Shown here piece by piece: positions 1 to 53,576 of a stretch of DNA of 53,576 nucleotides. Origin of the DNA: a virus; IMG/VR virus record IMGVR_UViG_3300027580_000001; one strand, 5' to 3'. A program made the translations under genes and the position numbers. Within the stretch, counting starts at the first letter, position 1. Each line of letters begins with the position of its first letter. The notes under the pieces were generated by a model. The model saw only the letters and a program-made list of their open reading frames with translations. It was not told where the DNA came from and made no database searches.

Positions 1-1
1 C

Positions 2-361
2 TCCCCGAGCGGCTGGAAGTCCGACGGCTCCTGGGCCCGCCGGTACGGCCGCATCCGCGGCCTCGGCGAGTTCCTCCGGAGCGTCGACGTGCCGGTCGCC
101 GGCCTGATCGGAAGCATGCTCGGTCGGTTCCTCGCTGCGACGGGTGACGTCTTCGCCCGTCGCCAGCTCCACATCACGATCTACACCGAGGAGCGCGAGG
201 GCGGCACCCGCATCCACCTGTACGCTCACGACGAGCCCAACTCGCTGAATCCGCTGACGGCGTGGCGTCACTACGTCGGGAAGGGTTGGTCGGCGAAGAA
301 GGGCGTCCGGAAGGCCCGGGACGTCCTCGAGGAACGGGAGATCCCCTACACCAGGCCATGA
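2..361 (+). CDS. Hypothetical protein, 5'-truncated (frame open from the window edge)
   Basis: Frame of ORF 89..361 has no stop back to position 2; its stop overlaps the next start (ATGA at 358-361). Confidence 0.6.
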   Translation, partial: SPSGWKSDGSWARRYGRIRGLGEFLRSVDVPVAGLIGSMLGRFLAATGDVFARRQLHITIYTEEREGGTRIHLYAHDEPNSLNPLTAWRHYVGKGWSAKKGVRKARDVLEEREIPYTRP

Positions 362-609
362 TCCCGCTGAAGGGTGAGCCGCGGAAACGCGCGAAGCAGC
401 TGACCCGGAAGGTCGCCTCGAGTCCCGTTCTCCCGCTGCTCGGCATCACGAAGGCGGTCGAGACCGTCATCGCCGGCGGGCCCACCGGTCGGTGGCTCGC
501 CTACGCCGCCCTCGTGACCATCGTCTGGGTGTTCGCCGAGGACCTCCAGCGCCGAGCGGAGGAGGCCACCGAGACCGTCCAGGACGCCGTCGACGGCGAG
601 GAGGCATAG
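358..609 (+). CDS. Small membrane protein (two hydrophobic segments, acidic C-tail; holin-like topology)
   Basis: ATG at 358 is coupled to the upstream stop; hydrophobic stretches SPVLPLLGITKAVETVIAGG and WLAYAALVTIVWVFA. Confidence 0.65.
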   Translation: MIPLKGEPRKRAKQLTRKVASSPVLPLLGITKAVETVIAGGPTGRWLAYAALVTIVWVFAEDLQRRAEEATETVQDAVDGEEA

Positions 610-614
610 CACCG

Positions 615-860
615 ATGGGACGCAAGACGCTGACCATCCCGGAGGAGATCTACGAGGACCTCGACGACGTCAACCGCGAGGACGAGTCGTTCGGCGACAC
701 GATCGCCCGGCTCGTCGACGCCGTCGAGGGCGGCGAACTCGGGGACGGTACCGGTGAACACGACCCGAACACACTCACCGAGGACCACATCCCCGACATC
801 GCCGGCGCGACGGCCCGCGAGACAGCCGACATCCTCGAAGAACGCCTGCGGGGACGGTGA
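615..860 (+). CDS. Small DNA-binding protein, archaeal VapB-antitoxin-like (RHH-type N-terminus)
   Basis: MGRKTLTIPEEIYEDLDDVNREDESFGDTIARLV resembles the archaeal antitoxin pattern KTI.I.eevY..L...K...ESFSd.I.RL. Confidence 0.6.
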   Translation: MGRKTLTIPEEIYEDLDDVNREDESFGDTIARLVDAVEGGELGDGTGEHDPNTLTEDHIPDIAGATARETADILEERLRGR

Positions 861-888
861 ACACGCGATGAACACAGTGGACTGACAC

Positions 889-1197
889 ATGGGATACACC
901 TTCAACTGCGACTGCTGCGAGGACCGCTACGACCGCGCCCCCGCCTTCATGGGCGAGTTCCGCGAGTCGTTCCTCAAGACGTCGCCGTCGACGCTCACCC
1001 AGCTCTTCCAGCCAGGGGAGACCGTCACGCTCTGCCGAGAGTGCTCCGAGACCCTGTTCCTCGCGGGCAAGGTCGCCGTCTGCCGTCGCTGCGGCTTCAC
1101 CGAGGCCGCCGCCGACCTCCCGCCAGGCCTCGAGGACTGCCCTGGCTGCGACGAGTCGGACTCCCTCACCTTCCGCGGGGCCGATCACGATGACTGA
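889..1197 (+). CDS. Zn-finger hypothetical protein
   Basis: Four CxxC-type pairs (CDCC, CREC, CRRC, CPGC). Confidence 0.65.
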   Translation: MGYTFNCDCCEDRYDRAPAFMGEFRESFLKTSPSTLTQLFQPGETVTLCRECSETLFLAGKVAVCRRCGFTEAAADLPPGLEDCPGCDESDSLTFRGADHDD

Positions 1198-1408
1198 GCA
1201 CTGTACGAACTGCGGCTCCCCGGTCGACCACACCGAGGAGCACCACGTCGACGAGCAGCGCGGGAACAACGACCCCGACAACCTCACCTCGAGGTGCCGG
1301 CGCTGTCACCACGACCGCGCCCACAACAACCCTCGCGCCGTCGACGACCAAACCACCCAACGGTACGGCCCTCAGCGTCCCGCGACCGGGCCGCCGTCGC
1401 CGTTCTGA
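1190..1408 (+). CDS. HNH endonuclease (packaging-associated type)
   Basis: CTNC...EHHVDEQRGNNDPDNLTSRCRRCHH is an HNH/Zn motif; lies just upstream of the terminase genes. Confidence 0.85.
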   Translation: MTEHCTNCGSPVDHTEEHHVDEQRGNNDPDNLTSRCRRCHHDRAHNNPRAVDDQTTQRYGPQRPATGPPSPF

Positions 1409-1421
1409 ACGAAACACCCCC

Positions 1422-1946
1422 ATGGACCACCAACCAGACGACCTCGTCGGCGAGCCCGTCGACGACGTCCCAGAGCGCGAGCCGGACGAGTACTGTAACG
1501 CCCGGCGAACGCGGGACGGCACCTTCATCGGGTACTGTAAGCGGACCTCCGGCTGGGGGACCGAGCGGGACAGCGGCCGCTGCAGCTCCCACGGTGGCTC
1601 GGGCGGCTCGAGCGACGAGCACGAGGGCAATGACTGGGCGGCGACCCACGGCGCGTACTCGGACTCGTTCGTCCAGGACTTCCTCACCGAGGAGGAGATC
1701 GAGCGCGTCCGACAGGCCGAGGACCTCCTCGAGGAGCCGGAGTCGGCGCAGGCACTCGCGCGGACGGTCGCCGGCATCACGCTCGAGCAGTTCCGGCGGA
1801 CGGGCGACGAGCGGTTCCTCCGTCGCTACGAGTCGATCAGCGACACGTTCGGCATCGCGCCGGACGACGAGCTCACGGTGAACCACGAGGGGCTCGAGGA
1901 CGCCTTCATGTCGAACCTTCGCGACTACCACGAGAACGATGACTGA
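1422..1946 (+). CDS. Putative terminase small subunit 1 (HGG-motif type)
   Basis: GRCSSHGG and NDWAATHGAYS resemble the HGGxSTG and N.NA.kHG.Y motifs of TerS-like proteins; position upstream of TerL. Confidence 0.6.
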   Translation: MDHQPDDLVGEPVDDVPEREPDEYCNARRTRDGTFIGYCKRTSGWGTERDSGRCSSHGGSGGSSDEHEGNDWAATHGAYSDSFVQDFLTEEEIERVRQAEDLLEEPESAQALARTVAGITLEQFRRTGDERFLRRYESISDTFGIAPDDELTVNHEGLEDAFMSNLRDYHENDD

Positions 1947-3189
1947 CGACACACTCTCCCTCGAGGAGCTACCGCAGCCGGCTGAACAGACCACGGTCCA
2001 TCCCGATGAGCTCCGCGTCGACGGCGAGAACCCGAACGAGCAGAGCGACGAGATGTTCGGGCTGCTCTGCGACAACCTGCGGGACAAGGGCTGGATCGGC
2101 AACGCCATCATCGCGAACACGGGCGACCTCCCCGGCTACGACGGCGAGGCCGAGGGCCTGATCGCCGACGGGGAGCATCGCTGGCGAGCCGCCCAGGAGG
2201 TCGGCCTCGACGAGGTCCCCGTCAAACTGTACGACTTCGAGGACGATGCCCAGCGCCGCCTCTGGCGCCAGGAGCTGAACAAGATCTCCGGTGAGCACGA
2301 CTCGACCCGGGACGCCCTCGAGTACGACTACCTCCTGAACGAGGGCCGGTCGGACGACGTCCAGGACCTCGTCGACGCGACCGACGAGGACCTCGACGAG
2401 CTGCTCGCCGAGATCCGGGTCGACAACTCGACGTCGCCGGCGTACGAGTACGCGCCGTCGACGGACATCCACTACGAGGACGCGGTCGAGGGCATCCGGG
2501 AGCGCGTCGACGACGACGCCGTCGACCTGGTGCTAACCGACCCACCCTACGGCGTGGACGTCGACCTGACGGAGACGCTCGGCGCCACCGACGTCGACCA
2601 CGGGGGCGACCTCGAGAACGACGGCTACGAGGAGGCGGTCGACCTCTGGCGCGCGGTCGTCCCCGAGCTGAAGCGAGTGCTCGGCGAGGACGGCCACCTC
2701 TACGCCTTCGCGTCCTGGAAGACGTACGACGACTTCCGGGACGTCCTCGAGGAGGTCGGCTTCGAGGTCGTCAACTGCGTCGTCTGGCTGAAGTCGACGC
2801 CGAACAACCAGACGGCGTTCGGGAGCGGGAACGTCCGGTACGGCTACCAGCACGAGTTCATCCTCTACGCCGTCCACGACACCTCGGAGGCCCGGCCGCT
2901 CGACCGGACGCTCTCGGACATCATCCTCCACAAGCACTCCTCGCAGGACAACGAGCACCCGACCGAGAAGCCGGTCGGCCTCCTGGAGACGCTGCTCGAG
3001 CAGTCGTCCGCCCGGGAGGACGTCGTCCTGGACCCGTTCCTCGGCTCGGGGTCGACGGCGGTCGCCGCCATCCGGAACGAGCGCGACTGCGTCGGCTTCG
3101 AGCTCGACGAGGAGACCTACCGGCAGGTCATCGAGCGCCGCGTCGCCGAGGCCGAGCGCCAGCTCGAGGCGACGGTCAACGCCGACTGA
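1939..3189 (+). CDS. ParB/Srx-domain-fused N4/N6 DNA methyltransferase (beta class)
   Basis: N-terminal ENPNEQ...IADGEHRWRAA (ParB-N); DLVLTDPPY catalytic motif precedes HPTEKP and VLDPFLGSGSTAVAA (SAM-binding motif). Confidence 0.92.
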   Translation: MTDDTLSLEELPQPAEQTTVHPDELRVDGENPNEQSDEMFGLLCDNLRDKGWIGNAIIANTGDLPGYDGEAEGLIADGEHRWRAAQEVGLDEVPVKLYDFEDDAQRRLWRQELNKISGEHDSTRDALEYDYLLNEGRSDDVQDLVDATDEDLDELLAEIRVDNSTSPAYEYAPSTDIHYEDAVEGIRERVDDDAVDLVLTDPPYGVDVDLTETLGATDVDHGGDLENDGYEEAVDLWRAVVPELKRVLGEDGHLYAFASWKTYDDFRDVLEEVGFEVVNCVVWLKSTPNNQTAFGSGNVRYGYQHEFILYAVHDTSEARPLDRTLSDIILHKHSSQDNEHPTEKPVGLLETLLEQSSAREDVVLDPFLGSGSTAVAAIRNERDCVGFELDEETYRQVIERRVAEAERQLEATVNAD

Positions 3190-3231
3190 CTGCCCGCGTG
3201 TTGCGACTGTTGAGGCTGAACACAACTGAAC

Positions 3232-3693
3232 ATGAGCGACGTAAACTACGAAGCTGTCGACATCCCCGACGACAAGCCGCCGTCCGAATACCACTGGACG
3301 GAGCGGCGGGCGGAGATCCTACAGCTCATCGAGAAGGCCGGCCACCCGGACTCAATCAGTCCGACTCGTTTAGCCGACCGCTACGGCGTCTCGAAGAGCC
3401 AGATCTCCCAAGACAAATCTCGTCTCCAGGAGTTCATCGTCGAGCAGATCGACGAGCCGGCCGTCGACGCGATCACCTCGACAGTCTTCCAGACGGCGGT
3501 CCAGGAACTGATGGATAACGACGAGTACCGGAAGGCGGCGAAGACCGTCGCCGACTGGAACGACTGGCTGGCCGACCGCGGCCACGTCGAGCGCGAGCCC
3601 GATCGCCTCGAGGCGAACGTCAGCCTCGAGGACCAGTTCATGTCGAACCTGAAGGACTACCACGGAGGTGACGACGACGATGTCGAGGAGTAA
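3232..3693 (+). CDS. HTH protein, putative terminase small subunit 2
   Basis: HTH SPTRLADRYGVSKSQISQDKSRL; overlaps the TerL start; shares its C-terminal motif with 1422..1946. Confidence 0.6.
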   Translation: MSDVNYEAVDIPDDKPPSEYHWTERRAEILQLIEKAGHPDSISPTRLADRYGVSKSQISQDKSRLQEFIVEQIDEPAVDAITSTVFQTAVQELMDNDEYRKAAKTVADWNDWLADRGHVEREPDRLEANVSLEDQFMSNLKDYHGGDDDDVEE

Positions 3694-5341
3694 CTCCGCC
3701 CCCGGCGTTCGCGGCGCCGGCGGGCCCGACGACGTCGACGCGCCGAAGCCCCCCGCGCACTACGCGCAGCGGGCCGACGCCGGCGACGAGACCTGGATCG
3801 AGGACGCCATCGAGGACTACCTCGGCATCCGCGTCGGTGAGACCCAGCGCCGGATCTGCCGCGCCGTCGCGACGAACAAGCAGCTGCTCGTCGTCTCCGC
3901 GAACTCGCTCGGGAAGTCGTACATCCTGGCGGCGATCACCATCGTCTGGCTGTTCTGCCGGTACCCCGCCGCGGCGTTCGCGACGTCGGGGACCGAGCGG
4001 AAGATGAAGCGGACGTACTGCAAGCCCGTCGAGAGCCTCCACGGCGACGCCCGGATCCCGCTCCCCGGCGAGTACAAGAGCCGGCCCGAGCGCATCGAGA
4101 TCGACGGCGAGCCCGAGCACTTCTTCGAGGCCAGCTCCCCCAGGGACGCCGGCGAGCTCGAGGGCGTCCACAACGCCTTCACGCTCTCGATGATCGAGGA
4201 GGCTGACAAGCCCGCCGTCGACGAGGACGTCATCGAGGCGATGCGGTCACTCGCGACCGACGACCGCGACCGCCTCATCCTCATCGCGAACCCGCCCGAG
4301 GACGAGACGAACTCGATCTACCCGCTGATGGACGACCACCCGAACTGGGAGGTCGTCCGCTTCTCGACGTTCGACGCGCACAACGTCCAGGTCGAGCGCG
4401 GGAACATCGACGAGCCGAAGATCGACGGCATCGCGGGCATCAGCAAGCTCGAGGACGACTGGGTCGAGCACAACAACACGCCCTGGCCCGGCATCGAGAC
4501 CGCGCTGCGCGTCTCGGCGCCGAAGCTCTCGCCCGACGGCGAGCTCGTGTTCGAGCGCGACGACGACCTCGAGGACAACCCCGACTTCCGGGCGGACCTC
4601 TCGAAGCGATGGTACCGGCGCCGCGCCGGCATCATGCCGCCCGAGGGCGCGTCCGTCCACCGGCCGTACGGCGCCGGCGTCGCGAAGGACGCCTACACCG
4701 ACCGGCTCACCGTCGAGCCCCGGCGCCCACTCGGCACCGGGATCGACGTCGCCGGCCCGGGCTCGGACGAGACCGTGCTGATCACGTACTGGTCGCCCGG
4801 GCTGTTCACGGTCCGGTACACGGCCCAGAACACGGACTACCCCGAGCAGGAGCAGGAGATCATGGCCGACTCCCGGCTCGGTGGCGATCGCCGCCACCCG
4901 GTCGCCGTCGACGCCGCCGGCGAGGGGTCCGGCCTGGCGGGCTACCTCGATGACCGCTGGCCCGACGTCTACCGGTTCGGCTCGGACAAGAAGCCGCTCA
5001 CCGAGGGCACCGCCGACGGCAACCCCTACGGGAAGATCAACTACGAGGACCAGCGGGCGGAGGCCCTCGCCGCCCTCGGCAACGTCCTCGAGGACGTCCA
5101 GTACTCGGACCGCGACCTTCGCGACCAGCTGGTCATCGGCGGTCGCACCATCGAGAACAGCACGAAGACGCTCGACAGCCGGGGCGAGCACGGCGCCGAG
5201 GTCGTCACCGTCAACTCGAAGGACGTCATCGAGGAGCGGCTCGGCCACTCGCCGGACTACCTGGACGCCGCCGCGCAGGCGGTCTGGGCCGCCGAGTGTA
5301 CCGAGCAGGACCTCAGCCCCGACGACGTCGTCGTACTCTAA
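3680..5341 (+). CDS. terL: Terminase large subunit
   Basis: Walker A-like ANSLGKS, Walker B SMIEEAD, RNase H-like nuclease GIDVAG / DAAGEGSG / SPDYLDA; GGAGGTG RBS at 3664-3670 supports the ATG at 3680. Confidence 0.9.
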   Translation: MSRSNSAPGVRGAGGPDDVDAPKPPAHYAQRADAGDETWIEDAIEDYLGIRVGETQRRICRAVATNKQLLVVSANSLGKSYILAAITIVWLFCRYPAAAFATSGTERKMKRTYCKPVESLHGDARIPLPGEYKSRPERIEIDGEPEHFFEASSPRDAGELEGVHNAFTLSMIEEADKPAVDEDVIEAMRSLATDDRDRLILIANPPEDETNSIYPLMDDHPNWEVVRFSTFDAHNVQVERGNIDEPKIDGIAGISKLEDDWVEHNNTPWPGIETALRVSAPKLSPDGELVFERDDDLEDNPDFRADLSKRWYRRRAGIMPPEGASVHRPYGAGVAKDAYTDRLTVEPRRPLGTGIDVAGPGSDETVLITYWSPGLFTVRYTAQNTDYPEQEQEIMADSRLGGDRRHPVAVDAAGEGSGLAGYLDDRWPDVYRFGSDKKPLTEGTADGNPYGKINYEDQRAEALAALGNVLEDVQYSDRDLRDQLVIGGRTIENSTKTLDSRGEHGAEVVTVNSKDVIEERLGHSPDYLDAAAQAVWAAECTEQDLSPDDVVVL

Positions 5342-5343
5342 CT

Positions 5344-5523
5344 ATGCAAGTAACCATCATGTGGACCGGAGAAGCCGCGGACGCACAGGGCCGAGAAACG
5401 AAGTGGACCGGGATCGACTGGGTCGAGGAGCATCCCGACGAGCTCCTTCTACACACCGAGGAGGGCGATCACCCGGTCGTGGTCGATCGGGACTACGTCA
5501 TCGCCTTCAACCGAACGGAGTGA
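5344..5523 (+). CDS. Small hypothetical protein (59 aa)
   Basis: ATG 3 nt after the TerL stop; acidic composition; fills the TerL-portal gap. Confidence 0.6.
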   Translation: MQVTIMWTGEAADAQGRETKWTGIDWVEEHPDELLLHTEEGDHPVVVDRDYVIAFNRTE

Positions 5524-5529
5524 TCCTGA

Positions 5530-8085
5530 ATGCGTGATGCCGCGTCTGGACGAGAGGTCCCAGAAGAGGCCTCGCTCGCGCCATCGCAGGATGGCGAGGC
5601 GTCACCGCAGGCCCGCGACGAACGGGCGACGGTCGTCGGTCGCGAGGAGCACACCGAGGAGCCGTCGTACGACGACGTCACCGACTGGGTCGAGTGCTAC
5701 GAGTCGAACCCCCTGGTCCGCGTTCCGGTCCAAAACTTCGCCTCCGACGTCACCGAGCCCGGCGTCGCCGTCGCCGTCGACACCGGCGATGGCTCGATGC
5801 CGACGGTCCCGAACGACTACCGGGACAACACGTACGCCGGGATGGACCTCGACGACGCGCTCGAGGCCTGGCTGTCGGACTGCTACATCGACGGCTGGGA
5901 CTTCGACGCCGACATCGTCGACCTCCTCGACGCCGTCGTGAAGGACCGCCGCGGCCGGCGCGGCACCGCCATCGTCGAGCACGCCTACGACGACCCGGAG
6001 AAGCGCGAGCGCGTCCTCGGGCTCCGCCCCATCAAGGTGGAGACGGTCACCGCCTACACGCGCTCCGGGAAGGGCATCGTACTCCGGCCTGACGACGACG
6101 TCGGCGAGTTCGAGAGCGTCGCCGTCCAGGACCTCAGCGACTCTCGCGACGAGGCGCCGAAGACACCGGCCGGAAAGACCGCGGCGATCGCCCAGTACGA
6201 CGACATCTTCGGCACGAGCGAGCGCGACGAGATCCCGTTCGCGCTCGACGACATCACGGTCAGCGCCTACGACCCCGACACGGGCAGCCTGTTCGGCCAG
6301 CCCGACACGGCGACGGTCGTCGACCGCGCCGAGGCCGTGCGCAAGAAGCTCGAGCGCGTCGACCAGGCCGTCCTGAACGCCGCCTTCTCGAACATCATCG
6401 CCCAGGTCGACTCCGACGAGGAGAAGATCGTCAAGAAGGTCCGCGACAACCTGGACCCGAACGACCCCGAGATCGTCTCCGCAACGAACGCGCCGGTCAA
6501 CCTGACCGAAGTCAACGGCCAGGTGCCCGACGCCGTCGACACGATTCAGCAGGAGATCGAGTTCGTCCTGGCCGCGATGCCGACGCCGCTGTACCGCGTC
6601 GGGTTCGCCGGCGACATCAACCGCGACATCACGACCGAGCAGCAGGAGGACTACACCGACGCACTCCGCCGCGAGCGCCGCCGCCTCGAGGCCGACTTCA
6701 AGAAGGTCCTCCGGCTGAAGGCGACGGAGTTCCTCGAGGGCGACGCCCACGCCGACACCTCGATCGACGTCGACGTCGGGCTGGAGATCCGGACGGACGA
6801 CGCGACCAGCCCGCTCCAGGACGATGAGTTCGACGCCGGCGAGTTCAGCACGCTGATGGACGGCCTCGCGACGGCCGCGGGCCCGAAGGGCGGCGCCGAC
6901 ACGATCGTCCCAAAGCGGGTGATCCTCGAGACGTTCCTCGACATGGATCCGGACGAGATCCTCGAGGAGGAGGGTAACGCCGACCTGGCCGCGCTCGACG
7001 AGTCCGACCCTCGCGTTCGCGATGCCTTCGAGCGCGCGATGGGCGCCGGCGGGATGCCCGCCGAGCTCGCCGAGGGCGAGGAGAACCACGTCTTCGGCCC
7101 GGCGATGAACACCGAGGACGGCTTCTACCGCCTCGACCCCGAGGAGGCGTACTGCGAGCATGAGGGTGAGGTGTTCGAGCAGTTCGACGAGGCCGACACC
7201 GACGACGTCGGCCGCCGCCTCTGCCCGTACTGCGGCGAGCAGCTCCAGAACTACGACAAGGCCTACCACGCTGCGCTCGCCGGCGGCGGCGTCCGGTTCA
7301 CGAACGTCGGGGGTGACCCGTTCGGCGACGAGGACGTCCTCACCTCGTTCCTGGACGACGTCGACGAGGCTGCCGACGGTCCGGTGACGCTCGGCGACAC
7401 CGAGTGGCCGGCCGACGACTACAGCATCCACGACCGGCCGGTGACGGCGGTCGGCCTCGGCGAGGAGGACGCTGTGGCCATCTGGAGCGAGTACGCTGAC
7501 GACGCCGTCGGCCTGATGGGGCCGAAGGAGGCCGCCGAACTCGCGACCCAGTACGTGGCCGGCGAGTCCATCGTCGACACGCCCGAGGGGAAGGGCCTGG
7601 TCGTCGAGGTCCTCACGGAGGCCAAGTCCATCGACGAGGAGGCCGAGGGGGTCCCCGACGAGATCGAGGCGAGCGACGAGTCGCCGACGTACGTGGTCAC
7701 GCTCGCGGAGACGTCGGGCCCGCCCATCGGGTTCTTCAAGGCGAGCGACCTCGAGGCCACGGAAGTCAACGCCGACGTCGACCCGACGGAGTCTCTCGAC
7801 GAGGAGGAGGCGGCCGCCATCGCGAACGGCGAGTGCCCGACCGGCGAAGACGCCGAGCTCGCAGGCGGGAGCTGGTCGCCGCCCGAGTCCTGGCGGGAGG
7901 CCGACGTCCCGGCGCGCCTCATCGCTCTCGACGCCTTCCAGTCGATGGGCGGCGACTTCGACGGCTGCGAGCGCGAGATGCGCGGCTCGGTCCGGAGGCC
8001 CCAGCAGTTCTGCGGGGCGTTCATGGACTACGTGTTCGGCGGCTACGACTACTGGCGGGGCGACTCGTTCCTCCCGGGTGACTGA
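5530..8085 (+). CDS. Portal protein with a ~360-aa multi-domain C-terminal extension
   Basis: Position between TerL and MuF; N-terminal ~480 aa has portal-like features (FGQPD, helical clip/wing region); the tail holds Zn, Tudor/SH3-like and Cys/aromatic modules. Confidence 0.75.
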   Translation: MRDAASGREVPEEASLAPSQDGEASPQARDERATVVGREEHTEEPSYDDVTDWVECYESNPLVRVPVQNFASDVTEPGVAVAVDTGDGSMPTVPNDYRDNTYAGMDLDDALEAWLSDCYIDGWDFDADIVDLLDAVVKDRRGRRGTAIVEHAYDDPEKRERVLGLRPIKVETVTAYTRSGKGIVLRPDDDVGEFESVAVQDLSDSRDEAPKTPAGKTAAIAQYDDIFGTSERDEIPFALDDITVSAYDPDTGSLFGQPDTATVVDRAEAVRKKLERVDQAVLNAAFSNIIAQVDSDEEKIVKKVRDNLDPNDPEIVSATNAPVNLTEVNGQVPDAVDTIQQEIEFVLAAMPTPLYRVGFAGDINRDITTEQQEDYTDALRRERRRLEADFKKVLRLKATEFLEGDAHADTSIDVDVGLEIRTDDATSPLQDDEFDAGEFSTLMDGLATAAGPKGGADTIVPKRVILETFLDMDPDEILEEEGNADLAALDESDPRVRDAFERAMGAGGMPAELAEGEENHVFGPAMNTEDGFYRLDPEEAYCEHEGEVFEQFDEADTDDVGRRLCPYCGEQLQNYDKAYHAALAGGGVRFTNVGGDPFGDEDVLTSFLDDVDEAADGPVTLGDTEWPADDYSIHDRPVTAVGLGEEDAVAIWSEYADDAVGLMGPKEAAELATQYVAGESIVDTPEGKGLVVEVLTEAKSIDEEAEGVPDEIEASDESPTYVVTLAETSGPPIGFFKASDLEATEVNADVDPTESLDEEEAAAIANGECPTGEDAELAGGSWSPPESWREADVPARLIALDAFQSMGGDFDGCEREMRGSVRRPQQFCGAFMDYVFGGYDYWRGDSFLPGD

Positions 8086-8087
8086 CT

Positions 8088-8996
8088 ATGACGGACCCAG
8101 CTGACGACCTCCGCGACGAGTTCGTTCGCGACATCCGGCGCCGGTTCAAGCGGATCCGCGGCGAGATCCGGCGCTGGGCTGGCTACGAGTACGACCTCTT
8201 CGGGCTCACCGATGATGGCCCTCGGCTGCCGGAGGATCTGCCCGACGACGCGCCCGATGTCTACCGGTTCACGACGGACCGGCGGAAGACGTCGGCGTTC
8301 CTCGACTGGCTGCGCCGGAGGCTCGACGACGAGCTGCTTGAGCCGCTGCGGTCCCGCCAGGTCGAGAACGGCGAGCACTGGACGGCCGAGTACATCCGCG
8401 CCGCCTACGACCGGGCCTGGCGCGACGCTCGCAGCCGGCTCCGGACGCAGGGCGTGAGCGTGGGGTCGCTCCCGGGCGACGAGGACACCGAGCTGATCGA
8501 CGCGCTGTTCGACATGCCGGCGCCGCGGGAGGGCCTCCGGACGCTGTTCACGCGGACCTACCGGAACCTCCAGGACATCGGTGCCGACACCGCCGAGCCG
8601 GTCCGGGAGACGCTGCTGACCGGGTTCGAGGATGGCTGGAACCCACGGAAGATGGCCTCGGAGCTCACGAAGGAGGTCCGCACCATCCAGCACACGCAGG
8701 CCGAGGTCCTGGCGCGGACGGAGACGATGAACGCCTACACCGAGGCCACCCTCGACCGCTACGAGCGCGGGGGCGTCGACACCGTCGCCCACGGCGAGTG
8801 GTCGACGGCTCTCGACACACGGGTCTGCCCGATCTGCAAGCAGCTCGACGGTCGGGAGATCCCGATCGGGGAGATGCGGACCGGGACGTTCGTCTTCGAG
8901 CCCGGGCCGGACGAGCCCGACCACCTGGCGGGAGAGTACCCGCTGCGCCCGCCAGCCCACCCACAGGGGCGCTGTACGGTGCTCCCGGTGCTGTAA
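8088..8996 (+). CDS. Head morphogenesis protein (SPP1 gp7 / MuF family)
   Basis: AEVLARTETMNAY...W.TALDTRVCPIC..LDG...PPAHPQGRC is the MuF signature. Confidence 0.9.
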   Translation: MTDPADDLRDEFVRDIRRRFKRIRGEIRRWAGYEYDLFGLTDDGPRLPEDLPDDAPDVYRFTTDRRKTSAFLDWLRRRLDDELLEPLRSRQVENGEHWTAEYIRAAYDRAWRDARSRLRTQGVSVGSLPGDEDTELIDALFDMPAPREGLRTLFTRTYRNLQDIGADTAEPVRETLLTGFEDGWNPRKMASELTKEVRTIQHTQAEVLARTETMNAYTEATLDRYERGGVDTVAHGEWSTALDTRVCPICKQLDGREIPIGEMRTGTFVFEPGPDEPDHLAGEYPLRPPAHPQGRCTVLPVL

Positions 8997-9017
8997 GGGA
9001 CTCCTGACTTCAGAACC

Positions 9018-11171
9018 ATGTCCACGGAAACCCACTCCACGTTCACGAGTCGTATCGCCGGCCTCGCCGAGACGGACGACGATGACACCCACGTCATCAA
9101 CGGCATCGCCGTCGGCGCCGGAGACCTCACGCACGGCCTGTCCCGGAAGTCGAAGCTCTGGCAGGCCGACGAGCTCCGCGCCGCAGCGTCGACGCTCGAG
9201 GGCGCCGAGATCAAAGCCCTCCACTCCGACGCCGTCGTCGGCGAGGTCACGAAAGCCGCCTTCGAGCCCGGGGTCGGCGTCCTGTACGAGGCCGAACTCG
9301 AGGACGAGAAGCTGGCCACCGGCATCGCGAACGGCCGGCTGACGGTCAGCATCGAGGCGACGCACTTCGACGGCGGCACCGTCCAGACCGAGCAGGGCGA
9401 AGCGATGGCCGCGACGAACATCACGTTCGACGGCCTCGCCATCGTCCAGAAGGGCGCGGCGCCGTCGGCGACCGCCGAACCCGGCCAGGCGGCCGCGCTC
9501 GCCGTGATGCCCGACGAGGTCCACGCGGCCCTCGCCGACGAGGACGCTGACCTGGAGTCGGCCGCGGCGGCCGACGTCGACGACCTCTCGAACGGCACGA
9601 TCGTCGCCTGGCAGACCGGCAACGGGACGCTGGCGTACGGCCGGGTGCTCGCGGTGATCCGCGGCGACCAGGAGCTGGGCCCCGAGCACGACGACGAGAT
9701 CTCCGTCACCGCCCCCGCGGCGGTCATCCGCGTCTACCGGCCCACCCAGGGCGGCGAGTGGACGGAGACGGACGTCGTGAAGGCGCGCAAGCCCGGGTCG
9801 CTGCGGGCGCTGTCGAACTTCCCGGCGGCGCCGCAGCTCGAGGCGGCGGCCGCAGCGGACTGCCGCGAGCACCTCACGGACGCGCCGACCGAGTGCCGCG
9901 AGTGCGGCGAACGGGAGCGGACGTTCAACACGATGCGGTGTCCCGAGTGCCATCCCGAGATGACGCCCGAGGACCACCCGCCGCTCGCGACCGCCGACGA
10001 GGCGACGATCGAGGACTGGCAGGAGGCCCAGGCGGCCGCCCTCGCCGACGTCCCCTACGAGGTGACGAACGTCGCCCCGGAGGACGTCGACGAGTGGACC
10101 GATGACGAGTGGGACGGCGACGCCGTCGAGGCGGAGCTTCCGAGCCCCTCCGAGGTCGACGACGCCCCGGACGTCCTGGACCAGACGATGGCGCTCGTGC
10201 CTGGCGATGAGGAGGCGCGAGACTCGAAGTCCAGCTGGAAGGCGCCGTTCCGCGCCGGCGTCGACGCGCCGGTGAACACGCGCGCCCTCGTCGCGATCGA
10301 CGGCGCGCTCTCGGGCGCCCGCGGTGGCTTCGACGACGTCTCCGAGGAGACCGCCGACAGTCTCAGCGACTGGACGGAGTCGATGCTGGCCGCGGCGCCG
10401 GACGACCTCTACGGCGTCGAGGAGGCGGAGGCTGCGGCCTCCGAATCCGAGGTGCCTGGCGCTGGCGACGCCGGGAGCGATGACCCCGCTGGAGCGAGCT
10501 CTTCCAGTCGCGACGCCGACACCGACGCCGCCGTCGACGAGGCCGCGGACCAGGATCCGGAGTCCGGCGCTGGCCGCGATGACCCCGCTGGAGCGAGCTC
10601 TTCCAGCCGTGACAACGACCCTGCCAGCGATGACCCGGAGACCGCGGCCGCTGCGGAATCGAACCAGACGACCGACACTACTACAACGACATCCATGAGC
10701 GATGACGACGACCCCGAGGACGTCCAGGAGCTGAAGGCACGTCTCTCGGACAAGACCGAACGGATCGACACCCTCGAGGAGCAGGTTGACGACCTCGAGG
10801 AGGAGAACGAACGACTGAGCGAGCGGGCGGAGGCCGTCGACGAGGCCGAGGAGGCCTACGCCGAGGCCCTCGCCCAGCACGTCCCCCGCGACGCGGAGGA
10901 CCTCCAGGAGGACCTCTCGCTGAACCAGCTGCGGGAGTGGCTCGCGAACATCGACGAGGCCGACCTGGCCGAGGACGTCGAGCCCTCCGTCCGCTCGGGG
11001 AACGACCCCAGCGGCACCGAGACGGCGAACCTCTCGGAGGCCGAGCGCGAGCGGAAGTCCGAGCTCGAGGCGAAGCTCTCGGAGCTCGAGGAGAAGGAGG
11101 GCCCGCTGGCCGAGAAGGAGCAGGAACGGCTCGAAGCTGAACTGGCGGAGATCACCGGAGGTGACGCCTGA
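9018..11171 (+). CDS. Prohead protease/scaffold polyprotein with accessory domains
   Basis: Between MuF and the capsid genes; N-terminal protease-like domain (ALHSDAVVGEV, VSIE, FDGLAIVQKGAAPSA), then Tudor-like, CxxC and GARGG domains, and a coiled-coil scaffold C-terminus. Confidence 0.7.
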   Translation: MSTETHSTFTSRIAGLAETDDDDTHVINGIAVGAGDLTHGLSRKSKLWQADELRAAASTLEGAEIKALHSDAVVGEVTKAAFEPGVGVLYEAELEDEKLATGIANGRLTVSIEATHFDGGTVQTEQGEAMAATNITFDGLAIVQKGAAPSATAEPGQAAALAVMPDEVHAALADEDADLESAAAADVDDLSNGTIVAWQTGNGTLAYGRVLAVIRGDQELGPEHDDEISVTAPAAVIRVYRPTQGGEWTETDVVKARKPGSLRALSNFPAAPQLEAAAAADCREHLTDAPTECRECGERERTFNTMRCPECHPEMTPEDHPPLATADEATIEDWQEAQAAALADVPYEVTNVAPEDVDEWTDDEWDGDAVEAELPSPSEVDDAPDVLDQTMALVPGDEEARDSKSSWKAPFRAGVDAPVNTRALVAIDGALSGARGGFDDVSEETADSLSDWTESMLAAAPDDLYGVEEAEAAASESEVPGAGDAGSDDPAGASSSSRDADTDAAVDEAADQDPESGAGRDDPAGASSSSRDNDPASDDPETAAAAESNQTTDTTTTTSMSDDDDPEDVQELKARLSDKTERIDTLEEQVDDLEEENERLSERAEAVDEAEEAYAEALAQHVPRDAEDLQEDLSLNQLREWLANIDEADLAEDVEPSVRSGNDPSGTETANLSEAERERKSELEAKLSELEEKEGPLAEKEQERLEAELAEITGGDA
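10478..10606 (+). repeat. 30-bp exact direct repeat (10478-10507 and 10577-10606) in the scaffold linker
   Basis: cgatgaccccgctggagcgagctcttccag occurs twice and encodes DDPAGASSSS. Confidence 0.9.
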
Positions 11172-11173
11172 CG

Positions 11174-11575
11174 ATGAGTCTCGAACCCGGTCAGTCCCAC
11201 AAGAGCGACGCAACGCACACTGAGACCCGGACTGCCGCCGAGGCGCTCTCCGGCGGCGACGCCGTCGCGCTCGACGCGAACGGCGAGCTCGTCACCGCTG
11301 ACGACACCAACGACACGGTCGTCTACGGTGTCGCTGGCTACAACGGCGGCGATGGCTACGAGGCGGGGGACAACGTCCTCGTCACCTACAGCGGGCCCGT
11401 CGTCGCGAACGTCGCGGCCGGCGTCGCGCCGGGCGTCGAGCTCGGCGTCTCGGCGACCGAGGGCGAGCTCGCCGCGGGCACCAGCGCGAAGGGCATCATG
11501 ACGATGTACGCCGAGGGTGCCGCACCGGGCGGTATCCCCGACGTCCCGGACGGCTACGCCCACGTCGACGTGTAA
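11174..11575 (+). CDS. Head decoration/cement protein (DUF2190-like)
   Basis: Small Gly/Ala/Val-rich beta protein directly upstream of the major capsid gene; GDAVALDANGELV and VLVTYSGPVVANV patterns. Confidence 0.7.
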   Translation: MSLEPGQSHKSDATHTETRTAAEALSGGDAVALDANGELVTADDTNDTVVYGVAGYNGGDGYEAGDNVLVTYSGPVVANVAAGVAPGVELGVSATEGELAAGTSAKGIMTMYAEGAAPGGIPDVPDGYAHVDV

Positions 11576-11612
11576 CGTCTCCGCAACCAACACACCACAC
11601 TACTGATACGAC

Positions 11613-12440
11613 ATGCCGCTTCCCGACATCACTCAGATCGTCGACCCCACGACCGTTCGTGAGGTCGCAGCCGAACGAGTCGAAGCACAGACCGTCGTCC
11701 GCGAGTTCTTCCAGGATCCGCCTGGAGGCATCCCGGAGGGCGCTGGCGAAACCTACCAGATCCCGGTGCCCGCCGAGGAGCTCGGCGAACCCGAAGAGGT
11801 CGAGCCCGGCGCGGACACGACCTACGACCGCGAAGAGTACGGTCGCCCGGAGATCGCCCGCCAGATCTTCAAGAAGGGCTCGAAGATCCCGGAGGAGGAC
11901 ATCAACGACAACATCTTCGACCTGGTCCAGGACCACCTCGACGGCCACGCGAAGAACATGGCCAAGAAGCTGGACCGGGCCGCGTTCGCTGTCCTCGACG
12001 CGGCCGCCCCTGCTGGCAGCGCCGTCGGCGACGACGACGGCACTCTCAGCTTCACCGACATCAACTCCGGCGTGACCGAGCTCGCCCAGCGCGGCGAGGA
12101 CGGCTTCACCGCCGACATGGCCCTCGTCGGCCCGTCCGGCAAGGAGTCCCTCATCAACTACCTCGCCGAACGCGGCACCGACCTCGGGGACGAGGCGGTC
12201 CAGAACGGCGAGCTCGGCGAGTTCGCCGGCATCCGCTTCATGTTCTCGAACAACGTCACCGTCGGCGCCAACGAGGCGATCGTCGTCGACACCGACGAGT
12301 TCGGGTACGAAGGCGAGTGGCAGCCGGTCGACACCGACCAGGACACGGACTTCGACGCCGACGCGATCAAGATGAAGATCAAGGCGGCGTACGGCTGGAC
12401 CGACAAGCACTCCGAGGCCGCCGTCCGGGTCCAGGGCTGA
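11613..12440 (+). CDS. Major capsid protein (HK97 fold)
   Basis: Position and size (275 aa); HK97-like EPGADT...KKGSKIPEE...LAKKLDRAAF and GELGEFAGIRFMFSNNV segments. Confidence 0.85.
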   Translation: MPLPDITQIVDPTTVREVAAERVEAQTVVREFFQDPPGGIPEGAGETYQIPVPAEELGEPEEVEPGADTTYDREEYGRPEIARQIFKKGSKIPEEDINDNIFDLVQDHLDGHAKNMAKKLDRAAFAVLDAAAPAGSAVGDDDGTLSFTDINSGVTELAQRGEDGFTADMALVGPSGKESLINYLAERGTDLGDEAVQNGELGEFAGIRFMFSNNVTVGANEAIVVDTDEFGYEGEWQPVDTDQDTDFDADAIKMKIKAAYGWTDKHSEAAVRVQG

Positions 12441-12446
12441 TCGTCC

Positions 12447-12845
12447 ATGGCTCACGAGCTTCAGCTCACGACCGATGAGGAGGACGTCACGCTGCCGATC
12501 GGGCAGCATCCCGATGGCGTCCTCACGTTCGAGGGCGGGACTGCCGCCGTCGACGAGGAGTCGGTCGCCAGGGTCATCGACGAGACCTACCCGAACATCG
12601 AGTACGTCGACGGCGCCGACGACGGCGCCGCCAGCGACGACGCGGACTCCGAGCCCGACCAGGAGGATGACGACGTCGTCGCGGAGTCGCCGTTCGACCC
12701 GACCGAGAAGACGGTCGGCGAACTCGAGGAGCTCCTCGAGGAGGGCGACTACTCGGCGGCCGAGCTCGACGCGATCGCCGCGGCCGAGGAGGCCGGCGAG
12801 GATCGGTCGACCGCACAGGACGCAATCGACGCGGCCCGCGAGTAG
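12447..12845 (+). CDS. Virion-associated protein with a C-terminal helical (Rho-N/HeH-like) domain
   Basis: FDPTEKTVGELEELL...LDAIAAAEEAGEDRSTAQDAID; common position after the MCP. Confidence 0.55.
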   Translation: MAHELQLTTDEEDVTLPIGQHPDGVLTFEGGTAAVDEESVARVIDETYPNIEYVDGADDGAASDDADSEPDQEDDDVVAESPFDPTEKTVGELEELLEEGDYSAAELDAIAAAEEAGEDRSTAQDAIDAARE

Positions 12846-12851
12846 TGACCC

Positions 12852-13250
12852 ATGTCCTACGACGATGAATCGGACCTCAAGTACATCAACGCGCTCGCCG
12901 AGATCCCGCTCACGGGGCCGGACCTCTGGGAGGGTGACACCGAGGCGAAGCTGGACGCGGCCGAGATGGCTGAGAGCAAGCTCGAGGCGGACGTCAACGA
13001 CGGCGGGGTCATCGGTGACCCGACGCCGCTCCACGCACGAGCCGCCAACGCTTACGCCAGCTACATCCTCTTCATCGGGCCCGAGCACCCGGAGGACGCG
13101 CTGTCGGGCGAGATGTACGGCGGTGCTGGCTCGGACACCATGGAGTTCGCTCGCGAAGTCCATGAGGTCTACCGGTCACTGCGCTCGAGTATCGAGACGT
13201 CCGAGGAGGACGAGAGCAGCGACAGCAGCGACCTGATCTTCTCGGCATGA
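12852..13250 (+). CDS. Head-tail adaptor (neck 1)
   Basis: Synteny after the MCP region; helical ~130-aa protein. Confidence 0.55.
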   Translation: MSYDDESDLKYINALAEIPLTGPDLWEGDTEAKLDAAEMAESKLEADVNDGGVIGDPTPLHARAANAYASYILFIGPEHPEDALSGEMYGGAGSDTMEFAREVHEVYRSLRSSIETSEEDESSDSSDLIFSA

Positions 13251-13720
13251 CCTCGTTCGACGGCTTCGATGAGCTCGCCGAGCAGCTGCGGGTGTTCCAG
13301 GAGCAACTGGAGCAGGGCGAGCGCCTCGTCGACGACGCTCTCGATTCGGCGGTCGAGACAACGGCGGCGGGCGTCGAACGTCGGACGAAGCAGAACCTCA
13401 CCAAGCACGGAGCAGTCGACACTGGGAACCTCCGGAACTCGTACCGGTATGCCCAGGTCGATACCGCCCACTATATGGTCGGTACGTCGGTCGAGTACGG
13501 GCCCCACGTCGAGTTCGGGACCGATGCCCACGTCATCGAGGCGAACGACGGCGGGTTCCTGTACTTCGAGGGTGAGGGCGGCCAGCTGATCCGGAAGCGG
13601 TCGGTGAACCACCCGGGGACGCCGGCACAGCCGCACCTGCGGCCCGCGCTCCGGAACTCTGACCTGGCCCAGGAGATCCAGGAGGAGATCGAGGACCTGT
13701 TCGAGAAGGTGTTCCAATGA
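13247..13720 (+). CDS. HK97 gp10-like neck/tail-completion protein
   Basis: AVDTGNLRNS...VEYGPHVEFGT...HPGTPAQPHLRPAL is the gp10-like signature. Confidence 0.85.
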   Translation: MTSFDGFDELAEQLRVFQEQLEQGERLVDDALDSAVETTAAGVERRTKQNLTKHGAVDTGNLRNSYRYAQVDTAHYMVGTSVEYGPHVEFGTDAHVIEANDGGFLYFEGEGGQLIRKRSVNHPGTPAQPHLRPALRNSDLAQEIQEEIEDLFEKVFQ

Positions 13721-14313
13721 CGCCAGAAGACGTCCTTCAGGCCATCGTCCGCGCCCTCGAGGCCTCGGCCGAGTTCACGGGTGGCGACTACATCACCCAC
13801 GAGTTCGACCCCGAGGGGACGGACAATCGGCTCCAGCAGCCGATCGTCTCGTTCAACATCCCGAGCAACCCCCGGACGACCGAGTGGGACTCGGACCTCG
13901 CCGGCTACGTCACCGATGACACAGGCCAGCCGCAGGGCCGCATCTTCCGGCCGACCTGGGAGATGCAGGTCGACGTCGCAATCACTCTCGCAGCTGGAAA
14001 CGACGCGCTCGACGCGTCGGTGCTCGGCGGGGAGTTCCAGCAGGCGCTCCTGCCGCACGACTCGGCGTTGTACTCGAATCCGTTCCCCGACGGCGACGGC
14101 GGTGTCGTCGAGGAGATCGAGGACTTCACGGTCGGGAACGGCCAGCGGATGGACGACCTGGCCGGCCCGGGGCTCCGCCGCTGGCAGCAGGAGCTCGCCG
14201 TGACGTGGTACCACGAGATCACGACGGACGACACAGTGATCGACGAGATCATCGTCGCGACCACGTCGGAGATGTCCGAGGACGAAGAGGGACGCCTCGT
14301 CTGGGACTACTGA
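13717..14313 (+). CDS. Tail terminator/completion protein
   Basis: Synteny between the gp10-like and sheath genes; beta-rich. Confidence 0.55.
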   Translation: MTPEDVLQAIVRALEASAEFTGGDYITHEFDPEGTDNRLQQPIVSFNIPSNPRTTEWDSDLAGYVTDDTGQPQGRIFRPTWEMQVDVAITLAAGNDALDASVLGGEFQQALLPHDSALYSNPFPDGDGGVVEEIEDFTVGNGQRMDDLAGPGLRRWQQELAVTWYHEITTDDTVIDEIIVATTSEMSEDEEGRLVWDY

Positions 14314-14346
14314 ATCGCTCGCGAACTAACTTACCAGTTCATCAAT

Positions 14347-15684
14347 ATGGCAATTACAATCGGACAGTCCCCCGGAACCGAGGTCACGCTCGAGGCTGGC
14401 GCTATCGGAGGCATCGAGATCGGTGCCGAAGAGAAGCTCGTCATCTTCGCGCGCGGCGACCCGGCCAACGGGGACGCACAGACGAACAGCCCGGTGAAGA
14501 TCGGGTCGAAGGGCGAGGCCGAGACGCAGTTCGGCGAGGACAGTCACCTCACCGAGCTGCTGAAGCAGGCCATCGACAACGGCGCCAACACAGCCTATCT
14601 GTGGGGCGTCATGCCGGGGACCCAGTCGGTCACCGGCGAGACCGTCGACGCCACGCAGTCCTTCACCCTGAACAACGCACCCATCATCGAAGACGTCGAC
14701 GAGGTCACCGTCACCGACCCGGCGGGTCCGACGGACTACGACGTCGAGTTTCGGTACAACTCGCCGCCGGACACGCCGCAGACCGCGGAGACCGCCTTCG
14801 TTCGGCCGCAGTCTGGGGAAGTCGAGACGGACCAGGCCGCCGACTTCGAGCTCGACTACAAGTACCTCGACTGGCAGTCGGCGTTCGACTCTGCCGACCC
14901 CATCGTGAACGAGGGCGAGTCCGGCGTGTACTTCGCCGGGACGGACGCCGAGTCCGTCGCCTCGCAGCTCTTCTCGAAGGCGGAGAACCTCCGCGACCCC
15001 GCCTACAAGATGGTGAAGGCCGGCGCCGGCGCGCCGCCGAACGCGAACACCGAGGAGACGACGCCGGACCCGGACTACAACACGACCGAGTACGCGGACA
15101 ACCTCGACTCCCTGCCCGGCTTCGCGTTCGCTCCGGCCCGGCAGGACGACACGACGCACACGCTGCTCGGCGCGATCGCCGGGATCGCTGCGGGGAACGA
15201 CCTCACGAATCCGGTGCGCGGCGAGCAGCTCTCCGGCGTCGACGTCGAGTCCGGGAAGGACGACGCGGCCCTCTTCGACTGGGGCGAGCGGAACGACCTG
15301 CGGAACGCCCAGGTCGTCCCCATCAAGCAGGAGGGGTCGATCAACCTGGACGGCTCGGTGTCGACGAACACCAGCGAGAACTGGGAGACGGACTTCCAGA
15401 CGGTCCGCGTGGTCGACCGCGCCGTCCTGGTGGTGTACGCGGTCGCCCAGCAGATCATGAACTCGCTGGACACGCCCGGTCGCGACGAGATCGCGGCCGA
15501 GGAGGCGCAGGCTCAGCTCGAGGGGATGGCCGACGAAGGCCTCGTCCTCCCGAACCAGCCGGACGAGACGAACCTGTTCGTACGGCCCGTCGACGACACG
15601 CCCCAGGGCACGATCGCCCTCGAGATGGGCGTGACGCCGATCCAGGCCGTCGACACGTTCAAGACCACCATCACGATCGGGTGA
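14347..15684 (+). CDS. Tail sheath protein
   Basis: 445 aa; C-terminal ERNDLRNAQVVPI...TVRVVDR...LEMGVTPIQAVDTFKTTITIG is typical of contractile sheaths. Confidence 0.85.
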   Translation: MAITIGQSPGTEVTLEAGAIGGIEIGAEEKLVIFARGDPANGDAQTNSPVKIGSKGEAETQFGEDSHLTELLKQAIDNGANTAYLWGVMPGTQSVTGETVDATQSFTLNNAPIIEDVDEVTVTDPAGPTDYDVEFRYNSPPDTPQTAETAFVRPQSGEVETDQAADFELDYKYLDWQSAFDSADPIVNEGESGVYFAGTDAESVASQLFSKAENLRDPAYKMVKAGAGAPPNANTEETTPDPDYNTTEYADNLDSLPGFAFAPARQDDTTHTLLGAIAGIAAGNDLTNPVRGEQLSGVDVESGKDDAALFDWGERNDLRNAQVVPIKQEGSINLDGSVSTNTSENWETDFQTVRVVDRAVLVVYAVAQQIMNSLDTPGRDEIAAEEAQAQLEGMADEGLVLPNQPDETNLFVRPVDDTPQGTIALEMGVTPIQAVDTFKTTITIG

Positions 15685-15690
15685 TAACTC

Positions 15691-16071
15691 ATGGCAAACG
15701 ACCGCAATCAGACCGGTGACGACGTCGAACTCGTCATCGACGGCGAAGTGGTTCCAGTCACGGACAAGGGCTGGACCGACACCCGGGACTGGGCCGAGTC
15801 GAACTTCGACGACTCGAAGTCTCCCGACCGCGGGCTCGCAGCCCGCTCGACGGAGGGGGACCTCGAGTACGACGGCACCAAGCAGGAACTGGAGCGGAAG
15901 CTCCACGAGGCGCCGCAGAACAAGCACCGCCTCATCTTCCGGAACAAGAAGCACGGTGGCGGCTACCGGATCATGAACGTCACCATCGACGACATCGAGC
16001 ACTCGCACCCGGGCGACGGGAAGTCGAACGTCTCGATCAGTTGGTCCGGCGGCGAACCGATCCCCTTCTGA
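15691..16071 (+). CDS. Tail tube protein
   Basis: Small beta-rich protein directly after the sheath. Confidence 0.75.
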   Translation: MANDRNQTGDDVELVIDGEVVPVTDKGWTDTRDWAESNFDDSKSPDRGLAARSTEGDLEYDGTKQELERKLHEAPQNKHRLIFRNKKHGGGYRIMNVTIDDIEHSHPGDGKSNVSISWSGGEPIPF

Positions 16072-16135
16072 GGACGTCGTCGACGAAGCGCGATCGGCGT
16101 ACTGCTGAGCAACTACTTCTCGCGATTACAACATC

Positions 16136-16603
16136 ATGACACGAAACAGCGACGTTGAAGTCCTGAACAAGGTACTGGAGGAACCGGAGCGGAAACCGTA
16201 CATCATCGAGACGAAGCACGGCACGATCGAGTACGAGATCCGCCGTGCCTCGCGGACGCGACGGCATGCGTTCATCGACGCGCTCCCGGACGAGCTCGTC
16301 GAGTACATGAACGAGCAGGCGAGCGAGCAGCGCGACCAGATCGACGTCGACGACATCTCGTCGCTCGACGACCTGAGCAAGGCCGAGCCCGACGACGCGC
16401 CCTCGGACACGATGCTGACCGAGGAGTCCGTCCAGGAGATGGAGGAGTTCATCGTCGAGCACCTCGAGCACACCCAGATCTCGAACTCGGAGACGCGGGA
16501 TCTGATGGAGCTCTGGCCGGACGAGCAGTTCTTCGCGACGTCGTTCCTGATCCTCGCCGTCTCCTCGGAGAGTGACTCGGTGAAGGACTTTCGCGTCGAG
16601 TGA
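16136..16603 (+). CDS. Tail assembly chaperone
   Basis: Between tube and tape measure; ends ...GAC TTT CGC GTC GAG TGA. Confidence 0.75.
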   Translation: MTRNSDVEVLNKVLEEPERKPYIIETKHGTIEYEIRRASRTRRHAFIDALPDELVEYMNEQASEQRDQIDVDDISSLDDLSKAEPDDAPSDTMLTEESVQEMEEFIVEHLEHTQISNSETRDLMELWPDEQFFATSFLILAVSSESDSVKDFRVE

Positions 16604-16751
16604 CGAGGGCCAGGAACTCCTGAAAGACATCGAGCAGTTCGGCCTCCCGAACGTCGACTCCGCGGCCGACCTCACTGTTCCTCAAGCCGTTTTCCTGCGG
16701 GTTGCTCGGGCTGAGCGGAGTCGACGGAAGAAAAAGGAGATGAAAGGATAA
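16590..16751 (+). CDS. +1-frame extension of the tail assembly chaperone (frameshift product)
   Basis: Open +1 frame with no own start, FASSDEGQELLKDIEQFGLPNV...KKKEMKG*, ending 2 nt before the tape measure ATG. Confidence 0.65.
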   Translation, partial: FASSDEGQELLKDIEQFGLPNVDSAADLTVPQAVFLRVARAERSRRKKKEMKG

Positions 16752-16752
16752 C

Positions 16753-18534
16753 ATGTTCGAGGCACTAAACGCCAGCCTCCTCGCCACTGAGACGATCAGC
16801 CGCGCGATGAACAGCGCGGCGAACGCCACCGAGGCGGCGGGCGATGAGGCGGTCCAGTCAGGAGTAGAGTTCGGGTCCCTCGGGTCGGCGCTCGACCAGG
16901 TCGACGACGAGGCCATCCAGATGGGGGTCGGGATGCGGACGGCGAAGGGCGCCGTCGACGAGATGGGCGACGAGGCCCTCCAGGCCGCCCTCGAGACGAA
17001 GGCGCTCGACTCCGCGATGGACGACGCCGCGACGTCGTCGCTCGGGCTCGCCGCCTCGATGGGGCCGCTCCGCGGCAGCATCGGCACGATGGGTCCGCTC
17101 GTCGCCGGCGCCGTCCCGCCGCTGTTCGGCCTGGCGGGTGCGCTCGGAGGCGTCGCGACGGCCGCTGGGACTGCGGCCGGCGGGATCGCGGCGATCGCGT
17201 TCGGTGGTCTCCAGCGGAAGGCCGAGAACATGGCTGCCGCCTCGAGCCAGTTCGAGGACTCCTCGGAGGCGATGCAGGCGATCTTCAAGGACTTCGGGAG
17301 CCAGCTGAAGGAGGCGACCGAACCGCTCCAGACCGCAGCGAACACCGAGTTCGCGATGTCGGGCCTGGAGGGCGTGATCGAGCTGGTCGGGATCGCGAGT
17401 CGCGGGTTCGCGCAGATGTCCGGGACGTTACGTGAAGTGGGGTCGATGTTCGGGGGTGAAATCCTGGCATCGGCCCCTGCTGTCTTCGACGAGCTCGACG
17501 CGACACTGACGGCACTGATGCCGTCCCTCCAGGCGCTCGCGTCGATGCTCGGCGACGTCCCGCAGCTCATCGCGTTCCTCCGTGAGAGTACCATCCGAGC
17601 CCAGTCGGAGATGATCGGACTCGGTGGTGCTGTCGTCGACGCCGCAGCGGGCCTGACCACACTCGGGGTCGCCATCCTCGACCTGGTCCTCCCCGTGCTG
17701 AACCCACTGCTCAGCCTCATCGGGTGGACGGCCACGCTGATCGGCTCGCTCCCCGAGCCAGTCCTCGCGGCAGCCGGGGCGTTCGCCATCTACACCGCCG
17801 CGGTCGCCCTCTACGGGGGCGTCGCCGGCGCTGCTGCAGCCGCGACCGGAGTACTCGCCGGCGCTATCGGCGTGATCACGGCGCCGATCTCCGCGACCGC
17901 CCTGGCGATCGGGGCGCTCATCGGCGCCGTCGTCGGCATCATCACGTACTTCGGCCTCTGGGGCGACATCATCGGTTTCGTCAAGGGCCTCTGGAACGCC
18001 CTCGTCGAGATCGTCGAGTTCGCCATCCAGGTCACGTACGGGATGATCCTCGCGATCGAGGACCTCCTCGGGCCGCTGACGTTCCTCCTCGGGCCACTCG
18101 GCGTCGTCATCTGGACGATCGCGAACCTCGGGGAGATCATCAAGTTCGTCGGCGGCGTCTTCGACTGGTTCATGGGCGTCGTCGACACCGTCATCTCGAC
18201 GGTGATGGGGTGGGTCGACACCGCGATCGGCGCCATCCAGCAGCTCATGGACTGGGCGATGTCGGTGGTCAACGCTATCCCGGGCGTCTCCGTCGACTTC
18301 GGCGACGTCCAGGAGACTGTCAACCTCGACGGGCTGAAGGCCGGCGAGGAAACCGAGTCCGCACCCGAGGACGAGGACAAGGGTCAGACGAAGCAGGAGG
18401 CGAAGAACCACTACGACTTCCGCGGCGCCGACTTCGGGGACTCCTCGCAGTCCCAGGTCGAGCAGACGGTCACCGAGGCCGTCCGGAAGGCGAACAACGA
18501 GTCGCGGGCCCGCGAGGACGGCCAGCAGTTCTGA
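16753..18534 (+). CDS. Tape measure protein
   Basis: 593 aa, Ala/Gly-rich helical, with hydrophobic W/F-periodic repeats in the C-terminal half; canonical position. Confidence 0.88.
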   Translation: MFEALNASLLATETISRAMNSAANATEAAGDEAVQSGVEFGSLGSALDQVDDEAIQMGVGMRTAKGAVDEMGDEALQAALETKALDSAMDDAATSSLGLAASMGPLRGSIGTMGPLVAGAVPPLFGLAGALGGVATAAGTAAGGIAAIAFGGLQRKAENMAAASSQFEDSSEAMQAIFKDFGSQLKEATEPLQTAANTEFAMSGLEGVIELVGIASRGFAQMSGTLREVGSMFGGEILASAPAVFDELDATLTALMPSLQALASMLGDVPQLIAFLRESTIRAQSEMIGLGGAVVDAAAGLTTLGVAILDLVLPVLNPLLSLIGWTATLIGSLPEPVLAAAGAFAIYTAAVALYGGVAGAAAAATGVLAGAIGVITAPISATALAIGALIGAVVGIITYFGLWGDIIGFVKGLWNALVEIVEFAIQVTYGMILAIEDLLGPLTFLLGPLGVVIWTIANLGEIIKFVGGVFDWFMGVVDTVISTVMGWVDTAIGAIQQLMDWAMSVVNAIPGVSVDFGDVQETVNLDGLKAGEETESAPEDEDKGQTKQEAKNHYDFRGADFGDSSQSQVEQTVTEAVRKANNESRAREDGQQF

Positions 18535-18540
18535 CCACCC

Positions 18541-18927
18541 ATGAGCTCTAACGAAAACATCACGGACGAGCGCCGGCCCACTGCCCGGCTCGGGGACATC
18601 GAGTTCGCGTTCGAGCATCCCCAGCTGAGCAACCAGGGCTCGGGGAAGTACGTCCAGCACGAGGTCCTCCCGCTCTCCGAGGAGGACGACCGCGCGATGG
18701 TGCTCCAGCCGATGGGCCGCGAGGCCCGCGACTGGACGATGCGCGGGACCTGCTACAAGGAGACCGCCAACACGCTCGACGACATGATCGGCACGGTCGT
18801 CAGCCTCCGGCACTCGAGACACTCCGGCGACGTCTACATCAGCGACGTCAGCACGGACCCGCAGGGCGTCGAGGACAGCACCGGCTGGCGGTACGACTAC
18901 ATCGTCGACCTGATCGAGGTGGTGTGA
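18541..18927 (+). CDS. Baseplate/tube-initiator protein (P2 gpU-like)
   Basis: ARLGDIEF...YVQHEVL...LQPMGREARDWTMRG pattern; position after the tape measure. Confidence 0.65.
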   Translation: MSSNENITDERRPTARLGDIEFAFEHPQLSNQGSGKYVQHEVLPLSEEDDRAMVLQPMGREARDWTMRGTCYKETANTLDDMIGTVVSLRHSRHSGDVYISDVSTDPQGVEDSTGWRYDYIVDLIEVV

Positions 18928-19911
18928 GTGCCCATCGAGACTCGGCCTGTCTACGGAGAGGTGCGCGTCGCCGGCGAGACGTACCGCATCGTCTCCGGCG
19001 GCACCTCCGGTACGTCCCACCAGACCGAGCTCGACACAGGGCTCACGTACAAGAGCGACCGGTACAACACCGCCGGGAAGCTCGACGTCACCGTCCTCTC
19101 GGAGACGGACATCCCCGAGGAGGTCGACGCGGAGGTCTACCTCCGCGACACGCTGATCTTCCGGGGGACCATCCGGAACTCGAAGCCGGGCATCTCGCTG
19201 CGGATCCGGCTGGAGTGCTACGACGCCGTCGCGGACCTGAAGCGGAACACCCTCTCGGGGACCTACAACCGCGCCTCGATCACCGAGATCACCGAGGCCG
19301 CGCTCGCCGAGGCCGGCGTCGACGGTCAGGTGGACCTCCCGCAGGTCCGCGTCTCACCGTCGTTCGACGAGACCCGTTGCGACAAGGTGCTGAAGAAGGT
19401 CGCCCGCTGGGGCGACGCGGCCTGGTGGGTGTCCGCCGGCAACGAGGTTGTCGTCACGGAGAACATCGCCGCGGAGACGGAGCAGCACGACATCGACCTC
19501 ATCCGGGACGGCTCCCCGGGGAAGCGGACGCCAGCCTACCAGTCCGTCCGCGTCATCGGCTCGAGTCCCGTCTCCCGGCGGGGGCTCGGCTACCGGTACC
19601 TGATCTCGAGCTCGCCGATCGTCGCGACGGCCGGGACCGGCCAGCCGCGGTTCACCATCCGCGACAACGATATCCAGACCCAGGAGCAGGCGCAGAAGGC
19701 GGCCGACGCCATCTACAAGCGTCTGCAGTCGCAGCAGAAGTCGGGCTGGGTGGAGCTGGTCGGCAACGAGGAGATCCGGCCGTTCGACACCGTCCAGATG
19801 CCCGAGAACCTCGGCGGCGAGGAGTACCTCGTCGCCTCCATCAAACACACCCTCGACTCCAGGAGCGGGTTCGTCACGCGCTGCAACCTCGGGGGACTCA
19901 TCGAGGCCTAA
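18928..19911 (+). CDS. Baseplate hub protein (P2 gpD / Mu gp44-like)
   Basis: Size, position, and C-terminal VELVGNEEIRPFDTVQM...YLVASIKHTLDSRSGFVTRCNL. Confidence 0.75.
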   Translation: MPIETRPVYGEVRVAGETYRIVSGGTSGTSHQTELDTGLTYKSDRYNTAGKLDVTVLSETDIPEEVDAEVYLRDTLIFRGTIRNSKPGISLRIRLECYDAVADLKRNTLSGTYNRASITEITEAALAEAGVDGQVDLPQVRVSPSFDETRCDKVLKKVARWGDAAWWVSAGNEVVVTENIAAETEQHDIDLIRDGSPGKRTPAYQSVRVIGSSPVSRRGLGYRYLISSSPIVATAGTGQPRFTIRDNDIQTQEQAQKAADAIYKRLQSQQKSGWVELVGNEEIRPFDTVQMPENLGGEEYLVASIKHTLDSRSGFVTRCNLGGLIEA

Positions 19912-19915
19912 CACC

Positions 19916-20515
19916 ATGTCCGACGAAGAACTCGAGAACACGGAGCGCGCTCGCATCCTGAAGGTCATCCGGGACGAGATCCGGATGCCGCGAATCGCCG
20001 AGGTTGAGGAGGTCTACACGCACACCTCCGCCGACGACACCTCGAACCACGAGGCGGACCTCTCGATCCCGCCAGGTCCGCACGAGATCCGGAGCCACGA
20101 CCGCGTCCCGATCGCCGTCCCGACGTCGGGCGCGGTGACGGTTCCGCAGACCAACGACCTCGTCCTCGTCGAGTACCTCGCCGGCGACGGCGACGCGCCG
20201 ATCATCACCCAGGTGGTCTACGGCGACGCCCCCGACGATCGCGCCCCGACCGGCGACGTCGGCGACGTCCAGTTCAGCCGCGGGGACCTGTCGGTGAAGG
20301 TCGCCGGTGACGGCTCGTACGCGCGCCTCGCGAGCGGCGCCGGCGACGGTTCGCCGGACCTGGTCGTCGAGCTCGACGACTCGGGCCAGGTCGTGCTTGG
20401 GAATCCGGACGGCGACCTGCAGCCGGTCGCCCGCCAGGGTGACGCCGTCGAGGACGACTCCGGCAACCAGATCGGGACGATCGTCGACGGGAGCGCCGAC
20501 GTCGAGTCGAGCTGA
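19916..20515 (+). CDS. Baseplate spike (gpV / Mu gp45-like)
   Basis: OB-fold VPQTNDLVLVEYLAGDGDAPII and C-terminal PVARQGDAV. Confidence 0.8.
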   Translation: MSDEELENTERARILKVIRDEIRMPRIAEVEEVYTHTSADDTSNHEADLSIPPGPHEIRSHDRVPIAVPTSGAVTVPQTNDLVLVEYLAGDGDAPIITQVVYGDAPDDRAPTGDVGDVQFSRGDLSVKVAGDGSYARLASGAGDGSPDLVVELDDSGQVVLGNPDGDLQPVARQGDAVEDDSGNQIGTIVDGSADVESS

Positions 20516-20548
20516 CGCGGGCTCCGTCGGCTACGAGAGGTACTTTTC

Positions 20549-20911
20549 ATGCCAGACTCAGACCCCACCGAAGCGGAGATGTACGGCCGTGGGCTCTCGT
20601 TCGGGTCCCGCTGGGACTTCGAGACGAGGTCCGGCTCGATCGCGCTCGTCGAGGGCGAAGACGTCCTCGGTCGCGACCTCGCGTTCGGAACGACTCTCGA
20701 GCTCGGGGATCTGCTCCACGAGCGGCTCACGCCCGACCTCGCGGAGGAGATAAAAATCGCCGTCAAGCGGGTCGCCCGTCGCGACGGCCGGATCCAGCGA
20801 GTCGTCGAGCCCGTCGAGGTCAGACGTACCGATGACGCCGGGACGGCCGAGGTACACTTGACCGTAGTCGCGATGACCGGCGAGCGCGGCGATTTCGTCC
20901 TTCCACTGTAG
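20549..20911 (+). CDS. Baseplate wedge protein (gp25/gpW-like)
   Basis: Small protein between spike and J; VKRVARRDGRIQRV. Confidence 0.7.
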   Translation: MPDSDPTEAEMYGRGLSFGSRWDFETRSGSIALVEGEDVLGRDLAFGTTLELGDLLHERLTPDLAEEIKIAVKRVARRDGRIQRVVEPVEVRRTDDAGTAEVHLTVVAMTGERGDFVLPL

Positions 20912-20920
20912 GAGATTACG

Positions 20921-22312
20921 ATGGTACTTGAACCAGAACAACAGAAGCAGATCTACGAACGCATCAGGGACGCCATCGCGGCAGCGTCGGCCATCACGAA
21001 CTTCAGTCCGAACAGCCCCGAGCGGGCGATCACGGAGGACGGGTTCAGCGCCGAGATGCGCGAGCGTCAGCACGAGGCGCTCGCTGTCCAGCTGTCGGCG
21101 TACATCGACTACGCCGGCAAAGAGATCACCGAGCAGGACCTCGACGACCTCGGCGTCGACGCCGAGCGCGTTGACCTCGAGCTGCTGAACTCATACATCG
21201 AGTCTTCCGACCTGGACGCGCTCGCGAGGCGGTACTCCACGTTTCGGGACCCCGGAACGTTCGCGACCGGCACGGTCACCTTCGAGACGTCCCAAGACGA
21301 GGTCACCATTCCCAACGGGACGCTGGTCGGGACGCAACCCGACGCAGATGGCGACTACCTGGCGTTCTTCACCACGACGGAAGTCGTATCGCCACAAGGA
21401 GATACTTCGGTCGATGTCGATATCGAGGCCGCCGAGCGCGGTACTGACTACAACGTCGGCGCCGGCACGATCACGTTCCTTCCCGAGTCGGTCCCGGGCG
21501 TCGGCGGCGATCCGCCTGTCACGAACCCCGAGGCCACGACCGGCGGGGAGGACGAGGAGACTGACGAAGAGCTGCGCGCTCGCGCAAAGGAGGCGCTCGT
21601 CGGCACCTCTGGAGGGGGAACTCTCCAGGGCGTCGAGAACGGCCTCATCGCTGCGTTCGCCGGCCTGGACAGCGAAAACGTTCAGATCGTCGAGTACCCC
21701 GACCAGGACCCAGTCACGTTCGAGTACGTCGTCGACGGCGGGCCGACCGACGACGCACTGCGGGACAAGATGGACGAGCTCCGCCCAGTCGCCATCGAGG
21801 GCACGCTCGTCCGGCCGACACAGGTCACCCTCGACATCACCGCCGACGTCACCGGTTCCGACGTGGACACGGCAGCTGTCGAGGAGGACCTCCGAAACTA
21901 CGTCGGGGGCCTCGGGCTCGGTGACACGTACGTCATCGACCGAGTGATCCAGACGATCATGAACGCCGACGACGGGATCGACGGCATCGACCTGCTGACG
22001 ACAACTGCCGTCGACGAGGCCCACACCTACCAGGATGGCACCAGCATCTACACGCTCGACCGGGCCCCCATCATGGCGGGCTCAGTCGCGAACGTCAAGG
22101 ACGCCTCGGGGAACCAGTACGAGAAGGGCACCGACTACGAGGAGGTCGACGACTCCGGCGACGGCGAGCCGGACGCGATCGACTGGTCGATCGGCGGCGC
22201 CACGCCCGACGACGGCGAGACGTTCACCGTCGACTACCAGGTCGACCACGACATCTCCTTCGGGACGCAGGAGAAGTCGGTCATCGGCGACGCAACGGTG
22301 ACGGAGGTCTAA
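20921..22312 (+). CDS. Baseplate J-like protein
   Basis: ATGTVTF...IPNGTLVGT...AAERGTDYNVGAGTI...VTNPEATTGGEDEETDEELRARA signature. Confidence 0.92.
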   Translation: MVLEPEQQKQIYERIRDAIAAASAITNFSPNSPERAITEDGFSAEMRERQHEALAVQLSAYIDYAGKEITEQDLDDLGVDAERVDLELLNSYIESSDLDALARRYSTFRDPGTFATGTVTFETSQDEVTIPNGTLVGTQPDADGDYLAFFTTTEVVSPQGDTSVDVDIEAAERGTDYNVGAGTITFLPESVPGVGGDPPVTNPEATTGGEDEETDEELRARAKEALVGTSGGGTLQGVENGLIAAFAGLDSENVQIVEYPDQDPVTFEYVVDGGPTDDALRDKMDELRPVAIEGTLVRPTQVTLDITADVTGSDVDTAAVEEDLRNYVGGLGLGDTYVIDRVIQTIMNADDGIDGIDLLTTTAVDEAHTYQDGTSIYTLDRAPIMAGSVANVKDASGNQYEKGTDYEEVDDSGDGEPDAIDWSIGGATPDDGETFTVDYQVDHDISFGTQEKSVIGDATVTEV

Positions 22313-22313
22313 C

Positions 22314-22985
22314 ATGTCTGGGGACCCCGACCCGACGCTCCGCGGCCGGCTTCCGCCGGTGTTTCCGCTGTACGACGACTCGATGGAGTTCGAGCCGTGG
22401 CTGGACGCCCATCAGGCCGAGCTCGATGCTCTCGATTCGGATCTCGCCCAGGTTAAGGACCAGATCCACATCGGGACCGCAACCGGCCAGGAACTGGACC
22501 TCATCGGGAACGAGTACGGCATCCTCGGCCAGCGCCGCGGTCGTAACGACGCCTCCTACCGGGCGTACCTGACGTCCCTGGTGGCATCCTTCCAGGGCGT
22601 CGGCACGATCCCTGGCGTCAAGCAAGCTGTCTCGTCGGGGCTGCTCGTCGACGAATCGGCCGTGGAAGTCCTCGAGGACTTCAACGCAAACAAGTACGAG
22701 ATCGGGCTGACGAACTGGTCCGCCCACCGAACGGGCACTGTCCACCGGCTCGCGGACCTTGCTGACGCGTTGGCAATCGAACGACTCGACCCGATTCACT
22801 ACTACAGCGACTCGACGTCGATCACCCTCGACGTCGACGACACAATCGCGGTCGGTATCGAACACGTCTCGACGTCGACGTCGATCGTCCTATCGCCGGG
22901 CGATACGACGAGCGAGACGGTCAGCGAACCACTCGGCGACGGTACCCTCGGAAGCGGTACCCTCGGCATCCCACCTAAGAAATGA
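22314..22985 (+). CDS. Baseplate wedge protein (P2 gpI-like)
   Basis: ATGQELDLIGNEYGILGQRRGRNDASYRAYL...GTIPGVKQAV. Confidence 0.75.
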   Translation: MSGDPDPTLRGRLPPVFPLYDDSMEFEPWLDAHQAELDALDSDLAQVKDQIHIGTATGQELDLIGNEYGILGQRRGRNDASYRAYLTSLVASFQGVGTIPGVKQAVSSGLLVDESAVEVLEDFNANKYEIGLTNWSAHRTGTVHRLADLADALAIERLDPIHYYSDSTSITLDVDDTIAVGIEHVSTSTSIVLSPGDTTSETVSEPLGDGTLGSGTLGIPPKK

Positions 22986-23371
22986 CGACAGCAACAGACG
23001 ACGGACTCGAAGCTCTCAGCGACGCCGCCCACGGGTTCACGTCCGACGAGATCGATGCGATCGCCGTCGGAACCGGAACCGGGAACGAAGCGACTGGGGC
23101 GACGAGTCTCGCGAGCGAGGCGTATCGAGCAGACCGAACCAGCGAAGACGTCGAGTTCGTCGAGACCGACGCGACCGGCGCGGTCGAGGCGATCATCACC
23201 GTCACCGGCGGGCAGGAAGTTCCGGCGGACACGGATATCACCGAGATAGGCGTCTTCATCGGCGAAACGAACGGGAACGCGACGCTTCTCATCATCGACG
23301 AGTTCGCCGCCGTAACGGTCGAAGACGGGCACACCGAGGAGTTCACCGTACCCTACGACCTCACGAGGTAA
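22982..23371 (+). CDS. Tail fibre-proximal/baseplate protein
   Basis: IAVGTGTG...ITEIGVF pattern typical of the N-terminal fibre/collar module. Confidence 0.6.
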   Translation: MTTATDDGLEALSDAAHGFTSDEIDAIAVGTGTGNEATGATSLASEAYRADRTSEDVEFVETDATGAVEAIITVTGGQEVPADTDITEIGVFIGETNGNATLLIIDEFAAVTVEDGHTEEFTVPYDLTR

Positions 23372-23374
23372 ATC

Positions 23375-25024
23375 ATGGCAGACCATACCTACCCGCAGAA
23401 CGACGACCCGGACGACGCCGAGAACTTCGGCGAGTGGATGGGACAGCAGAACCTCGGCGACTTCGTCGAGTACGGCCTGAACTTTACGGTCGACTACGCG
23501 ACGCCGTCGCTCGACGTCAGCGAGGGCAAGGTGTACGCGATCGTCGACTCGGCGACCGCCGAGACCTCGCAGGAGACACGGCATCGACTACTCGTCGAAA
23601 GCCACCTCGACGCGCGGAACGGTCTCGCGCTGACCGACGGCGCGGTCAACTATATCTTCGCCGAGACGAACTTCGCGACGAACGACGACCCGTCGATCGT
23701 CGTCAAAACGACCGACAGCGCGCCGTCGGACTCGGCGGTCAAGATCGGCGAGGTCGACACGACGAGCGACGTCGCGACTGAGCTCAACCGCGAACCGTCG
23801 GCGCAGTTCGTCGGCCCGACGACGGTCGTCGCCGAAGACGGGTCGACAAAGCTCCACGTCCCGGCGAACGGTCCGACCGAACTCGACGCGAGCGCGCAGA
23901 CGCCGTCCGGCGACGGCTTCTGGCACGCCGGGAACGACGGCGGTGGAAGCGGTCTCCACGCAGATCTACTCGATACGCTCCATCGAGAACAGTTCTCTCG
24001 GAACGTCCGAACGTACGACCTACGCAACGAAACGGCCTCGAACGTCGAGATACAGAAGGTCGGGATACTCGTCCCGGACGGGGAGAACATCAACGCGGCG
24101 CGGATTCGGATGGACTTCGGACAGCAGGAGGGCGAGGGCTCAAACCCGACACTCGACGTCTACTTTAACGCGAACAACGGCAACGGCGACGAAGCCGCTA
24201 ACCATGAGGTCTCGGGCGATATCGGCGGTGTAGCGAACGACCCCGGCGTAATCATCCGAAAAACACAGGACAACAGTCGGGAGACCGGTAACTACCGGTA
24301 CCACCTGTACGCCCAACTCCCGAAGTATTCGGAAGCTGAACTGACGGTTAAGTATAGCCGTCACTGGAAGGAAGACCGTCAGACGGGGCTATCCGACGCC
24401 GACATGGTCGGGTCGGATATGTACGACACCCGAGACAACGGCGCGACTCGTGAGCGCGCCTTCGGCGCGTCGACGGCGAAGGTAATGAACGGCGTTGTCT
24501 ACGGTGGACACGACGACTTCGCGACTGCTCAGGACGCGATCGACTTTGCGTTCGCGAACGGATTTTCGCGAGTTCTGTACCCCGCAGTTCAATATGGGTC
24601 GGTCGACGTCCCCGGCGGTCTCGCCATCGAGGGAACTATCTCGCCGGGTTTAGGCGGCGGACCGTACACCGCGTTTAGTGGCGGTGACACGGACCACGCG
24701 GTTGAAATAACTGGGAACGGGGCGTCGGTCGAGAACGTTCGAGTTGCTACGACGAAGGGTAGCGGTACGACGTACAACGCCGTTCACGCGCCTGTCGATC
24801 AGGCGTATATCTCGAACGTGTTTGTCTCCGAATCGGATAACCACGGGATTTTCATCGACGGTCAGAACTCGTTAGTAACCGAGTTCGTTCGGACTTCATC
24901 AACGAACGTCGACGGCGACGACGTCCTTCTTGGCTCGAACTCGACGTATTCAATCGCGGGACAACTGGTTGGAACGACGGTCGTAAACAACGGTGCGAAC
25001 AACGTAGTGGGTAATACGACATGA
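23375..25024 (+). CDS. Tail fibre / receptor-binding protein
   Basis: FWHAGNDGGGSGLHADLLD fibre motif; C-terminal Asn/Gly/Val-rich beta-helix-like region with lower GC. Confidence 0.8.
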   Translation: MADHTYPQNDDPDDAENFGEWMGQQNLGDFVEYGLNFTVDYATPSLDVSEGKVYAIVDSATAETSQETRHRLLVESHLDARNGLALTDGAVNYIFAETNFATNDDPSIVVKTTDSAPSDSAVKIGEVDTTSDVATELNREPSAQFVGPTTVVAEDGSTKLHVPANGPTELDASAQTPSGDGFWHAGNDGGGSGLHADLLDTLHREQFSRNVRTYDLRNETASNVEIQKVGILVPDGENINAARIRMDFGQQEGEGSNPTLDVYFNANNGNGDEAANHEVSGDIGGVANDPGVIIRKTQDNSRETGNYRYHLYAQLPKYSEAELTVKYSRHWKEDRQTGLSDADMVGSDMYDTRDNGATRERAFGASTAKVMNGVVYGGHDDFATAQDAIDFAFANGFSRVLYPAVQYGSVDVPGGLAIEGTISPGLGGGPYTAFSGGDTDHAVEITGNGASVENVRVATTKGSGTTYNAVHAPVDQAYISNVFVSESDNHGIFIDGQNSLVTEFVRTSSTNVDGDDVLLGSNSTYSIAGQLVGTTVVNNGANNVVGNTT

Positions 25025-25476
25025 CGAAACTCTACAATATCCGAGGCTTCAGAATCGAAGACGGTCTCGTAAGACCACTCGCTGTCGAAGGGCTGACGAT
25101 CGAGCAGCACTATAAAGACGAGTGCCGCCGCCTCGACGTCCGCGATCGTGCGGACCTCGATCGCGTAAACGTCGGGCCGACCAAGTCGAGCGTCGATGTC
25201 GACGCCGGCGAGTCCGTGTCGATCGCGCTTCGATATCTTCGACGGTCTGTCGACGAGAACGGTTCGTTAGTCGAGAACGTCGCGACCGAGGTCTCGACGA
25301 CGTTCGAGGTCGCGATCGAAGACCCGAACGGCGAGACGTCGACGGCATCGTTCTCGCCGACGTCCGGCGAAGCGTCGTTCTCGCTGACGCCGGACGTCGT
25401 CGGGACGTGGACGATTCGATCGGTCGTCGAGTCCGACGACTTCGTCGACGAGTACGCGACCGTGGAGGCGATCTGA
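25021..25476 (+). CDS. Fibre-associated protein (Ig-like C-terminus)
   Basis: Coupled to the fibre gene; SFSLTPDVVGTWTIRS beta-sandwich pattern. Confidence 0.55.
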   Translation: MTKLYNIRGFRIEDGLVRPLAVEGLTIEQHYKDECRRLDVRDRADLDRVNVGPTKSSVDVDAGESVSIALRYLRRSVDENGSLVENVATEVSTTFEVAIEDPNGETSTASFSPTSGEASFSLTPDVVGTWTIRSVVESDDFVDEYATVEAI

Positions 25477-25477
25477 G

Positions 25478-25738
25478 ATGAAGGCGCGTAAGAAGCTCCC
25501 CGAGCAGGCGAGCGAGAAGGCGAAGGACGCCGTCGACGACGCCGGTCAGCCCGACGGTCGAGGCGGCGGTCCGCCGGACGACGTCGAACCCGAGGTCGTG
25601 ATCGACCGGTCGGACGACGACGCTCGCGAGGCGCTTCGCGAGATGGGCGAGGTCGACGTCGCGAACGCGAGTCGCGAAGAACTGGCTGAACGCGTCCAGC
25701 ACCTCGAAGCGATTCTGGACGTCCACGAAGATCAGTAA
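25478..25738 (+). CDS. Hypothetical protein, last gene of the late operon
   Basis: ORF track; acidic; followed by a T-run. Confidence 0.6.
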   Translation: MKARKKLPEQASEKAKDAVDDAGQPDGRGGGPPDDVEPEVVIDRSDDDAREALREMGEVDVANASREELAERVQHLEAILDVHEDQ

Positions 25739-25746
25739 CGCACACC

Positions 25747-25790
25747 TTTTTCTGAGGTCGTCTTCAGACGCTCGCTGGTGTTCTGGCGAG
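25747..25790. terminator. Probable terminator region between convergent operons
   Basis: TTTTT at 25747-25751 followed by two imperfect hairpins. Confidence 0.45.
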
Positions 25791-25818
25791 CTGCGTTAAA
25801 AACTGGCCAGTGGCAACA

Positions 25819-26097
25819 CTACCGCTGCGGGAGCTGATCGGGGTTGACCCACCAGACGCGGGCGTTCGCCCCGACTTTCTTCGTCGCCAACCCGGGGTAT
25901 GCGTCGTCGTGAAGCCCGTGGAGTCGGTTGTGCGCGGTGGTTTCGGAGCAGCCGACTCGCTCGGCGACCTCGCCGACCTTCAGGGGCTCGGGGTGGGCGT
26001 CGACGAGCGCGTCGACGACGTCCTGGTCGGAGTACTTCGGTTCGAACTTCCCGCCCTCACCCTGCTCGACGCCGCCGCGGACGACTCCGTCAGACAT
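25819..26097 (-). CDS. Winged-helix DNA-binding protein
   Basis: PLKVGEVAERVGCSETTAHNRLHGL...KKVGANARVWW. Confidence 0.85.
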   Translation of the reverse strand: MSDGVVRGGVEQGEGGKFEPKYSDQDVVDALVDAHPEPLKVGEVAERVGCSETTAHNRLHGLHDDAYPGLATKKVGANARVWWVNPDQLPQR

Positions 26098-26143
26098 GGT
26101 TGCTCGTAGGGCGTGGGCTGGTAAAACGGTACTGCTACGTGGT

Positions 26144-26434
26144 TCACCGGTCGGGAGTTCGCGCGCCCGGGGCCTCGTCGACGTCTTGGTCAGGGCGGCG
26201 GGTGGTCAGGATCTCGAGGACGTCGCTGTTCTTCTGGTGGCGGACGAGCAGCGGCTCGTCCGTGAGGGACTCGACGTGCGCAATCTCGGCGTCGACGCGG
26301 ACGGAGATGTCATCGCCGGCGACGACGTCGAGGCCGCTACAGTTCTCGGCGACGGTCGTCTTGCGGCCGCCCAGCTCGTGGACAGTGACGATGCCGGTGT
26401 CGTGGTTGTAGTGGAGCTCGGTCGCCTTCATCAT
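26144..26434 (-). CDS. Hypothetical protein (amidoligase operon)
   Basis: Coupled to the GATase stop (overlap 26431-26434). Confidence 0.6.
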   Translation of the reverse strand: MMKATELHYNHDTGIVTVHELGGRKTTVAENCSGLDVVAGDDISVRVDAEIAHVESLTDEPLLVRHQKNSDVLEILTTRRPDQDVDEAPGARTPDR

Positions 26435-27006
26435 ACGTCGGTCACGACTCCTTCGGGAATAGGCGTTCCGCCGGAGCTCCGGACGCAGGACTCCTCTTCG
26501 GTGATCTCGTACCGGCCGGAGTAGGTGTACGCCGAGCCGTCACGGTGGAGCACGGTCAGCGTCTCGCCAGTGGTCTCGCCGGTCGCCTGGACGATCTCCT
26601 CGAAGCGCCGGTCGGGGTCGGCGCGGTAGATGGACTCGAGCAGCCGGGCGATGTAGTAGGTGTCCGCGCGCTCCTCGTCGCCCGGCGCCGACCGCCAGGT
26701 GCCGTTGTGCGCGAGCATCGCGATGGTCTCGCCGGCGCCGTCGCGAACCTCGAACGGATGTGCGTTCTGCACATTCACGTCGCCCCTGGTGGCGAAGCGG
26801 GTGTGCGCGAGGGCGACGTCGGCCTCGGGGTAGAGGTCGAACGCCTCGGGCGGGATGTGGCCGACACCGCGTTTCCGATGGAGCTCGCCGTCGACGGCGA
26901 CGGCGATGCCCCAGGAGTGGCCGCCGGAGCGCTGCTCGTTCCGCTGGCAGGCCTCGAGGGCGCGGCCGGCCGCGTCGTCGCCGCGGTAGATGCTCATCCA
27001 GCACAT
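26431..27006 (-). CDS. Class II glutamine amidotransferase (Ntn hydrolase)
   Basis: Cys at position 2 (MCWM), SWGIA, HTRFATRG, NAHPF, HNG, D-T motifs. Confidence 0.92.
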   Translation of the reverse strand: MCWMSIYRGDDAAGRALEACQRNEQRSGGHSWGIAVAVDGELHRKRGVGHIPPEAFDLYPEADVALAHTRFATRGDVNVQNAHPFEVRDGAGETIAMLAHNGTWRSAPGDEERADTYYIARLLESIYRADPDRRFEEIVQATGETTGETLTVLHRDGSAYTYSGRYEITEEESCVRSSGGTPIPEGVVTDV

Positions 27007-28082
27007 CAGGCATCGACCTCCTCGGCGGCGTCGGCGCCGGCGGCGCTGGTGTGGTCGTCGGGCCCGTGCTGCCAGCTGAACTCGCCCTGGTCGGCGTCGA
27101 TGTTCCAGAGCGCCTCCGTGTTGTTCGCGGGGGAGTACTCGTCGCGGCCGGTGCGGACGAGGTTGTACGCCCGGCAGCGCCAGGTGTTCGGCGTCTGGGG
27201 GTAGGCGACCTGGATGGCGCGGAGGACCTCCCAGGCGGTCTCGAACTCGCGCTGGTCGACGCCCGGGATGCCGCGCCCCTCCTGGAAGGTGATGCCGCCC
27301 TCGATGGGCTCCTTCATCGCGGTGATCAGGCCGACGTCGGTGGCGCGCCGGTAGATCTTCTCGTAGACGCGCTCGAGCGTGCGGCGGTGGTTCTCGAGCT
27401 TCGGGCTCCAGCCGCCCTCGATGGCGCGGCCGGTGACGCGGCGGATGGTGAGCAGGCCGTTCAGGGCCATCGCCGGGTGGGCGTCGTTCGCGCGCAGCTC
27501 GATGGTGAGCGGCTTCCCGCTGCCCTGGGCGGGGTTGAACGTGACGCTGCTGTACTCGCGGCGGTACGAGCTCGGGTTCTCGACGCGGTCCTGGACGCTG
27601 TCCTGGCTGAGCCGGGTCGTCTGGCCCTCGGCCCAGTGCTCGACGTTGAGCTCGCTGCCGCGGTAGCTGGTGCCCTCGCGGAAGCCGTTCTCCCAGTCGT
27701 GGCAGAAGTACGGCGCGAGGAACGGGAAGATCTCCGTGACGGTGTTGTAGCTGATGGTCCAGGCGGTGACCGGGTCGTCGAAGACGTCCCCGGCCACGCA
27801 GAGGTGGACGTGGCTGCCGGCGCCGGCGCCGTTCTGGGCGCCGTGCCAGTCCCAGGTGATGTCCTCGTCGCGCGTGTCCTGGTAGAACCGGTTGAGGATC
27901 GTCTTGCAGTTCTTGTACGCGCCGATCGAGGTCTCGCGGGGGCCGCTGGCGTCGTTGTGCCAGTCGGTGAGCCGGCCGCAGCTGTTGTTCATCGTGTACT
28001 CCCGGACCGGGTTCGGCAGCGGACCGGGGAACTGTTCTATCTCCATACCGTGCGTGAACGGGCTCCTACTGTCGTTTTTCAT
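27006..28082 (-). CDS. Putative amidoligase (COOH-NH2 ligase, glutamine synthetase/GCS fold)
   Basis: HGMEIE (ExE), GSHVH, TIELR motifs; coupled to a GATase as in known amidoligase operons. Confidence 0.8.
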   Translation of the reverse strand: MKNDSRSPFTHGMEIEQFPGPLPNPVREYTMNNSCGRLTDWHNDASGPRETSIGAYKNCKTILNRFYQDTRDEDITWDWHGAQNGAGAGSHVHLCVAGDVFDDPVTAWTISYNTVTEIFPFLAPYFCHDWENGFREGTSYRGSELNVEHWAEGQTTRLSQDSVQDRVENPSSYRREYSSVTFNPAQGSGKPLTIELRANDAHPAMALNGLLTIRRVTGRAIEGGWSPKLENHRRTLERVYEKIYRRATDVGLITAMKEPIEGGITFQEGRGIPGVDQREFETAWEVLRAIQVAYPQTPNTWRCRAYNLVRTGRDEYSPANNTEALWNIDADQGEFSWQHGPDDHTSAAGADAAEEVDA

Positions 28083-28218
28083 CGTTTCAGGCCTCCTGCG
28101 AGTGTCCGATGAGCGGGGGTAATAATAAGGGTTGTCCCACGTAGTTAACCGTCACGTACAGCGGTTTTGCTCCGCAAAGACATCGCTTATTACGGTAGGG
28201 AATCGTGTCACAGATGCG
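28083..28218. promoter_or_regulatory. Divergent promoter region
   Basis: AT-rich; TATA-like CTTATTATT (- strand, 28121-28129) and CTTATTAC (+ strand, 28186-28193); GGAGG RBS at 28092-28096 (-). Confidence 0.6.
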
Positions 28219-28455
28219 ATGGAACCCACCGCCACGAGCGCCGACGGGAACGCCCAGTACCGCTTCGAGATCGACTACGAGTACGACGGCGAGCGGGCGA
28301 CGGTCGAGAAGGAGACGGTCCAGCCCGAGCTCTCCGACAGCGCCGCGAAGCAGCTGGCCGGCCACGCCGCCCTCGACCGCGGCGCCGACATCCACGAGTT
28401 CGACGCCCACGACGTCACCCTCCTGGACGTCACCCGCCTCGACGGCGCCGCGTAG
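28219..28455 (+). CDS. Hypothetical protein (78 aa, probably leaderless)
   Basis: ATG ~25 nt after the TATA-like box; acidic; typical codon usage. Confidence 0.65.
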   Translation: MEPTATSADGNAQYRFEIDYEYDGERATVEKETVQPELSDSAAKQLAGHAALDRGADIHEFDAHDVTLLDVTRLDGAA

Positions 28456-28496
28456 CGACCGCCCCGCGCCGGCGCCGGCGTCGGGCCCGCCGCTGG

Positions 28497-28540
28497 CTTA
28501 ACCAACATTTAGTAGGCTCCGGCCCGTCGTGTTGGTTAAG
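28497..28540. repeat. Inverted repeat CTTAACCAACA-N22-TGTTGGTTAAG
   Basis: Perfect 11-bp arms read directly from the sequence. Confidence 0.85.
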
Positions 28541-28891
28541 ATGGCGACCAGTGCCCCACCGACGCCCGAACCGCCAGCGAGCATCCCGCAGTACATCCTC
28601 GACGGCCTCGACCGCCAGGACGCCCAGACGCTCGAGGAGATCTCCCGCTACGCCGAGGACCTCGCCGCCGCGAAGGCGGCCCAGGCAGAGGCCGAGCTCG
28701 AGGACGGCGACGAGGAGGTCGTTCGCGAGGACAGCGAGGACGTCGACGACCTCCCGGACGACGTCCCGACGAAGGCCAGCGTCGTCGTGAAGGAGATCAA
28801 CTCGAACCGCTACTACTACTACCAGTGGCGGGAGGGGAGCAAGGTGAAGTCGAAGTACAAGGCGCCGGTGAACCCGGACTCGGACGACTGA
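28541..28891 (+). CDS. Conserved haloarchaeal mobile-element protein (YYYYQWREG motif)
   Basis: KEINSNRYYYYQWREGSKVKSKYKAPV; convergent with the recombinase. Confidence 0.7.
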   Translation: MATSAPPTPEPPASIPQYILDGLDRQDAQTLEEISRYAEDLAAAKAAQAEAELEDGDEEVVREDSEDVDDLPDDVPTKASVVVKEINSNRYYYYQWREGSKVKSKYKAPVNPDSDD

Positions 28892-28900
28892 CCCCGAGGT

Positions 28901-29503
28901 TCAGATGGTCTCGAAGTGGTCGTACTCGCGCTCGGTCGTCAGAATCGACGAGTGCCGGAGCCTGTTCCTCACGTCGTAGAGCGTGTTGTCGTCCTCGACG
29001 CGCAGCATCCGCCAGGCGACCGAGTGGCGTAGGGTGTGCGCGGTGACGTCGTCGGGCTCGCCGCGGCCGGAGAAGGAGTACGGCCGGACGTCGGCGGCCG
29101 CCGCCGCGCGCTTCACGGCATCGTTGATCGCCTTCCCCGACAGCCGCGGGCTCTTCTGCGAGGGGAACAGCGCCGCGTGGTCATCGTCGCGCTGCTGGAG
29201 GTAGGCCTGGAGCGTCGCGACGACGTCGAGCTGGTCGCTGCGGTCGAGCTCGAACGTCGCCGGCGGCGGGCTCCGGTCGTTCGGGAAGTCCTTCTGGATG
29301 GACGTCGGGATCCGGAGCAGCTCGTCCTCGAGGTCGACCATCGCCCGGTCGGTCAGCGACAGTTCCTCGCGACGGAGGCCCGTGTCGTAGAGCAGCGTGA
29401 CGATCGCGTCGTCGCGCCGGGGGTGGCGGCCCTCGCGAGCGCCCTCTCGCATCGCGTCGACCTGGCCGGGCTTCAGCCAGTGTTTGTCGTCGTGGTCGGT
29501 CAT
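28901..29503 (-). CDS. Tyrosine recombinase, catalytic domain only (200 aa)
   Basis: YDTGLRREEL (R), HTLRHS (H-x-x-R), RLRHSS...EYDH (H/Y); no N-terminal core-binding domain. Confidence 0.92.
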   Translation of the reverse strand: MTDHDDKHWLKPGQVDAMREGAREGRHPRRDDAIVTLLYDTGLRREELSLTDRAMVDLEDELLRIPTSIQKDFPNDRSPPPATFELDRSDQLDVVATLQAYLQQRDDDHAALFPSQKSPRLSGKAINDAVKRAAAAADVRPYSFSGRGEPDDVTAHTLRHSVAWRMLRVEDDNTLYDVRNRLRHSSILTTEREYDHFETI

Positions 29504-29745
29504 GTGAATCCGGTTGCGCGGGCTCGTCGTAAAATGTACGATTCTGCTGATGGACTCGTACGTTTTTCGCGCCGGCGTCGGCCGGAGTCACCGCCGTCCT
29601 GCGATTCGCGGGCGTGGAGTGGTACTTCGAGGGCGTCAACCCCGGGAGTCGTACGCCGAGAACCGGCGTCCAAACGCCGACTCATGAATCATATACTGCT
29701 ATATGAAGAGACGCCCCAGCCTGGCCGCGACGGTCGGCGCCGCGG

Positions 29746-30267
29746 CTACTCGCCGTCGACGGCGCCGTCGGCCTCGTCGGCGAGCCCGAGCTCCTCCTCC
29801 ATCGACGTTTCCCGTAGCGCCGACCGGAAGATCGCTGGGTACAGGTCGCGGTTCTTCTTCAGCTCCCGGCCGTGCTCGCTCCGGAAGGCTCCGTAGTAGC
29901 GACCGTACGCATCCTCGACCTCGTCGACGAGGTCGTCGCTGAGGTAGATGGTCCGACCGTTCCAGTCCTCGCGAACGACGACGTCGTCGCCCGGCAACGA
30001 CGTCGTTTCACTCGCCTCAGTCGCCTCAGTCGTTTCGCTCGTTTCAACGGCCGCGTTCGTCTGCCCCGTCCCGCCCACGGGATCGGCGCCGGCGTCGCTC
30101 GTGGATGTCGTTTCTGTCGTTTTACTCGCCTCGGTCGTTTCGGTCGCCTCAGTCGTTTCAGTCGTTTCGTCGGACTGGTTGAAACGATCGGCGATGCCGC
30201 CGATCCGGTCGGCGGTCTCCCCGAGCTCCTCGCTGGCGTCGCCCTCGCCGTCGGCGCCGTCAGACAT
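29746..30267 (-). CDS. ParA partner / putative centromere-binding adaptor
   Basis: Overlaps the parA stop; disordered ETT-repeat N-terminus and a compact C-terminal domain (GRTIYLSDDLVDEV). Confidence 0.65.
   Translation of the reverse strand: MSDGADGEGDASEELGETADRIGGIADRFNQSDETTETTEATETTEASKTTETTSTSDAGADPVGGTGQTNAAVETSETTEATEASETTSLPGDDVVVREDWNGRTIYLSDDLVDEVEDAYGRYYGAFRSEHGRELKKNRDLYPAIFRSALRETSMEEELGLADEADGAVDGE
30002..30169. repeat. Two arrays of 9-bp repeats STCGYYTCR (5 units at 30002-30046; 7 units at 30107-30169)
   Basis: Units such as gtcgtttca, gtcgcctca and ctcgtttca read directly. Confidence 0.9.
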
Positions 30268-31117
30268 CGGCCACCTCCTCGCCGACGGCGAACGTCGTCT
30301 CGATCTCCGCGGCGATCTCGTCGAGGACCTCCTCCATGTCGGTGCTCTCCTCGACGTCGAACATCGAGCGTTGGTGCTTCGAGAGGGAGCGCTGGAGCGC
30401 CACTCGCTTCCGGACCTCCCAGACCGGGAGGTGCGCGCCGAAGTTCTCGCGCAGCTGCTCGACCATCGCCTCGGCCTGCTTGTTCTGCTCGATCCGGTTC
30501 ACGACGATGCCGAGGATCTCGACCGGGCCGTAGTAGGACTCGATGGACTGGATCTGCTTCTGGAGCCGGTCGAAGCCCTGGACGCTCAGCGCCTCGGCGT
30601 ACGACGGGATGATCACCGCGTCGCTGTTCTGTAGGGCGTTGTCGGTCAGGACGTTGATGCTGGGCTCGTTATCGATGAGGACGACGTCGTACCGCTGGCG
30701 GAGGTCCTCGAGCGCCATCCCGAGACGCTCGCGGGCCCGCGGCTCGCCGTCGAGGGAGCTGGCGGTGTTGTCGACCATCCGTTCGTGGGCGGGGAGGATG
30801 TCGAACTCGTGGCCCTCCTGGACGAGCTCGTGCGCGCGCTCGCCGTACTCGTTCGGCTCGAGGAGCAGCTCGTGGAGCGTGAAGTCCAGGTCGAGGTCGC
30901 CGTAGACATCGTCGAAGCCCATGATCGAAGTGAGGGCGCCTTCGGGGGCGAGGTCGACGACGAGGACGTCGTGGCCGCGGTCGCTCAGCGCGCCGGCGAC
31001 GTGGACGGTGAGCGTCGTCTTCCCGACACCTCCCTTCTGGTTGAGCAGCGAGACGATCGGGGCGCCGGTCGTTTCAGTCGCCTCAGTCGCCTCGCTCGTT
31101 TCACTCGTTTCACTCAT
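30260..31117 (-). CDS. parA: ParA/Soj family partition ATPase
   Basis: NQKGGVGKTT deviant Walker A, VLVVDLAPEG, YDVVLIDNEP. Confidence 0.95.
   Translation of the reverse strand: MSETSETSEATEATETTGAPIVSLLNQKGGVGKTTLTVHVAGALSDRGHDVLVVDLAPEGALTSIMGFDDVYGDLDLDFTLHELLLEPNEYGERAHELVQEGHEFDILPAHERMVDNTASSLDGEPRARERLGMALEDLRQRYDVVLIDNEPSINVLTDNALQNSDAVIIPSYAEALSVQGFDRLQKQIQSIESYYGPVEILGIVVNRIEQNKQAEAMVEQLRENFGAHLPVWEVRKRVALQRSLSKHQRSMFDVEESTDMEEVLDEIAAEIETTFAVGEEVADV
31068..31112. repeat. 9-bp repeat array (5 units) at the 5' end of parA
   Basis: gtcgtttca gtcgcctca gtcgcctcg ctcgtttca ctcgtttca. Confidence 0.9.
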
Positions 31118-31222
31118 ACGTGTAGACGTGGAACACAGTGCGCAATAAGTGTCCGTCAGACGCTCGTCGCCCGCACACCACCGCGAAGGAAAGTCAGGCC
31201 GCTCGCGAGCGCCGCCGCGCCA

Positions 31223-33010
31223 TCAGTTCGCCGCCAGCTCCGCCAGCACCTGCTGGTACGTCTCCTCGATCGTCGCGTCGTCGACGTCGTAGTTCCCGAG
31301 CTCGTCCTCGACGCGCCCGCGGACGTTCGGCGCGATCGAGCCGTCGTTGTTCTTCCGGACGAACCCCTGGTCGATGAGCTCGCTCATGTCCTCGTAGTGG
31401 GTGCCGCTCGGGTCGCTCTGCAGGCCGAACGTCCGCTGCGCCCACGCCTTCTGGCTGCTGAGCGTCTGGTCGTGCGCCTCGATGTACTTCAGGAGGCGGC
31501 ACTGGCGGTCGCTCAGGTCCTCGACCGTCGCCATGATCCGGTCGACGGCCTCCTCCTGGAACTCCGCCATGATCGACCCCTCCGCCGGCGTCGACGCGGC
31601 CGGCGCCGAGCTGGCGTCATCGGTCTCGGTGTCCACCTCGGCCGCCGGGGCCAGATCGACGTCGACGTCGAACGTCTCGACGAGCGCGGCGACGTCCTCT
31701 CGCGCGCCCTCGAACGCGGACCGGAGCTCCTGGACGTCGGCCTCGAGGTCGGCGACGCGCTCCTGCAGAGACTCGTTCTCCTCGGCGAGCTCGTCGCGCT
31801 CGGCCTGGACGTCGTCGAGTTCCTCCTGGAGGCGGTCGCGCTCCTGCTTCAGTTCGTCGACGCGGCCCTGGAGCTCCTGGACGCCCTCGCCGACCTCGGC
31901 CGCAGCGCCGGCGCCGGCGTCGACGCCGCCGTTCCCGGAGCCCACCAAGCGCTCCATCGCGTCCGAGAGCTTGTCGACGTTCGCGAGCTCCTCCTCCAGT
32001 TCCGCCTTCTCCTCGCGCAGCCGCTCGTTCTCCTCCCGGAGGCGTTCGAGCTCGTCCTCGCGCTCGGTGCGGCGCTCGCGTTCGGCCTCGACCTCCTCCT
32101 GGATGTCTTCGAGGACGTTGCTCAGTTCGTCGGGAGTCTCGGGGAGCTCGAAGGACTCCTCGCGGGGGTCCGGGGACCGGCGCTTCCGGACCTTCGTCGG
32201 GCCCACGAGGTCGCCGTCGGTGATGGACTCGCCGCGCGCGAGGATCTCGCCCGTCTGCAGGTTCGCGAGCTCGTCCTCCGAGCAGCGGAGCGCGTCGGCC
32301 GTCCGGTCGACGTCCTCGTCGCCTGGCTTGTGGGCGATGTAGTCGTCGCAGAGCTGGATCACGCCGTTGTGGAGGAACGCCCGGCGCTGGTAGCCGGACA
32401 CGACGGAGATCCCCTTGTTCCCGCCCTCGGTCGCGACCTTGATGAGCTGGCCCCGGCACCGCTTGACGTGTTCGTCGAGCTCGGGCTCGGGGGCGGAGTT
32501 CTTCGGCGCGAGGTAGTGAACCTCGTCGACGACCAGGAGGCTCTTCGTCCGGTCGCCGCTGCGGTACTTCTCGTGGGCCCGGTCGTTCAGACTGCGGACC
32601 GCGCGGGCAGCGGCCTCGTGGACGCGGGAGCCGTCCTGCTCGTAGTCGGCGTACGTCGAGACGTCGAGGAGGATCTTCATCCCGCGGTCGAGGATCCAGC
32701 TGCCTATCTGGTCGAGGTCCTCGAGGCCGACCGCCAGGTCGACACCCTCCTCCTCGCGGGCGCCCACGACGACGATGTCCTCGTCCTCGAGGCGGACGGG
32801 GCTGAGGGCGCCGAGGCGCTCGATGATCAGCGTCGGGATCGAGACGTCGGCGAGGTCCTCCAGGATGACGGCGAGCGTGTTGCTCTTCCCCATCCCGCTG
32901 GTGCCCTCGACGCTGAGCCGGAAGTCCTGGGTCTGGACGGGGTCGAAGGAGACGTCGCCGAGGGTGACGGTACTACTGGATTCGGTCTGCTGAGGTGTTG
33001 CGTTGGACAT
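31223..33010 (-). CDS. HerA/FtsK-like (DUF87-type) ATPase with coiled coil and C-terminal wHTH
   Basis: GTSGMGKS Walker A, LLVVDEVH Walker B, GGNKGISVVSGYQR motif; heptad coiled coil. Confidence 0.85.
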   Translation of the reverse strand: MSNATPQQTESSSTVTLGDVSFDPVQTQDFRLSVEGTSGMGKSNTLAVILEDLADVSIPTLIIERLGALSPVRLEDEDIVVVGAREEEGVDLAVGLEDLDQIGSWILDRGMKILLDVSTYADYEQDGSRVHEAAARAVRSLNDRAHEKYRSGDRTKSLLVVDEVHYLAPKNSAPEPELDEHVKRCRGQLIKVATEGGNKGISVVSGYQRRAFLHNGVIQLCDDYIAHKPGDEDVDRTADALRCSEDELANLQTGEILARGESITDGDLVGPTKVRKRRSPDPREESFELPETPDELSNVLEDIQEEVEAERERRTEREDELERLREENERLREEKAELEEELANVDKLSDAMERLVGSGNGGVDAGAGAAAEVGEGVQELQGRVDELKQERDRLQEELDDVQAERDELAEENESLQERVADLEADVQELRSAFEGAREDVAALVETFDVDVDLAPAAEVDTETDDASSAPAASTPAEGSIMAEFQEEAVDRIMATVEDLSDRQCRLLKYIEAHDQTLSSQKAWAQRTFGLQSDPSGTHYEDMSELIDQGFVRKNNDGSIAPNVRGRVEDELGNYDVDDATIEETYQQVLAELAAN

Positions 33011-33011
33011 G

Positions 33012-33473
33012 TTACATCACCGCGGTGTGTTCGTCGAGTGCTTCCATCAGGTCGTCCAGGATGTTGAACTGGATGCCGGGCGGCTGCTTCCGCAGCGGCG
33101 CCACGACGTCGACGTCAAGCTCCCGCAGCGGGGCCCGGACTGGGTCGACGTAGTCCTGGGCGCCAGCGAGGATGACGACGCGGTCACCGGCGCCGACGAG
33201 ATCGGCGAGGTCGCTGAGGACCTCGGCGCTCCAGGCCTCGGTGTCGACGTCCCGGATGTGGGTGTTGTACGGCTCCAGCTCGGTCGCGGGGTGGACGAAG
33301 CCGTGCTCGGCGGAGAGGATGCCCCAGAGGCCGGCGTGGTCGCGAGCGATGCGTCGGCGCCGGCGGAACAGCGGGGACTCGTCGTAGAGGTCGCCCGCTT
33401 GGGCTGGCTCGTCGCGCTTCCGCTTCGTACAGCCGACGAGGGCGGCGTCGAACGGTTTAGGCACGCTGGCCAC
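33012..33473 (-). CDS. DUF6884/YaaA-like protein
   Basis: LVGCTKRK...AGDLY..SPLF...ILSAEHG...LEPYN pattern. Confidence 0.75.
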   Translation of the reverse strand: MASVPKPFDAALVGCTKRKRDEPAQAGDLYDESPLFRRRRRIARDHAGLWGILSAEHGFVHPATELEPYNTHIRDVDTEAWSAEVLSDLADLVGAGDRVVILAGAQDYVDPVRAPLRELDVDVVAPLRKQPPGIQFNILDDLMEALDEHTAVM

Positions 33474-33687
33474 CTCCGTCGACGGCGCCGGCGCCGCAGT
33501 CGAGCGGGTCGAGCGTCGGATCGTCGTCCCAGCCCATCTCGGTCGCGCAGCGCTGGCAGAGGTAGACGATCTTGATGCCGCCGTCCTCCCGGGCGACCTC
33601 GATCGAGTGCGAGGGCGCGTTGATCTCGTCGCCCCGGTAGTCGAGAAGGCGGCAGAGCTGGCACTCCTCGGGGATCGTCTCAGGCAT
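33457..33687 (-). CDS. Small Zn-finger protein
   Basis: CQLC...CQRC; overlaps both neighbours. Confidence 0.6.
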   Translation of the reverse strand: MPETIPEECQLCRLLDYRGDEINAPSHSIEVAREDGGIKIVYLCQRCATEMGWDDDPTLDPLDCGAGAVDGGGQRA

Positions 33688-34066
33688 CGGGATCACCATA
33701 CTCAGCGCGTACCAGCGGGGCCGGCCAATCTGGCGTGTAGCCGCCGATCCGGTCGGACCAGATCGTCCTATGTGCGGTCTCCCCGCAGTAGCACCGGACG
33801 ACCTCGTGCCGGAGCCAGCCCTCTTCGTCGCCGGTTGTCGAGAACGCGATTCGTTCCCGGTAGAACGGCAGTCCCTTTTCTTCTCCTCGAGCCTCTGCCT
33901 CGAAGGGGTAGGTTGCGTCTATGGTGTGGAACGCCTGTACTCGGAAGTCGTCGTCTTCCCATACAGTCAGTTCGACCGTGTGGGGTTCGGAGAGGCGGAC
34001 TTCAGCCAGTCCCTTGACCTCTTCGAGGACGTTCATCGCGTCGTAGTTGTAATCGGTTTCAGACAT
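33680..34066 (-). CDS. Hypothetical protein (lower GC)
   Basis: ATG at 34066 with a GGAGG RBS at 34073-34077 (-). Confidence 0.65.
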   Translation of the reverse strand: MSETDYNYDAMNVLEEVKGLAEVRLSEPHTVELTVWEDDDFRVQAFHTIDATYPFEAEARGEEKGLPFYRERIAFSTTGDEEGWLRHEVVRCYCGETAHRTIWSDRIGGYTPDWPAPLVRAEYGDPDA

Positions 34067-34226
34067 CGGTTTCCTCCATCCTCGCACCGATATCGAGTAG
34101 CAGGGCCAGCAGCAGGAGCAGGTACATCAGGACTGCCGGTCGAAAGCCCCAGAAGTCGAGCCCGTAGGCGACTGACGGTGCCGAGGCGATCGCCCAGCCG
34201 ACGGTCCGTTGATGCCACTCACGCAT
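34059..34226 (-). CDS. Small membrane protein (55 aa; not in the ORF track)
   Basis: MREWHQRTVGWAIASAPSVAYGLDFWGFRPAVLMYLLLLLALLLDIGARMEETDV; 8-nt overlaps with both neighbours. Confidence 0.65.
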   Translation of the reverse strand: MREWHQRTVGWAIASAPSVAYGLDFWGFRPAVLMYLLLLLALLLDIGARMEETDV

Positions 34227-35508
34227 CGGAATCACCTGCGAACTCGTCCTCGAGGCCGAGGACCTCGACCATCAGCTGCAGGTCCTGCGGGTCGCCCCAC
34301 CCCAGGTTTCCGGCGAACTCCTCGGCGTCATCGGACATCTCGAGCGCGACGTGGAACGAGGCCTCGGTGAGCCAGTCGGGCGTCGCGAGGTCCTCGAAGT
34401 CGGTCGCGTCCGCCGGGTCGTCGACGTCGATCACCGCGGCCACCCGGTCGGCCTCCTCGTCGACGTCGTCCTCGGCGCCGTCCTCCTGGCCGGGTTCAGG
34501 ATGGGGCTCCGGGTCCGGCTCCTCGGTGGGCTCGGGCTCCGGCTCGGGAGTGGCCTCCTGGTCGGGCTCGGTTTCGATCGTGGACGTCGTTTCAGTCGTT
34601 TCAGTCGTTTCAGTCGCCTCGGTCGTTTCGATCGCCTCGTCGACGTCGTCGTCATCGTCATCGTCCTCGGCGCCGTCCGCGTCGTCGCGCTGCTCCCAGG
34701 CCTGACTCCGCCCGGGCGACTCCGTCGGGTCGTGGATGCCGAGGCTCTTCAGGTTCTTCACGAGCGTCCGGTACGGGACATCCAGCTCGCCGTCCTCCTC
34801 GATGCGGCGGTGCATCTCGGAGATGTTCCCGTCGGCGGCGTCGTACCGCTCCTGGAGCCACTCGCGGTCCCGGTAGAGCGGGCCGTCGCCGTCCTCGGCC
34901 TCTCCCTGGGGCGTCACCTCGTGGATGCCGAACTCGATGAGGTAGTGGCGCACTCGGCCGGGGCTGACCTCGAAGTCGTGCTGGCGGCACATCTCCGAGT
35001 AGTTCCCGTCGTGGCGGTGGTAGAGGTCCTCGAGGAGCTCCGGGTTCTTGTGGTCGGGGACGTCATCGGGCGCGATGAGCTCCTCCCGATCGGGCTCCTC
35101 GTCGAGCCGAACTGGGTCGCCGTCGTGGTCCGAGGAGCCGTGGTGGGCGTTGATCCCGCGCCAGCTGGTCGGGCCGTAGCCGCAGTACCCGCACCAGAAG
35201 TCGCCCTCGGGGACGTCGAGCGCGTGCTCGCTGGAGCCGAGGTGGCCGCGGCACTCCCGGATCGTCGCGAACGTCCGGTCGCAGTCGTCGTGGGGACACT
35301 CGAGGGCGCCGTCCTCGTCGAGGACGTCGTCCAGGAGGCGGAGCGTCGCCTCGCGGATGAGGTCCTCGGCGCCGTCGAAGTCGGTCTCGTCGACGGCGCG
35401 GTCGAGGCGGGCCTCGGTTTCCTCGTCGAACTGGATGTCGTGGCCGGCGTCGACGCCCGGGCGGGCCGTCGACGCGGCGCCGTCGGCGGCGTTAGACATC
35501 GCCGTCAC
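34219..35508 (-). CDS. Multi-domain regulator: RHH-like N-terminus, C2H2-type Zn fingers, HTH-like repeats
   Basis: CPHDDCDRTF...H, WCGYC...HH; two helical repeats ending FGIH / LGIH. Confidence 0.7.
   Translation of the reverse strand: MTAMSNAADGAASTARPGVDAGHDIQFDEETEARLDRAVDETDFDGAEDLIREATLRLLDDVLDEDGALECPHDDCDRTFATIRECRGHLGSSEHALDVPEGDFWCGYCGYGPTSWRGINAHHGSSDHDGDPVRLDEEPDREELIAPDDVPDHKNPELLEDLYHRHDGNYSEMCRQHDFEVSPGRVRHYLIEFGIHEVTPQGEAEDGDGPLYRDREWLQERYDAADGNISEMHRRIEEDGELDVPYRTLVKNLKSLGIHDPTESPGRSQAWEQRDDADGAEDDDDDDDVDEAIETTEATETTETTETTSTIETEPDQEATPEPEPEPTEEPDPEPHPEPGQEDGAEDDVDEEADRVAAVIDVDDPADATDFEDLATPDWLTEASFHVALEMSDDAEEFAGNLGWGDPQDLQLMVEVLGLEDEFAGDSDA
34586..34639. repeat. 9-bp repeat array (6 units), same family as the parA arrays
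   Basis: gtcgtttca x3, gtcgcctcg, gtcgtttcg, atcgcctcg. Confidence 0.9.
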
Positions 35509-36007
35509 CTCGGTTGAACAGCTCCGGGTCGACGTCGCGTTCCTCGATGAACCAGTCGACGAGCTCGGTGACGTACCGGTCGAAGTGCTCGAACGCCTCC
35601 TCGGGCTGCATATGCTGCTCCCGGACGGCGTCGATGAAGAGCTCGTCGAGCGCCTCGAACATTTCGTCGACCCACTGGTCGGGCGTCGGCGGCCGGGACT
35701 CGGACTCCGCGGTGAGCCAGTTCACGAACCGCGTGGGGTCGAGCGGGCCCTGGACGGAGTCGAGGTTCTCCTCGATGAAGTCGCGGTACATCTGGAAGAT
35801 CGCGACGATCTTGTGGCCGCCGGGGCTGGCCTCGAGGACGACGCCGGTCGCGACGGTTTCGCACATCGTGTGGATCCAATTGAAGTCCTCGTCGTCGCTG
35901 GGCTTCGCGTCGATCTGGAACGCGACCGGGACCTCGCCGGCGTCGTCGGGGGCCGGGAGGTCGCCGAGGCCGTCCTCCTGAACGCGGGTGTCGTCGGGGC
36001 TATCCAT
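35492..36007 (-). CDS. Hypothetical protein
   Basis: ORF track; coupled overlaps; acidic. Confidence 0.65.
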   Translation of the reverse strand: MDSPDDTRVQEDGLGDLPAPDDAGEVPVAFQIDAKPSDDEDFNWIHTMCETVATGVVLEASPGGHKIVAIFQMYRDFIEENLDSVQGPLDPTRFVNWLTAESESRPPTPDQWVDEMFEALDELFIDAVREQHMQPEEAFEHFDRYVTELVDWFIEERDVDPELFNRGDGDV

Positions 36008-36191
36008 CGACGACCACCCGGACGCCGCTGGTGCCGTCCTTCTCCTCGAGGGCCTGCCGGATCATCTCGGCCTCGTCCTCGGTCTCGACGGTCAGGGAGC
36101 GGAACGCGAAGCCGGCGAAGTTCATCTCGACGGCGTACCCCTCGCGGACGTGACCGAAGTCGCGCGTGCTCGATGTCGGGTAGTCCGCCAT
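36000..36191 (-). CDS. Hypothetical protein (63 aa)
   Basis: Coupled to the repressor stop. Confidence 0.6.
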   Translation of the reverse strand: MADYPTSSTRDFGHVREGYAVEMNFAGFAFRSLTVETEDEAEMIRQALEEKDGTSGVRVVVDG

Positions 36192-36481
36192 CAGCTCTCG
36201 CCCTCCGTGTCCTCGCGAGGATCGTCGACGAACCGGTAGAGTCCGCGGACGGGCTCGTCGTCGACGTGGTGCTGCTCGATCCAGCCGGCGTCGACGAGGC
36301 TGCCGAGCGCGTCGTTCACGCGCTGCTTCTTCATCCCTGTCTCGAGGCGGATCCGCATCGGGTTCGCGTAGCCCCAGGGCTCGCCGGGGACCTCGCGGCC
36401 CTTCTTGAAGACGTCGAGGACTCGGTCCTGGTTCTCGGTCGGAGTGAATCGTTCGTTTACCATCTCTTGTGTCGCACTCAT
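36191..36481 (-). CDS. Winged-helix repressor (halovirus phiH-repressor-like)
   Basis: FTPTENQDRVLDVFK...ANPMRIRLETGMKKQRVNDALGSLVDAGWIE...RGLYRFVDDP; first gene of a divergent arm. Confidence 0.75.
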   Translation of the reverse strand: MSATQEMVNERFTPTENQDRVLDVFKKGREVPGEPWGYANPMRIRLETGMKKQRVNDALGSLVDAGWIEQHHVDDEPVRGLYRFVDDPREDTEGES

Positions 36482-36605
36482 GCGAACACCCTGAAGTCCG
36501 TTTCGTTCGCCCGTACTAAAGTCGTTACGCTGGCACTACGTGAAGCACAACCTTAGTCCGTTACTCCGTAACGGTTAAGGGCCCAGATGGTGTAGAAGTG
36601 ACTGA
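36482..36605. promoter_or_regulatory. Divergent immunity promoter/operator region
   Basis: TATA-like CTTTAGTA (-, 36514-36521) and GGTTAAGG (+, 36573-36580); palindrome CCGTTAC-tcc-GTAACGG (36558-36574); related AGTC(C)GTT half-sites near 36495, 36520 and 36555. Confidence 0.6.
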
Positions 36606-36672
36606 GAAGCGCGGGACACGGCCGTTCAGAACGAATGGCCGGCGGCGTCACCACCGCCGCCGACCGCGCTTC
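36606..36672 (+). ncRNA. Candidate structured leader RNA (three-way junction)
   Basis: P1 36606-14/36664-72 (9 bp), P2 36620-27/36633-40 (8 bp, one G-U), P3 36641-47/36655-61 (7 bp). Confidence 0.55.
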
Positions 36673-36686
36673 GGAGCACCCGAAGC

Positions 36687-37046
36687 ATGTTGAAGAACAC
36701 GAACGCCACGAAAGAAGGTATCGAAACGGCAGGCGAGACCGCCCTCAGCCGGCTCTCAAGCATCGACGACCGCCTCCGCCCCGGCGTCAGCCCGGGCGCC
36801 ACCGTGAAGACCGGCTCCTCACTGATGAGCACGGAGATCGTCGCCGTCAAGGAGGACGTCCCCGAGGACGTCGCCCAGCTGGGCATCGTCCGGTGGGCCC
36901 GCTACGAGGTCATCGACGAGCCGGTCACCGGGGTCGTCGGCGAGACCGCCGACGGCTCGACGTACCACCTGAAGCGTCGCGACGGCGAGCTGCTCGCGAC
37001 GCCCGCCGACATCGAGATCCCGGAGGTCGACGGGGTGGGCAGCTGA
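36687..37046 (+). CDS. Hypothetical early protein
   Basis: First ORF after the rightward promoter; typical codon usage. Confidence 0.7.
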   Translation: MLKNTNATKEGIETAGETALSRLSSIDDRLRPGVSPGATVKTGSSLMSTEIVAVKEDVPEDVAQLGIVRWARYEVIDEPVTGVVGETADGSTYHLKRRDGELLATPADIEIPEVDGVGS

Positions 37047-37327
37047 TGGGGCGGAAGTGCCGGAAGTGTGGCCAGCGAACTGGCCCGAATCGGCGGCTCT
37101 GTAAGATGTGCTCGCTCGACAAGCGGTACGGGAACGACCCGACCGAGGACCAGGCTGACGAGGATCCCGACGAGCTCGAGTACGAGTGTTCCAACTGCGG
37201 CCACGAGTACGTCGGCACCCTCTCCGACGACTGCCCCGAGTGCGGCCACGACCGATGCCGGTACGTCGGGCCACTCTCCGGCGACGGCAGCGAATCAACC
37301 GACGACACCAACCGAGTGACTACCTGA
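37046..37327 (+). CDS. Zn-finger protein
   Basis: CRKC/CKMC and CSNC/CPEC pairs; TGATG coupling. Confidence 0.7.
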   Translation: MGRKCRKCGQRTGPNRRLCKMCSLDKRYGNDPTEDQADEDPDELEYECSNCGHEYVGTLSDDCPECGHDRCRYVGPLSGDGSESTDDTNRVTT

Positions 37328-37698
37328 TGCAACTGAACACCCAGCAGGACGGACTGATGCTGTCGCCGTTCCTCGTCAGCGGGAACGTCGGCTTCAAGCT
37401 CCCCGCGGTCGCGGACTGGGGCGACCGCGGCGACGTCACCAGCGTCGACATCGCCTCGACCGCGGTCCAGCCGTCCGGGAGCGACGACCACGCCTACCTC
37501 GTCGTCGAGACCGAGGTGTACTTCGACGGCGAGGAGGAACCCGTCACCGCGTGGGCGTGCTCGTGCCCGCAGTGGCACTACCGCGAGCAGGCCGACGACC
37601 CGCGCGAGGCCGGCGAGTGCAAGCACATCCGCGCCGAGAGCAAGGTGAGCCGGGCGCAGGCCGACGAGGACCAGGTCACGCTCGGGGGTGACGACTGA
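37327..37698 (+). CDS. SWIM Zn-finger protein
   Basis: WACSCPQWHYR...CKHI. Confidence 0.8.
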   Translation: MQLNTQQDGLMLSPFLVSGNVGFKLPAVADWGDRGDVTSVDIASTAVQPSGSDDHAYLVVETEVYFDGEEEPVTAWACSCPQWHYREQADDPREAGECKHIRAESKVSRAQADEDQVTLGGDD

Positions 37699-38204
37699 TG
37701 CAGCTGCGCGACTCCCAGCGCGCGGCCGAGGACCTCGCGAACGAGCTCGACATCGTCGACGACCAGGACCTCGACACGCTGCGGGCCGACGAGATGTTCG
37801 CCGCCTGGGCGTACATCTACCAGCAGGCCGACCTCTACGCGGCGGACGTCGAGGAGACGCTCGCCGGCGACGCGATGAAGGAGGCTGCCCGGGTGGCGGC
37901 CCGCGGCGCTCGCGACGTCGCGGTCACCCGCGCCGAGGAGCTGCTCGGCCGGCGGCTTCGCCAGTACACGCGCCTCGAGGAGTTCGCCGCCTGGGTGTCG
38001 GGCGAACTCTGCCTCGACGCCAGCGCCCGGAACGACGACGGGTACGTCGTGATCCGCGCGAGCGAGGCCGCCGTCGCGGACAACTGCGACCGCCTCCAGG
38101 AGCGCGGCATTCCCGCGCGCGTCGACGAGGACGACCCGACGCGGCTCGTCGTCTACCCGCCGATGGGTCACGGCGCCCGCAGCGAGGCCCCCGGCGGCCG
38201 ATGA
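37698..38204 (+). CDS. Hypothetical protein
   Basis: TGATG coupling; GGGGGTGA RBS. Confidence 0.7.
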   Translation: MQLRDSQRAAEDLANELDIVDDQDLDTLRADEMFAAWAYIYQQADLYAADVEETLAGDAMKEAARVAARGARDVAVTRAEELLGRRLRQYTRLEEFAAWVSGELCLDASARNDDGYVVIRASEAAVADNCDRLQERGIPARVDEDDPTRLVVYPPMGHGARSEAPGGR

Positions 38205-38284
38205 CGTACCACGTCGTCTGCCACGACTGACTCCCCGCGGCTGAGGGACCCATATTTTTGTCACGTTCGTCCCACGTACCGAGC

Positions 38285-38899
38285 ATGGGACTCTGGAACG
38301 CCTACAAGAAGCTCTGGACGGCCCCGATCGCGAAGCTCCGCGGCTCGGGCGGCTCGTCGGTTGACGTCGACGCGAGTACGTTCCCGGTCGAGATCGTCAC
38401 CGCCGAGAGCGACCTGTTCGGTGAACTCACCGTGCCGACACAGAGCGATGGAGCGACAATCACGCAGAGCGGCTGGCGCGTTGGAGGTGACACGTTCGCC
38501 CGGACCACATCGTCGGGGACCGTCGAGGAGGAGCCCTACGAGGACCTGATCACTCGACTCCGCGTCCTCGAGGACGAGATCGAGATGGGCGTGCTTCTGG
38601 ATGACGGCTACAAGGCGATCAACGACGCGAAGAAGGGCGCGCAGCCCACTCGGACAATCCGAATCAGTCTGGATGACATCACGGACGTCCGCACGGGCTC
38701 CGGTGCGCGGGATCCTGGTTTCACGTTCGAGACCGCGGACGACGTCTACCAAGTCGAGCTCCACAACTACAACGGACTGCTGTCCGCCAGCGGAGACTTC
38801 GAGACCGGGTGGCTCGACGAGCTCGTCGACGCAATCGAGGAGCGGAGTGACCGCTCGGACTCGGACGACACAGCGGCTGAGACCGAGGCGCCCGGGTAG
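38285..38899 (+). CDS. Hypothetical protein, probable moron with its own promoter
   Basis: ATG at 38285 after an AT-rich ATATTTTT box; slightly atypical codon usage. Confidence 0.65.
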   Translation: MGLWNAYKKLWTAPIAKLRGSGGSSVDVDASTFPVEIVTAESDLFGELTVPTQSDGATITQSGWRVGGDTFARTTSSGTVEEEPYEDLITRLRVLEDEIEMGVLLDDGYKAINDAKKGAQPTRTIRISLDDITDVRTGSGARDPGFTFETADDVYQVELHNYNGLLSASGDFETGWLDELVDAIEERSDRSDSDDTAAETEAPG

Positions 38900-38958
38900 G
38901 TAGTTGCCGGAAGTGTGACCCTTCTTTATGTATTATCCCCTGATTAATATTCATCTGT

Positions 38959-40017
38959 ATGATAACTGACCCCCGCGTCTTTCAGGACGAGTACCTCCCA
39001 CGGGAGCTGAAGCACCGGGAGGGGCCGGTCGAAGAGCTCTGCCGTGCCTTCGACCCTGCCGTCGACGGCGACCAGGCGACCGACGTGCTCGTTGCCGGTC
39101 CGTCCGGGGTCGGGAAGACCGTCCTGGTCCGGCACACGCTCGGCCGACTCGAGCAGTACGCCGACGTCGACCACGCCCACATCGAGTGCCTCGGCGTCGA
39201 CACGAAGGACGTCCTCCAGGCCGCCCTCCAGAAGCACCGGGCTCCCGTCGACGTTCGCGACGACGCCGACGTCGAGGACCTCCGCGACCAGCTCCGCGAG
39301 ACGATCCGCCAGCCGTACATCCTCGTCCTCGACGAGGCCGACGCGCTCCCGGACGCCGGGATCCTCGACGACGTCATCGACATCGCGGGGGTGTCGATCG
39401 TCGGGATCTGCCACGACCAGGAGCGGTGGCTCGCTCGCGTCAGCGACGACGTCCGGCGCCGGCTCGCGGCGCCGATCCAACTCGACCGGTACGGCGTCAG
39501 CGAGCTCTCGTCGATTCTCCGCGACCGCGCCGACCAGGGCCTCCGGCGGGGCGCCGTCGACGACGAGCAGCTCCGTACCATCGCCGACGAGGTCGCCGGC
39601 GTCGCGAGGTACGGGATCCAGGCACTGCGGGCTGCCGCTGAGTTCGCGAGCGACCGAGCCCACAGTCAGATCGAGCCGGACGACGTCGAGGACTCCTTCG
39701 AGCTCGCGCGTCGTCGGATGCGACGGTCGAGTCTCCACTCGCTTCCGTTCCACCACCACGTCCTGTACGGGTTGATTCACCAGGCCGGGAAGATCTCGGC
39801 GAGCACGCTCCACGAGCAGTACGAAGAGATCGCCGAGGACGTGTACTTCGGGCGGGACCTCACGCCGATCGGCGGGCGGGCCCGGCGGAACAAGCTCTCG
39901 AAGCTCCGAGTGTACGACCTCATCGACTACCAGGGCCCGCCCCAGAACCGCTGGTACTACGTGCTGGATGAGTCGATCGAGGCGCCGGTGTCGCTCCCGG
40001 TTCTTAACCAACACTAA
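38959..40017 (+). CDS. cdc6: Orc1/Cdc6 family replication initiator
   Basis: FQDEYLPRELKHRE, GPSGVGKT Walker A, LVLDEAD Walker B, LDRYGVSELSSILRDRA, C-terminal winged helix. Confidence 0.93.
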   Translation: MITDPRVFQDEYLPRELKHREGPVEELCRAFDPAVDGDQATDVLVAGPSGVGKTVLVRHTLGRLEQYADVDHAHIECLGVDTKDVLQAALQKHRAPVDVRDDADVEDLRDQLRETIRQPYILVLDEADALPDAGILDDVIDIAGVSIVGICHDQERWLARVSDDVRRRLAAPIQLDRYGVSELSSILRDRADQGLRRGAVDDEQLRTIADEVAGVARYGIQALRAAAEFASDRAHSQIEPDDVEDSFELARRRMRRSSLHSLPFHHHVLYGLIHQAGKISASTLHEQYEEIAEDVYFGRDLTPIGGRARRNKLSKLRVYDLIDYQGPPQNRWYYVLDESIEAPVSLPVLNQH

Positions 40018-40044
40018 GACGCTACACCCGCGTCTGTTGGTTAA
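40004..40044. repeat. Inverted repeat TTAACCAACA-N21-TGTTGGTTAA
   Basis: Perfect 10-bp arms; the left arm overlaps the last codons of cdc6. Confidence 0.85.
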
Positions 40045-40097
40045 ACCGCTGAGGCGAGCACCCGCTGTTCGGTGAGCTTTGTTCTGTCTCGAATGAA

Positions 40098-40292
40098 TTA
40101 ATCAGCCGTCATCGCAGCAGTCGTCTCCTCGCCGTTTCCCTCGGCGTTTCCCTCTTCATCCTCCTGCAGGTAGTCCCGCAGCGCTGCGCGAACGATATCC
40201 GATTCGCTCGGCTCGTACGGCGATTTAGCCTTCTCCTTCTCGATGAGCTCTTCGAGGTCGTCGTCGATGCGGACGCTGAGTTGCTTACCCAT
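40098..40292 (-). CDS. Ribbon-helix-helix (CopG-like) regulator
   Basis: KQLSVRIDDDLEELIE...SESDIVRAALRDYL. Confidence 0.85.
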   Translation of the reverse strand: MGKQLSVRIDDDLEELIEKEKAKSPYEPSESDIVRAALRDYLQEDEEGNAEGNGEETTAAMTAD

Positions 40293-40400
40293 CGTGTTGC
40301 GGATGTTGATACCAAACACAAATAAGGCTAAGTGTTAGGTGTAATGCCACGTCATACACGCACCACAAGCATTATACTGTAACACACGCAACACCGCGCT
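40293..40400. promoter_or_regulatory. Divergent promoters of the RHH pair
   Basis: TATA-like CCTTATTT (-, 40319-40326) and TTATA (+, 40372-40376), each ~25 nt from a probably leaderless ATG; inverted GTGTTGCG/CGCAACAC at 40295-302 and 40387-94. Confidence 0.6.
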
Positions 40401-40589
40401 ATGGGTGACCAAGAAAACGACGATGAACACATCCACGTCCGGTGTGACGACGAGTTCAAACGACGGGTCAACCTCGCGGCCGCAGCGACCGACCGCAACC
40501 TCAGCGAGTACGTTCGCGAGACGCTCGACGAGGCCGCCGAGGAGGATCTGGACGGAGTTGTCGTCGACGACGTCCGCGTAGACGCATAG
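40401..40589 (+). CDS. Ribbon-helix-helix regulator
   Basis: HIHVRCDDEFKRRVNLAAAATDRNLSEYVRETL. Confidence 0.85.
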   Translation: MGDQENDDEHIHVRCDDEFKRRVNLAAAATDRNLSEYVRETLDEAAEEDLDGVVVDDVRVDA

Positions 40590-40966
40590 CTCGCCAGAAA
40601 TAGCGGTACTGGCGCGCCCCCACGCGCCAGCTGATCACCAAAAACGCATGCAAGCACACACGCCACAGCGGCTTAGTTATAGAGCCGATAAGCCGACGCC
40701 GCGGTCAGTAAGTACAGCTTACCGGACACCTCGTTCTTGCCGGAAATACAATACCCGTCTTTATACGCGGAGGTTCAACATCGCAGGTACCTCCGCGGTT
40801 CCCTCCGGACGCGCCACGTCTCTGCCAGGAGTCCCGGCGCGTCCGGCGCACCGCGGGCCCCGAAGCCAACTATGCAAGCTCAGCCACAGGGCCGTGGGCA
40901 CCTTCTCGGGCCCGGCCAAAGACGGTATCGCTTCACAGAACTCGCGGGACACGACCGGAGGCAGCC

Positions 40967-41503
40967 ATGAGCGGTGAGGGCGAGGCAGCGGGCAGTCTGA
41001 ACGCCCGCCAGGCCCTCCTCCAGGCCATCGACGAGCACGCCACCGAGACCGGAGCGCCGGTCGGCGACGTCATCGAGGCCGCACTCGAGGACGTCAACGG
41101 AGGACTCGGTCGCGTCTGCTCGGCGATGCAGCAGCTCCACGCCGACGGTGAGGTCTACCAGCCGAACCCGACGAGTGTTCGCCGGGTCGCCACCGACGGC
41201 GGTCGCGACGCTGGCTCGCCGGAGTCGCGGCTTCAGGAGGTCCGGAAGCAGCTCCGTCTCGTTCTGGACGACGTCGAGTTCGAGGACGAAGACGCTGCCG
41301 AGTACGTCGAGGGCGCCCTCGCCTGCGCGGAGTCGGCGGCCGTCTGCCTCGAGGGCCCGGACGTCCTCGAGGACGAGGACTCGATCACCGACCCGCCCGT
41401 TCCGATGGTGACGTCGGTCGGCCCGCTCGGCACAACCGTCGCCGGCCCCGAGCCCGGGGCGTACCAGCGCTGGGAGAACCAGCGCGAGGGAGGTGAACGA
41501 TGA
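40967..41503 (+). CDS. Protein with an N-terminal winged helix
   Basis: APVGDVIEAA...SAMQQLHADGEVYQP..TSVRRV; GGAGG RBS. Confidence 0.7.
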   Translation: MSGEGEAAGSLNARQALLQAIDEHATETGAPVGDVIEAALEDVNGGLGRVCSAMQQLHADGEVYQPNPTSVRRVATDGGRDAGSPESRLQEVRKQLRLVLDDVEFEDEDAAEYVEGALACAESAAVCLEGPDVLEDEDSITDPPVPMVTSVGPLGTTVAGPEPGAYQRWENQREGGER

Positions 41504-42153
41504 CGCCCGAAGAGGCCTCCGCGCTCGCCGCGATCGTCGAGTCCGTCGACGACGCCGGCGGCCGGATCACCGGCACCGAGGTCGACCACGAGAACATCGG
41601 CGGCGTCGCGAGCGCGATGCGGCAGATGATGGGCGGCGAGCCGAAGACCCGCCCCATCTTCACGCTCGAGATCGCCGCGGCGCCGAGTGAGGTCCTCGAC
41701 GAGGACGCCGGTCGCGACGAGGCCACCGGCGCCGAGGGTGCGGTCGCCGTCGACGTCGAGACCGCCGAGACCTGTCTGCGCGAGCTCGATATCCTCGTCG
41801 ACGAGACGGAGGACCCCAAGAACGAGTACGGCGACCCGATGTCGCCGCTCGCCCGCGCCCGGTCGCGCATCGTGGCACTCGACGACGTCGACGAGGAGAC
41901 CCAGCGCGAGGTCCTGGACGTCATCGACGAGGTCGGCGAGGCGACCGGCGCGGAGACGTCGCCGATCGACCCGCTCCAGGACGACATCTTCCAGGCGAAG
42001 AGCAACCTCGAGGACGCGCTCGGAACCGCCGGCGACGGTGACGGCGACGCCCCGAACGATGGATGCGGCGCCTCGGTCCAACACGAGCACGAGGGCGCGG
42101 TGGAGCTGACGTTCGACGAGGATCCGGCGGACGAAGGAGGTGAGCAACAGTGA
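41500..42153 (+). CDS. Hypothetical acidic protein
   Basis: ATGA coupling; GGAGGTGA RBS. Confidence 0.7.
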   Translation: MTPEEASALAAIVESVDDAGGRITGTEVDHENIGGVASAMRQMMGGEPKTRPIFTLEIAAAPSEVLDEDAGRDEATGAEGAVAVDVETAETCLRELDILVDETEDPKNEYGDPMSPLARARSRIVALDDVDEETQREVLDVIDEVGEATGAETSPIDPLQDDIFQAKSNLEDALGTAGDGDGDAPNDGCGASVQHEHEGAVELTFDEDPADEGGEQQ

Positions 42154-42632
42154 CGCCGGACCTCGAACCCGACGATACCGCGACGCTCACCGCGTTCCAG
42201 CGTGACATCCTCACGGCGATCGCCGCGCACCACACCGATGGCGGCGAGTATCCCTACGGCCTCGCCATCAAGCGGTCGCTGGAGGACTACCGGCAGACGG
42301 CGGTCAACCACGGCCGACTCTACCCGAACCTCGACACGCTCGTCGAGGAGGGGCTCGTCGCGAAGAGCGAGATCGACAAGCGGACCAACCGGTACGCACT
42401 GACCGACGCCGGCTGGACCGCGCTGAAGCAGCGGGCGGCGCTGCTCCAGGACGTCGTCGACGACGAAACCGAGGACGCTCCCCAGCCCGTCACCGACGGC
42501 GGCGAGGACGTCTGCCCGACCTGCGGCGAGGCCCCCGAGAAGAGCTACCGCTGCCAGAAGTGCGGTGCCGACCTCGCGGGGAAGGGGACCTCATCCAGCA
42601 GTAGCCGCGCCAACCTGGGTGATCCGCAGTGA
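42150..42632 (+). CDS. PadR-family transcriptional regulator with a C-terminal Zn ribbon
   Basis: LTAFQRDIL...YGLAIKRSLE.Y...VNHGRLYPNLDTLVEEGLV...DKRTNRYALT; CPTC/CQKC. Confidence 0.9.
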   Translation: MTPDLEPDDTATLTAFQRDILTAIAAHHTDGGEYPYGLAIKRSLEDYRQTAVNHGRLYPNLDTLVEEGLVAKSEIDKRTNRYALTDAGWTALKQRAALLQDVVDDETEDAPQPVTDGGEDVCPTCGEAPEKSYRCQKCGADLAGKGTSSSSSRANLGDPQ

Positions 42633-42784
42633 CCGTCGGACCGCTCTGGTTCGCGGTGTCGGTGGTCCTCGTGTTCCTCCTCGGCTGGTCGATGGGGTAC
42701 GGCAACGGTCGCGCGAAGGGCAAGGTCGAGGTCCTCGAAGCGGAGCTCGGCCTGGACGACGACAACGCGGGTGAGAACCAGTGA
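42629..42784 (+). CDS. Small single-TM membrane protein (51 aa)
   Basis: GTG coupled to the upstream stop; PLWFAVSVVLVFLLGWSMGYG. Confidence 0.6.
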   Translation: MTVGPLWFAVSVVLVFLLGWSMGYGNGRAKGKVEVLEAELGLDDDNAGENQ

Positions 42785-43020
42785 GCGCGGAGTCGTTCCT
42801 GTACGAGGCCGTCGACCTGGACGACGTCTCCGTCGGTCGCGAGGAGGACGTCTTCGAGGTCACCTGCCGCAGCCACGACGGCGACGGCAAGATCGAGACC
42901 GAGCCCGTTCACGACCTCGCCCTCGAGCACGATCTCCGAGTCCGGAACACCGTCGCCGACTTCGACACCGGCGAGGTCCGGCTCGAGCTCATCCCGGCAG
43001 GGGGTGAGGCCGATGCGTAG
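42781..43020 (+). CDS. Hypothetical protein
   Basis: GTGA coupling. Confidence 0.65.
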   Translation: MSAESFLYEAVDLDDVSVGREEDVFEVTCRSHDGDGKIETEPVHDLALEHDLRVRNTVADFDTGEVRLELIPAGGEADA

Positions 43021-43198
43021 GCCGTCGCCCGCGCAGTGGCGGCAGGCCAACGTCGACGCCGTCCGCGCGAGCGCCGGCGTCGCCGACCAGGACAACACCT
43101 GCCCGCACGGGACGCCCGGCTGTCCAGGCCCGAACTCCCCGTCGAGCGCGCTTCCCTGCAGCCAGTGTTTCCTCGGAGGTGACGAGGCCGATGCCTGA
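43013..43198 (+). CDS. Small Cys-rich protein
   Basis: CPHG..GC...LPCSQC; RBS GGGGGTGA. Confidence 0.6.
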   Translation: MRRPSPAQWRQANVDAVRASAGVADQDNTCPHGTPGCPGPNSPSSALPCSQCFLGGDEADA

Positions 43199-43685
43199 GA
43201 AGCATATTCGACTCGGGAGCATCGTCCTGGACCGGTCGCGGAACCAGGCGCTGCGGGTGGTCGGTCGCGACCACCGCCGCGCCGGCGAGCACCCGGACAT
43301 CGACGTCGACGACGCGATGGCCCGGGAGTGGGGCGTCACCGAGAACGACGTCGTCTACGACTGCGTGTTCCTCCCGACCGGCGAGGACGCCGTCTCCAGC
43401 CCGAAGCGACCGTACGCCTACCCCGAGGGCCGGCTGACGCGGTACCCAGTCGAGGCCGCGCTCGACGAGGATGCCCGGCGGGTTCACACCCAGATCCTCA
43501 CCGAGTTCCTGGCGGCCGTCCTCGAGCGCGCGAAGGCCGACAAGCGAGCCGACCGGCGCGTCGGCGCCATCTTCGAGATGGTCAACGAGGCCGACTTCGA
43601 GGCCGAGGTCCCGGCGGAGGTCCTCCTCGAGGAGGCCGAGGAGCTCGCCGACGTCGAGGCCACGATGGGCGGGGGTGACCGATAG
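43191..43685 (+). CDS. Hypothetical protein (SH3/KOW-like N-terminus)
   Basis: IRLGSIVLDRS...VYDCVFL...YAYPEGRLTR; RBS GGAGGTGA. Confidence 0.65.
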   Translation: MPEKHIRLGSIVLDRSRNQALRVVGRDHRRAGEHPDIDVDDAMAREWGVTENDVVYDCVFLPTGEDAVSSPKRPYAYPEGRLTRYPVEAALDEDARRVHTQILTEFLAAVLERAKADKRADRRVGAIFEMVNEADFEAEVPAEVLLEEAEELADVEATMGGGDR

Positions 43686-44027
43686 ATGTCGGACGCCCGC
43701 GTCGCCGAGGTCGAGTTCGACGAGCGGTCGGCGTTCATGACCTTCGACGCCCTCGAGCGCGCGATGCTCCACGCCGCCCAGGAGGAGGAGATGGAGGTCG
43801 CCGCGGAGTACCTGGACACGCTGTTCCTCCTGCAGACGCAGGCCGAGGAGATCACCGACGCCTACCACGACGAGACCGACTCCATGCTCGACGACGAGTC
43901 GGTCCGCGAGGAGCAGGAGGCCATCAACGCGGCCATCCTCGAAGTCAAGCAGTGGGCCATCTCCCACGAGCACGACGTCGCCGAGTGGTTCTCAGCTGAG
44001 TCCGAGGAGGGGGGAGCCGATGTCTGA
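43686..44027 (+). CDS. Hypothetical helical protein
   Basis: ORF track; contiguous operon. Confidence 0.65.
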   Translation: MSDARVAEVEFDERSAFMTFDALERAMLHAAQEEEMEVAAEYLDTLFLLQTQAEEITDAYHDETDSMLDDESVREEQEAINAAILEVKQWAISHEHDVAEWFSAESEEGGADV

Positions 44028-44391
44028 TGAAGAGGAGGAGGCTAAGCGCGCCCACGAGCTGATCACGGCGCTGCGGAACGACGGTTACGACGTCGCGTAC
44101 GGCGCGCCGACGAACGAGGACTTCCCCGAGCACGTCACGACGGCCCGCGACGCCCTTGAGGACCCCGACGAGCTGATGGGGTACTTCTTGGTCGCGATGA
44201 CCGAGGGAAAGACGGACTACTACTCCAGCACGGTCCTCGGCGCCGGCACGCCGATGGCGCTGGCGCAGATACAGATGCTCGGCGCGCACTTCCGGTCCGT
44301 CCTGGAGGCCACCGGCCTGGACACGACCGACCTCATCGACGCGATGGTCGATGAAGCACTCGCCATCGACGGAGGTGAGGACGGTGCGTAG
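44020..44391 (+). CDS. Hypothetical protein
   Basis: ORF track; overlaps both neighbours. Confidence 0.65.
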   Translation: MSDEEEEAKRAHELITALRNDGYDVAYGAPTNEDFPEHVTTARDALEDPDELMGYFLVAMTEGKTDYYSSTVLGAGTPMALAQIQMLGAHFRSVLEATGLDTTDLIDAMVDEALAIDGGEDGA

Positions 44392-44638
44392 CTGGCGCGA
44401 CCAGGCCTGCGAGAACCTCGAAACGTGGGGCGAGCAGACCTACCCGGAGCTCGCCCTCGCGACGGTCGAGGAGATCGGCGAACTCGCGCAGGCCATCCTC
44501 GAGCACGAGTACAAGGACGGCGCCGCCGACCGCATCCCGAAGGAGCTCGCCGACGTCGGCGCACTCGGCTACCAGCTGTACTGGAAGCGAACCGGCTACC
44601 CCGACGACCTCGTGGAGGTGCGTCTCGACGATGTCTGA
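44384..44638 (+). CDS. MazG-like all-alpha NTP pyrophosphohydrolase
   Basis: LATVEEIGELAQAI...IPKELADVGAL (EExxE...ExxD). Confidence 0.8.
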   Translation: MRSWRDQACENLETWGEQTYPELALATVEEIGELAQAILEHEYKDGAADRIPKELADVGALGYQLYWKRTGYPDDLVEVRLDDV

Positions 44639-44801
44639 GACGGTCGACCTCTCCTGTCCGAACGGGTGTTTCGACCTGGAGGTCAGCGGGAGCCACACCG
44701 CTCGCGACGACCGAGAGTTCCTCGAGGACGTCGCCATAGCCGACGGCGCCGGTGAGTGTCCGAACTGCGGCGCCGACTGCCGAGGTGATCACGGTGTCTG
44801 A
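44631..44801 (+). CDS. Small Zn-ribbon protein (56 aa; not in the ORF track)
   Basis: MSETVDLSCPNGC...ECPNCG; 8-nt overlaps at both ends. Confidence 0.6.
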   Translation: MSETVDLSCPNGCFDLEVSGSHTARDDREFLEDVAIADGAGECPNCGADCRGDHGV

Positions 44802-45186
44802 GCAGGTCAGTCTCCTGTTCGCGAGGCTCGCCGAGCTCGCCGACGCCGAAGGCGACGTCCCGGACGACGGGTCGGGCATCGATGGCGTCTGGACGACGAC
44901 CGTCCCGGCTCGCGACCGCGAGCGCGACTGGAACGTCGCGATGAACGCGGACACCGACCAAGAGCACACGGTCGAGGGCTTCCCCGGCGAGGACGACGAG
45001 GTCTCCATCCGCGCGGGGAGCGCGACCGTCTGGCTCGGCCGCTGGCCCGCGGGGGTCCTCGGTCCGTTCGGCGGCCAACTGGCAGTCGAGCAGCTGGACG
45101 ACGGCCCGCAGAGCATCGAGGACGAACTGATCGACGACGTCGACGCCCGGATCGAGGCGCTCGGAGCGGGTGGTCCCGATGCCTGA
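44794..45186 (+). CDS. Hypothetical protein
   Basis: GTG after a GAGGTGA RBS. Confidence 0.65.
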   Translation: MSEQVSLLFARLAELADAEGDVPDDGSGIDGVWTTTVPARDRERDWNVAMNADTDQEHTVEGFPGEDDEVSIRAGSATVWLGRWPAGVLGPFGGQLAVEQLDDGPQSIEDELIDDVDARIEALGAGGPDA

Positions 45187-45394
45187 GGAGGCGTTTACCC
45201 TCACGATGCGCGTCGGGAACGCGCCCGTCTCCGTTCCGGGGAGTGAGACCGACACCTGCGACGGCTGCGGCGAGGACGTCGTCGTGAGCCCGGCGACACG
45301 GCAGGCGATGGACCGCAGCGTCTACCCGACGGCCATCCGCTGCCTGACGTGCGCCACCGACGAGCCCGAACCGCGAGGTGGTCACGGTGGGTGA
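45179..45394 (+). CDS. Small Zn-finger protein
   Basis: CDGC...CLTC. Confidence 0.6.
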   Translation: MPEEAFTLTMRVGNAPVSVPGSETDTCDGCGEDVVVSPATRQAMDRSVYPTAIRCLTCATDEPEPRGGHGG

Positions 45395-45923
45395 CGCCGT
45401 CTCCGAGGCGGCGGACTACGCCACTCGGATGGTCGAGCAGCACCGGGAGAACCCGCGGATGGCGGTCGCGCAGGCCGTCTCCGAACACGGAGTCCAGGCC
45501 GACGATCGCGAGACGGTTCTTCAGCTGGTCAAGGACCAGACCGGCGAGACTGCGTCGACGGACGGTGGCCGGACCCGCAGCGAGGACGACGGGCCGGACA
45601 TCGACGGCACTCTCCTCGACGAGCTCGAGGAGGTCCTGGCGAACCATCGCGGGCCGGAGAACGCGATCAGCTCCGGCGAGATCGCGGACGAACTCGGTAT
45701 CGACGATTCGAGCTCGAACCCGCGCACCCGGGAGGCCGTGAAGGCCCTCCTGGAGGAGCGCGAGCTGCCGGTCATCTCGAACTCGAACGGGTACTTCGTC
45801 GCGACGGCGGAGAGCCAGGTCGAGGAGGAGATCGACTCCCTACAGTCGCGGATCCAGGGCATCCAGCAGCGCCAGCAGCTGATCCGTGACGCATGGGAGT
45901 CCAACAGCGAGGTGAGCGGCTGA
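45387..45923 (+). CDS. HTH-domain protein
   Basis: NAISSGEIADELGI...TREAVKALLEERELPVISNSNGYF. Confidence 0.75.
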   Translation: MGDAVSEAADYATRMVEQHRENPRMAVAQAVSEHGVQADDRETVLQLVKDQTGETASTDGGRTRSEDDGPDIDGTLLDELEEVLANHRGPENAISSGEIADELGIDDSSSNPRTREAVKALLEERELPVISNSNGYFVATAESQVEEEIDSLQSRIQGIQQRQQLIRDAWESNSEVSG

Positions 45924-46213
45924 TGCAGAGCATCGCCGAAGCCCTTCGATCAGGACTCGCCGCCCTGCGGCGGTTCCTGCGTGACCCGGTCGGCTACCTC
46001 AACGAGCTCCGCATCCGCCACCGGCGCCGGAAGCTCGTGCTCGCGTACGCGAAGGTCGGCCAGTACCGGTACGGACTCGGGAGCTACGGCTCGCTGATGT
46101 ACGCCTACGACCAGATCACATCCGAGGGGCTGGCCGTCAACGTCGACGGCGACCTCGTCTGGAGCTGGCCCGACGGTGACCTGGCCGACGTCGACGGAGG
46201 TGAGTCGACGTGA
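45923..46213 (+). CDS. Hypothetical protein
   Basis: TGATG coupling. Confidence 0.6.
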   Translation: MQSIAEALRSGLAALRRFLRDPVGYLNELRIRHRRRKLVLAYAKVGQYRYGLGSYGSLMYAYDQITSEGLAVNVDGDLVWSWPDGDLADVDGGEST

Positions 46214-46701
46214 CGGACCTCCGATCTCGCTACGAGGATGTCGAGCGCGCCGTCTGCTCGCAGGTGCCGTTCGAGATCTCCCATGTCCCCGACGACGTCG
46301 AGCGTCGGTACGACGCCGAGCTCGACCAGGCGCTCCCGACGTCGCCGCCGGTCGCCCGCAGCGCGACCGCGGGGACGCCGTTCGAGCTGAAGACCTGCCA
46401 GCCGCGGAAGGCCTCCGACGGCCGCCCCGGCCAGTGGATCTTCCACGAGAAGCCCCACGAGTTCCTGAAGGACGAGGGGGGCCGGTACCTCCTCGCGGTT
46501 CTCGACGAGCTCGAACTCGAGCGGTGGGTCGTCTGTGGTCCCCGCGACCTCGAGCACGGGCTGAACTGGTACGACTGTCCGGGGACGAAGGGCTACCAGC
46601 GGCAGGCCCACATCGAGTGGCCTGTCGTCATCGGCGAGGTCAGCTGGACGAGTCGCGGCCGCCTCGGCCGCATCCCCGACGACGGAGGTGAGTCGGCTTG
46701 A
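46210..46701 (+). CDS. Putative PD-(D/E)XK nuclease-like protein
   Basis: YDAE...PFELKTC spacing resembles the D...ExK catalytic motif. Confidence 0.5.
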   Translation: MTDLRSRYEDVERAVCSQVPFEISHVPDDVERRYDAELDQALPTSPPVARSATAGTPFELKTCQPRKASDGRPGQWIFHEKPHEFLKDEGGRYLLAVLDELELERWVVCGPRDLEHGLNWYDCPGTKGYQRQAHIEWPVVIGEVSWTSRGRLGRIPDDGGESA

Positions 46702-46958
46702 CCGACGACGTCCATCCGCTCGTCGAGCCGGTCGGCCGAGCCGAGCTCCTGCGGTACTACTGCTTCGGCATCCGGCCCGACTCGGCCTCCGAGCTCTGGG
46801 ACTCGGTCTACCCCTACCACGGCGCACCGCGTCGGTGCCCGTTCTGTGGCGAGATCTACATCCGCCACGGCGGCCACGCCGACCATCGCGACCGCTGCGA
46901 GGAGGGCCCGCACCCAGGCGCGAACCCCATCGTCGACGACGGAGGTGAGACCGCGTGA
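46698..46958 (+). CDS. Small Zn-finger protein
   Basis: RCPFCGE...H...C. Confidence 0.55.
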   Translation: MTDDVHPLVEPVGRAELLRYYCFGIRPDSASELWDSVYPYHGAPRRCPFCGEIYIRHGGHADHRDRCEEGPHPGANPIVDDGGETA

Positions 46959-48943
46959 GCAACCCGTTCATCGACGGGATGGACGACCGGCTCCGCGGCC
47001 GCTACGTGCGCGCCGTCTCGAACCAGGGCCGCGTCTACCGCGGGTGGGTCGAACGGATCCACCACCACGAGCGCCACCTGATGCTCCGGGACGCTACGCT
47101 CGTCGACGAGGACGAGACCGACGTCGGCTCGACGCTGGTCACTCGCGCCACCGAGGTCGCCGTCCTCGAGGACGACTCCCGCATCGAGCGGATCGCTCTC
47201 CGGACGATCGAGGCGGCGCCGTACCACGAACGCGAGTTCCAGGAGTCCGAAAACCGCGGCTACGTCGCGGACGTCCGCGACACCGGGTTCGTCGGCTCCT
47301 TCCCGGTCGTCCGCCCGATCGACGGCGACCTCGACCATCCCGGCAGCGAGGGCTTCGAGGTCGTCGAGGGCCACAAGCGGATCTGGGCCTGCCGCCAGGC
47401 GGGCATCGAGACGCACCCGGTCGAGATCGTCGACATCTCCGACTGGGCCGCGGCGTGCCGGTTCGTCGCCGACCACTATCCCGACCCCGGCCAGGTCGAT
47501 GGCGACGGCGCCGTCGGGAGCGGCTGCTACGAGGCAGACGACCTCGCGGCCTCCATCGAGACGTTGGTCGACCGCTGGGGCGAGCGCGCCCTCGAGCTCG
47601 ACCGCGTTCGGTTCAACGCCGAGCGACTGGACCTGGACGTCGCCGGCGCCGGCGACGCCGATCGGACCGCCGACGTCGACGAACCTGACCAGGAGGACAG
47701 CGCCGAGGACGACCAAGACGTCCCATGCCCCGACTGCGAGCGCTCGTTCGACGACGTCCGAGCGATGAAGAACCACCGGGCCCGGACGCACGAAGGCCGG
47801 GGACTCGACGTCGGCGAGGCCGAGTTCTGGTGCGGTATCTGCCAGAAGGGCCCGCTGACCGACCACGGTCTGAAGAGCCACCACGGTCACATGCACGAGG
47901 ACCAGGAACTCGACCGGGTCACGGACCCGCCCGAGGACTGGCTCGACGACGGAACGGATGACGTTCCGCCGCATCAGGACCCCGAACGGCTTCGCGAGGC
48001 CTACGAGGCCGCCGACGGCGTGATCGCCGACGCGGCGGAGGAGCTCGACGTCGACGTCACGACTGGCGCCGTTCGATATCAGCTGGTCCAGCACGGCATC
48101 CACGATCCGGAAGGCAACTCCAACGCCGACGGCGACGAGACGGAGGACGTCGACGAGCGTGACTCCTCCGAGGAGTCCACCGAGGACGACTCGACGACCG
48201 AGGCGGACGATGCCGACGACGCTGCTCCCGACGACGGGGGCGAGCGCGACGAGGAGGACGACGTCGACGAGGTCGAAGACGACTCCCCGGACGAGTCCGA
48301 GACCGAGGAGCCAGAGGAGACGTTCCCCCGGGAGTGCCACTGCGGGGCGACCCTCGAGGACTCCCTCGAGCTCGCGATCCACCGGACTGAGGAGCACGAG
48401 GTCCCGCAGTCGACGCTCGACCACCTGGAGCCCGGGGAGTTCGAGTCGATCGTCGAGGAGGCCGACGGCCTCCAGGACGTCGTCGCCGAGGTCAGCTGGT
48501 CGACCGAGCGGACGCTCCGGATGCTCGGCATCTACGGCCTCGAGGAGGTCGTCGGCTCCGGCGACCGGGAGCTCTCAGACGTCACCGACGTCGAGTTCGA
48601 GGGCGTCGACGCCGGCGCCGGTGCGGACGGTGAAAGTGAAGATGAAGCGGACGCCCAGCGGCAGGCGGCCGACGGCGGCCAGGACGTCGCCACCAGCGGC
48701 GAGAGTTCGGAGTCCGCGACGATCGACCTGGACGCCCTGCGCGTCAGTCGCGACGAGCTCGTCGACGCGGTCGCGAACGCGCAGACTATCCACCAGGTCC
48801 GCCGCGAGATGCACCACCTCTCACGGGACGAGGTCACCGACGTCCTCGAGGCGCTCGGGTTCCTCGACGAGCTGAAGAAGGGCGGGTCGAAGCGCAACCA
48901 CGACGCTGTCGAGCGCGCCGTCAGGGAGGTGACGGGTAGATGA
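46955..48943 (+). CDS. Multi-domain protein: Sm/LSm-like, ParB/Srx, C2H2 Zn fingers, HTH-like repeats
   Basis: YVRAVSNQGRVYRGWVE...LMLRDA (Sm1-like); PVVRP...EVVEGHKRIWA (ParB-N); CPDCERSF...H...H. Confidence 0.7.
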   Translation: MSNPFIDGMDDRLRGRYVRAVSNQGRVYRGWVERIHHHERHLMLRDATLVDEDETDVGSTLVTRATEVAVLEDDSRIERIALRTIEAAPYHEREFQESENRGYVADVRDTGFVGSFPVVRPIDGDLDHPGSEGFEVVEGHKRIWACRQAGIETHPVEIVDISDWAAACRFVADHYPDPGQVDGDGAVGSGCYEADDLAASIETLVDRWGERALELDRVRFNAERLDLDVAGAGDADRTADVDEPDQEDSAEDDQDVPCPDCERSFDDVRAMKNHRARTHEGRGLDVGEAEFWCGICQKGPLTDHGLKSHHGHMHEDQELDRVTDPPEDWLDDGTDDVPPHQDPERLREAYEAADGVIADAAEELDVDVTTGAVRYQLVQHGIHDPEGNSNADGDETEDVDERDSSEESTEDDSTTEADDADDAAPDDGGERDEEDDVDEVEDDSPDESETEEPEETFPRECHCGATLEDSLELAIHRTEEHEVPQSTLDHLEPGEFESIVEEADGLQDVVAEVSWSTERTLRMLGIYGLEEVVGSGDRELSDVTDVEFEGVDAGAGADGESEDEADAQRQAADGGQDVATSGESSESATIDLDALRVSRDELVDAVANAQTIHQVRREMHHLSRDEVTDVLEALGFLDELKKGGSKRNHDAVERAVREVTGR

Positions 48944-49032
48944 GCCCGTGGTTCGGCGTGAAGCTGTTCCTGGCCGCGCTGGTCGCGACGACCGTCATCG
49001 GGCTGCTCATCGCAGCCGGGGGGCAGCTATGA
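48940..49032 (+). CDS. Tiny membrane peptide (30 aa)
   Basis: MSPWFGVKLFLAALVATTVIGLLIAAGGQL; ATGA coupling and GGAGGTGA RBS. Confidence 0.55.
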   Translation: MSPWFGVKLFLAALVATTVIGLLIAAGGQL

Positions 49033-49360
49033 GGTCGTGCGATCACTTCCAGCCCGGTGGCTGTCCATTTAAGTACCCTGGTTACAAACGACTGAGACAG
49101 CAAGACAGGAGCACCGACGAAGATACCCGCCGCTGGCGGGCTTGGAAACCGGAGGCAGGTGGTACTACCTCTGGTTTCTGGTCCCGTCGTATTAAGCCTA
49201 CCGGACACAGAGAGCGGCGGCGCTGTCCACCGCGAACGCCGCGGAGCGCGCCTCGGCGCGTAGCAGCGCGATTCACTGGTCCGGTAGCCGTCACCACCGT
49301 GATCGGACCAAACCCGCCGACGACCCTGCGGGCCCTGGGGGCATCCCCGGTGATGTCCCG
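49033..49360. promoter_or_regulatory. Long structured non-coding region upstream of the Rep-like gene (leader or origin candidate)
   Basis: TTTAAG at 49068-73; 11-bp hairpin 49145-55/49168-78; stem 49198-206/49279-87. Confidence 0.45.
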
Positions 49361-52300
49361 ATGAGCCCGTGGGACGTCGTCGGCTGTTCAGACTGCGGCA
49401 CGCCCTGGCTCATCGAGCGCCAGCAGCGTCGCGAACAGGCCCGCGTTTCGTGTCCAAACTGTGGTAGGTCTATCGACGCCGACCGGCTCCGCCCGCTCGC
49501 CCAGCACGACACGAAGGCCGGCGCCGCAGAGCTCCGGTCGCGGATCCTCGCGAGCCGCGCCGGCGAGGACGAGCGGTACGCCGAGATGGACGACTACGCC
49601 GAGCAGGCCGACGCCGTCGACGACCAGCTCGACCGAGGGCCCGACGTCGACCAGATGGACCTACGGCCGACCGGCGCCGACCGCTACTCCGAGCTCGTCG
49701 ACGCGATGGACGAGCGCCGCGGCAGCCGGTTCGAGGAGGCCGCCGAGGAGGCCCTCGGCATGTTCGACGATGCGTACGCCGACGCCGTCGACGCCGGCCT
49801 CCCCGAGTGGCGCCGGAACCTCTTCCAGGACGACGTCGACGAGCGCCTCGAGGAGTGGGGCGCCGACGACGTCGTCGACGAGCGGACCGGCGACCTCGTG
49901 CTCGACGACCAGTACCCCGCGGACGCCACCGCGGAGATCGTCCTCGACGAGGCCGCGACGGTCGCCCGATCCTCGGCGGACAACCCCGGGGTGTGGGCCG
50001 ACCTCGTCGAACAATCCGGCTTCCAGACGGCGCTCGTCGAGGGCGTCCGTCGGTTCGCCGAGAGCCGCACCTCGAGCGAGCTCCAGGAGGCCCTCGAGTC
50101 CCGGGGCGTCGCCTACCCGCTGCGGAGCGTGATCGAGCGCCTCGCGCGCGGCGTCGAGCGCGACGACCCGGACGTTGCGGAGGACCTCGTCCGGCGGCTG
50201 ATCTACGGCGGCGAGGACCTCGACGGCCTGCTGTTCCTCGCGCGCCGCCTCGGCACGCAGCGCGCGCCGGTCGACCAGATCCTCGGTACGGCCCGCCTCG
50301 TCGGCTGGGCCACGAGTGAACACGCGGTGAACACGCCCACCATCTCGGTCCGCCTCGAGGAGTCCTTCCAGGACCAGAGCCCGGACCAGCGCGAGCGCGT
50401 CGTCCAGCTGCTCTGGCAGCTCGCCCGGAACTGCGAGGTCGTCGTCGTCGGCTCGCCGATCGACCTCCGGCGGCTCGCGGTGAGCCACGACCTGGAGCGG
50501 ACCGCGTTTAACGAACGGTGGACTGGACGGGGACGTACAGCACCTATCGACGACCGCGTCGACCGTGCCCTGGACGTCCTCGATCGGGAGTCGACTGGCG
50601 CCCGGATCCTCCGGCTGCTCCACAACGAGCACGACGAGACGCTGAGCTATCACGCCCTCGCTGCGGCGCTCGACGTCTCGAAGCCGACGATCTCGAACTG
50701 GGTCCAGCGTCGCGACGACGCGCTCGTCGAGCTCGGCCTGGTCGAGACCATCGAGGCCCGCGGCCGGTCGCACGTCGAGCTCGGGCCCGCCGGTCGAGAG
50801 GCGATCGAGACGATAGACACGGAAACCCCCCGACAGCAGCGGCTTGACGAGGTCTTTAGCGACTCGTTGCATCCGTCCGACCATGGACGTGTAAACCCGC
50901 GCGAGCACGAGGGCCCCCCCGCGAGAGACCCGCGGCGGAAGGGAACGGGGCTGGCGGCGGTCGCCACCCTGTCCCGCGAGGAGGCCTTCGGGGCGGCCGC
51001 CTCAGCCCGGGAGAACGGCTTCAGCGTGGTGGATCACCCGGTCGAGAAGGCCGACGACTACCGCATCCCCGGCATCTGGGTCGATCCTGGCGGGGGCCGC
51101 GTGGTCTCCTCGACTGAGTACGTCAACCCGATGCAGTACTGGGTGTCCACCGCCCGGTCGTTAACCCACTGGCGGATCTTCGAGTACTGCCTCACGCCGG
51201 AACGGCTGGAGTCCGCGGACTACGACTTCGTCGACCTGTTCGACGAGCACCGCCAGGTTCTCCGGTCGTCCCGGTGTCTCGGTCACCTTCCCGACGACCA
51301 CGAGACGGTCGAGGAGTTCGTCGAGGCGCTCCAGGAGGCCCGCGACCACCTCGAGGAGCTGACGACGAAGCTCCACAATGGCGACTACGAGGACGAGGAC
51401 TCCTTCCGCGGCACGATCCTTCGGGACGCTCTCGGCCTGGCCGGGACGATAGTCCACATCATGGACCTCGTCGACGTCGACGTCGTTCGCGAGGTCCGCC
51501 TCCCGACGTTCAGCTCGGACTTCGACGAGGACCGCTGGGACGACCTCGTCCGGACGCTCACCATCGGCGCCGCGATCCAGTCACGGTACGCCCAGTTCTC
51601 GGCGTACCGGCAGCTGTTCGAGCAGCGGAAGCAGAAGCTCGACTGGACAATCTTCGCCGACGTCGACGCTGCCGACCCGGTCGGCGAGCTGATCGGCTCG
51701 TTCGTCCTGGCCGGGAACTTCGGCGCCGTCGACGGCGAGAAGCGGGCGGCGTTCGTCGACGACCTCGAGGCGGAGCTGCAGGCACCGTCCGAGGTCCGGG
51801 ACGACGCTCCCGAGTTCACCGTCGACATCCCGGTCCGGGCGTTCGAGTTCGACCGCGAGCAGTTCGCCGTCGCGACGTCCAGGATGGCCGGCGAGAAGAA
51901 CCTCCGACCGACCCGGGAGACCGTCTCGCTGCTCCGGCTGTTCACCGGGAACCCGTACGACGTCGCGACGGCGCTGAACTGGCTGGAAACCGAGGACGTC
52001 CCTCGCGAACTCCGGCCGAGCGAGGTCCGGTTCGCGCTGTCGAAGCTGCCGGTCGACCGCCTCCTCCCACACTGCTCGCCGGGAGGCCGGGCTATCGTGA
52101 AGGCGCTGCTCGCCGTCGACGAACCGCTGTCGACGGGAGACCTCGCCGACGCCGCCGGCGTCGCCCGGTCGACGATCTCCCGGAACGGCGAGGCTGCCGG
52201 CGACCGACTCCAGGCGCTCGGCCTCCTGGAGCAGACCGACGAAGCCTGGCGGCTCCCGATCGCGTTCCGGACCGACGCGGAGCGGTACGACGAGATCGTG

Positions 52301-52654
52301 CCGTGGCCCGTCGAGGACGCCGACCGGCTGTACGTCCGGGACGTCTTCTACGAGGCGGCGATGGAGCTCGTCGACGAGCCGGAGAGATGGGGCGACCCCA
52401 GTGATCCCGTCTGCGGCTGCTGGCTCACCCTGACCGACGAGGGCCTCCCCGATCTCCGGCCGCTGCTCGAGCACTGGGAGTGGCTCGACCCCTGGGTCGA
52501 CGTCCTGGAGGACGTCCTCGAGGTCCGGTCGATGCTCGTCACCGTCGACGAGTCCTACGCCACTACCGAGTCTGTCGTGTCGTTCGGTGCGACCCCGAAG
52601 CAGGCCAGCATCCAGGCCACCGCTGACACTGCCACAGCTCTATCTGATGACTGA
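49361..52654 (+). CDS. Large putative replication protein (haloarchaeal plasmid RepH-like) with an N-terminal Zn ribbon and internal HTHs
   Basis: N-terminal CSDC/CPNC; HTH LSYHALAAALDVSKPTISNW; SSTEYVNPMQYWVSTARSL region recalls RepH-type proteins; 1097 aa. Confidence 0.55.
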   Translation: MSPWDVVGCSDCGTPWLIERQQRREQARVSCPNCGRSIDADRLRPLAQHDTKAGAAELRSRILASRAGEDERYAEMDDYAEQADAVDDQLDRGPDVDQMDLRPTGADRYSELVDAMDERRGSRFEEAAEEALGMFDDAYADAVDAGLPEWRRNLFQDDVDERLEEWGADDVVDERTGDLVLDDQYPADATAEIVLDEAATVARSSADNPGVWADLVEQSGFQTALVEGVRRFAESRTSSELQEALESRGVAYPLRSVIERLARGVERDDPDVAEDLVRRLIYGGEDLDGLLFLARRLGTQRAPVDQILGTARLVGWATSEHAVNTPTISVRLEESFQDQSPDQRERVVQLLWQLARNCEVVVVGSPIDLRRLAVSHDLERTAFNERWTGRGRTAPIDDRVDRALDVLDRESTGARILRLLHNEHDETLSYHALAAALDVSKPTISNWVQRRDDALVELGLVETIEARGRSHVELGPAGREAIETIDTETPRQQRLDEVFSDSLHPSDHGRVNPREHEGPPARDPRRKGTGLAAVATLSREEAFGAAASARENGFSVVDHPVEKADDYRIPGIWVDPGGGRVVSSTEYVNPMQYWVSTARSLTHWRIFEYCLTPERLESADYDFVDLFDEHRQVLRSSRCLGHLPDDHETVEEFVEALQEARDHLEELTTKLHNGDYEDEDSFRGTILRDALGLAGTIVHIMDLVDVDVVREVRLPTFSSDFDEDRWDDLVRTLTIGAAIQSRYAQFSAYRQLFEQRKQKLDWTIFADVDAADPVGELIGSFVLAGNFGAVDGEKRAAFVDDLEAELQAPSEVRDDAPEFTVDIPVRAFEFDREQFAVATSRMAGEKNLRPTRETVSLLRLFTGNPYDVATALNWLETEDVPRELRPSEVRFALSKLPVDRLLPHCSPGGRAIVKALLAVDEPLSTGDLADAAGVARSTISRNGEAAGDRLQALGLLEQTDEAWRLPIAFRTDAERYDEIVPWPVEDADRLYVRDVFYEAAMELVDEPERWGDPSDPVCGCWLTLTDEGLPDLRPLLEHWEWLDPWVDVLEDVLEVRSMLVTVDESYATTESVVSFGATPKQASIQATADTATALSDD

Positions 52655-52889
52655 AACAACCGACCTCTCCGAGTTGCCACCGAGCGCGAAGTACGTCTAC
52701 CACGTCATCGAGGCAGAGGGTGACGGCTCGCTCGGCCGCCAGGAGCTACGCGAGGAGACGGAACTCGCAGACACCACGCTGGATCGGGCGATCGAAAGCC
52801 TCCAAAACGGTGACTATCTGTTCAAGAGTCGAGATTCGGAGGACCTCAGACAGGTAGTGTACCATATCGGGGATAACCCTGAGACATAA
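52647..52889 (+). CDS. MarR/TrmB-like winged-helix protein
   Basis: LPPSAKYVYHVIE...LGRQELREETELADTTLDRAIESL...DLRQVVY. Confidence 0.8.
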   Translation: MTETTDLSELPPSAKYVYHVIEAEGDGSLGRQELREETELADTTLDRAIESLQNGDYLFKSRDSEDLRQVVYHIGDNPET

Positions 52890-52895
52890 CAGGTT

Positions 52896-53555
52896 ATGAA
52901 ATCTGATATACACCGACGGCAGTCGCCGACCAGGTCGTGCTCGTCCTCAAGCCGCCGAGAGGTGGTGTCCTGCTCAGACGCGGCTATCTCCTCTTCGGGC
53001 TCTCAAACCGTGATTCAACTCCCCGATGATCGCCTTGAAATCCCGGACGACCCACGCCGAATCTTCAGGGCCGTCGTCGCGGAGAACGACCACGTCTGCC
53101 AGGAGTGCTTCCAACGCCTCCGTCGGTACCAGGACTTCCCGTGGGAGGTCGGCATCGAGCGCCACGACGTCCTCGCGTTCGTCGAGCAGGACCTCCCCGA
53201 GGGCGCGAAGTGGAACTACCTCGACCGCGAGTACTTCGAGTCGATCAAGATCCACGACCGCCTCGGGCCCGCGTACACCGAGGACGGGAAGAGCTCGTAC
53301 TGCACCGGCTGTGGCACCATGGACCCGCATCGATCACCGCCGACGCGCTCGGCGGAACGTGCTCGCGACGACGCGGTCCAGCTGACCGTGACGCTCCACG
53401 AGTACGGCGTCGACCACGACTGGGTCCATCTCGTCGAGCGCGTCCAAGAGCTGAAACGCGAGCCCGAGACCGCCGGCGACGACTTCGAGTGCTTCAAGCG
53501 CGCGACGGCCGAGGCGGTCGTCCGCGCGCAGCATCAGGACGAGCCCCGACCTTAA
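52896..53555 (+). CDS. Hypothetical Zn-binding protein (true start uncertain, possibly downstream)
   Basis: CQEC and CTGC pairs; the first ~35 codons have atypical composition. Confidence 0.6.
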   Translation: MKSDIHRRQSPTRSCSSSSRREVVSCSDAAISSSGSQTVIQLPDDRLEIPDDPRRIFRAVVAENDHVCQECFQRLRRYQDFPWEVGIERHDVLAFVEQDLPEGAKWNYLDREYFESIKIHDRLGPAYTEDGKSSYCTGCGTMDPHRSPPTRSAERARDDAVQLTVTLHEYGVDHDWVHLVERVQELKREPETAGDDFECFKRATAEAVVRAQHQDEPRP

Positions 53556-53576
53556 CCAACACGCTGGAACAACTAC

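Follow-up and report, generated by a model that had tools for sequence, protein, structure and literature searches.

A Conserved Ala-x-Leu Motif in the Portal and Protease-Scaffold Proteins of a Virus of Salt-Loving Archaea as a Candidate Head-Protease Cleavage Code

Is a four-residue motif that recurs in two head proteins of one virus a maturation signal or a by-product of composition and, if it is a signal, which enzyme would read it and what would be released? The question is raised by a 53,576-nucleotide stretch of DNA (IMG/VR record IMGVR_UViG_3300027580_000001, here called the window) whose source is a virus of salt-loving archaea. The window encodes head genes in the order TerL, portal, MuF, a 717-aa gene, cement, and capsid protein, and the order is identical in contigs L004-L006, L009, and L010. 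The original prediction held that A-x-L-A motifs punctuate the portal and the 717-aa protein at module borders, that the gene for the latter begins with a capsid-maturation protease, and that both head genes act as polyproteins carrying small effector domains. The head genes that bear on this proposal are as follows.

5530..8085, + strand: portal gene, 851 aa, with a core followed by four C-terminal tail modules (match to the phrog_9232 portal family over residues 19-447, E = 5e-39)
8088..8996, + strand: Mu F/SPP1 gp7-like head protein (PF04233, E = 1e-14)
9018..11171, + strand: protease-Tudor-Zn-conserved domain-scaffold fusion gene, 717 aa (sequence comparison and structure model)
11174..11575, + strand: cement/decoration protein (PF22758, weak match)
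11613..12440, + strand: major capsid protein, 275 aa, without a delta domain (PF25209, E = 9e-12)

Results

A-x-L-A Is in Excess in Two Head Proteins

The two proteins together contain 12 A-x-L-A sites, six in the portal and six in the 717-aa protein, where about 2 would be expected, and every coordinate given for these sites in the original prediction proved exact. Enrichment over shuffled proteins, which had been proposed as a check on the idea, is seen in both. The portal tail has 5 sites against 0.32 expected, a count attained in 0 of 20,000 residue shuffles and in keeping with an earlier by-hand estimate of fewer than one chance site, and the 717-aa protein has 6 against 1.39 expected (residue shuffles, P = 0.002). 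The motif had been chosen post hoc, and the choice was corrected family-wise over all motifs of the form a.bc. A.LA is the top such motif of the portal (family-wise P ~0.056); it is not the top one of the 717-aa protein (family-wise 0.76, nominal P = 0.003), which therefore serves only as a replication of an already chosen motif.

Within the window, the excess is specific to these two proteins. The Mu F/SPP1 gp7-like protein has no [AST].L[AGS] site, scanning of the cement/decoration protein found no motif, and the 275-aa major capsid protein has no A-x-L-A, so that it offers no independent "known" maturation site by which A-x-L-A could be calibrated. A rival reading is that the motif has no function and reflects Ala/Leu-rich helical or acidic haloarchaeal composition, shared ancestry, and recombination at short DNA microhomologies encoding A-E-L-A. 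A general haloarchaeal composition bias is contradicted by the other 64 ORFs of the window (14,044 aa), which have the same composition and show no A.LA excess (9 vs. 11.4 expected), and by permuted controls of equal composition (AL.A, A.AL, LA.A, L.AA, and AA.L), which occur only 0-3 times each in either protein. The reading gains something from the wide protease family, in which some permuted motifs are also common when whole proteins are counted (AL.A 131, AA.L 133), and from the fact that many of the homologues counted are related, so that homologue counts overstate the number of independent events. In the region downstream of the protease domain, however, the permuted controls are low: among 133 family representatives, clustered at 50% identity, A.LS counts 120 against 9-45 for its permutations, and A.LA counts 98 against 41-51 for permutations with the same gap and 41-62 with the gap moved. 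Deletions between GCC-GAR-CTC-GCS repeats alone would also place junctions at the motif, but the 12 motif copies of the window are alike in DNA only as far as their codons dictate, with x varying, and a signal at the DNA level was accordingly rejected.

Comparison with relatives makes the pattern look much stronger. The Ala and Leu are held while x varies freely in 57 portals, down to 37% identity, and in 156 proteins with the protease domain, and the sites lie in disordered linkers rather than in helices (9 of 10 modelled sites are inside or adjoin low-confidence linkers). These comparisons support the motif as a conserved signal, as opposed to composition noise, with a consensus wider than the A-x-L-A first proposed, namely A-x-L-[A/S/G]. 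A functionless motif is already largely contradicted, and we regard it as very unlikely.

The Motif Marks the Joints of Exchangeable Portal Modules

The 56 portal homologues (482-1237 aa) have the core in common and differ in their tails. The sites and modules of the window portal are listed below.

5569..5580, + strand: ASLA 14-17, N-terminal portal site (A-x-L-A-P-S/T-Q-D; conservation)
6979..6990, + strand: ADLA 484-487, where the portal core ends (tail-model segment with pLDDT <50)
7060..7071, + strand: AELA 511-514, between the core linker and the first tail module (pLDDT <50)
7072..7269, + strand: module Zn, aa 515-580, a CxH...CPxC ribbon (in 10 of 57 homologues)
7270..7281, + strand: AALA 581-584, Zn-B junction (beside tail-model residues 105-110, of low pLDDT)
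7282..7533, + strand: module B, aa 585-668, alpha/beta (resembles the HCTV-1 gp109 C terminus)
7534..7545, + strand: AELA 669-672, B-C junction (exactly the pLDDT <50 segment 200-203 of the tail model)
7546..7851, + strand: module C, aa 673-774, Tudor/SH3-like barrel (weak Foldseek hit)
7852..7863, + strand: AELA 775-778, C-D junction (pLDDT <50)
7864..8082, + strand: module D, aa 779-851, helical and Cys-containing, with C-terminal YWRGDSFLPGD (homologues)

About 50 of the 57 homologues retain the N-terminal site; its x is S, A, L, Q, K, E, R, or W, and its fourth residue A, G, or S. At the end of the core, homologues have ADLA, ADLS, ADLG, ADLE, or AAMA at positions 484-487, and the junction at 511 is kept whatever follows it, be it Zn, B, C, or a large HExxH tail. 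As had been proposed, the motif sits at module borders: A-x-L-[AGSE] precedes 9 of 10 Zn modules and is found before all 10 B modules (10/10), 32 of 38 C modules, and 33 of 36 D modules, compared with only 5.5% of equal-length windows of the portal core. The offset is fixed before each of these four unrelated modules, and it stays so behind the core linker, behind a different module, and behind a stand-alone protein's leader. Some homologues have deviating junctions (E-E-L-A, G-E-L-A, and A-E-L-V/L). Across 41 aligned tails the Leu of the B-C junction is invariant and its first Ala nearly so, and in the model the motif itself is the sole pLDDT <50 stretch that separates folded modules B and C.

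Domain gain and loss in homologues, suggested earlier as a second check, also falls at the motifs, with whole modules coming and going exactly there. Tails differ in the complete modules that they string together at the motif, the arrangements being C-D, Zn-B-C-D, Zn-C-D, B-C-D, and Zn-B. Homologue P0006 lacks residues 515-672, a deletion that spans from the motif at 511 to that at 669. The modules also have counterparts elsewhere. Module B is 49% identical to the extreme C terminus of HCTV-1 gp109, annotated as a "zeta toxin domain protein"; module C, whose weak Foldseek match to the PcrA/UvrD Tudor domain has a probability of 0.95 and a TM score of 0.72 on the target, is found in stand-alone proteins too; and module D is common to the C terminus of the HATV-3 portal and HHTV-1 gp12.

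The nature of the modules lends no support to the "small effector domains" that had been proposed. The window has a Zn ribbon, an alpha/beta module, a Tudor-like barrel, and a helical module with Cys, none of which matched an enzyme or toxin. With the portal tail as query, Foldseek returned nothing at E <= 0.001 and no usable hit for B or D, and neither motif-bearing protein of the window has an enzyme, toxin, or defence-related domain by Pfam, or by Foldseek on the tail. Large tails do occur in some relatives: the long portal tails of P0024, P0032, P0041, P0051, and P0033, a set of tails that reaches 1237 aa, contain HExxH motifs, and a Pfam search of nine long-tailed homologues returned one DUF only, with no match for the HExxH parts.

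The 717-aa Protein Begins with a Predicted Assemblin/gp21-Fold Protease

The 717-aa protein has a candidate site on either side of its N-terminal domain.

9057..9068, + strand: AGLA 14-17, upstream flank of the protease domain (pLDDT <50)
9069..9491, + strand: capsid-maturation protease domain, aa 18-158, assemblin/gp21 fold (AF2 model and structural matches)
9492..9503, + strand: AALA 159-162, downstream flank of the protease domain, analogous to the herpesvirus R site (conservation)
9525..9536, + strand: AALA 170-173, second site in the post-protease linker (in pLDDT <50 segment 164-182)

The AF2 model of this domain has a pLDDT of 95-98 over residues 21-155 and presents the characteristic beta-barrel fold of the assemblin, T4 gp21, and HK97 gp4 proteases. 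It matches the VZV protease (Z = 11.7, rmsd 2.9 Å, 119 aligned residues), the PRV protease (Z = 11.5), and T4 gp21 (Z = 10.1, rmsd 2.7 Å, 121 aligned residues), and Foldseek returned E = 1.5e-4 with a probability of 1.00. Within the family, H69 is present in 156 of 156 members, S111 in 152 of 156 (Thr in 3), and H116 in 135 of 156. H69 followed by S111 is the candidate catalytic pair, as judged from order and spacing, which fit such a protease. The position of the gene between the portal/MuF and capsid genes, and its fusion to a scaffold, are those expected of capsid-maturation proteases. At the level of sequence, a Pfam search of 20 members with a cutoff as loose as E <= 1 assigned the N-terminal domain to no family (Peptidase_S78, S80, S21, and similar), a PDB sequence-profile search gave no match for it, and its sole PHROG match is PHROG 36109, of "unknown function"; since no curated sequence family matches, the class assignment rests on fold and context. 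The putative protease domain was thus identified by structure prediction alone, where Pfam and PDB profiles failed, and the expectation that the gene next to the portal begins with a capsid-maturation protease is borne out by this fold.

The flanking sites are conserved. In the upstream flank, A14 is found in 114 and L16 in 121 of 156 family members, with position 17 being S in 78 and A in 39. In the downstream flank, close family members never vary at G156, A158, or L161; in the wide family the Leu is present in 102 of 156, with S in 99 and A in 20 at position 162. L172 of the second post-protease site is nearly invariant. The remainder of the protein comprises further domains and a scaffold.

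9579..9818, + strand: Tudor-like domain, aa 188-267 (PHF1 Tudor, Z = 7.9, rmsd 1.6 Å over 55 residues)
9858..9971, + strand: Zn-ribbon region, ~aa 281-318 (CxxC...CxxC; weak DUF7129 and DZR matches)
10035..10046, + strand: AALA 340-343, before the conserved domain (predicted helix, pLDDT ~84)
10062..10415, + strand: conserved domain, aa 349-466, W-K-x-P-F-R ... N-T-R-A-L-V-A-I-D (homologues)
10695..11168, + strand: coiled-coil scaffold part, ~aa 560-717 (weak Pfam/PDB matches, of coiled-coil type only)
10737..10748, + strand: ARLS 574-577, scaffold site (A574 and L576 nearly invariant)
10959..10970, + strand: ADLA 648-651 (partial conservation: ADLA/ANLA in close homologues, absent in others)
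11025..11036, + strand: ANLS 670-673 (A670 nearly invariant)
11070..11081, + strand: AKLS 685-688 (motif scan)
11136..11147, + strand: AELA 707-710, seven residues from the C terminus, analogous to the herpesvirus M site (conservation)

The Tudor-like domain is matched by Hva1_TUDOR in 7 of 20 aligned family members (best E = 8e-8), and the conserved domain is 52% identical to HATV-3 gp15 and also found in HGTV-1 gp11. The scaffold part lies immediately upstream of the cement and capsid genes. The three A-x-L-S sites, at 574, 670, and 685, all fall in this part and had been overlooked earlier. AALA 340-343 is the least linker-like site of all, being within a predicted helix; it is retained in close homologues and degenerate (AA-AA) in others. 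The C terminus follows the consensus [LV]-E-A-E-L-A-[ED]-[IL]-T-G-G, in which L709 and G714 are nearly invariant. AALA 340-343, the C-terminal AELAEITGG, and the A-x-L-A/S of the scaffold may be conserved for other reasons; Ala/Leu patterns are common in coiled coils, and several of the conserved columns there could be structural.

Conservation and position in linkers are as expected of docking peptides as of cleavage sites, and the motif might be bound, not cut, tying portal tail, scaffold, and stand-alone module proteins to one procapsid partner (the scaffold, the protease, or the inner surface of the capsid), or might act as a hinge that is obligatory for every module. Stand-alone C-D proteins carry the motif after a leader of 30-45 residues, much like a targeting tag, and the C-terminal AELAEITGG is conserved as a block that resembles a capsid-binding tail. 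Against binding, a signal of three Ala/Leu residues would offer very little to bind specifically, sites on both sides of the protease domain form the classic layout for self-release, and many sites per scaffold protein suit degradation better than docking. The relatives described next add to these objections, and we consider a purely binding role unlikely.

The Motif Tracks the Protease among Relatives

The motif recurs in the portal and the protease-scaffold protein of the window and five related contigs, and it also appears in a few other genes of related contigs, such as those for Mu F in L010 and TerL in L004. In HATV-3 and contig L008, a DUF2213-like domain replaces the protease, and modules C and D are present without the motif. 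The scaffold-type C-terminal region is still there, which speaks against docking. HGTV-1 is the nearest isolated virus with the protease (the domain is 43% identical) and has three A-x-L-S sites only. The code does not extend to it unchanged: flanking AHLS and AELS and one ARLS are found, and most module borders are unmarked.

This distribution also speaks to the possibility that another protease, from the host or from the HExxH metallopeptidase-like domain of some relatives' tails, cuts the sites. Such HExxH motifs are present in the long-tailed relatives named above, and autoproteolysis by domains of this kind has been proposed for phage polyvalent proteins (Iyer et al. 2017, PMC5512222). 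The window proteins, however, lack any HExxH domain yet have the densest set of motifs, and the motif follows the assemblin-fold protease, flanking it in 156 proteins and missing where it is missing. A different enzyme is therefore, in our estimation, most improbable.

Discussion

The explanation we favor, and hold to be fairly likely, is that the virus's own assemblin/gp21-fold protease, residues 18-158 of the 717-aa protein, recognizes A-x-L-[A/S/G]. What we observe directly is a conserved motif located at flexible module borders, together with the protease fold; from these we infer cutting by this protease at the bond after A-x-L. The scissile bond is probably A-x-L↓(A/S/G), by likeness to the P3-x-P1 codes A-x-E↓ of SPN3US, L/I-x-E↓ of T4, and V/L/I-x-A↓S of herpesviruses. 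The protease would free itself inside the procapsid via the flanking sites 14-17 and 159-173 and would chop the scaffold part to short pieces at 574, 648, 670, 685, and 707. In the portal, it would remove ~15 residues from the N terminus and split the core (~residues 18-483/510) from the four small C-terminal modules.

As for the proposal that both head genes act as polyproteins with effectors, the motifs at swappable module borders and the protease accord with its first part; the effector cargo is unsupported because the window modules are small Zn-ribbon, Tudor-like, and unknown domains. That released modules remain in the head and enter the host is speculative. A broader idea, which we offer tentatively and consider doubtful, is a clade-wide Ala-x-Leu code with the portal C terminus and the protease-scaffold protein as carriers of modules that are cut free and delivered with the DNA. 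Each virion would then contain 12 copies of the portal C terminus and many more of the protease-scaffold protein, and the swappable cargo would range from 7-11 kDa Zn-ribbon/Tudor-like domains to large HExxH enzymes. If true, neither a protease specificity nor a capsid-cargo system would have been described for an archaeal virus before, and the modules, if delivered to the host, would form a new class of archaeal virus early factors.

No archaeal tailed virus is known to have a defined head-protease specificity, and the literature searched, incomplete in coverage and so weak evidence of novelty, describes no cleavage motif or virion proteomics for these haloviruses. Cleavage of the motif predicts termini at A-x-L/A-x-L-A, a prediction that can be tested and that covers many haloviruses and proviruses, most of them uncultured; Halorubrum sp. 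E3, Halorubrum rutilum, and Halorientalis persicus are among the carriers of relatives in this large clade. The motif also provides a reading rule for halovirus head genes, in which each module between motifs counts as a unit of evolution and the same modules shuttle among portal tails, protease-scaffold proteins, and genes that stand alone.

Comparison with Known Head-Protease Systems

The herpesvirus assemblin-scaffold system (HSV UL26/UL26.5) has the site consensus (V/L/I)-x-A↓S and two sites, R and M. The halovirus protein shares its protease fold (the best structural matches, Z = 9-12), the fusion of the protease upstream of the scaffold, and the R/M layout, with a candidate site directly after the protease and one near the scaffold C terminus. 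This protease-site-scaffold-site arrangement adds an archaeal data point for a shared Duplodnaviria assembly logic. In contrast to herpesviruses, the host is archaeal, the motif is A-x-L-[A/S/G], there are many more sites, the portal bears the motif too, Tudor, Zn-ribbon, and conserved domains lie between the protease and the scaffold, and sequence identity is only 12-16%. Trimming of the portal by a head protease has precedents, involving a short N-terminal peptide in lambda (gpB to gpB*) and P2 (gpQ) and a C-terminal part in Mu (gpH). The halovirus portal differs in having up to six putative sites and four folded modules predicted to be released.

Among phages, gp21-fold proteases cut themselves, take the portal and packaged proteins as substrates, and cleave multiple sites per propeptide (PMC10052503). 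T4 gp21, phiKZ gp175, and SPN3US gp245 use L/I-x-E and A/S/G-x-E codes and cleave internal or ejection proteins; for SPN3US gp245, cleavage after A-x-E extends to the capsid protein and the ejection proteins besides the portal, and Ser is the preferred P1' residue (PMC10052503). The halovirus counterpart resembles these in its gp21 fold and short P3-x-P1 pattern, a candidate code whose P1 would be Leu (or a small residue after it), not Glu. Unlike in the giant phages, the genome is ~55 kb and the capsid protein lacks a site, and the putative cargo is on the portal C terminus and the protease-scaffold protein instead of on separate propeptide-bearing proteins.

In polyvalent proteins, the portal domain has variable C-terminal fusion partners that are regarded as packaged and delivered, and release by embedded metallopeptidase domains was proposed, with no prohead-protease linker code described (Iyer et al. 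2017, PMC5512222). The halovirus portals are alike in their variable C-terminal fusions, some with large HExxH tails. They differ in that the hosts are haloarchaea and the window modules are small and non-enzymatic, no combination of several effector or enzyme domains having been found in either window protein.

Head Genes of the Window and Their A-x-L-A Sites

The window has a G+C content of 68%, Asp and Glu make up 18–30% of its proteins, and its nearest isolated viruses by match are haloarchaeal tailed viruses. The protein cluster of its 717-aa protein occurs on contigs of up to ~55 kb, so the window is close to a whole viral genome, one derived from a metagenome. It harbors a standard head module:

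3668–5341, TerL
5530–8085, portal (PHROG 9232, E = 5e-39)
8088–8996, Mu F-like protein (PF04233)
9018–11171, 717-aa protein, a protease–Tudor–Zn–conserved domain–scaffold fusion
11174–11575, cement-like protein
11613–12440, 275-aa HK97-fold capsid protein without delta domain (PF25209)

The original prediction was that A-x-L-A sites in the portal and the 717-aa protein form a maturation cleavage code. All 12 of its A-x-L-A coordinates were exact, and its estimate that fewer than one site would occur by chance in the ~370-aa portal tail was borne out, with residue shuffles giving 0.32. The tail (371 aa) contains five, a number reached in 0 of 20,000 shuffles, and the 717-aa protein contains six against 1.39 expected from residue shuffles (P = 0.002). 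Because the motif was picked after the sequence had been inspected, family-wise values over all a.bc motifs matter: A.LA is the top motif of the whole portal (P = 0.056) and is not the top motif of the 717-aa protein (P = 0.76). The latter protein serves only as a replication of the already chosen motif (nominal P = 0.003). Composition as the cause of the excess is countered by the permuted motifs AL.A, A.AL, LA.A, L.AA, and AA.L, found zero to three times each in either protein, and by the remaining 64 ORFs, equally acidic and Ala-rich (14,044 residues), which have 9 A.LA against 11.4 expected. The 717-aa protein also has three A-x-L-S sites, at residues 574, 670, and 685, that were missing from the prediction.

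The Motif Precedes Exchangeable Portal Modules

The stronger evidence for the candidate code is the comparison with relatives. Our search yielded 56 portal homologues of 482–1237 aa, which have a common core and differ in the tail. An N-terminal [A]-x-L-[A/G/S] followed by P-S/T-Q-D is kept in ~50 of the 57 portals, with x being S, A, L, Q, K, E, R, or W. When four tail module types (Zn ribbon, B, Tudor-like C, and D) were assigned via simple anchors, A-x-L-[AGSE] was found at a near-constant distance upstream of 9/10 Zn, 10/10 B, 32/38 C, and 33/36 D modules; among 22-residue windows of the portal core, the comparison set, 5.5% contain the loose and 0.9% the strict motif. With the sequences lined up on the junction upstream of module C, the motif carries 3.6 bits of information at its first A, 1.9 at x, 4.3 at L (invariant partly by construction, since this Leu was used to register the rows), and 3.5 at the last A, compared with just 1.1–1.8 bits at each of the eight positions upstream. 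Only two columns of the tail alignment are invariant, among them the Leu of AELA 669–672.

Module gain and loss at the motif, which the prediction had led us to expect, is seen in the homologues. P0006, a portal 94% identical to that of the window over their common parts, lacks residues 515–672, a deletion that spans one AELA to the next, while the portals P0012 and P0010 differ by the absence of only the Zn module and only module B, respectively. The tail architectures are C-D (25), Zn-B-C-D (7), Zn-B plus other (2), Zn-C-D (1), B-C-D (1), and C or D alone (6); 15 portals with none of the four anchors range from tail-less to tails with other modules. In five portals of 1090–1237 aa (P0024, P0032, P0041, P0051, and P0033), HExxH metallopeptidase-like tail motifs directly follow the first A-E-L-[A/S] junction, as does a conserved N-P-x-L-H-P-R-x-P-x-T-G-Q-F-V-E; Pfam gave no match to these long tails. 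The stand-alone proteins P0239–P0241 (203–218 aa) consist of a variable 30–45 residue leader, A-x-L-A, module C, A-x-L-G, and module D. These architectures and stand-alone proteins indicate that the motif goes with the modules in every context and precedes whatever comes after the portal core.

In a Halorientalis persicus provirus (L010, 6915–10612), the tail is split between two genes: the portal has Zn-B plus one further module, and leader-AQLA-C-AELG-D is encoded two ORFs downstream by a 203-aa gene of its own. A module with the pattern I/V-D-L-T-P-P ... G-T-G-V-G ... Y-L-x-S-H ... W-T-D-G-C-G-P-V-Q forms part of the tail of the HATV-3 (L001) portal, gp12, and sits inside the protease-scaffold proteins P0082, P0085, P0086, P0088, P0093, and HGTV-1 (L003) gp11. 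Portal and protease-scaffold proteins, as the two carriers, therefore exchange modules.

Five related contigs with the protease domain have the motif in both the portal and the protease-scaffold protein, and their capsid and cement proteins lack it. In HATV-3 (gp15) and contig L008, a different, DUF2213-like domain heads the scaffold-position gene; these viruses keep modules C and D, as portal tail or stand-alone gene, without A-x-L-A, the junctions reading ...V-G-N-A-N-R-Y... and ...V-V-N-A-R-R-Y.... The link between motif and protease thus has only these two independent negatives. The opposite exception is eHP-16, with the protease present and the junction E-E-L-A, and HGTV-1 shows that the punctuation is not universal within this protease family.

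The Protease Domain and Its Flanking Sites

The close family of the 717-aa protein keeps S-R-I-A-x-L-A at residues 11–17, G-x-A-A-A-L-[A/S] at 156–162 (G156, A158, and L161 invariant), and a second postprotease site at 170–173 with L172 nearly invariant. It also keeps a scaffold site, [FY]-A-A-A-L-A-E, degenerate in the window as Y-A-E-A-L-A, and the C terminus [LV]-E-A-E-L-A-[ED]-[IL]-T-G-G. Residues 1–180, searched against the whole library, matched 346 cluster representatives; the best 150 of these span 106–1560 aa, so that the domain heads very variable proteins. All 156 aligned members have H69; 152 have S111, three carry Thr at that position, and 135 have H116. Of the flanking sites in these members, the upstream one reads A(114)-x-L(121)-S(78)/A(39), the downstream one A-[A/E]-L(102)-S(99)/A(20). 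When 133 representatives (64,936 residues) were scanned downstream of the domain, A.LS was counted 120 times versus 9–45 for permutations, and A.LA 98 times versus 41–51 for same-gap permutations and 41–62 with the gap moved, so the code is a family property. Its preferred fourth residue is Ser across the wide family and Ala in the window's clade.

Three homologues (P0087, P0089, and P0090, one from an H. persicus provirus) have Thr at the otherwise near-invariant Ser111 and an N-terminal flank of S-R-I-A-x-[L/C]-R-E rather than A-x-L-A. In the 717-aa protein (P0002), the direct repeat D-D-P-A-G-A-S-S-S-S-R-D occurs twice (window ~10470–10640, residues ~487–540) in an acidic, low-complexity spacer between conserved domain and scaffold, and indels of a single unit distinguish close homologues from one another (forms of 687 and 721 aa). 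The conserved domain itself (10062–10415; W-K-x-P-F-R ... N-T-R-A-L-V-A-I-D-x-A-L-S-G-A-R-G-G), upstream of the scaffold coiled-coil, is also present in HATV-3 gp15 and HGTV-1 gp11 and thus occurs with either N-terminal head, assemblin-like protease or DUF2213-like.

In the AF2 model of residues 1–345, pLDDT is 95–98 at 21–155 and below 50 at 7–19 and 164–182, which places the three sites around the protease domain in predicted flexible segments; AALA 340–343 lies within a predicted helix (pLDDT ~84). The best structural matches to the protease domain are herpesvirus proteases (VZV, Z 11.7, rmsd 2.9 Å over 119 residues; PRV, Z 11.5; HCMV and HSV, Z ~9.6) and T4 gp21 (Z 10.1, rmsd 2.7 Å over 121 residues). 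Pfam protease families gave no sequence match to this domain, and its assignment as a putative protease is based on the fold, on a His and a Ser that are conserved, and on where the gene lies. Residues 188–267 match Tudor domains (Z 7.9), in agreement with Hva1_TUDOR matches in family members. In the portal-tail model, four of the five sites fall within segments of pLDDT<50 (~20% of the model) and the fifth adjoins one; the AELA between modules B and C is the only low-confidence stretch there.

Possible Function and Comparison with Known Systems

The proposal that the modules are small effector domains is not supported: the window's four comprise a Zn ribbon (Zn), an alpha/beta domain (B), a Tudor-like barrel (C), and a helical domain containing Cys (D). 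The C-terminal ~80 residues of HCTV-1 gp109 (L007, 2501–2728) share 49% identity with module B (7282–7533). This "zeta toxin domain protein" has 1210 aa, and its gene lies shortly before the S78-like protease and capsid genes of HCTV-1. Such an arrangement would suit a head anchor no less than an effector, and module B may be a head-targeting or anchoring domain common to portal tails and large head-associated proteins.

All of the evidence comes from sequence and predicted structure. The probable reader of the sites, acting inside the procapsid, is the virus's own protease, which would release itself at its sites, cut the scaffold into fragments, trim the portal N terminus, and detach the C-terminal modules from the portal. 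The scaffold coiled-coil sites, the C-terminal block, and the helix site at 340 may be conserved for structural reasons. To our knowledge, the enzymes of the assemblin/gp21 fold with known specificity all read P3-x-P1, and by analogy we propose A-x-L↓(A/S/G) as the putative scissile bond. The T4 code is L/I-x-E and that of herpesviruses V/L/I-x-A↓S. SPN3US gp245 cuts after A-x-E with Ser favored at P1′ (PMC10052503). Like the herpesvirus R and M sites, the 717-aa protein has one site directly after the protease and another 7 residues from the C terminus.

Our literature search, incomplete in coverage, found no earlier account of the A-x-L-[A/S/G] code or of a beads-on-a-string portal tail. Motif-reading prohead proteases, processed portals, and portal-effector fusions are already known (PMC10052503; PMC5512222). 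What is new is the archaeal setting, the candidate code, and the beads-on-a-string tail with modules that recur in the protease-scaffold protein and in leader-bearing stand-alone genes.
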